A DNA stretch of 32,000 nt from Candidatus Arthromitus sp. SFB-rat-Yit (lineage in GTDB: Bacteria; Bacillota; Clostridia; Clostridiales; Clostridiaceae): the NCBI RefSeq assembly GCF_000283555.1, contig NC_016012.1, positions 1,290,001-1,322,000 on the forward strand, in the 5' to 3' direction. The position numbers were made by a program, and so were the translations under genes. Under the pieces are notes generated by a model. The model made no database searches, was not told the DNA's origin, and was given only the letters and a program-made list of their open reading frames with translations. How positions within the stretch are numbered: the first letter of the stretch is position 1; the number at the start of each line of letters is the position of its first letter. Below are positions 1 to 32,000 of this stretch, piece after piece.

Positions 1-227
1 AACCATATACAAGCTTTATAACATAAATTCCTATGATCTATAGGTATTTGAGGATTATCACACTCAATTTCTATAGATACCCCCTGAAATTCTTTATCAA
101 CTTTTAAATATATATCATCAAATAAATCAATCCTCTGAATTAACGTTTCAATATTATGGTATTCATCCTCTCTTTTACCTAAAATATTTAGGAAAATATT
201 AATTTTGCCATAGCTCCTTAGTTTCAT
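1..227 (-). CDS. ispE: 4-diphosphocytidyl-2-C-methyl-D-erythritol kinase (IspE), N-terminal ~75 codons; gene runs off the left edge
   Basis: The minus-strand frame is open to position 1. ATG at 225-227 is preceded by an AGGAGAG RBS. The translation MKLRSYGKINIFLNILGKREDEYHNIETLIQRIDLFDDIYLKV...HRNLCYKACIW matches the conserved IspE N-terminus (KINxxLxxxGKRxDxYH...IDLxD...N..YKA). It is absent from the ORF track because it is truncated. Confidence 0.8.
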   Translation of the reverse strand, partial: MKLRSYGKINIFLNILGKREDEYHNIETLIQRIDLFDDIYLKVDKEFQGVSIEIECDNPQIPIDHRNLCYKACIW

Positions 228-282
228 ATAACTCTCCTATTTATTATATAACTTATTAAATTATATAAAAAAGAATATTTAA

Positions 283-322
283 AATCAAAAAATAAATCAG
301 GGATACATTTAATTCCCTGATT
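283..322 (-). terminator. Rho-independent terminator after cphA
   Basis: On the minus strand the stem ATCAGGGA(A)...TCCCTGAT (296-303 pairs with 314-321) is followed by TTTATTTTTT. It lies immediately after the cphA TGA stop. Confidence 0.75.
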
Positions 323-326
323 GTTT

Positions 327-2927
327 TCAAGCTAACCCCTCTTTAGGAGTTATATTTTGTTTATCCAAAATCACTTTATATAATTTATCATAATCTTCAT
401 AAAACGCTACTATTAAATCACCTTGCTTAGCATTATCAATAGCTTCACTTAAAGCCTTCCCCTCATCAAGAATTATTTTAAAATTTTTATTATCCCCAAA
501 ACCTTGACTAATGATATTTGCAACTTCACTTTCCTGTCTTCCACGTTTGTTACTATCTTCTTTTATATAAGAAAATTCCAAATGCTTAGAACAAAGTTTT
601 CCAATTTCAAATCCAACGCTATCATTTCTATCCCCAGGTATCCCTATAACACCCGTAACTTTAGTATATCCCATATTTTTTATACTATTAAAAATAGCAT
701 TAAACCCTTGAATATTGTGAGCATAGTCTAAAATAACCTTTACTCCCTTAATATCAAATTGATTAAATCTACCCTTATTGTGCTTATCATCACATTGAAA
801 ACTCTTAAGACCTTTAGATATTATACAATAATCTATCTCAAGCCCGACTAGAGAGGCAGTTGCCGTAAGAACATTTTCTATATTATGTGTAAGTGCACCA
901 TTAAAGGTAATTGGTATATCCTTTAAATCCGCAATGTGAAATATACGTCTATTCATCTCGACATAAATAGAATCATTCGATATGTATACTCCATAATTTC
1001 CTTTATCTAAATTTTCCCTTAAAAATTCATTATCCTTATCTTTTGAAAATACTATTAAATTACCCTTTGCTCTAGATGATATTTTCCTACACATTTCGTC
1101 ATCAGCATTTATTATAGAATATCCATCAGGTTTAACAGCTTCTATAACTAAAGATTTTACATGTGCTAGTTCTTCTAAGGTATTAACACCATCTATACCC
1201 AAATGATCTTCACTTATATTTGTAATTACTCCAACATCCGCTAGGTCATAAGCCAAACCATTTCTTATAATTCCCCCACGAGCAGTTTCTAATACTGCAA
1301 CATCAACATCTTTATTTAATAATATACTTCTTGCACTAAAAAAACCAGTCATATCTCCTTTAGCTATACACTGATCATTCAAAAAAACTCCACTAGTTGT
1401 AGTCATACCAACAGTGTATCCAAGACCCCTTAATGTATGGGACACAATTCTAGTTGTAGTTGTCTTACCATTAGTACCAGTTATTGCGATAACTGGTATA
1501 CTTTTAGGAGAATTTTTAAATAATGAAGAAACAATAACATTTGCTACATCCCTAGGTGTACCTTCACTTGGGTAATGATGCATCCTAATTCCCGGAGCAG
1601 CATTCACCTCAACTATAACTCCATTATCATATAAAGGTTTTGAAACATCCATGCAACAAAGATCTATACCACAAATATTAAGCCCTATTGCCTTAGCTGC
1701 TCTTATACAAATATCAATATTCTCTTTACAAATTTTATCTGTATAGTCTTCAGATGTTCCGCCCGTAGACAAATTTGAATTCTCTCTTAATACCAATTCC
1801 TTACCATCTTCTAAAATACTATCTAATTTATATCCACTCTTAGATATACAAAAAATCAACTCGTTGTCTATCTTAATTTTTGTAAGAGGTTTCTCATGCC
1901 CATCCCCCCTATTTACATCAGAATTTAAAACTTCTATTAAATCTTTAATAGTTGAAACCCCATCTCCTGTAACCATAGGTGGTTTCCTTTTAGATACTGC
2001 AATTACTTCACCATCTACAACACAAACTCTATAGTCATATCCTTCAATATATTGTTCTATCATAATATCTTTATACTTTGATTTAATTTCATTATAGGCT
2101 TCTATAAGCTGTTTCTCATTCTTAATATTTAAATATACCCCTTTACCTTGATACCCAAATCTAGGCTTAAGTACAACTGGATATCCTATGGCCTCAGCTT
2201 CTATTAATAGCTCTAATTGACTGCTTATTTTATCTCCTTTTGCTACAGGTAAAAACTGCATATCTAAGAGCCTTTTAGTTAACACCTTATCACTTGCAAT
2301 ATCCACACTAATAGAACTCGTATTTGAATCTATTGTTGCTTGGATCATTTTACTATATCTTCCATATCCAAGTTGAAACATCGAATCATCATCAAATCTT
2401 ATAACAGGTATACCTTGCTTTTTTGCAGCTTCACAAAGTGATAAAGCACTCGGTCCTAAATTCTCATACTCCAATATATTTTTTATATCACGAACTCTCG
2501 AGTCTAAATCTATATATTTCTTCGATATCAAAGAATTTATCAAATCTATAGCAAGTCTAACTATAGCCAATGCTGTTTTTTTGTAAATATACTCAAAAAC
2601 AACATAATAAAAATCTCCTTTAATTTCCCTAGCCTTACCATAGGCTATTTCCAATCCAACTCTACTATGTAACGCAATAATAGTGTGCTCACATACGTGA
2701 GCCAAATAAGTTCCTTCTCTTAATCTTTTTACAAACCCATGGTCCTCATCTATTCCACATCTATGTTCCCAAATCTCTGGCAATAGCTCTATCAATTTAT
2801 CATTAAATCCATCTATATCTTTACTAGGTGTTTCACAATATCCTTGTAAATCTACATCCATTCTGACCACTTTTCTATGAGAGTAAATATTTTTCCCCTC
2901 ATAAACTCTGTAATTTAAAATTTTCAT
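327..2927 (-). CDS. cphA: Cyanophycin synthetase
   Basis: 866 aa. It has an N-terminal ATP-grasp part and a C-terminal Mur-ligase-type part with the P-loop GTNGKTTTTR. The MKILNYRVYEGKNIYS start and the length are typical of CphA. Its ATG overlaps the cphB stop (TAATG). Confidence 0.95.
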   Translation of the reverse strand: MKILNYRVYEGKNIYSHRKVVRMDVDLQGYCETPSKDIDGFNDKLIELLPEIWEHRCGIDEDHGFVKRLREGTYLAHVCEHTIIALHSRVGLEIAYGKAREIKGDFYYVVFEYIYKKTALAIVRLAIDLINSLISKKYIDLDSRVRDIKNILEYENLGPSALSLCEAAKKQGIPVIRFDDDSMFQLGYGRYSKMIQATIDSNTSSISVDIASDKVLTKRLLDMQFLPVAKGDKISSQLELLIEAEAIGYPVVLKPRFGYQGKGVYLNIKNEKQLIEAYNEIKSKYKDIMIEQYIEGYDYRVCVVDGEVIAVSKRKPPMVTGDGVSTIKDLIEVLNSDVNRGDGHEKPLTKIKIDNELIFCISKSGYKLDSILEDGKELVLRENSNLSTGGTSEDYTDKICKENIDICIRAAKAIGLNICGIDLCCMDVSKPLYDNGVIVEVNAAPGIRMHHYPSEGTPRDVANVIVSSLFKNSPKSIPVIAITGTNGKTTTTRIVSHTLRGLGYTVGMTTTSGVFLNDQCIAKGDMTGFFSARSILLNKDVDVAVLETARGGIIRNGLAYDLADVGVITNISEDHLGIDGVNTLEELAHVKSLVIEAVKPDGYSIINADDEMCRKISSRAKGNLIVFSKDKDNEFLRENLDKGNYGVYISNDSIYVEMNRRIFHIADLKDIPITFNGALTHNIENVLTATASLVGLEIDYCIISKGLKSFQCDDKHNKGRFNQFDIKGVKVILDYAHNIQGFNAIFNSIKNMGYTKVTGVIGIPGDRNDSVGFEIGKLCSKHLEFSYIKEDSNKRGRQESEVANIISQGFGDNKNFKIILDEGKALSEAIDNAKQGDLIVAFYEDYDKLYKVILDKQNITPKEGLA

Positions 2928-3748
2928 TATTTTACTCTTTCCTCCTCAAGTGGTTGCTTTTTATTTAAATCAAAGCAATTTCCACTTTTTAAAACATGCA
3001 TTTTAACATTGAATAAACTCAAAGGAACTTCGTTTTCTTGCTCTAACAAACTACTATAAGTTAAATATCTTCCATCTATTATATAAACTGCTCCAGAACC
3101 TATAACACTAAAATACCCTTCTTTCTTATTTACTACTATTGCTGTATCTTCATCTATACCAATACCCAGAACACTCGGATTCTCCGCAATAGCTCCTAAT
3201 AATCTTCCTATTCTCCCTCTTTGGGCAAAATGTTGATCTATCATAACTCCTTGCATAAAACCAAATCCTGGGCATTTAGATAAATTATTCTTCCTTGGTG
3301 ATTCTTCGTCAGGTCCTCTAACAATCATAGTTTCACTCATAACTGATGCTCCTGCAGAAGTACCAGCAAATATGCCTCCATTATCATGAAATCTCCTCAT
3401 CTCTTCATATAAAGGAGTACCCCCTACTAAACTAGTTATTTTAAGCTGATTACCGCCTGTAAAAAATATCAATGAGGATTTCTTTACCATATCTAACAAA
3501 TCCTGATCATCGCATTGATCTCTAGAGGAAACATCTAAAATTTCAATATTTTTAACTCCAAGCTCATGGAATAAATTTTTGTAATCATATCCAATTTCTT
3601 TCCCTAAATCAGAAGCTAATGTAGAAACTATCATAGTATCTCTTTCTTTATCAATCATATTTGAAACTCTTCTTAATATTTCTCTGCTCCCACTCTTATC
3701 TTCTGCTCCACCAATAATTATAAGTTCACCCTTAATACCATAACTCAT
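2927..3748 (-). CDS. cphB: Cyanophycinase (peptidase S51)
   Basis: 273 aa. It has IIGGAEDK near the N-terminus and a GTSAGASVMS nucleophile-Ser motif. It is translationally coupled to cphA, which lies downstream. Confidence 0.9.
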   Translation of the reverse strand: MSYGIKGELIIIGGAEDKSGSREILRRVSNMIDKERDTMIVSTLASDLGKEIGYDYKNLFHELGVKNIEILDVSSRDQCDDQDLLDMVKKSSLIFFTGGNQLKITSLVGGTPLYEEMRRFHDNGGIFAGTSAGASVMSETMIVRGPDEESPRKNNLSKCPGFGFMQGVMIDQHFAQRGRIGRLLGAIAENPSVLGIGIDEDTAIVVNKKEGYFSVIGSGAVYIIDGRYLTYSSLLEQENEVPLSLFNVKMHVLKSGNCFDLNKKQPLEEERVK

Positions 3749-3883
3749 TAACTTCTCACCTCATGTACTTTAATATTTTTAACCACTATAAAAAATAATA
3801 TTCATAATTTTCTAATAATCCTTATATACCATTTCTAAAAAAGCTATGTTTATTGTGTACACTTTTTAAATAAAAATTCATAT

Positions 3884-3913
3884 CAAAAAAAGAGTGTAGC
3901 ATTCGCTACACTC
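3884..3913 (-). terminator. Rho-independent terminator after the SipL-like gene
   Basis: A 10-bp GC-containing stem AGAGTGTAGC/GCTACACTCT (3891-3900 pairs with 3904-3913) is followed on the minus strand by a T7 run. Confidence 0.8.
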
Positions 3914-3917
3914 TTAC

Positions 3918-5465
3918 TTAAAATACAGCTTTAGATGGAAGCAACAATTTACATCCAACTATTTCATCTTCCTGATCTAAATTATTAATCCTACATATAT
4001 CTTCTATTGAAACACAATATTTCTTAGCTATACTCCACAATGTATCATCTTCTCCTGTAATATATATTATAACACTACATTCTTTAAGAGGAGTTTCTTC
4101 TTGAGTTTTATACATATCAACTAATATATCCCTTTTAATTTCAGAATTAATGTAAACCCTTATATTTATAACCGCCTTTATTCCTATAGTCTTAGCCTCA
4201 ATAAAAGCTTCAATATTTTCCAAGTTCTCATTAATCACTGCATCCATATCTATTTTAATATTTTCATCATCAAAATTAGTAGTAAATGGAATAGCTTGTA
4301 CCACATTTAAAAATTGTCCTTCGCTATTTTTATATATAACCTCAGTATTTATAACACCTTCTATTACAAGTTTACCTTCCAAAACTTTCTTATTAAGTAT
4401 ATTGCACACACCAGTAGTATAAATTATAGAAACTGGAACATCTTCTACATTTATATTATCTTTAATTATCGTATCTATATTACCATGTGATTCTACATTA
4501 TTAATTTTATAATTATTTTTAACTAAATTTACTGAATAATTTTTACTATAAGCATCATCTATTATAGAAAGTATATTCTTACTTAAAACTTTAAGATTAC
4601 ATCTTATATTAATGTAACTATTTATAATCCTACTTTCTCCTGACTCATCCTCATCTATCATATACTCAAATCCAATCACATCCCAATTATATACTGGAAT
4701 CATGCTTGAATCTATACCATCTACATCACAATCTTTAGTTAAATATATATCTTGCTCTAAATAATTTAAATTATCAGAATTAACTTCTTTATATAATACT
4801 TTGACTTTACAATAAGCATTATATGTTATTTTATTATCTAAAAGTTTGCATTCTGTTTTGTATATATACGAATCACATATTAATATCTTTCCAATATCCC
4901 CCTTATCTAAAGGAACATTTATAGATGTTTCATTAATTAGTTCCTCTGTAAATGTACCTTTTAGTTCACATACTTCTAATTCTTTCATCAAAAACTGTAT
5001 ATCATCTTGATCTTCAATATCACTTACAATATCTACATCTAATATTTCATTCGAATTTGAACTAAATTTCAAATTAGCTTCTATGCTAATTTTTCTTTCA
5101 TTTAATAATAAGAATTTTTTATCTGAAACATTTACTTTAATATTATACAAATTTTCTTTTCTCATACCAACACTTTCAATATACAAATTAAACTTATCAG
5201 AATAAGAAACATTATATGTATTATTTTTTTCATCATCTACTGCAACATAAACAATACTATATACTAATTCTCCCTCTACAAATATTTTATCTAAAAATGC
5301 TTCAGTATTGGTAATTCTAGGTTTTACTTCTATTAATAATATTTTATCTACATCTGGATGAGTATCTGGAATTAAATATTCACCTTTAACTACAAAATCA
5401 TTGTGCCCTTCTATATTTTTACATTCATAACTAATTTTTTGTTTTATCAAATTTATCTCTTCCAC
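3918..5465 (-). CDS. sipL: SipL-like spore morphogenetic protein (long beta-rich N-terminal region plus C-terminal LysM)
   Basis: 515 aa with a GTG start 8 nt after GGAGG. The C-terminal LysM signature is GEDDTLWSIAKKYCVSIEDICRINNL...LLLP. The size, the LysM-at-C-terminus architecture and the position next to veg and yabG match my recollection of Clostridioides difficile SipL. Only the LysM motif is read directly from the sequence; the rest rests on architecture and synteny. Confidence 0.6.
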   Translation of the reverse strand: MEEINLIKQKISYECKNIEGHNDFVVKGEYLIPDTHPDVDKILLIEVKPRITNTEAFLDKIFVEGELVYSIVYVAVDDEKNNTYNVSYSDKFNLYIESVGMRKENLYNIKVNVSDKKFLLLNERKISIEANLKFSSNSNEILDVDIVSDIEDQDDIQFLMKELEVCELKGTFTEELINETSINVPLDKGDIGKILICDSYIYKTECKLLDNKITYNAYCKVKVLYKEVNSDNLNYLEQDIYLTKDCDVDGIDSSMIPVYNWDVIGFEYMIDEDESGESRIINSYINIRCNLKVLSKNILSIIDDAYSKNYSVNLVKNNYKINNVESHGNIDTIIKDNINVEDVPVSIIYTTGVCNILNKKVLEGKLVIEGVINTEVIYKNSEGQFLNVVQAIPFTTNFDDENIKIDMDAVINENLENIEAFIEAKTIGIKAVINIRVYINSEIKRDILVDMYKTQEETPLKECSVIIYITGEDDTLWSIAKKYCVSIEDICRINNLDQEDEIVGCKLLLPSKAVF

Positions 5466-5534
5466 TTTCTTACCTCCACGATTTAATTAATATATAATTA
5501 TTAATGTAAAAATAAAAATATTACCTTTTAACAT

Positions 5535-5571
5535 AAAAAAATTTAGGTTTATCCTCAAAGATAAACCTAAA
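5535..5571 (-). terminator. Rho-independent terminator after veg
   Basis: The stem TTTAGGTTTAT/ATAAACCTAAA (5542-5552 pairs with 5561-5571) is followed on the minus strand by a T7 run. Confidence 0.7.
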
Positions 5572-5614
5572 CTTAAAAATATCCTATATCATAACCTACA
5601 TATCCTAATAAGTA

Positions 5615-5851
5615 TTAACTAGCATAAACTATCTGAACAGTATTAGTCAATACATCAGAATAACTATATGTTACTATTCGTTGGGTGTCATTCTTTAATC
5701 TTATCAAAAAGATACTATGATATGTTTTTTCTATAGTACCTTCATTTATAAAGACTTTTCTTCTTCCTCCGCTAGCTCTTAATGTTACTTTATGACCAAC
5801 GTGATCTTCTATGTCCTTTTTTATGGATGCTAGTGTCTTAAATCCATCCAA
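5615..5851 (-). CDS. veg: Veg (small DNA-binding, biofilm-stimulating protein)
   Basis: LASIKKDIEDHVGHKVTLRASGGRRKVFINEGTIEKTYHSIFLIRL...YSYSDVLTNTVQI matches the Veg family. The track start (TTG at 5905) adds an implausible hydrophobic extension. A TTG at 5851 sits 9 nt after GAGG (AGAAAGAGGGTGTTAAATTTG) and gives a ~78 aa product of normal Veg size. Confidence 0.9.
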   Translation of the reverse strand: MDGFKTLASIKKDIEDHVGHKVTLRASGGRRKVFINEGTIEKTYHSIFLIRLKNDTQRIVTYSYSDVLTNTVQIVYAS

Positions 5852-5948
5852 ATTTAACACCCTCTTTCTAACTACAATTATAACATAAATGCATACTGTT
5901 GTCAAAATTTACCATTTAAATAGTATGCAAAATATTATATTAACCTAT

Positions 5949-6851
5949 TTAACACAAAAAAGATCTAGGAAATCCTTCTCTATACTTACCTCTTGTTTGT
6001 ATCCCACCAATGCCATTAAATCCAGTTATAGTTTCACTAACAATATCACTTATTTTAATTGTTTTATCAATGGACGTATTAAAAATCTTAGAACACACAA
6101 AAACTGGATCTAAACAATGCACTAAAATTCTTCCAGGAGATGTTGCAAAATTAGCTCCAACAGAAATTAAAGCCTCATAACAACTCTGACAAGCACCTGC
6201 AAATATAACTAAATCATCCAAATTCTTTTCATACGCCCTTAGTTTCGAAACACTTTCTACAAAATATTTAGAATTCTTATAGCAATTTAAATCCATATAA
6301 TCCACTATATTTTTACTCATACTATCATGACCTGTTAAAACCACAATATCCGGCTTGTAAAATTTAACTAGATCTAATATTACATCTGGTTGTTTACTTT
6401 CTTCAATGCATTCACCACAAGCATTAACAAAAACACTTTTATAAACTTCCATACATTTATTTAAATATTCATGATCCCCATCTACATGTAAAACCTTACC
6501 ACTTTTACCAAATGTTAGACCTTTTTTTTTATTTATTTTAAGACTTCTATTCTCAATATTCTTAGTGCTATTACGATAATTTCTACACTTAAATCTGTAA
6601 TCTAAATCTTTGCTCTTACTAATGGCTTGTTTAAGCTTTTCCTTCACTAATTGAGATAAATTATCTTCATATTTATTATCTACAATTTCTAAATCTTCTT
6701 CAAAAGCATCGGCTATGATCCTTATACTTTTCCCCTTTAATACAAAAACAATTTCCCCATTAATATCTTTAATATCAACTATCTTAAACTCTATATCTTT
6801 ACTGTAAGATTTTCTAACTACTATATCCCCTATTTCCATAAAATCTTCCAT
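5949..6851 (-). CDS. yabG: Sporulation-specific protease YabG (peptidase U57)
   Basis: 300 aa. It has the MEIGDIVVRKSYSKDIEFKI N-terminus, the VVLTGHD motif and a conserved C-terminal half typical of YabG. The true start may be the second ATG at 6839 (MEIGD...). Confidence 0.9.
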   Translation of the reverse strand: MEDFMEIGDIVVRKSYSKDIEFKIVDIKDINGEIVFVLKGKSIRIIADAFEEDLEIVDNKYEDNLSQLVKEKLKQAISKSKDLDYRFKCRNYRNSTKNIENRSLKINKKKGLTFGKSGKVLHVDGDHEYLNKCMEVYKSVFVNACGECIEESKQPDVILDLVKFYKPDIVVLTGHDSMSKNIVDYMDLNCYKNSKYFVESVSKLRAYEKNLDDLVIFAGACQSCYEALISVGANFATSPGRILVHCLDPVFVCSKIFNTSIDKTIKISDIVSETITGFNGIGGIQTRGKYREGFPRSFLC

Positions 6852-6854
6852 ATC

Positions 6855-6893
6855 AATAAATATTTACTTTAAATTATGTAGTAAATATTTATT
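6855..6893. repeat. Perfect 14-bp inverted repeat between fabI stop and yabG start (AT-rich hairpin; weak terminator or operator)
   Basis: AATAAATATTTACT (6855-6868) is the exact reverse complement of AGTAAATATTTATT (6880-6893), with an 11-nt loop. There is no T-run after it on the minus strand. Confidence 0.35.
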
Positions 6894-6902
6894 TTGTTAC
6901 AA

Positions 6903-7688
6903 TTATATAGTATTTCTTCCACCCAAAATATTAAATCCTGAGTCTACATGTATTATTTCACCAGTTATACCTCTTGATAAATCACTTATTAAAAATAATG
7001 CAGTATCTCCTACTTCAGATGGATCAGTCAAACGTCTAAGAGGAGATTGTTTCTCTATCTCATCTAATATTAAATTAAAATCAGAAACTCCCTTAGCTGA
7101 TAGTGTTTTTATTGGACCTGCAGAAATAGCATTAATCCTTATATTTTTACGACCTAAATCATTAGCCAAATATTTAACACTCATATCAAGAGATGCCTTA
7201 GCTACACCCATAACATTATAATTTGGAACAACTTTTTCACTTCCATAATATGTAAGAGTAACGATACTTCCACCTTCGGTCATATATTGCTCAGCTTCTT
7301 TTATAACACCTGTAAGAGAATATGCACTTACATTTTGAGCTATCAAAAATCCTTCTCTAGTAGTATTTAAATATTCCCCTTTTAACTCATCTTTATTTGC
7401 AAATGCTATAGAATGAACTATGCCATGTATTACACCAACCTTTTCTGATATAGTCTTAAAACAATTGCGTATACTTTCATCACTTGTTACATCACACTCA
7501 ACTATCAAACTATTTTCAGAAAGTGAATTAGATAATTTATCTATATTATTTCTAAATTTTTCATTAACATATGTAAAAATTACATTAGCATTAGCATTAT
7601 TAAGAGATTTAGCTATATGCCAAGCTATGCTAAAATTGTTTGCAACTCCCATAACAACTATATTTTTATTATTCAAATTTATATCCAT
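6903..7688 (-). CDS. fabI: Enoyl-[acyl-carrier-protein] reductase (NADH), FabI
   Basis: It has the SDR fold with MGVANNFSIAWHIAKSL, ...YNVMGVAKASLD... and a GPIKTLSA lid. I moved the start to the ATG at 7688 (MDINLNNKNIVVMG), which is preceded by GAGGAGG plus 6 nt. The track start TTG at 7703 lies inside that RBS. Confidence 0.9.
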   Translation of the reverse strand: MDINLNNKNIVVMGVANNFSIAWHIAKSLNNANANVIFTYVNEKFRNNIDKLSNSLSENSLIVECDVTSDESIRNCFKTISEKVGVIHGIVHSIAFANKDELKGEYLNTTREGFLIAQNVSAYSLTGVIKEAEQYMTEGGSIVTLTYYGSEKVVPNYNVMGVAKASLDMSVKYLANDLGRKNIRINAISAGPIKTLSAKGVSDFNLILDEIEKQSPLRRLTDPSEVGDTALFLISDLSRGITGEIIHVDSGFNILGGRNTI

Positions 7689-7770
7689 AACAATCCTCCT
7701 CAAAACTAATGTTAATAAACCCCTATTCTACTTACTAAAATAGTACAATTAATTATAATTAAAAGTCAAC

Positions 7771-7805
7771 AAAAAAATTAAAACGTGTAATATTATACAC
7801 GTTTT
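7771..7805 (-). terminator. Rho-independent terminator overlapping the cotS-family stop codon
   Basis: The stem AAAACGTGTA/TACACGTTTT (7780-7789 pairs with 7796-7805) is followed on the minus strand by AATTTTTTT. Confidence 0.7.
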
Positions 7806-8811
7806 AATCTAATTTTATTAAAAATTCTTTTTCGAAATTATATATGAAATTCATATAATTTTCTCTCTCATTTATTAATTTATCTAGTTGAGTTAAAAAT
7901 ACATTTTGTCTAATAAGCAAATCATTATAAAAATATCTGTTACACACTCTCCAAAACCTCTGAGGAAATAACAAAAAACCATATATCAAAAATATATCTT
8001 CATATCTAAGTTTTAAACTACTATTATAATGCTCAATTATACTTTTACAGATATTTATATCCCAATCATTTTTTTTAAGTACTTTCACTATATAATTTGC
8101 TACATCATAACTCCTCACTTCCCTTTTACAGTAATCAAAATCTAAAATATTTATATTATCTTGATTATCTATGATTATATTATGATACGTGTAATCATGA
8201 TGACAAAAACTCTTCTCATCTTCAATTTCCCTACAAATATCATAATATTTAGATTTCTCAAAGATATTATATGCCTTCTTAGCCATTTCCTTATAAAATT
8301 CATAGTTTTTAATGTAAATCATATCTACATCATTTTTAATACCCTTCTTTCTAACTATATCCCTCATCTTATCAAATGATCTTATTCTCTTGTTCATAAT
8401 ACTTGGCCATCTATCCAAATCACTTTTAAGTTTTGAGTGCTCTGGTGGATCATATCCTTTAGATGCTATATGAAGATTTGCAAGAACTTTTGCAGATTTA
8501 CTTACATCATCAATATTTAAAAAATCACATTCTCGACCATCTATCCAATTTGACAATGTATATATATCCTCATTTACTATAGCATATGGATTTCCTTCTA
8601 TATTTAAACAAAATCTATCTATATTTTTAAATCCATTATTTATCAAATGCTCCTTTGCTCCATATATGAAAAGCAATTTTTGTATTCCATATGATACTTT
8701 TTTTAGGCACATTTCTCCTTTATTTGTGTTTAAAAAATAAATTCCCCTATTAGGCTTTATTCTCTCTATTTTTAAATCAAATTGCCTTTCTATTTCAAAT
8801 TCTCTCATCAT
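7804..8811 (-). CDS. CotS-family spore coat protein (protein-kinase-like fold)
   Basis: 335 aa. The kinase-like catalytic and Mg motifs CHHDYTYHNIII and ILDFDYC, and the overall length, are typical of the CotS/YtaA family. Confidence 0.8.
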   Translation of the reverse strand: MMREFEIERQFDLKIERIKPNRGIYFLNTNKGEMCLKKVSYGIQKLLFIYGAKEHLINNGFKNIDRFCLNIEGNPYAIVNEDIYTLSNWIDGRECDFLNIDDVSKSAKVLANLHIASKGYDPPEHSKLKSDLDRWPSIMNKRIRSFDKMRDIVRKKGIKNDVDMIYIKNYEFYKEMAKKAYNIFEKSKYYDICREIEDEKSFCHHDYTYHNIIIDNQDNINILDFDYCKREVRSYDVANYIVKVLKKNDWDINICKSIIEHYNSSLKLRYEDIFLIYGFLLFPQRFWRVCNRYFYNDLLIRQNVFLTQLDKLINERENYMNFIYNFEKEFLIKLD

Positions 8812-8931
8812 AATTCTCTCTTCACCTCCTTTATATCATTATGACTAAGCACTAATAATTATTATTTTGATTAACAATTTAAATTAAATTTAATATTATG
8901 AAACTATAATTTTTAAAGTAAAGGTATTTAT

Positions 8932-10002
8932 ATGAAAATATCAATAGATGGACGGTCTGCAATATTTTATAATAACAATGGCATAGGTAATTACTCATCA
9001 GAAATAATAAATACTATGCTCAAAATAAATAAAGGAGATTATATAAAAGTTTTTTCATCAAATACTGATTTCAATAAATTTTCATCTTTTTGGGAATTCT
9101 CAAATTTTCCTATAAAATTAGATAATAAATATAATGTCTTTTTCAATCCTCATAATGGAGTAGGTCTTCCAAATAGGAATTTTGAAAAAATAGTAACCAC
9201 ATTGCACGATATCATACCTTCAAAACTACCAAATACAGTAAGTGAATCCTACTTAAAAGTATATAATGAAAATATATACAAAATCCTCGAAAAAAGTCAT
9301 TATATAATCACCGTATCAAATTTCTCAAAATCAGATATTATTAAAACATTCAATGTAAATGAAAATAAAATATTTGTAACCTACCTATCACCATCTAAAA
9401 TTTATCGCCCTCTAAATCCTAAACTCTCACTATATTTTTTAAATAAAGCTTACAATATAAATTATAATTACATTTTATATGTAGGCGGTTTCAGTCCAAG
9501 AAAAAATATAATAAGACTCATTGATGCATTTTCAAAAGTATATAGCACAAACAAAAAAATTAAACTTATCATAATCGGACAAAAAGGTAAATCATATGAT
9601 GATTATTTAAAACGCTGCATTAAATTAAATATATTAAACAACGTGATTTTTACTAACTTTATCAAAACACCCTATCTTCCACTTTTCTATAACTGTGCAT
9701 CATGTTTTATTTATCCATCATTATATGAAGGATTTGGTCTTCCTCCACTCGAATCTATGGCTTGCGGAACTCCAACTATAGCATCAAACTCAACCTCAAT
9801 ACCCGAAGTTTTAAAAAATGCTCCATTGTATATAAATCCTTATGATGTCGATGATATATCTGAAAAAATAAATTTAGTATTAAATGATACTAAACTTAAA
9901 AAATCTTTAATAGAAAATGGTTTAAAGCATGTCAAAAATTTTTCGTGGGAAAAAACTTCTCTCAAAACCTTAAATATACTTCACAAAACAAAAGAGTGCT
10001 AA
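8932..10002 (+). CDS. Glycosyltransferase, GT-B fold family 4 (CotSA-like)
   Basis: 356 aa. It carries the C-terminal Glycos_transf_1 signature YPSLYEGFGLPPLESMACGTPTIASN. It is divergent from the cotS-family gene. Confidence 0.8.
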   Translation: MKISIDGRSAIFYNNNGIGNYSSEIINTMLKINKGDYIKVFSSNTDFNKFSSFWEFSNFPIKLDNKYNVFFNPHNGVGLPNRNFEKIVTTLHDIIPSKLPNTVSESYLKVYNENIYKILEKSHYIITVSNFSKSDIIKTFNVNENKIFVTYLSPSKIYRPLNPKLSLYFLNKAYNINYNYILYVGGFSPRKNIIRLIDAFSKVYSTNKKIKLIIIGQKGKSYDDYLKRCIKLNILNNVIFTNFIKTPYLPLFYNCASCFIYPSLYEGFGLPPLESMACGTPTIASNSTSIPEVLKNAPLYINPYDVDDISEKINLVLNDTKLKKSLIENGLKHVKNFSWEKTSLKTLNILHKTKEC

Positions 10003-10020
10003 TTTAAATTAGCACTCTTT
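9991..10020. terminator. Bidirectional terminator (perfect 15-bp palindrome) shared by the glycosyltransferase and trxB
   Basis: AAAGAGTGCTAATTT/AAATTAGCACTCTTT is perfectly self-complementary. It overlaps the last codons and stop of the + gene and lies 29 nt beyond the trxB stop. Confidence 0.65.
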
Positions 10021-10048
10021 TCTATATAAATAAATTTAAATCAATAAA

Positions 10049-10960
10049 CTAAACACTTTCTATATATTTTTCAGCCATGATCGATGCAACTGCACCATCA
10101 GATGATGCCGTAACAATTTGTCTTAAAGGTTTTTGTCTTAAATCTCCCGCAACAAACACTCCAGGTACGTTTGTTTTTGTATCTTCCCCTGCTTTAACAT
10201 ACCCTGATTCATCTAAATCAATCTTATCTTTTATAATATCATTTATAGGATCTAATCCAACAAACACAAAACACCCATCTACATTTAATTCACTTTGTTC
10301 GTTTGTAATTTTGTTTCTTATAATCAATTTCTCTAAAACACCATTTCCTTGAGCCTCTTCAACAACACTATTTACTATAAATTCGATTTTCTCATGCTCC
10401 TTCGCTTTATCAAGTAGAGATTTAGCCGCTCTAAACTCATCCCTTCTGTGAATAATCTTTATTGATTTAGCAAACCTTGTAAGAAATAAAGCTTCAGTTA
10501 TCGCAGAATCTCCCCCTCCTATAACAGCTATATCCATGCCTTCAAAAAATGCTCCATCACAAGTAGCACAATAAGATACTCCCATACTCCTAAATTTATT
10601 TTCATTTTTAAATCCAGCAAGTCTTGGTTTCGCTCCCATAGCTAATATAATAGCTTTAGCTTTAAACTCATTTTCATAAGTTTTAACAACTTTTACTTCA
10701 GAATTTAATATCAAATCTTGAACACTCTCTTGTTTTATTTCAACTCCAAAATTTATAGCTTGTTGTTTCATATTATCAGATAAATCTGGTCCTGTTATTT
10801 TAAATACACCTGGATAATTCTCAACCTCATGCGTTGTAGAAGCCTGACCTCCAAAAGACTCTTTTTCAATCAAAAGTGTCTTTAATTTTGCTCTACCAGC
10901 ATAAATAGCCGCAGATAACCCTGCAGGTCCAGCCCCAACAATTATAACATCATACTTCAT
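10049..10960 (-). CDS. trxB: Thioredoxin-disulfide reductase
   Basis: 303 aa. It has the FAD motif [14 protein letters not shown], the redox centre CATCDG and the NADPH motif VIGGGDSA. Confidence 0.9.
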
Positions 10961-10972
10961 AAATAATCACCC

Positions 10973-11809
10973 CTATACACATTTTACAAAAACGCCTATA
11001 CTTTTACCTCCACTATAGGCACCAACCACACATCCTATATCTATAATATAATATTTGTATTTCTTATTATCAAGATAATTTTTAAAAAGTTCTACCAATT
11101 CATTACAATTAGAGTTCATTATATAAATTTTACTATTTTCGTCTAAATTTCCATTCTCTAAAAATTTAATTAAATACTCTAATATCTTCTTCTTCCTTAT
11201 TATACCTCCTAATAAAACAATTTTCCCATCTATAATTCCAATAACAGGTTTCATACAAATGATCTTAGAAATTTTACCTATCATTTTATTAACTCTTCCT
11301 GACATAAGTAAATTACTTATATCCCTAACTATAGCAATGCTATTTATTTTAGGTATTGTACATTCAATATTTTTACAAATTTCTTCAAACTCATATCCAT
11401 CTTTAACCATTTCAGCTGCCTCAGTAACAATCATCCCAAGTCCACCGCTTAAATTCAAACTATCATAAATAGCTATATCTTGAGTTTCGAGTATATCTTT
11501 TGCAATAAGTGCTGATTGACATGTAAAACTTGATTTACTTGATATGTGTATAGATATAATTTTATATCCCTTTGTTAAATACTTCTCATATACCTCTTTA
11601 AACACATCTGGATTAGGCTGAGATGTAGTGGGAAAATCTTCACATTCTAAAATTATCTTATTTAATTCTTCAAAAGTTATATCAACACCATCTACATAAG
11701 ATTTAGAATCTATATTAACATTTAAAGGAATAACCTCAATATCTAATTTTTCTATAGTATCCTTAGACAAATCACATGTACTATCTGTAATAATTTTTAT
11801 TTTATCCAA
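10973..11809 (-). CDS. DegV family fatty-acid-binding protein
   Basis: 278 aa. It has the IKIITDSTCDL start, TSQPNP and the ISSKSSFTCQSA motif. Confidence 0.9.
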   Translation of the reverse strand: MDKIKIITDSTCDLSKDTIEKLDIEVIPLNVNIDSKSYVDGVDITFEELNKIILECEDFPTTSQPNPDVFKEVYEKYLTKGYKIISIHISSKSSFTCQSALIAKDILETQDIAIYDSLNLSGGLGMIVTEAAEMVKDGYEFEEICKNIECTIPKINSIAIVRDISNLLMSGRVNKMIGKISKIICMKPVIGIIDGKIVLLGGIIRKKKILEYLIKFLENGNLDENSKIYIMNSNCNELVELFKNYLDNKKYKYYIIDIGCVVGAYSGGKSIGVFVKCV

Positions 11810-11821
11810 AATATCCTCCTC

Positions 11822-12292
11822 TTACTTCATACCAGGAAATCCAACCTGCCTTAAGGCTTCGTATAATACTATGTTGGCTGTATTTGCTACATTTAAAGAT
11901 CTAGTTGTGGTATTTATCATCGGAATCCTTATCTTATTTTCATCTTTTATTATATCCATTATTTCCGTGGGTAATCCTCTTGATTCCTTACCAAACAAAA
12001 AACAATCCTCTCTCTTAAATGATACATCCGTGTAAAGTTTTCTTCCCTTAGTTGTGCATATGTAAATATTATGTTCCTTATATTTTTTATAAAAATCATA
12101 AAAGTTTTCATACAAATATAAATCCACATCTACCCAATAATCGAGACCAGCCCTTCTAACACTCTTATCGTCTAACGAAAAATTAAATGGTTTTATTAAA
12201 TGTAATTTTGAATTTGTAAGAACGCACGTTCTTCCTATATTCCCAGTATTTAAAGGTTTTTCAGGCTCAAATAATACTATATTAAAATTCAT
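11822..12292 (-). CDS. trmL: tRNA (cytidine/uridine-34 2'-O)-methyltransferase, SpoU/TrmL type
   Basis: 156 aa. It has LFEPEKPLNTGNIGRTC and the C-terminal knot motif SLNVANTANIVLYEALRQ. Confidence 0.85.
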   Translation of the reverse strand: MNFNIVLFEPEKPLNTGNIGRTCVLTNSKLHLIKPFNFSLDDKSVRRAGLDYWVDVDLYLYENFYDFYKKYKEHNIYICTTKGRKLYTDVSFKREDCFLFGKESRGLPTEIMDIIKDENKIRIPMINTTTRSLNVANTANIVLYEALRQVGFPGMK

Positions 12293-12307
12293 TCTATATC
12301 TCCTCCA

Positions 12308-12345
12308 AACAAATAATAAAGGATTATATATAAAAATATAATCCT
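12308..12345 (-). terminator. Rho-independent terminator after the VanW-family gene
   Basis: The stem AGGATTATAT/ATATAATCCT (12320-12329 pairs with 12336-12345) is followed on the minus strand by TTATTATTT. Confidence 0.6.
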
Positions 12346-12366
12346 CTTTTAAAATTGATATTTAAC

Positions 12367-13770
12367 CTATTTAGTTCCAACTCTTATAATCTTATCTTGT
12401 GGAGCATAATAATCGTTCCAAACATATTTCTTTTCTACAGTTTTCCCAGTACTTTTTTCCTTTGAAACAAGATACACTTTAACTTTGCTTCCATTAACAC
12501 CATTTTTTTGTACAACCTGAGTTCCTTTAGCCAAAGTATTATCATTAACATATTTAGTTGAATAAGCAATCGTTTCCTGATTTTCAGCAACTGTTGAATA
12601 GGTTTTATCTACCGCAGTTACATCCCCATATATAGATATAGTAAGATTTCTTCCTTCTGTTGATACATCAATTAAAATTGGGAAATCATATGTATTTTTA
12701 AACACATAATCAAGACTACCCCAAGCAACAGCAGCATCAAAACCAAGAGGCATATAAGATGTCGGAAGAGAATGATTTCTTCTTTGAGTTGGTAGTATAC
12801 CAGCCCTAACAACAGCTTGATGAAGAGTACTAGAGGTTTGACAAATACCTCCACCTAAACCTGATTCATAAACATTTCCAACTATTATAGCTGCATCTTT
12901 AAATCCTCTTTCTCTAGTTCTTTGTCCAACTGTACTATTAAAACTAAAACTTTCACCTGGTAGAAGTATAGTTCCATTTATAAAATTTGCAGAAAGTTCA
13001 ACATTTGTAGCTCTCTCATTAGATGAGCTTTTATATGAAGTAGAATAAGATGAGATTTTTCCATTTATCTTACCAAGAACATCTGACGTATATTTAGGAT
13101 CTACATTTTTTGTATTTAATTTTACACCATTTCGGAATGCCGAAGATGGATCCACATCCTTTATCATTCTTATAAGTACTTCTTTGTCAATTTCAATACC
13201 GTCATAACTTTCCTGAATAATTATAGGTTGTCCATCTACTATATATACCTCTGAATTAATAGGATTAACATTAAACTTACTTGATAATTTATCATATAAA
13301 CTATCGATTTGATCATCAGAAATATCAAATATTTCGCTTAACTTAATATCTATAGTCTTATGTGGATTTAATATATGATTTACTTTTTTAGTATAAGTTA
13401 ACCCCTCTGAGAAACTAAACGCTTCCTCTATAGCTTTATCATAATCATAAGTTATACCTAATTCATTACCTTGTATGCTTGTACTTTCATCATTTAATTT
13501 AAATTCAACACTACCATTAGTCACGCTACCAGAAAATTTTTCTATTAAAAATTCCTTTAAAGCTGATCTACTTAACCCGCTTACATCTACATTATTTATT
13601 GTTACTCCTTCATAAACTTTTCCTTCCCAGTCATTTACAATACTTGAAATCTTATAATTTATAAAACTAATAGGAAGAGCAATACTTAAAATAATGAAAA
13701 TATTAAATATAACCGATAATATACTTTTTTCTAATCGTAAATTTTTATATGTTCTTAGTATTCTATACAT
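12367..13770 (-). CDS. VanW-family protein with N-terminal TM anchor and C-terminal G5 domain
   Basis: 467 aa. It has the TM helix ILSVIFNIFIILSIALPISFI, the VanW core ...ESGLGGGICQTSSTLHQAVVRAG..., and a G5-like C-terminus ending IIRVGTK. Confidence 0.8.
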   Translation of the reverse strand: MYRILRTYKNLRLEKSILSVIFNIFIILSIALPISFINYKISSIVNDWEGKVYEGVTINNVDVSGLSRSALKEFLIEKFSGSVTNGSVEFKLNDESTSIQGNELGITYDYDKAIEEAFSFSEGLTYTKKVNHILNPHKTIDIKLSEIFDISDDQIDSLYDKLSSKFNVNPINSEVYIVDGQPIIIQESYDGIEIDKEVLIRMIKDVDPSSAFRNGVKLNTKNVDPKYTSDVLGKINGKISSYSTSYKSSSNERATNVELSANFINGTILLPGESFSFNSTVGQRTRERGFKDAAIIVGNVYESGLGGGICQTSSTLHQAVVRAGILPTQRRNHSLPTSYMPLGFDAAVAWGSLDYVFKNTYDFPILIDVSTEGRNLTISIYGDVTAVDKTYSTVAENQETIAYSTKYVNDNTLAKGTQVVQKNGVNGSKVKVYLVSKEKSTGKTVEKKYVWNDYYAPQDKIIRVGTK

Positions 13771-13842
13771 CCTTATACTCCTAGATTTTAAATTAATTTA
13801 CAAATATGTTAGAATCATACCACAAATTAAATTATAATACTA

Positions 13843-13876
13843 TAAAAAAAATACAAACCATAAAATGATTTGTATT
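13843..13876 (-). terminator. Rho-independent terminator after ddl (end of a six-gene operon)
   Basis: The stem AATACAAA..TTTGTATT (13850-13857 pairs with 13869-13876, plus inner pairs) is followed on the minus strand by a T7 run. Confidence 0.65.
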
Positions 13877-13890
13877 AAATATATCTTATA

Positions 13891-14784
13891 TTAATTAATT
13901 GAACTTTCTATTATATTGTCTACTAATGATTTAAAATCTAATCCTGCAAGTCTACCCATTTTGGGAAATAGACTTCCTTCTGTCATACCTGGTAAAGTAT
14001 TTATCTCAAGAAAATATGGAATCCCATCTTTTAAAATAAAATCTATTCTCGAATAAATCCTGCAATTTAAAACATCATAACATTTTTTTGAAATTTCTTT
14101 AATCATTCTATCTAAATCTTCCGAAAGCTCTATAGGTTCTTCAATACTTGTATTATCATATTTAGATATATAGTTAAAAAACTCATGATTTTGAGGAATT
14201 ATTTTAAATATCGGAAGTGCTTCACCATTTAATATCCCACAAGTTATTTCTTGTCCTTCTATGAATTCTTCAATCAATAATTTATCATCATAGCCAAATG
14301 ACTCTTTCACATTTTTTAATAATTCATCCATAGTTTCACATTTAACGATACCAACGCTAGATCCTCCAAAATTCGGCTTCACAATAATTGGAAAAGTTAA
14401 ATCTATATTACATAAATCATACTTCTTATCTACAATAATTCCCCTTGGCATTTGTACAGCATAATCACTTAAAACTTTCTTAACTAAATATTTATTCATA
14501 CATAATGAACTTGTTGAAAAATCAGATCCATTATATTTAATGCCCATAGAATCTAAAATACTTTGAACTTGTCCATCTTCACCAAATTTCCCATGAAGTG
14601 CAATAAATACAAAATCTAATCCCTTACATTTGAATATATCCTCTTTTTTATTTAAAAATATTTCCACAACATTATATTTCTCTTCATCAAGTATATTAAT
14701 TATTTGTTTCCCTGTATTTATAGAAACTTCTCGTTCAGATGATATACCACCATATAAAACACCTAATTTCATTTTTCTACTCAT
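13891..14784 (-). CDS. ddl: D-alanine--D-alanine ligase
   Basis: 297 aa. It has MKLGVLYGGISSEREVS, an ATP-grasp core and ...FLEINTLPGMT. Confidence 0.9.
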   Translation of the reverse strand: MSRKMKLGVLYGGISSEREVSINTGKQIINILDEEKYNVVEIFLNKKEDIFKCKGLDFVFIALHGKFGEDGQVQSILDSMGIKYNGSDFSTSSLCMNKYLVKKVLSDYAVQMPRGIIVDKKYDLCNIDLTFPIIVKPNFGGSSVGIVKCETMDELLKNVKESFGYDDKLLIEEFIEGQEITCGILNGEALPIFKIIPQNHEFFNYISKYDNTSIEEPIELSEDLDRMIKEISKKCYDVLNCRIYSRIDFILKDGIPYFLEINTLPGMTEGSLFPKMGRLAGLDFKSLVDNIIESSIN

Positions 14785-14795
14785 ACATGCTCTCC

Positions 14796-15425
14796 TTAAT
14801 TATTTTGTTTGTAATACTTACAATATTCTTTTATTTTACATTCTCCACAATTAGGTTTTCTTGATGTACAGCACCTCCTACCATGAAAAATAATTGTATG
14901 GTGACAAATTGTCCATAAACTCTCATCAATATTTTTCATAAGTTCTAACTCTGTTTGCTCCGGTGTTTTTGAATTAGCTATACCTATCCTATTAGACACT
15001 CTAAACACATGTACATCTACAGCAAAAGCCTGAACCCCAAAACAGTTAGATATAACAACATTTGCCGTTTTACGACCTACACCAGGTAAAGTTATTAATT
15101 CATCCCTAGTTTTTGGAACCTCGCCATTAAACTCTTCTTTTAAAATCTTACATAAATTTATGATATTTTTACTCTTCGTTCTATATAACCCAATACATTT
15201 TATCTTATCTTTAAGCTTTTCCTCATCTAAGTTCAAAAAATCTTCTAGCTTAGGATATTCTGAAAATAAACTATTTGTAACCTCATTTACTTTTTTATCT
15301 GTAGTTTGAGCAGATAAAACTGTAGCTATAAGTAATTGAAATGGACTTTCATATTCAAGTTCACACTTAGCATCAGGGTAACTTTCAATCAATTTATCCA
15401 CTATAATCTTAAACTTCTTCCTCAT
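14796..15425 (-). CDS. nth: Endonuclease III
   Basis: 209 aa. It has the HhH-GPD motif LPGVGRKTANVV and the C-terminal cluster CTSRKPNCGECKIKEYC (Cx6Cx2Cx5C). Its start overlaps the end of plsC by 17 nt, with GAGGGG upstream. Confidence 0.9.
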   Translation of the reverse strand: MRKKFKIIVDKLIESYPDAKCELEYESPFQLLIATVLSAQTTDKKVNEVTNSLFSEYPKLEDFLNLDEEKLKDKIKCIGLYRTKSKNIINLCKILKEEFNGEVPKTRDELITLPGVGRKTANVVISNCFGVQAFAVDVHVFRVSNRIGIANSKTPEQTELELMKNIDESLWTICHHTIIFHGRRCCTSRKPNCGECKIKEYCKYYKQNN

Positions 15426-16143
15426 ATACCCCTCTATACTCTCTGGGAAGCATGCTTGATATCTTACTCATTAATGTATTTATAAACCTTTCTTCAAACT
15501 CTTCCTTAGTTTCAGTTTTAATCTTTTCCGGTATATTTATCTTATCCCCAATGCTAACATATACATCTGCATTATTAAAAGTTTCATTATTCATATTACC
15601 CTCCTTATCTATTGGCATAAATTTCTCACTTCCATAAATGGCAATAGGGACAATTGGAACTTTACATAGTTTTGCTATTAAATAAATACCTTTTTTCGCT
15701 TTTATCATTTTCCCATTACGACTTCGTGTACCTTCTGGGAAAATCAAAATATTATTTCCATTTCTAACATGTTTTACCAAATTAGAAATTGCACTCTTAT
15801 CAGGAGAAGAAGGAGTTATTTGTATATTTTTTACTATTTTACATCCTAAATTTGTCATCGGGTCTTGTGTTAATTTAACTCCCATTATAAAAGTTACATC
15901 TTGATTTTTTAATACCTTATTCAATATAAGCCCATCTGCATTACTCAAATGATTACAAATAAAAATAACAGGTGCCTTTATTACTCTAAGTTTCTCTTCT
16001 CCTATAATTCTTAATCTTGCATACTTATTTATGTACCTATCTATACCAAAATTTATTATTTTATTCATAATACTCTCAGGTATTATTTTTTCTAAAAACA
16101 ATATTATATTTACCAAAATTTTCATAAGAGATATTTTTTTCAT
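15409..16143 (-). CDS. plsC: 1-acyl-sn-glycerol-3-phosphate acyltransferase
   Basis: 244 aa. It has the HX4D motif NHLSNADG and the FPEGTRS motif. Confidence 0.8.
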   Translation of the reverse strand: MKKISLMKILVNIILFLEKIIPESIMNKIINFGIDRYINKYARLRIIGEEKLRVIKAPVIFICNHLSNADGLILNKVLKNQDVTFIMGVKLTQDPMTNLGCKIVKNIQITPSSPDKSAISNLVKHVRNGNNILIFPEGTRSRNGKMIKAKKGIYLIAKLCKVPIVPIAIYGSEKFMPIDKEGNMNNETFNNADVYVSIGDKINIPEKIKTETKEEFEERFINTLMSKISSMLPREYRGVYEEEV

Positions 16144-16146
16144 TAT

Positions 16147-17157
16147 CTATTCCTCAAAATTATTATATAAAAATAAGTTTTTATAATTATTTAACTCCTC
16201 ATTATTCTCAAGAGATAAACTGTGCAAAAACTCTTTGTTATTCATATTTCTAATCAAAGAATTCCTTTTTAAAATTTTTTTCCCTCTCCAAGAACATGCG
16301 AGTTTCTTAAAATTATTCTTAAAAAAACTATTATCCATATTTACAATATCTTCATCACTTATATTCTCAATGAATTTTAAGGTATCAAATTCATCTATAA
16401 AAGAATACTTTATATTTTTATTTTTAATGCATTCATCTTGACATATATCACACCCAAAAATCATGTTATTTAATTTATTCATCTCATACATGCTCAATTT
16501 CTTCTGCTGTGTTAAATTGGACACACATAATCTAAAATTCTTGTCAAATAATATTTTATTTGGACACTTATATAAACATTTTTTGCATATGCCACATTCT
16601 CTAAATAATGATATGTCATCAAACTTTTTTTTATAATATTCATAAGAATTTTTAACACTTAATTTAGCGTTTGTTATGATTTCTCCTAAAAAAACATACG
16701 ATCCATATTCACTTGTATAAATCAAACTATTTCTACCAATATGTCCAATGCCGCACAAATAAGCTATATATCTTTCTGGCAAATTATTAGTATCACAAAA
16801 TAATTTAAATTCATATCCGCTCATTTCTATAAAATAAGCTATTTTTTCTAAATATGATAAAACCACTTTATGATAATCCTCTCCCTGCGTGTACTTAGAA
16901 AATTTTTGGTTATAAGTACTATATTCTCTATAATAAGGTATAGCAATAGAAATTATTGTTTCCCCATTTTCTAAATATAAAAAAGGATTTATTCTACTAT
17001 CTATATCTCTATTTTCAAATTCTGTTAAATCTCCATTTTCACTCTTGAATTTTAAATAATCATATAATTCTATAAATTTTCTACACTCAGTAAAACCATA
17101 CAAAATACCTAAAAAATTCATATAATCTACGAGTGTTTCCCTAAGCTTATTATCCAT
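16147..17157 (-). CDS. queG: tRNA epoxyqueuosine(34) reductase
   Basis: 336 aa. It has two ferredoxin-type Cys clusters (CGICKKCLYKCP and CDICQDEC) in the QueG arrangement and an N-terminal DUF1730-like region. Confidence 0.8.
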   Translation of the reverse strand: MDNKLRETLVDYMNFLGILYGFTECRKFIELYDYLKFKSENGDLTEFENRDIDSRINPFLYLENGETIISIAIPYYREYSTYNQKFSKYTQGEDYHKVVLSYLEKIAYFIEMSGYEFKLFCDTNNLPERYIAYLCGIGHIGRNSLIYTSEYGSYVFLGEIITNAKLSVKNSYEYYKKKFDDISLFRECGICKKCLYKCPNKILFDKNFRLCVSNLTQQKKLSMYEMNKLNNMIFGCDICQDECIKNKNIKYSFIDEFDTLKFIENISDEDIVNMDNSFFKNNFKKLACSWRGKKILKRNSLIRNMNNKEFLHSLSLENNEELNNYKNLFLYNNFEE

Positions 17158-17172
17158 TTTATTATAATTAAT

Positions 17173-18429
17173 CTAAATCCTCAAAAATTCCTTTGTTAAT
17201 ATATCGTGTATAAATAATGACCCCATTAATTTACCACATCTATGTATAACCGGAATAGTAATTAAATTATATTTTAGAAAAACTCCTATTACTGATTCTA
17301 AATCATCATCATCATATACAGATATAAATTCTTTATCCATTATTTCAAACACATTAATGTTTCTATCTAAAAATATTAAGGATCTAAAATCAACTACTCC
17401 TTTTAAAATATTATTTTCATCGAGTATATAAATATTATATAAATACTGCTCTCTAACATTAGTGCTTTTTACAATATCAATTATTTCACCAAGTTTTAAA
17501 TTTATATTAAAACTTATAAACTCAGTATTCATTATACTTCCAACCTTATTTTCATCATAAGACATTATATTTTTTATATCATCAATATCACTTTTTTCCA
17601 AATTTATAAGTATTCTTTCCTTTAATGACTCATCAACCTTCTCTAAAATATCGACAAGCTCGTAATTTGGAATATAATTAAGTATACTTATTACCTTAGA
17701 GTCGCTCAAATTTTTTATTATGTCAATTCTCATATCCAAATCTTCCATCTCTTCTAATATTTCACTTGCTAAATTATCATTAAAGCTTTCAAATAATTTT
17801 TTTCTATTATTATCATCTAAATCCTCTAGAATTTCAACAATATCAGCAGGATGCATTTTACATAATTTAGACTGAGGTACAGATATAAGTAATCCATTTT
17901 CAATAAACTGAATCGACTCCATATCCTCCCATTTTATGACCGTATCCTCAAGATTTTTAAACATTTTATTTATAAATTTTTTAATAAATTTAGGAACATA
18001 TTTTATATTGTATTTCCTCAGAAATGTTGTAACCCCACTCTCAATAGCAACAACTCTAAGTTCATTTCCTATACTAGCCATATGAACATCTATTATTTTA
18101 ACAACCTTTTTCCCATTTATATCTATAATTTGTTTGTTCAATATTTCTTTAGAAAGCCTATATTTATAACTCTTAGGTATTATATTAAACACTCCAGATA
18201 CTTTAATTATGATACTTCTCCTATATTTATAAAATTTTATCTGTCTAAACTCGTAGTAAAAATCCTCTCCATCCCTTAAAACTTTATATCCAATAGATAT
18301 AGGATATCCTCTCTCAGTTGAAATATAAATATCCTTTAGTTTCCCTAAAGTATCTCCAAATTCATCATAAATTTTCTTATTCAAAATATTCCTAAAATAA
18401 ACTAAATTAAGTTTCTCCAATAAAATCAC
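17173..18429 (-). CDS. Soluble PRC-barrel / MgtE-N / CBS-pair protein (no MgtE membrane domain)
   Basis: 418 aa. The MgtE_N signature is MHPADIVEILEDLDDNNRKKLFESF...ASEILEEMEDLD...ELVDILEKV. It is followed by a CBS pair (VGSIMNTEFISF...; VFEIMDKEFISV...). No hydrophobic helices are visible. Confidence 0.8.
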   Translation of the reverse strand: MILLEKLNLVYFRNILNKKIYDEFGDTLGKLKDIYISTERGYPISIGYKVLRDGEDFYYEFRQIKFYKYRRSIIIKVSGVFNIIPKSYKYRLSKEILNKQIIDINGKKVVKIIDVHMASIGNELRVVAIESGVTTFLRKYNIKYVPKFIKKFINKMFKNLEDTVIKWEDMESIQFIENGLLISVPQSKLCKMHPADIVEILEDLDDNNRKKLFESFNDNLASEILEEMEDLDMRIDIIKNLSDSKVISILNYIPNYELVDILEKVDESLKERILINLEKSDIDDIKNIMSYDENKVGSIMNTEFISFNINLKLGEIIDIVKSTNVREQYLYNIYILDENNILKGVVDFRSLIFLDRNINVFEIMDKEFISVYDDDDLESVIGVFLKYNLITIPVIHRCGKLMGSLFIHDILTKEFLRI

Positions 18430-18445
18430 TCCATATAAATCGTTT

Positions 18446-18847
18446 TTATTTTAAATCAATAATACTTGAATTACCTTTAGGGGAATATATACTCAAAAAT
18501 TTATGTTTAAAATCAGTATCTAAATTAAGCAACAACTCCTGTTCAATTTCAAGTTTTATAAAGTCCCAATTTATAATCTCACATAAAACATCACACTTCA
18601 TTTTTACATATCTCAAATAACATTGTTGAACTTTACAAATGGACTCAAGTAACACATCTATTATACATCCTAATTCCTCAACTTGTTTTATAGCTCTTCT
18701 CTTCTTCCTCTTAGATATTAAAACATTTAGGTTGATGTCATTCAAAGTTGATACTAAATTTCTATAATTTATAACATAAACATCAAGCATTTTTAACAAA
18801 TTTGCTAAATCATTATGATAAATATCTATAGCACTTTTATAAGACAT
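18446..18847 (-). CDS. Hypothetical helical protein, first gene of the operon
   Basis: 133 aa ORF that is tightly packed, ending 16 nt upstream of the next gene. It is Cys-containing and helical, with a basic KRKKRR patch. I recognise no family. Confidence 0.5.
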   Translation of the reverse strand: MSYKSAIDIYHNDLANLLKMLDVYVINYRNLVSTLNDINLNVLISKRKKRRAIKQVEELGCIIDVLLESICKVQQCYLRYVKMKCDVLCEIINWDFIKLEIEQELLLNLDTDFKHKFLSIYSPKGNSSIIDLK

Positions 18848-19047
18848 AAGCTCAAATAATCCTTTAATACTGTTGAATCTAAAGTATTATATTAATCCTA
18901 ACATGTAAATGTGATATAAAACTCTATAGTAATATAACTCAATTAAATAAAATTATATATGTATTTACTCATATATTTACATAATAATTTTATTTAAGAT
19001 AATACTAATCTAAATAACAATTAAACATATGGAGGATAAATTTAAAA

Positions 19048-19689
19048 ATGCTTATAGTATTATCAAGAACTATAATACTTTTCATAGTAATGTTCTTTAC
19101 AATGAAAATGATGGGAAAAAGATATATAGCTCAACTAGAACCTTATGAATTTGTAGTTTCAATAATGATTGCGGAACTTGCGACCCTTCCACTTGAAGAT
19201 ATATCAATTCCCCTTTTATATGGAATTATTTGTATTTTAACAATATTATTTATCGAATTTATATTGTCTCAAATTCAACTTAAAAGTATAAAACTCAGAA
19301 AATTATTCGGAGGTAAATCTATAATCTTGGTTAAAGATGGTAAATTTATCAAAGAAAATTTAAGAAAAGAAAAATTAACAATAAATGATGTGTTAGAAGA
19401 TCTGAGATCTAGCGGAAACTATGATTTATCAAAAATAGGTTTTGCCATGCTAGAGCGTAGTGGGAAAATTACGATAATACCTAAAAATAACGAAAATGAA
19501 AAAATATATCTTCCAACTTCTATAATAATAGATGGAGAAATCGTAAAAGATGGACTTAAATACATAAATAGAAACAATGATTGGCTTATGAAACAACTTA
19601 AAAATAATAAAATAAAATCTATTAAAGATGTACTATACGCATATACGGACTCAAACGGTACATTCAAATATCAATTAGAAACAAAATAA
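19048..19689 (+). CDS. DUF421 (YetF/YdfS-like) membrane protein
   Basis: 213 aa. It has an N-terminal TM region with MGKRYIAQLEPYEFVVSIMIAELA and a C-terminal soluble domain. GGAGG lies 8 nt upstream of the ATG. Confidence 0.75.
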   Translation: MLIVLSRTIILFIVMFFTMKMMGKRYIAQLEPYEFVVSIMIAELATLPLEDISIPLLYGIICILTILFIEFILSQIQLKSIKLRKLFGGKSIILVKDGKFIKENLRKEKLTINDVLEDLRSSGNYDLSKIGFAMLERSGKITIIPKNNENEKIYLPTSIIIDGEIVKDGLKYINRNNDWLMKQLKNNKIKSIKDVLYAYTDSNGTFKYQLETK

Positions 19690-19713
19690 TGATTTAAAAA
19701 GGAAATAATAATT

Positions 19714-20103
19714 ATGAAACTTAATCTAAAAAATATAGCTGTATATGGATCTTACGCTTTAGTTATACTCATTATAATATCTTCATTCATATATCTTAAA
19801 CAATCGACATCTCAAATAAATAAAAAACTTGATAACATAAAAACATGCATAGAAAATGATGACTGGGAATCCTCATTAGAATTATTTAATGAATTTGAAC
19901 TCACACACAAAAAAAATTTGGAGTGCTTCTCATTATTTACAAATAAAAATAATTTACATGAAGCCTTATTATCAATTAAAAATATTTATATAAATATTTT
20001 GTTGAGAGATAAATATATATGTATATCAAATATCGAAACTCTTAAATTCCACATAGAACATATCCTAGATTCCCAAACTCCAAAAATTAAAAATATATTA
20101 TAA
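19714..20103 (+). CDS. DUF4363-like small membrane-anchored protein
   Basis: 129 aa with one N-terminal TM helix followed by a helical domain containing DDWESS. The frequent pairing with DUF421 in clostridia is from recollection. Confidence 0.45.
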   Translation: MKLNLKNIAVYGSYALVILIIISSFIYLKQSTSQINKKLDNIKTCIENDDWESSLELFNEFELTHKKNLECFSLFTNKNNLHEALLSIKNIYINILLRDKYICISNIETLKFHIEHILDSQTPKIKNIL

Positions 20104-20182
20104 AAATATTAATATTTTTAAATAATATTATTTAATTTTGCCATAATATTGTTATCATAATATTTTACCTAGTAATAAAGTT

Positions 20183-20210
20183 TTGATTTTTTATATTTTG
20201 ATATTATAAT
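20183..20210 (+). promoter_or_regulatory. Candidate sigma-A promoter for fba
   Basis: TTGATT (20183-20188), then 16 nt, then TATAAT (20205-20210), about 58 nt upstream of the fba ATG. The background is AT-rich, so a chance match is possible. Confidence 0.4.
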
Positions 20211-20268
20211 AAAAAAGTGAATAATTTAATATATAAAGTTATAGTAATTTTTATTAGGGAGTGATTAT

Positions 20269-21204
20269 ATGCCATTAGTTACAACTAAGGAAATGTTTAA
20301 AAAAGCCTATGAAGGTGGTTATGCAATAGGTGCTTTCAACATAAACAATCTTGAATCTATACAAGGTATCGTTGAAGCATGTAAAAATAAAAATTCAGCT
20401 GTTATACTGCAATGTTCTACTGGAGCAATAAAATACGCTGGTATAGACTACCTTATATCACTTGTTAAAACAGCTGCAGAGGAAAGTGGTTTGGATATTG
20501 CACTTCATTTAGATCATGGTCCTGATTTTGAGACTTGTAAAAAATGTATAGATGCAGGATTTACTTCAGTTATGATAGATGGTTCTCATCATAGTTTCGA
20601 AGAAAATGTAAAACTTACTAAAGAAGTAGTTGAATATGCACACTCTAAAGGTGTATGTGTAGAAGCTGAACTTGGAGTTCTTGCTGGAGTTGAAGACGAT
20701 GTAGTTGCAGATTCTCATATATACACAAATCCAGATGAAGCTGTAGAATTTGTTAAGCAAACAAACTGTGATTCGCTTGCCATAGCTATAGGTACATCTC
20801 ATGGAGCATTTAAATTTCCTAAAGATTTCAAACCATCTCTTAAATTTGAAATTCTCGAAGAAATACAAAATAAATTACCTGGTTTCCCTATAGTATTACA
20901 TGGTGCATCTGCTGTTGATCCAGATAGCGTGCAAACTTGTAATAAATATGGTGGTAAAATAAAAGATGCTGTAGGTATACCTGTGGATATGCTTAGACGT
21001 GCATCATCAATGGCTGTTTGTAAAATAAATATGGATACTGATTTAAGACTTGCTATGACAGCAAATATAAGAAAAGTATTTGCGGATAATCCTTCTGAAT
21101 TTGACCCTAGAAAATATTTAGGCGCCGCAAAAGATGGAGTTAAGAAAGTAGTTCTATCTAAAATCGAAAATGTACTTGGATGTGAAAACTCGAGTTCAAA
21201 ATAG
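20269..21204 (+). CDS. fba: Fructose-1,6-bisphosphate aldolase, class II
   Basis: 311 aa. It has MPLVTTKEMFKKAYEGGYAIGAFNINN, HLDHG and GTSHGAFKF motifs. AGGGAG RBS. Confidence 0.95.
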   Translation: MPLVTTKEMFKKAYEGGYAIGAFNINNLESIQGIVEACKNKNSAVILQCSTGAIKYAGIDYLISLVKTAAEESGLDIALHLDHGPDFETCKKCIDAGFTSVMIDGSHHSFEENVKLTKEVVEYAHSKGVCVEAELGVLAGVEDDVVADSHIYTNPDEAVEFVKQTNCDSLAIAIGTSHGAFKFPKDFKPSLKFEILEEIQNKLPGFPIVLHGASAVDPDSVQTCNKYGGKIKDAVGIPVDMLRRASSMAVCKINMDTDLRLAMTANIRKVFADNPSEFDPRKYLGAAKDGVKKVVLSKIENVLGCENSSSK

Positions 21205-21211
21205 TTTTAAT

Positions 21212-21246
21212 AAAGAGGCGTAGAATAATATATTCTACGCCTCTTT
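21212..21246. terminator. Bidirectional terminator shared by fba (+) and thiT (-)
   Basis: A 16-bp inverted repeat AAAGAGGCGTAGAATA/TATTCTACGCCTCTTT overlaps the thiT stop codon. Confidence 0.65.
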
Positions 21247-21831
21247 ATTAAAACTTTTTATCATTCTAACTAAAGGAATATATGCCATTAATATAGATGT
21301 CAATAATACCTCAACTCCAATACTTGAAAAATTATAACCTAAAGAATATATCCAAATATTTCTCCCTTCTGGAGCAAATTCACTAAAAAATAAAACACCT
21401 GATAAAACATTAAACATAACACATAAAATACCACTAAATAAACATCCTAAAAATATTCTAATCTTATTTTTCCTTCCAAAAATATTTGAAAATCCCAAAC
21501 ACATATTCGATAATAAATAATCCAAAATAAATTGAAGTGGATTAACCATAACTACCCCATCAAGTGTTTTTAAAACCCCAAGTAAAAGTCCAGATGTAAG
21601 TCCAGCACCTCTACCATGTACAAATGTAATTATCATAACAGGAAGCATTGAAAAAAATGTAATAGATCCACCCTGAGGCATTCTTATAAATTTAAACAAA
21701 TTAAGTATATATCCAATAGCAGAGAAAATTCCTATAACAATAATTAATCTTGTATCAAATTTAATCCTTTTTAATTCAAATAAATAAATACCTAAAAATA
21801 CAATTGTCAAAATTAAAATCAAAAAATACAT
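21235..21831 (-). CDS. thiT: Thiamine transporter ThiT (ECF-type S component)
   Basis: 198 aa polytopic membrane protein sitting directly behind a TPP riboswitch. The sequence resembles ThiT (…MPQGGSITFFSMLPVMIITFVHG…). Confidence 0.8.
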   Translation of the reverse strand: MYFLILILTIVFLGIYLFELKRIKFDTRLIIVIGIFSAIGYILNLFKFIRMPQGGSITFFSMLPVMIITFVHGRGAGLTSGLLLGVLKTLDGVVMVNPLQFILDYLLSNMCLGFSNIFGRKNKIRIFLGCLFSGILCVMFNVLSGVLFFSEFAPEGRNIWIYSLGYNFSSIGVEVLLTSILMAYIPLVRMIKSFNKEA

Positions 21832-21857
21832 TTAAAGCTCCTCCTTCTCATAACAAA

Positions 21858-21890
21858 AATGGCTATGCTCAAAAACCAAGCATAGCCATT
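21858..21890 (-). terminator. Riboswitch expression-platform terminator
   Basis: On the minus strand, AATGGCTATGC-(11 nt loop)-GCATAGCCATT is followed by TTTTGTT. It lies between the TPP aptamer and the thiT RBS (AGGAGG). Confidence 0.75.
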
Positions 21891-21911
21891 TAAATACATA
21901 ATATTTAATTT

Positions 21912-22000
21912 AAAGCTTTCCTACGCTGGCATTATCCAGTTCAGGTTTAAGGGTTGACGATACAAAATATAATCATCTCTCAGCTTTAAGCACCCCTAGC
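21912..22000 (-). promoter_or_regulatory. TPP (THI-box) riboswitch aptamer
   Basis: The minus strand reads GCTAGGGGTGCTTAAAGCTGAGAGATGATT...TCGTCAACCCTTAAACCTGAACTGGATAATGCCAGCGTAGGAAAGC. This contains the conserved GGGGUGC, CUGAGA, ACCC, AACCUGA and UGGAUAAUGCCAGCGUAGG elements. Confidence 0.9.
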
Positions 22001-22021
22001 AAATATTTAATTTTGATTAAC

Positions 22022-22050
22022 ATTATATTTAAAATCAAATCCATTGTCAA
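22022..22050 (-). promoter_or_regulatory. Consensus sigma-A promoter for the TPP riboswitch and thiT
   Basis: Minus strand: TTGACA (22050-22045), exactly 17 nt, then TATAAT (22027-22022). The -35 hexamer begins one base after the fliE stop codon. Confidence 0.8.
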
Positions 22051-22338
22051 TTATATCTGTATTTTTGATAATTCCTGATAAGCCTCAACCATTTTATTTC
22101 TAATTTCAATCGCTGTCTGAAGTGTAAGTCTAGCCTCTTGCATAGCTATCATAACATTATGAACTTCATTTTCATCACCCTTTATAAAAGATACAATACT
22201 GTTATCAGCTCTCTTTTGATAATTATCCAAACTATTTATAGAGTTATTTAACATTTCTGAAAATACGTTTTGCTTATTATTACCTACATTTAAAACTTCT
22301 TTATTAAAATTATTAAATACATTAATAGCACTTATCAT
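22051..22338 (-). CDS. fliE: Flagellar hook-basal body complex protein FliE
   Basis: 95 aa. The C-terminus VHNVMIAMQEARLTLQTAIEIRNKMVEAYQELSKIQI is the conserved FliE signature. A GGAGGGA RBS is present and the start is 13 nt after the fliF stop. Confidence 0.85.
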   Translation of the reverse strand: MISAINVFNNFNKEVLNVGNNKQNVFSEMLNNSINSLDNYQKRADNSIVSFIKGDENEVHNVMIAMQEARLTLQTAIEIRNKMVEAYQELSKIQI

Positions 22339-22351
22339 ACATATCCCTCCA

Positions 22352-23881
22352 TTATCTCGTATCTTCCATCATCCAAGATTTTATAATCTCAACTACTTGA
22401 CTCGGTTTAGTTATCGCATAATTTTTAATAGCATCCTCAAGCATTTTATTTTCCGGATTTGTATCTTCTATTCCATTTTTCTTAATATTTTCATCAACAC
22501 TTTGTTGTATCATATCTTTAGCTTCTGAAATAGACTGTGGCAAATTATCATTTTTAGATAAAGATGATAACTCTTTATTTTTCTTAAACATCCTTACTAA
22601 AAACAATATAACTATTAATACCACAACTGAAACTATTATAGGAATAATACCTCTTCTCTTTGCTTGAACAGCTTCTTGTTTAAGACCATTAAATTCCATT
22701 CCAACTACAGATATCGAATCTCCTCTTTCAGCATTGAAACCAATAACTCCATTAATTAAACTCTCTATATTTTCTCTCATTTCCTGAGTTATATTTCCAT
22801 CATATACAAAAGATGCTGTAATCCTTTTTATTTCTCCTGGAGCATATATAATAGTAGATTCTTGTTTAGATAATTCATAATTTGTTGTACTTTCTTCCCT
22901 ACTTGATTTATCGGAAGAATTACCTTCTTGAACATTTGACATATTATTATCGATAGGACCTCCCCCACCATTTAAAGAAGTACCATTCTCTTCTTTTATA
23001 AGATGCTCACTTACAGGTACCTTATTATCATCTACAATTATTTCAGTTTTCTTTTTTGAATCAAAATCTAATTCTGCATTAACACGAACTCTAACTTTAT
23101 CATATCCAAGCACTGGCTCAATTATAGATAAGATCCTACTCTCAAGTTCATGCTCAAATTTCCTCTCTAAATTCATTTGATTATCTAAACTACCCGCAAA
23201 ATTAAAATCATCGCTTCCATCATATATTCCAAGAGATAATAAATTCATTCGAGAATCTACTACTTCAACATTTTCGAAAGACAAATTATTCCAAGCTGCA
23301 GATACCAAATGAATTATAGATTTAACTTGATCTCTTGAAAGAGATTCTAAAGGATTTAATTTTAAATAAACAGATGCCTTAGCTGGATCTTTATCAGTCA
23401 TAAATACACTCGTCCTAGATGGTGAAATATGAACTCTAGCATCTTTTACTTGAGAAAAACTCCTTATAGTTCTCTCAAGCTCACCTTGTACAATCCTCTG
23501 TTTTTGTATCAAAAATTCTTCATCTGTATATCCAAATCCACTACTTTTATCTAAAAGTTCAAATCCTTTACTTCCTCCTTTTAACTCCGGAGAAAAAGTG
23601 AGTCTAAGTTCATCTACTTTATTTCTTAAAACATAAATAGACTTACCTCTTATCTTAACCTCTAATCCCATATCTACTAATTGTTCATGTATATACTTGC
23701 TATCAGAAGGATCCAAATCAGAATACAAAAGTCCATACTTAGTAACATTAGAGTACACTAAGAAAAAAGAAAGGAACAAAACTAAAATTATAAATGCACT
23801 AATAATTATCTTCTTCGTTCTCGGAGAAAACTTTTGTATAAAATTTTTAACTTTTTCAAGTATTTCTTTTAATTTTCCCAT
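22352..23881 (-). CDS. fliF: Flagellar M-ring protein FliF
   Basis: 509 aa. It has an N-terminal TM helix (IIISAFIILVLFLSFFLVY), YscJ/FliF ring-building regions, a second TM helix (IIPIIVSVVVLIVILFLV) and a FliG-binding-type tail (PSQVVEIIKSWMMED). Confidence 0.9.
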   Translation of the reverse strand: MGKLKEILEKVKNFIQKFSPRTKKIIISAFIILVLFLSFFLVYSNVTKYGLLYSDLDPSDSKYIHEQLVDMGLEVKIRGKSIYVLRNKVDELRLTFSPELKGGSKGFELLDKSSGFGYTDEEFLIQKQRIVQGELERTIRSFSQVKDARVHISPSRTSVFMTDKDPAKASVYLKLNPLESLSRDQVKSIIHLVSAAWNNLSFENVEVVDSRMNLLSLGIYDGSDDFNFAGSLDNQMNLERKFEHELESRILSIIEPVLGYDKVRVRVNAELDFDSKKKTEIIVDDNKVPVSEHLIKEENGTSLNGGGGPIDNNMSNVQEGNSSDKSSREESTTNYELSKQESTIIYAPGEIKRITASFVYDGNITQEMRENIESLINGVIGFNAERGDSISVVGMEFNGLKQEAVQAKRRGIIPIIVSVVVLIVILFLVRMFKKNKELSSLSKNDNLPQSISEAKDMIQQSVDENIKKNGIEDTNPENKMLEDAIKNYAITKPSQVVEIIKSWMMEDTR

Positions 23882-23972
23882 AGCATACTCCTTTCTCTCT
23901 TATTATTACCAAACAATTTTAAAATAACCCCTTAATTATCTTAAAAATAAAGGATAATATTATATAAATATA

Positions 23973-23999
23973 AAAGTGCTGTAAATTTTACAGCACTTT
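23973..23999 (-). terminator. Terminator overlapping the feoB stop codon
   Basis: The stem AAAGTGCTGTA/TACAGCACTTT (23973-23983 pairs with 23989-23999) is followed on the minus strand by TATATTTAT. The T tract is modest. Confidence 0.6.
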
Positions 24000-26105
24000 A
24001 AAAATAATATTCAAAAATACATTTACTAAAAAACATACTCCAAACGCTATACATGTTGGAATTAAGAAAGCTAAAAATGTCCACTTATTACTTTTAGTTT
24101 CCTTTTTTATAGTCCATAAAGCAGTAGAACAAGGAAAATGTAAAAGAGAAAATAACATCATATTTATTGCTGTTATTATAGTCCATCCATTATCTCTTAA
24201 AACCATAGAAAGAGAATTTGATGTTTCAAAGTCTATCAAAGCCCCAGTAGATAAATAATTCATAAGTAGTATTGGCATAACAATTTCATTTGCAGGTATC
24301 CCTAAGAAAAATGCAGATAATATAGCTCCATCAAGCCCTATTAACTTTCCTAATGGATTCAAAAAATTTATTATATGATTTATTATACTTATATCATTTA
24401 TAAAAACATTCGCAAGTATCCATATTATAATCCCAAAAGGTGCTGCAATCATTATAGCTCTACCTAACACAAAAACAGTTCTATCAATTAATGATGTATA
24501 TAATATTGTTCTTATTTTTGGTTTTCTATACGGCGGAAGTTCTAATGTAAATGATGATGTTTCCCCTTTTAATAACGTTTTAGAAAGAATATAGGATACC
24601 AAAAAAGTAACACTAATTCCTATAAGAATAATAATAGTTACAATTAATGCAGTAATTATAGAATTAAAAAATATATTACCCGTATATGAAAAAAATATTG
24701 TAGACAACACTATCATCGTAGGAAACCTTCCGTTACATGGCACAAAATTATTTGTAATTATAGCTATTAATCTCTCTCTCTTAGACTCTATTATTCTAGT
24801 TCCAATTATGCCTGCACAATTACACCCAAATCCCATACACATGGTTAAACATTGTTTCCCATGACACCCTGATTTTTTAAACAAATAATCCATGTTAAAT
24901 GCAACTCTCGGTAAATATCCTAAATCTTCTAAAAAAGTAAACATAGGAAAGAAAATTGCCATAGGAGGAAGCATAACAGATATAACCCACCCAGTTACCC
25001 TGAAAAGACCATAAACAACCATGTCATGTATCCATGTTGAAACTCCTAAATTTATAATAAATGTAGATAATTTACTTTCTAAAAAATTAAACATATTAGA
25101 CAATAAAGAAGAAGGAATATTTGATAAACTAATTGTTATAAAGAGTACTAATCCTAAAAGAAGAAGCATTATAGGTATGCCATATTTCTTTGAAGTAACT
25201 ATATCATCAATTTTTCTATCCCGTACATGCTTATCTCTAGATTCTTTTACACACTTTTCACTTACATCTTTACACGTTTTATATACCCTCTCAATCATCT
25301 TTTCTCTATTTTCTTCTAATTTAAATGTATCAAAACTATTCTTGAAATTTTTTATATATGAAGTTTCATTTTCACTCAAATATTTATACATAAAATCAAA
25401 AAAGCTGGAATCGCTATCTATAAGTCTTAAAGCAATCCATCTTCTATTTATAAAATCTATAGAGTTGTCCATATTTTTTAAAACTTCATGAACCATATTT
25501 TCAATTTCATCATCATATTTTATATTTGAAACTTTAAATGTATATTTTCCAGATATTACCTCATCTATTTTATCTCTCAGTTTATCAAGTCCTATATTTT
25601 CTTTTGTGGATGTTACTACAATTGGAACTCCAAGTATTTTTTCCATTTTATATAAGTCTACATGTATATTCTTCTTCTTCGCTTCATCACAAAGATTTAA
25701 ACATATAATTATCCTATTATTAATTTCAAGCATTTGAAAAAATATATTTAAATTTCTCTCAAGAGAAGTCATATCACAAACTAAAACTAAAACATCATAT
25801 TTCCCAAAACATATAAATTCACGAGCAACTTCTTCCTCTTGAGAATATGAAAGTATCGAATATATGCCTGGAAGATCTATAATCCCATACTCATTTCCAT
25901 TATGATTATATTCTCCATATGCGTTTACAACAGTTTTTCCAGACCAATTTCCCGTATGTTGATGCATACCTGTTAAAGAGTTAAATATACTACTTTTACC
26001 TGTATTAGGATTTCCAACTAGACATACAATCTTTTTTAATTTATCCTCTGCATTGAAAATATCTTTCATAAATTCTCTTTTCGAAGATATATTAGTAAGT
26101 CCCAT
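23988..26105 (-). CDS. feoB: Ferrous iron transporter FeoB
   Basis: 705 aa. It has an N-terminal G-domain (GNPNTGKSSIFNSLTG, DLPG) and a polytopic gate/nucleoside-recognition membrane domain. Confidence 0.95.
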   Translation of the reverse strand: MGLTNISSKREFMKDIFNAEDKLKKIVCLVGNPNTGKSSIFNSLTGMHQHTGNWSGKTVVNAYGEYNHNGNEYGIIDLPGIYSILSYSQEEEVAREFICFGKYDVLVLVCDMTSLERNLNIFFQMLEINNRIIICLNLCDEAKKKNIHVDLYKMEKILGVPIVVTSTKENIGLDKLRDKIDEVISGKYTFKVSNIKYDDEIENMVHEVLKNMDNSIDFINRRWIALRLIDSDSSFFDFMYKYLSENETSYIKNFKNSFDTFKLEENREKMIERVYKTCKDVSEKCVKESRDKHVRDRKIDDIVTSKKYGIPIMLLLLGLVLFITISLSNIPSSLLSNMFNFLESKLSTFIINLGVSTWIHDMVVYGLFRVTGWVISVMLPPMAIFFPMFTFLEDLGYLPRVAFNMDYLFKKSGCHGKQCLTMCMGFGCNCAGIIGTRIIESKRERLIAIITNNFVPCNGRFPTMIVLSTIFFSYTGNIFFNSIITALIVTIIILIGISVTFLVSYILSKTLLKGETSSFTLELPPYRKPKIRTILYTSLIDRTVFVLGRAIMIAAPFGIIIWILANVFINDISIINHIINFLNPLGKLIGLDGAILSAFFLGIPANEIVMPILLMNYLSTGALIDFETSNSLSMVLRDNGWTIITAINMMLFSLLHFPCSTALWTIKKETKSNKWTFLAFLIPTCIAFGVCFLVNVFLNIIFKVL

Positions 26106-26113
26106 AAACCCCC

Positions 26114-26341
26114 CTAAACTTTTATTCCATAAATAAATTTCGATTCCTCAGATCTAAGAGCAATCATTATACCTCTAACACCAAATAATATAAGTTCTTT
26201 TTTAAATCCAAACCTTATTACCTCTATTACAGTTCCTTTTGTAAAACCCATAGAAAGTATTCTCTCTTTTTGATATTTTAAAAGATCAATGTGTTTTATT
26301 TCTATGAGATCTCCTACATTAAATTCACAAATACTCTTCAT
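26114..26341 (-). CDS. feoA: FeoA
   Basis: 75 aa SH3-like FeoA (…LSMGFTKGTVIEVIR…IALRSEESKFI…). Its stop is 8 nt upstream of the feoB start. Confidence 0.9.
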   Translation of the reverse strand: MKSICEFNVGDLIEIKHIDLLKYQKERILSMGFTKGTVIEVIRFGFKKELILFGVRGIMIALRSEESKFIYGIKV

Positions 26342-26591
26342 ATATTAGTGCTCCTCATAAATTAAATTTTAACTATAGCTAATCTTTCTAAAATTATATG
26401 TGTTTTTTAAAAAAATAGTTCTAACTACATATAAATATGCACCATGATATTTCTAGACAATATTTAAAAATTTATCGTTAAAAATCATTATAATTCTTAG
26501 TCAAATATTAAAATTTAACTATTTTTTTCGATAATTAATGTGTGTATTTAAATTTTGAAATTAAAAATCTTATATGTTTTTGGAGGTAGCT

Positions 26592-28034
26592 ATGAAAAAA
26601 AATTTAAGATTATTATGCAAAATAATAATGACATCTTTTATATGCAATTTTGCAATTAGTAATGCAAACATAAATATTGCAAAAGCTACTCGAACATCTA
26701 GGCCAGTTGTTATAAATAATTCATCACAGGAAACAACAGACAATACAAATGAAACAAATAATAATAATTCATCCTCAAATAGTAATTCATCTTCAAATTC
26801 TACTTCATCGGATTCAAACTCATCTTCAAATACTAATTCTTCATCTACCAATAGCTCAAACGAAAGTTCTGATTCTTCAGATGGCTATACTATAATAGAA
26901 CTTCTAAATTCTAATAAAAATCTAACTATAGATGATATAGAAAAGCTTGCTTTATCAGCATCACATTCATTAGATTTTATAGACGAGTTTAACCAAACAT
27001 TTCCAGAGTTTAATCCACTCAGGCAAATTACTCCAATAGATAATAACTTAAATAACTATTTGGATGTAAATAACAAAGAAATTTCAACAATAAAAGTAAC
27101 AAATACATCTCCTATTCCAATTTCTATTTATTCAGATCAAAATAACTGCAATATGCTATTAGGTGAAATTTCAACATTGCTTGGAGATTTAAAAAATGAC
27201 ATAGAAGAAGAACTCCCTTCAACTATTTTCTCATTAATGCCAACTATGTCAGTATTCAATGATACATTTAAAATTTTATGTGAAGAATACTCAAACGTCT
27301 TACAAAGTGACTATAAAAATCATATAACTTTAAACATTCTTCTTGAAAATTTAGAAACAAAGTTATCTTCACTTCTTAAATCTATTCAAGAATTTCAAAT
27401 TCAACTTCCAGATTTAATATCCACTCTAAATAAGATTGCTGAAGATATAGAAAATAGCAAAAACAATAACACAAACACAGATGAAGAAATTCCATCAGAA
27501 AATACAAACGAAGAAACTGATAACACAAACTCTGAAACTAATACGGATGAAACTACTAAACCGGATGGAGAAATAATTCAAGATAGTAATCAATCATCAA
27601 ACTCAAGTGATAAGAACGTATCAAACAATAACACAAACTCAAATAATAATAATACTAATACTAATACAGGCTCAGGAAATTCATCAGAAGATGTAACTGA
27701 TAATACAAATGCACAAGAGATGGTATACTTAGGTGAATATGGTCAACAACTTATTTATGACGAAGAAAGTAATAAATACTATGAGATCAATCCTGAAAAT
27801 CCTGAATCAGAAGAGTTTATAGAATATACTGGAGAAGTTACAGAAATGACACTTGAAGATTATTTAAGCACTGAAATGTATTTTGATAATGAAGGTAATG
27901 AATTATTTTATGATGAAGAAACAGATGAATTCTTAATATATGATGAAGAAACAGATGAATTTTTCATATACGAAGGAGAAGTAACAACTATGACTCTTGG
28001 AGATTATCTAGATCTTCTAGAAAATCAAGAATAG
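26592..28034 (+). CDS. Secreted Asn/Ser-rich protein with helical core and duplicated acidic C-terminal module (protein A); unknown family
   Basis: I place the start at ATG 26592 (GGAGG 5 nt upstream). The track start at 26574 lacks an RBS. The signal-peptide-like N-terminus is MKKNLRLLCKIIMTSFICNFAISNANINIAKA. It is followed by an N/S low-complexity tract, a helical middle and a C-terminal duplication ([FY]IEYxGEVTxMTLxDYL occurs twice). Confidence 0.7.
   Translation: MKKNLRLLCKIIMTSFICNFAISNANINIAKATRTSRPVVINNSSQETTDNTNETNNNNSSSNSNSSSNSTSSDSNSSSNTNSSSTNSSNESSDSSDGYTIIELLNSNKNLTIDDIEKLALSASHSLDFIDEFNQTFPEFNPLRQITPIDNNLNNYLDVNNKEISTIKVTNTSPIPISIYSDQNNCNMLLGEISTLLGDLKNDIEEELPSTIFSLMPTMSVFNDTFKILCEEYSNVLQSDYKNHITLNILLENLETKLSSLLKSIQEFQIQLPDLISTLNKIAEDIENSKNNNTNTDEEIPSENTNEETDNTNSETNTDETTKPDGEIIQDSNQSSNSSDKNVSNNNTNSNNNNTNTNTGSGNSSEDVTDNTNAQEMVYLGEYGQQLIYDEESNKYYEINPENPESEEFIEYTGEVTEMTLEDYLSTEMYFDNEGNELFYDEETDEFLIYDEETDEFFIYEGEVTTMTLGDYLDLLENQE
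27909..27968. repeat. In-frame 30-bp tandem duplication in protein A (YDEETDEF[LF]I x2)
   Basis: TATGATGAAGAAACAGATGAAT occurs at 27909-27930 and again at 27939-27960. The 8-nt tails differ at two or three positions. Confidence 0.9.
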
Positions 28035-28065
28035 ATTGAACTTTTTGTTCAATCTATTTTCTTTA
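28031..28065 (+). terminator. Rho-independent terminator of protein A gene
   Basis: The stem ATAGATTGAAC/GTTCAATCTAT (28031-28041 pairs with 28047-28057) is followed by TTTCTTTAT. Confidence 0.75.
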
Positions 28066-28075
28066 TAATAAAATT

Positions 28076-28105
28076 AAAAGGTAGAGCAAAATTGCTCTAC
28101 CTTTT
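28076..28105 (-). terminator. Rho-independent terminator of the D-C-B operon
   Basis: The stem AAAAGGTAGAGC/GCTCTACCTTTT (28076-28087 pairs with 28094-28105) overlaps the protein B stop. T-rich sequence follows on the minus strand. Confidence 0.7.
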
Positions 28106-29330
28106 AATTATCCATCTCTAAATTATTCATATCTTCTATAAGACTTAGCCCCGCACCATAATATTCATCACTTATATCTCCATTTTCATGCATAGCATCT
28201 AATACATCTTCTGTAATAGCACCACTTCTTATACCAAAATCAAGAAGTATTAAATCATCAGCACTTAAATATCCTTCAGTAACTAAATAATGTTTTTCTG
28301 CATCCTCTGTTGACATAAGCATATCATCGCTAACACCTACAACAACTTCTTCTTTGGTATTTGTTCCTGACTTAACTATTATTTCTTCATATAAAATATC
28401 ATCATCTTCGTCTTTTTCATTTATTTCAAGCCTTATAACATTTGACGTATCCTCAGAACCTAAATTTATAACTTGAGATTTTGAAGTATTCTTATTCAAT
28501 ACCTTAGTATTTTGATTATTTTTATTAGTCGATACATTTACCACAACTGATTCTTCTTTATTTTGTGTTTGTGTTTCCTCTTGTTTTGATTCCTCTACAA
28601 CAGTATTTATTTCTTCCTTAACATTAGTATTTTCATCTACAACAGTATTTATTTCTTCCTTAACATTAGTATTTTCATCTACAACATCATTAACTATTTC
28701 ATTTACAAGCTCATTATCTACTATATCTACTGTATCTTCAATTTCATCATATAATGATTCATCTAAATCTTCGCTTTCAGTTACTATATTTTCAATTTGT
28801 GTATCATCTTCTTCTGCAGCTCCAAATCCTCCAACATGTATTCCTTTAGGTGGAGAACTAGGCTTGTGTAAATTCCCTTTAGATCTCATAGATTGGGCAG
28901 ACTGAGCTTCTTGAAGAGAAGTATTATCAGCAATAGATATATTTATTACTTTAGATTCGTCTTCTTCTTCTTGAGCTGACAACCTCACATTGTGTTCAGA
29001 AGATGTCTCAAGTAATTGTCTCATTCTTTCTTCTTCTGCTCGTCTTTTTTCCTCTTCTGCTTGTCTCCTTGCCTCTTCCTCTGCTTGTTTTCTCGCATTT
29101 CTTTGAGCCACAGTATCTGCAACACCTTGCCCAATACCAGCTACAGTACCTACAACCGTAGAAATAACACCAAATAATACTCCTATTAAGGCCTCAGACT
29201 CTTTTGGTTTTTGGTTACCTATAGCAGCTGCACTAGTTATACTAGCAACAGTTGCAAGTAGCGCAGCTTTCTTTAAAATTCCTTTTCTCTTACTTTGTTC
29301 ATTATTCTTATTTACATTAGTAGTTCCCAT
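28104..29330 (-). CDS. Membrane-anchored acidic repeat protein (protein B), short paralogue of the next gene; unknown family
   Basis: 408 aa with AAGGAGG 8 nt upstream. The N-terminus SKRKGILKKAALLATVASITSAAAIG is followed by the Gly-rich TM helix LIGVLFGVISTVVGTVAGIGQG. Next come the ER/K helix QAEEEARRQAEEEKRRAEEERMRQ, an acidic repeat region and C-terminal G-x-hydrophobic-[ST]-x-[DE] motifs. Confidence 0.75.
   Translation of the reverse strand: MGTTNVNKNNEQSKRKGILKKAALLATVASITSAAAIGNQKPKESEALIGVLFGVISTVVGTVAGIGQGVADTVAQRNARKQAEEEARRQAEEEKRRAEEERMRQLLETSSEHNVRLSAQEEEDESKVINISIADNTSLQEAQSAQSMRSKGNLHKPSSPPKGIHVGGFGAAEEDDTQIENIVTESEDLDESLYDEIEDTVDIVDNELVNEIVNDVVDENTNVKEEINTVVDENTNVKEEINTVVEESKQEETQTQNKEESVVVNVSTNKNNQNTKVLNKNTSKSQVINLGSEDTSNVIRLEINEKDEDDDILYEEIIVKSGTNTKEEVVVGVSDDMLMSTEDAEKHYLVTEGYLSADDLILLDFGIRSGAITEDVLDAMHENGDISDEYYGAGLSLIEDMNNLEMDN
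28595..28686. repeat. Perfect in-frame 42-bp tandem duplication in protein B (VDENTNVKEEINTV x2)
   Basis: 28599-28640 and 28641-28682 are identical (AACAGTATTTATTTCTTCCTTAACATTAGTATTTTCATCTAC). Four or five matching bases continue on each flank. Confidence 0.95.
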
Positions 29331-29366
29331 TTTTTCATCCTCCTTGAATATACAAATCCTTAAATA

Positions 29367-31499
29367 TTAAATTTTACCACTTGAATTAAATGTATCTAAC
29401 AACTGATTTATAACTTCTATTTGTTCACTTGTAAATGTTCCATCTTGTCCCATCTTTTCAACCATAGATTTATTAATTTTTGAAGATAAAATCAAGTTAA
29501 CTACAGCATCATATTCTCTTGCAGTAAATATTCCATCTGCAACACTTTTATGAGTTTCTGCTTTCTCTTTCGCTCTATTATATTCTTCTTTACTATATGC
29601 CTTATATCCATAGTTTTCACTCTGTGATATTACACTCTTACCACCAAACTTAGTATCGGTATACATACCACCATATCCACTAGCTGTAGCAACTCCAACT
29701 ACCTGAGCTATACTTCCTGATGGCACAAAGTTACCATCTTTATCAAAGTATCCTGATCCATCTTCTAAAACTAAATTACCATCTTTATCTATACTACCTA
29801 CGCCATTAATATCAATAGATCCATCTGGTTTAATAGCTCCACTTCCATCTGGCAAATGCAGAACACCATTTTGGTCAGTCCAGCTTCCATCTGGGTGAAT
29901 AACTATTCCTGTGAAAACGTTCAATTTACTTCCATCTGGGAGTATTATAACTCCATTTTCTGGATCATATTTACCACCTAGCTGAGCTGCTAATTTTTCA
30001 TATTCCTGAGTTTGCTGCTTTTTCGCAAGCTCCTCTTGTGCCTTTATTGCATCTTGTTGAAGTTTAACCTGCATTTCCATTGATTGTTGTCCTTGAATTA
30101 TACCTGCTATAGATGTACCTAGAAACGCAACTGTACTTAAAAGACCAACCGCTGTCATAACTTTATTAAACCTACCTCCGCTTGAACCACTTTGTTGAAT
30201 ATTGCCTGTATTACCAATTCTATTTGTATTTACAGATTCATTGCCTTGAGTTTTTAAGGAAGATGATTTAACTCCAGAAGTACTAGGTTTAACACTTCCA
30301 TTTTGTGATCCTGATGTAGTACTTCCCTGTCCTTTATTTCCAGTCGTTGTACCATTTGATGGTTTACCACCTGAATTTGTTTGAGTTATAACAGGTTGTT
30401 TTTGGGAAGAACCACTTGATCCACTTTGATTTGTGCTTAGACTAGGTTTATTTTGTGAAGTTCCTGTGTTTGGCTTTAATTGAGATGATCCAGATCCAGC
30501 ACTTCCTCCTGTTAATGGCTTATTTGATCCACTAGCTGTACTGTTTTCAAATTTACTAGTCAAATTAGATGTATTCCCTGGCTTCACTGGAACATCTGGT
30601 TTATTTTGTGAGCTTCCAGTTGTATTACTACTATTTGGCTTTAATTGAGATGATCCACTACTTGCCCCAGCTGATGGCTTATTTACTGCACCAGTTCCAT
30701 TATTTTCAAATTTACTAGTTAAATTCGCAGTATTCCCTGGTTTTACAGGAGCATCTACCTTATTTTGTGAATTTCCTCCAGTTGATGGTTTGTTTACTGA
30801 ACCAGTTCCACCATTTTCATACTTGTTAACCAAATTAGATGTATTCCCTGATGGTATACCTGTGCCATTTGTACCTGAAGTACTTGTATTCGGCTTACTT
30901 GGTGCTGTTACAGTATTTCCTGCATTTGGCTTACTTGGTGCTGTTACACTGCTTCCTGTATTTGGCTTAGTTGGTGCTGTTATACTGCTTCCTGCATTTG
31001 GTTTAGTTGGAGCTTTTATACCTCCTCCACTAGATGTTCCAGATGTTAATCCTTCAAATTTATTGATCAAACCACCTGTATTTCCTGGTTTTATACCTGT
31101 ACCAGTTGTACTTGAAGTTCCTGAAGTTGGTTTATTTGTTGAAGTTGTACCTCCTGGCTTAACTGTAGAACTTATACCTGTACCTCCAGGCTTAACTGAA
31201 CTTACACCTGTACTCGGCTTATATGAAGTATTCCCTAAACTTGTTGTTGGTTTAAATATACTTGTCCCTCCATTTACAGGGCGTTTAAATCCATTACTAC
31301 CTGTAAACGTATTAACTTTAACTGGATTAAACTTAACCGGAGCTTTCATCATAGCAGATGCCTTTTTTACAGTTCCTATATGCTGAGCTGCTATTCCCGT
31401 AACACCAACTAACGCTGTAGCCATAGCTACTCTATTTAAAAATTTCTTTCTTGATAAATCAGAATCATTATTATTCCGTTTATTATCATTTGAATTCAT
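29367..31499 (-). CDS. Large membrane-anchored low-complexity repeat protein (protein C); unknown family
   Basis: 710 aa. The N-terminus SRKKFLNRVAMATALVGVTGIAAQHIG...KKASA is followed by a ~390-aa S/T/G/N/P/K-rich region with internal repeats. Then come the TM helix VMTAVGLLSTVAFLGTSIAGIIQG, a Q/K/E helix, DG-type short repeats and a C-terminus with GIFTAREYDAVVNLIL and GTFTSEQIEVINQLL. Confidence 0.8.
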   Translation of the reverse strand: MNSNDNKRNNNDSDLSRKKFLNRVAMATALVGVTGIAAQHIGTVKKASAMMKAPVKFNPVKVNTFTGSNGFKRPVNGGTSIFKPTTSLGNTSYKPSTGVSSVKPGGTGISSTVKPGGTTSTNKPTSGTSSTTGTGIKPGNTGGLINKFEGLTSGTSSGGGIKAPTKPNAGSSITAPTKPNTGSSVTAPSKPNAGNTVTAPSKPNTSTSGTNGTGIPSGNTSNLVNKYENGGTGSVNKPSTGGNSQNKVDAPVKPGNTANLTSKFENNGTGAVNKPSAGASSGSSQLKPNSSNTTGSSQNKPDVPVKPGNTSNLTSKFENSTASGSNKPLTGGSAGSGSSQLKPNTGTSQNKPSLSTNQSGSSGSSQKQPVITQTNSGGKPSNGTTTGNKGQGSTTSGSQNGSVKPSTSGVKSSSLKTQGNESVNTNRIGNTGNIQQSGSSGGRFNKVMTAVGLLSTVAFLGTSIAGIIQGQQSMEMQVKLQQDAIKAQEELAKKQQTQEYEKLAAQLGGKYDPENGVIILPDGSKLNVFTGIVIHPDGSWTDQNGVLHLPDGSGAIKPDGSIDINGVGSIDKDGNLVLEDGSGYFDKDGNFVPSGSIAQVVGVATASGYGGMYTDTKFGGKSVISQSENYGYKAYSKEEYNRAKEKAETHKSVADGIFTAREYDAVVNLILSSKINKSMVEKMGQDGTFTSEQIEVINQLLDTFNSSGKI
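30543..30767. repeat. 159-bp-period internal duplication in protein C (QNKxDxPVKPGNTxNLTSKFEN)
   Basis: The 66-bp segments 30543-30608 and 30702-30767 align at roughly four positions in five by eye. They encode residues 298-319 and 245-266. Confidence 0.8.
30892..31020. repeat. 36-bp tandem repeat, about 3.5 copies, in protein C (APxKPNxGxxVT)
   Basis: The units begin with GGCTTACTTGGTGCTGTTAC... at 30892, 30928 and 30964, with a degenerate copy at 31000. All are in frame (12 aa). Confidence 0.9.
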
Positions 31500-31549
31500 A
31501 ATCCCTCTAACCCTCCTTGGACCTATAAAATAAGTATTATCTTATTTTG

Positions 31550-32000
31550 TTAAAAACTTCCATTAGTTTGAAAATACTGAAGCAGTTCAAGTGCAGCATT
31601 TGACTGCTCTAAACTTAAAAGATCATTTTCATACATGTACTCAATCATGAAGAAATTCATCCTACCACCTTCTATATTTTCCTTAATAGATTGAAGTTCT
31701 CTATGTGTAAAAATTCCCTCTTGAATAAATTTTTCGAACATGTCCTTATTTTTAAGAACCCTCGCTTCAGATATTCCTGTTTCAAATTTTGTTATATCAT
31801 TATTATCGTAATCTACATCTTCATAATACATAGAGTAAGTACTTCTTCTTGTATTATCTTCATTTTTCTCTATTACAACTGCATCCTCAAACCTTTCATC
31901 AACAAACTCATCTTCTTTAGAATCCCCTCCTCCATCTTCAGAAGGAGTAAAGTTTCCGTCCTTATCATAAACTCCTGAACCATCTGATGGATAAAAGTTT
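31550..32000 (-). CDS. C-terminal part of a third paralogue (protein D); gene continues beyond the right edge
   Basis: The frame of the 93-aa track ORF stays open for all 56 codons upstream to the window edge. There is no RBS before the ATG at 31831. The upstream translation ...YPSDGSGVYDKDGNFTPSEDGGG... matches protein C (DGSGYFDKDGNFVPSG). The C-terminus has GIFTHRELQSIKENI and LLSLEQSNAALELL motifs. Confidence 0.7.
   Translation of the reverse strand, partial: NFYPSDGSGVYDKDGNFTPSEDGGGDSKEDEFVDERFEDAVVIEKNEDNTRRSTYSMYYEDVDYDNNDITKFETGISEARVLKNKDMFEKFIQEGIFTHRELQSIKENIEGGRMNFFMIEYMYENDLLSLEQSNAALELLQYFQTNGSF

Follow-up and report, generated by a model that had tools for sequence, protein, structure and literature searches.

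A three-gene operon limited to SFB may encode an envelope-spanning membrane complex with disordered surface tails

In Candidatus Arthromitus SFB-rat-Yit, a segmented filamentous bacterium (SFB) that attaches to the gut, the genes D, C and B form an operon. Their products share modules, are asymmetric in composition and charge, follow a module-wise pattern of selection, contain a strain-level hot spot of variation, and belong to a family limited to the SFB lineage. Our best reading is a sortase-independent complex that would display disordered tails on the surface. More specifically, we tentatively propose that D, C and B are subunits of an SFB-only, envelope-spanning membrane complex whose surface tails would be tied to a cytoplasmic scaffold, and for which we infer export, cleavage, topology, oligomerisation and a surface role from the evidence below.

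All three genes lie on the minus strand of the window (the whole 32,000-nucleotide stretch of DNA that was analysed), whose edge truncates D. According to the ORF calls, D and C are separated by 50 nt and C and B by 36 nt; a scan found no minus-strand terminators between D, C and B. An equivalent of the hairpin 3' of B exists in mouse SFB, and in four other lineages a conserved terminator lies between the upstream M28 peptidase gene and D. The operon proposed in the initial annotation is thus borne out by the gaps, the ribosome-binding sites, the single terminator after B and the terminator upstream of D, and all peptides quoted there were found in the translations. The neighbours of the locus encode peptidases, FeoAB and FliF/FliE, and synteny is kept across rat, mouse, poultry-type and MAG lineages. 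The features are:

28072..28109, minus strand: intrinsic terminator closing the D-C-B transcript, a 17-pair stem with a T-run directly 3' of B
28104..29330, minus strand: gene B, 408 aa (WP_014095171.1 / BAK81711.1, annotated 'hypothetical protein')
28116..28340, minus strand: B aa 331-405, shared C-terminal helical domain with GYLSADDLILL, GAITEDVLDAM and GDISDEYYG
28356..29114, minus strand: B aa 73-325, charged helix, motifs and variable acidic disordered region
29118..29297, minus strand: B aa 12-71, signal-like module and Gly-zipper membrane helix LIGVLFGVISTVVGTVAGIGQG
29345..29339: ribosome-binding site of B, AAGGAGG
29367..31499, minus strand: gene C, 710 aa (ORF call)
29370..29591, minus strand: C aa 637-710, shared C-terminal helical domain with GIFTAREYDAVVNLIL and GTFTSEQIEVINQLL
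29715..29975, minus strand: C aa 509-595, degenerate PDGS / DGSGYFDKDGNF beta-hairpin repeats
29976..30089, minus strand: C aa 471-508, Gln/Glu/Lys-rich long helix, coiled-coil-like
30090..30161, minus strand: C aa 447-470, membrane helix VMTAVGLLSTVAFLGTSIAGIIQG with small-xxx-small / GxxxG spacing
30165..31352, minus strand: C aa 50-445, basic disordered insert (S 18, G 16, T 14, N 12, K 9, P 8%; pI 10.6)
31353..31499, minus strand: C aa 1-49, long Sec-type signal with SRKKFL, an Ala/Thr/Gly/Val h-region and an [AVT]-S-A cleavage-type site
31518..31512: ribosome-binding site of C, AAGGAGG
31550..>32000, minus strand: 3' part of gene D, 149 codons plus stop, its 5' part lying past the window edge
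31553..31777, minus strand: D shared C-terminal helical domain, ~75 aa, with two G-x-[ILF]-[TS]-x-x-[EQ] motifs
31934..31999, minus strand: last 1.5 copies in D of the 15-residue DGSGYxDKDGNF beta-hairpin repeat (C/D repeat HMM match)

By sequence, C and D are clear paralogues: BLASTP aligns them over 307 columns, from the membrane helix through the C-terminal end (E=4e-31). Pairwise BLASTP gave no significant match of B to C or D (E 0.3-0.4); at the profile level, hhalign matches the B family to C/D over the last ~70 residues (94.5% probability, E=7.6e-8), and the C-terminal HMM of B matches D (E=9e-6). The N-terminal modules are likewise related (C-D 97%, P=1e-10; C-B 93%, 4e-7; D-B 94%, 1.4e-7). 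A signal-like N-terminal segment and a helical C-terminal domain of ~70 residues are hence common to all three at this level, and the AlphaFold2 helices of the B end domain have the same lengths and order as those of C. These similarities exceed what composition would give, since in the column-shuffle control of B against C/D none of 200 shuffles (10.7 +/- 2.5, maximum 19.8) reached the real score of 45.6. The earlier suggestion of three paralogues therefore stands over the whole plan for C and D. For B it stands in part, namely for the N-terminal module, the membrane and charged helices and the C-terminal domain; B is a partial paralogue, in modules rather than whole length, because it lacks the DGS repeats.

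The plan runs from a Sec-type signal and AxA site through a basic, disordered insert, a Gly-zipper membrane helix, a coiled coil and repeats to the C-terminal domain, the DGSGYxDKDGNF beta-hairpin repeats being confined to C and D. As had been noted before for B and C, each protein has two hydrophobic segments enclosing a module of variable length, 10 aa in B, ~395 in C and ~240-310 in D orthologues; GxxxG / glycine-zipper spacing occurs in the membrane helices of B, C and D. The inserts of C and D have a pI of 10.5-10.6, and the remainders are acidic (pI 4.2-4.8). The N-terminal side of D became accessible by extending rightwards: D grew to 345 aa on the longer contig L001, and together with the orthologues at loci L004 and L005 (full length 597-647 aa) this shows the full plan with 6-7 DGSGYxDKDGNF repeats.

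Orthologues of C measure 584-714 aa and come from SFB-type sequences only. The C insert holds the conserved short motifs F-x-G-S-x-G-x-x-R-P and TAPxKP, four copies of KPGNTxNLxxKFE (at aa 137, 216, 253 and 306) and tandem DNA repeats with 36-nt and 33-nt units (30888-31018 and 31146-31227). AlphaFold2 models the long helix of C as a single helix (model residues 29-69, pLDDT 79-89), its repeats as strands (72-155, pLDDT 72-89) and its end domain as helices (199-269, pLDDT 70-90). In B, KRKGILKK and an h-region precede an invariant 10-residue link, N-QKPKESEA, in which Q40, P42, K43, E44, S45 and A47 are invariant among 21 aligned sequences. The charged helix of B is modelled at aa 73-109, with pLDDT <50 for the remainder of aa 73-325, and is followed by the conserved short motifs HNVRL, K-x-I-[DN]-I-S-x-A-D-N and PPKG-x-x-VGGFG. 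The acidic disordered region (pI 4.05) contains a 42-nt tandem repeat at 28590-28686. The end domain is the sole confidently modelled part of B (pLDDT 83-90; helices 357-369, 374-382 and 388-407).

The initial annotation could name no family for these proteins, and this holds: searches of B, C and D against Pfam and NCBIfam (E<=10), PDB profile searches and Foldseek against the PDB returned nothing significant. Its likening of the end motifs to SHOCT fares less evenly. PF09851 matches neither B, C and D nor eight orthologues, yet indirectly the C/D profile finds small secreted proteins of Firmicutes, classed by Pfam as DUF2680 and as sub-threshold SHOCT or SHOCT-like, and the C end domain has remote matches to DUF2680 proteins. 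For the repeats of C, the strongest non-SFB matches are giant secreted repeat proteins with Pfam DUF6799. All these links are remote and indirect. The closest outside relatives, P0083, P0085 and P0089 for the beta-hairpin repeats and P0107, P0119 and P0133 for the end domain, carry N-terminal signals and are therefore probably extracytoplasmic, which speaks against a cytoplasmic place for these modules. The named homologues of B, C and D are SFB proteins without exception; for B, these fall among 64 clusters, every named one being Candidatus Arthromitus.

Insertion energies, approximate and on a scale that takes no account of position within the helix, were +3.4 to +5.8 kcal/mol for the first hydrophobic segment of B, C and D (C +4.6, B +5.8), compared with +4.6 for the signal of E and +3.3 for that of M28, two secreted proteins encoded next to the operon. 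The second segment gave about 0 to +0.9 kcal/mol in B (+0.2) and C (+0.9; Kyte-Doolittle 1.96, near-invariant among orthologues). On this scale, the first segment appears to behave like a signal peptide and, in C, unlike a stable anchor. While the sequence around them varies, the sites [AVT]-S-A of C and [TAV]-Q-A of D are conserved. The membrane helix of D is marginally hydrophobic (approximately +3.8 to +4.0 kcal/mol), which would fit dependence on partner helices. In B, four and three basic residues flank the helix pair on its outer sides and two lie in the link, which fits both ends facing inwards. In C and D, the second helix has 2-3 K/R just before it and 1-2 K/R and 2-3 D/E just after it, which by the positive-inside rule would mildly favour the opposite orientation. 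Altogether, the topology in which the insert is outside and the remainder inside is now better supported, though we still only infer it.

These flanks are also the starting point of an inverted arrangement, which we judge decidedly unlikely. Here only the second segment would span the membrane with its N-side inside. The N-terminal segment would then lie in the cytoplasm or attach peripherally, together with the low-complexity insert, whereas all that follows the helix (coiled coil, DGS repeats, acidic regions and end domain) would be extracellular, e.g. as a wall- or ligand-binding module. The weak hydrophobicity of the first segment agrees with it, as does the occurrence of GYYDxDGNF-type repeats in giant proteins that start with a signal or anchor and of GxLTxEQ helical repeats in small secreted proteins. 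However, DUF6799-type repeats are no marker of compartment, since C2 and PDZ domains accompany them in P0087 and P0088, and the charges of B favour both ends inside. Moreover, a basic n-region, an apolar stretch of 15-19 Ala/Thr/Val/Gly/Ile residues and a conserved AxA are the standard anatomy of exported proteins, and basic Ser/Thr/Pro/Gly/Lys tracts of 400 residues typify wall-spanning regions, not the bacterial cytoplasm. Very improbable is a Tat signal on proteins with a C-terminal anchor, despite the long n-region, S-R-K-K-F-L-N resembling S-R-R-x-F-L-K, the Ala/Gly/Thr-rich h-region, basic c-region and AxA site, and a weak TIGR02811 match (E=0.07). An alignment of eight orthologues shows no conserved twin arginine in the C signal, which has R-K; in D the pair is likewise not conserved, with K-K-K in mouse and R-R in a single poultry sequence. 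TAT-signal models gave no significant match, and SFB have Sec but lack Tat (PMC3158464), which effectively refutes it.

With the topology of our preferred reading retained, the purpose could instead be cytoplasmic: SFB development would use the complex as a lineage-specific landmark or scaffold, at septa between segments, at the holdfast pole or in intracellular offspring or spore formation, and the tails would merely fix it to the wall. We regard this as unlikely. The acidic disordered region and short motifs of B would then recruit partners, as in polar hub proteins of the HubP/FimV type, which B parallels in having a signal, membrane helix, coiled coil, long acidic repeat region with motifs and end domain. 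Conservation is highest in the modules assigned to the cytoplasm, and the family is restricted to a lineage with a unique developmental cycle. Yet the Pfam, NCBIfam and PDB profile searches revealed no homology to known hub, division or sporulation proteins, the neighbouring genes are not developmental, and the conserved short motifs and strain hot spot of the external C insert would be left unexplained. Least probable of all is that the ORFs or similarities are artefacts of low-complexity, AT-rich sequence. Low complexity does cover more than half of each protein, and 255 of the 408 residues of B have a pLDDT <50, but the synteny, the ribosome-binding sites and terminators speak against it, and the column-shuffle control and the dN/dS of the ordered modules refute it. 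Between rat and mouse, the TM/coiled-coil parts, repeats and end domains have dN/dS of 0.06-0.18 (C: 0.06 for TM and long helix, 0.12 for beta-hairpin repeats; D end domain: 0.09), compared with 0.11-0.14 for FeoB and FliF. The ordered modules are thus under purifying selection, and the genes are real.

The disordered parts evolve differently, with dN/dS of 0.53 in the acidic part of B and about 0.5, with many indels, in the C and D inserts (C insert: 47% identity, 102 gap columns, dN/dS 0.51). When mouse SFB strains are compared over 21.2 kb, about 60% of the nucleotide differences (51 of 80 and 46 of 80) fall inside the 1.5 kb of the C insert, where pS is 0.064-0.074 and pN 0.033-0.040, plus indels; in flanking genes and the membrane-to-end part of C, pS reaches 0.024 and pN 0.003 at most. 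The D insert, equally disordered, is almost invariant between the same strains. The pN/pS of the hot spot is 0.45-0.63, below 1. Immune or host selection need not be its cause, since recombination or gene conversion among repeats could also generate it.

In the complex that we favour, Sec would export each protein via its long, weakly hydrophobic signal, the conserved AxA site would probably be cut, and the stretch after it would remain extracellular. For C and D, this would be a basic, disordered tail rich in Ser/Thr/Gly/Asn/Pro/Lys, ~395 aa long in C and ~240-310 aa in D orthologues, with a few conserved short motifs and long enough to thread the thick cell wall; in B it would be the invariant 10-residue stub only. 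The Gly-zipper helix would anchor each protein in the membrane. The acidic remainder would lie in the cytoplasm, comprising the long helix, the beta-hairpin repeats (C, D) or disordered acidic scaffold (B), and the helical end domain of ~70 residues; long helix and end domain, common to all three, would hold B, C and D together. Such a mechanism would therefore give surface-displayed tails tethered to a cytoplasmic scaffold in a sortase-less bacterium. The literature describes SFB as lacking sortase and their attachment factors as unknown (PMC7474095). Since the tail of C, which is probably surface-exposed, varies far more between strains than its surroundings, C is a candidate host-contact protein. 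If this is true, contact with wall polymers, mucus, host cells or antibodies would fall to the distal C tail.

Gene B encodes a protein identical to WP_014095171.1 / BAK81711.1 ("hypothetical protein", Candidatus Arthromitus sp. SFB-rat-Yit), and the window thus derives from a segmented filamentous bacterium (SFB); the G+C content is about 27-30%. The three reading frames proposed in the initial annotation were recovered at the same positions:

28104..29330, minus strand, gene B, 408 aa
29367..31499, minus strand, gene C, 710 aa
31550..>32000, minus strand, gene D, open at the window edge

The intergenic gaps of 36 and 50 nt each carry an AAGGAGG ribosome-binding site, and the sole minus-strand terminator-like site in the interval, a 17-pair hairpin with a T-run (28109..28072), lies directly 3' of B. 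Since a terminator hairpin is also conserved after the M28 peptidase gene upstream of D, at the mouse, the MAG and two poultry-type loci, D-C-B is a transcription unit of its own. The synteny of the operon is kept in rat, mouse, poultry-type and other lineages. A search of Rfam at gathering thresholds gave no leader RNA for D-C-B, and the conserved region upstream of D holds no convincing match to a sigma-70 or sporulation-type promoter. Orthologues stand in for full-length rat D: a scan of GTDB genomes returned one locus, a MAG, and the anatomy was read from the full operons of L004 (MAG) and L005/L007 (mouse SFB genomes AP012209 and CP008713), together with L001, a longer contig with D.

Judged from L001 and the complete orthologous operons, all three proteins follow one common six-part plan. 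They begin with a long segment (i) that combines a basic [KR]-[RK]-K-[FIV]-L-[KN] motif with a 15-19-residue Ala/Thr/Gly/Val/Ile stretch, after which C and D have a conserved small-x-small site ([AVT]-S-A in C, [TAV]-Q-A in D). The disordered insert between the two hydrophobic segments is 10 residues long in B, with a QKPKESEA core that is invariant in 21 sequences, ~395 residues in C (S18 G16 T14 N12 K9 P8 %, pI 10.6) and ~240-310 residues in the D orthologues (S24 P17 K15 %, pI 10.5). Across lineages, C inserts retain the islands F-x-G-S-x-G-x-x-R-P near the start, TAPxKP and a juxtamembrane S-L...V-N-x-x-R, and KPGNTxNLxxKFE recurs in them one to four times. The second hydrophobic helix (iii), whose spacing is of the GxxxG / glycine-zipper type, leads into a long Gln/Glu/Lys-rich helix (iv), modelled by AlphaFold2 in C with a pLDDT of 79-89. 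Part v, present in C and D only, consists of 5-7 DGSGYxDKDGNF-type beta-hairpin repeats (AlphaFold2 pLDDT 72-89); the corresponding part of B consists of short conserved motifs and an acidic, variable disordered region (pI 4.05). The proteins end with a ~70-residue helical domain (vi) bearing G-x-[ILF]-[TS]-x-x-[EQ] motifs, which is the sole confident part of the B model (pLDDT 83-90) and has the same helix lengths and order as in C. Parts of the inserts and of the B acidic region are encoded by tandem DNA repeats of 33-42 nt. A near-perfect one lies at 28590-28686 in the B acidic region (42 nt x 2.3, 98%) and another at 30888-31018 in the C insert (36 nt x 3.6, 88%); these two could drive length variation via slippage or unequal recombination.

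The description of the genes as tandem paralogues holds clearly for C and D, which align from the membrane helix to the end (BLASTP E=4e-31), and at profile level for B. Pairwise BLASTP of B against C or D is not significant (E 0.3-0.4); the B-family profile (21 sequences) matches the C/D-family profile over the last ~70 residues with 94.5% probability (E=7.6e-8). This similarity survives column shuffling, with a real score of 45.6 against 10.7 +/- 2.5 and none of 200 shuffles reaching 45.6. Furthermore, reciprocal HMMs, run on every ORF of the window and of three other loci, matched B, C and D only, and the N-terminal modules are related at profile level (C-D 97%, C-B 93%, D-B 94%). Since the DGS repeats are missing from B, it is a partial paralogue.

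The convergent neighbour gene E (26574..28034, plus strand, likely start 26592) was rejected as a fourth member of this family, as hhalign gave probabilities of 1% and 0.2% and the sole common element is a 10-residue YFDxxGNE motif. The E protein is Asn/Ser-rich and carries a signal; its central domain of ~190 residues is strongly conserved, Y-x-G-E-V-x-x-M-x-L-x-D/E-Y-L repeats lie at its C-terminus, and no Pfam or NCBIfam family was found for it. The gene keeps its syntenic position in all lineages and occurs as a duplicate pair in the MAG (L004 12168-12944 and 13110-14501). Mouse strains differ in E by 5-7 nonsynonymous and 0 synonymous changes and by an 8-codon indel. The MAG lineage also has a gene for a 268-residue multi-pass membrane protein between B and the E paralogues (L004 11315-12121), absent from rat and mouse. 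Between E and feoA, a DtxR/Fe-dependent repressor gene is found at the poultry-type and MAG loci (L003 14024-14491; L004 14598-15095) and is absent at that position from rat (compare window 26342-26573) and mouse SFB. By synteny with mouse, fliF and fliE correspond to 22352..23881 (minus strand) and the ORF just downstream (~22054-22368); they adjoin feoAB, about 4 kb from the operon, and no link between them and D-C-B was found. The sole Rfam match is a TPP riboswitch (RF00059, 70.3 bits) at 21901-22007 on the minus strand, upstream of ORF 21235..21831, which is a ThiT/YuaJ-type thiamine transporter by synteny with the mouse locus.

The initial annotation could name no family for these proteins, and our searches agree: B, C, D, E and eight orthologues (D on L001 and the database proteins P0079-81, P0070, P0078, P0008 and P0050) had no meaningful match in Pfam or NCBIfam at E<=10, nor did PDB sequence-profile searches or Foldseek of both models return a significant one. 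A sub-threshold match of PF03035 (calicivirus VP2) to the membrane helix and Gln-rich helix of D orthologues (E=1.6e-4, 22 bits versus 27) was judged compositional. Word-indexed searches of 5.8 billion proteins found 64 homologue clusters for B and 16 for C/D; all named clusters are Candidatus Arthromitus, and none has a Pfam domain. The C/D profile was also searched exhaustively with HMMER against 1.84 billion representatives and found 60 proteins at E<1e-3. Two classes make up the non-orthologues: large proteins rich in GYYDxDGNF-type stretches, most of which have an N-terminal signal or anchor, and a few small Firmicute proteins with signals, whose match is to the end domain. The Th17 antigen P3340 belongs to the SFB Cluster.1/Cluster.3 secreted proteins, which have a DUF4214-like C-terminal motif (PMC3371716, PMC7474095). 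Identity with P3340 or these proteins was rejected: PF13946 (DUF4214) has no match in B, C, D or the eight orthologues, and the P3340 epitope strings are absent from all loci in six frames.

The end domain had been likened to SHOCT, and the motif was fairly described. As in SHOCT and SHOCT-like proteins, G-[ILV]-[ILF]-[TS]-x-[DE]-[EQ]-hydrophobic opens a helix at the very C-terminus of proteins with a membrane anchor; the motif, which resembles the SHOCT core (G-[IV]-[IL]-T-x-E-E-[FY]), occurs in two or three copies in each of B, C and D. Membership in the family was, however, not demonstrated. Neither PF09851 (SHOCT) nor PF22746 (SHOCT-like) has a direct match at E<=10 in B, C, D or the eight orthologues (hmmscan), and the link is transitive only, through two proteins found by the C/D profile that both score below threshold (P0133, 25.7 bits against the SHOCT gathering score of 27; P0107, 26.0 bits on SHOCT-like). 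Moreover, the B/C/D unit comprises ~70 residues, four to five helices and two or three motif copies, whereas SHOCT is a single ~28-residue module. The best outside match to the end domain is DUF2680, through P0107 (E=2.8e-6) and P0119 (E=1.8e-4) at profile positions 121-207; these proteins score 74.6 and 54.2 bits on the DUF2680 model (PF10925), well above threshold, and PF10925 has no direct match in B, C, D or the eight orthologues. DUF2680 proteins are small secreted Firmicute proteins with repeated G-x-L-T-x-E-Q helices, short and signal-bearing but, unlike B, C and D, lacking a membrane helix, and the match could reflect a common helix-capping motif instead of common descent.

The C/D repeats are homologous at repeat level to DUF6799 (PF20606) proteins: P0083 (2.5e-56, 19 stretches), P0085 (3e-26), P0087 (1.8e-21) and P0088 (3.7e-18) are matched, and all of these carry DUF6799 above the Pfam threshold. 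Both sides have PDGS / GYYDxDGN beta-hairpin repeats, and AlphaFold2 predicts stacked beta-hairpins for C. PF20606 itself has no direct match in C, D or orthologues, and C and D differ in having just 5-7 repeats, which sit between the coiled coil and the helical end domain, probably on the cytoplasmic side. P0083, the strongest non-orthologous match of the C/D profile, is a 2102-residue signal-bearing protein on a metagenome contig (L008 332-6640, ~30% G+C), made up largely of ~20 D-like GYYDxDGNF repeats; the local repeat HMM finds 22 repeat stretches in it. We know of no function for DUF2680 or DUF6799.

Substitution rates separate the ordered from the disordered parts of the proteins.

Table. 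Rat versus mouse SFB, by region
C, TM plus helix: dN/dS 0.06
C, repeats: dN/dS 0.12
C, end domain: dN/dS 0.18
D, ordered modules: dN/dS 0.08-0.14
FeoB / FliF (neighbours): dN/dS 0.14 / 0.11
C, insert: 47% identity, 102 gap columns, dN/dS 0.51
B, acidic region: dN/dS 0.53

By these values B, C and D are functional genes in which the ordered modules are constrained and the disordered ones evolve fast. Among mouse SFB (strains AP012209 and CP008713 plus a metagenome scaffold), variation is concentrated in the 1.5 kb that codes for the C insert (L005 8001-9500, the orthologue of window ~30165-31352), which holds 51/80 and 46/80 of the differences in 21.2 kb (58-64%); one 500-nt bin has 37 and 29 differences, against 0-2 per 500 nt elsewhere. 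In the insert pS is 0.064-0.074 and pN 0.033-0.040, compared with pN <=0.003 in the membrane-to-end part of C and in all flanking genes, and indels yield proteins of 690 or 675 aa. L006 and L007, two independent assemblies, share one allele class against L005, hence the hot spot is not an assembly artefact. The D insert, equally low-complexity, is nearly invariant between the same strains, so that disorder by itself is no sufficient explanation of the hot spot. With pS raised as well and pN/pS below 1, simple positive selection accounts for the pattern less well than recombination or long-lived alleles.

The alignments show Sec-type signal anatomy, with a basic n-region, an apolar h-region and small residues at -3/-1 of the conserved site. 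On an approximate insertion-energy scale, the first hydrophobic segment lies at +3.4 to +5.8 kcal/mol, close to the signals of the secreted neighbours E (+4.6) and M28 (+3.3), and is too polar to serve as a stable anchor; the second segment lies at about 0 to +0.9 in B and C, but at +3.8 to +4.0 in D. The N-terminal motifs (C, [KRS]-R-K-K-[FVI]-L; D, RKKFL, KKKLI, RRKIL or KKQLL; B, R-[KE]-x-[ILV]-L-K-K) are Tat-like in shape. Tat export is nevertheless effectively excluded, as the consecutive arginines of the Tat S/T-R-R-x-F-L-K motif are not conserved in the B, C and D alignments and SFB are reported to have Sec but no Tat system (Kuwahara et al. 2011, PMC3158464). Taken together, the signal-like energies, the reported absence of Tat and the conserved AxA sites favour Sec export with probable cleavage, an external insert and a cytoplasmic remainder, and the charge distribution of B agrees with an external link and a cytoplasmic remainder. 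We retain an inverted topology of the three proteins as a rival because the residues that immediately precede the second helix of C and D are more basic than those that directly follow it, and because the outside relatives of both ordered modules look extracytoplasmic; set against the signal anatomy, it seems quite improbable.

The most economical reading is an envelope-spanning hetero-oligomeric complex of D, C and B, for which we infer export, cleavage, topology, oligomerisation and a surface role alike, and to which we would give slightly less than an even chance. C and D would thread their basic disordered tails through the wall and be anchored by Gly-zipper helices; inside, the common helices and end domains would join them to the acidic scaffold of B. 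The complex would offer an alternative display of surface polypeptides in a bacterium without sortase, with the distal tail of C as the exposed, diversifying part. Gram-positive surface proteins have wall-spanning low-complexity stalks, among which are those of serine-rich repeat adhesins and Pro/Lys-rich spacers such as TonB. The C/D inserts resemble them in being long, basic, Ser/Thr/Pro/Gly/Lys-rich, repeat-bearing and length-variable and in following a long signal peptide, but C and D have neither LPXTG nor a globular ligand-binding head, and their predicted anchor is a membrane helix with a 240-340-residue cytoplasmic part after it. HubP/FimV polar hubs combine a signal/membrane anchor, a long acidic repeat-rich disordered region and a small conserved C-terminal domain, and B shows, by analogy only, the same succession of anchor, acidic disordered repeats and small conserved C-terminal domain; no LysM or FimV C-terminal domain was matched in B, C or D in Pfam/NCBIfam, nor was homology to HubP/FimV detected. 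Likewise, no KxYKxGKxW-type signal was matched in NCBIfam and no LPXTG occurs in the translations, and SFB lack sortase (PMC7474095).

With the constrained modules and the shuffled scores in hand, an artefactual origin of the reading frames and similarities is effectively excluded. That the proteins form a mainly cytoplasmic developmental scaffold is unlikely in our view. We are equally doubtful, on present evidence, of a reading that takes the envelope-spanning complex further, in which D-C-B would be a sortase-independent surface-display machine unique to SFB and the hypervariable distal tail of C a strain- and host-specific determinant, whether of contact or antigenic (at the holdfast, say, or as an IgA target), coupled through the membrane to the acidic cytoplasmic scaffold. 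We found no description of the B, C and D proteins in SFB genome papers or elsewhere in the literature, and they are deposited as hypothetical. Their parts are of known kinds (Sec signal, wall-spanning disordered stalk, Gly-zipper helix, coiled coil, DUF6799-like hairpins, DUF2680/SHOCT-like module); what is undescribed is the combination of these parts and its restriction to SFB.

SFB are model commensals that induce intestinal Th17 cells and IgA via attachment to the ileal epithelium, and are hard to culture. The molecules of their attachment and host specificity are unknown (PMC7474095). The D-C-B operon is confined to SFB and under purifying selection, and the tails of its proteins, predicted to be external, have the length needed to cross the cell wall. 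In the 21 kb compared between otherwise near-identical mouse strains, nothing varies nearly as much as the 1.5 kb of the C tail, which is thus a testable surface or host-facing candidate as well as a useful strain-typing marker. Should the tails be cytoplasmic or the complex a developmental scaffold, the operon would remain a module specific to the lineage and linked to the unusual cell biology of SFB.
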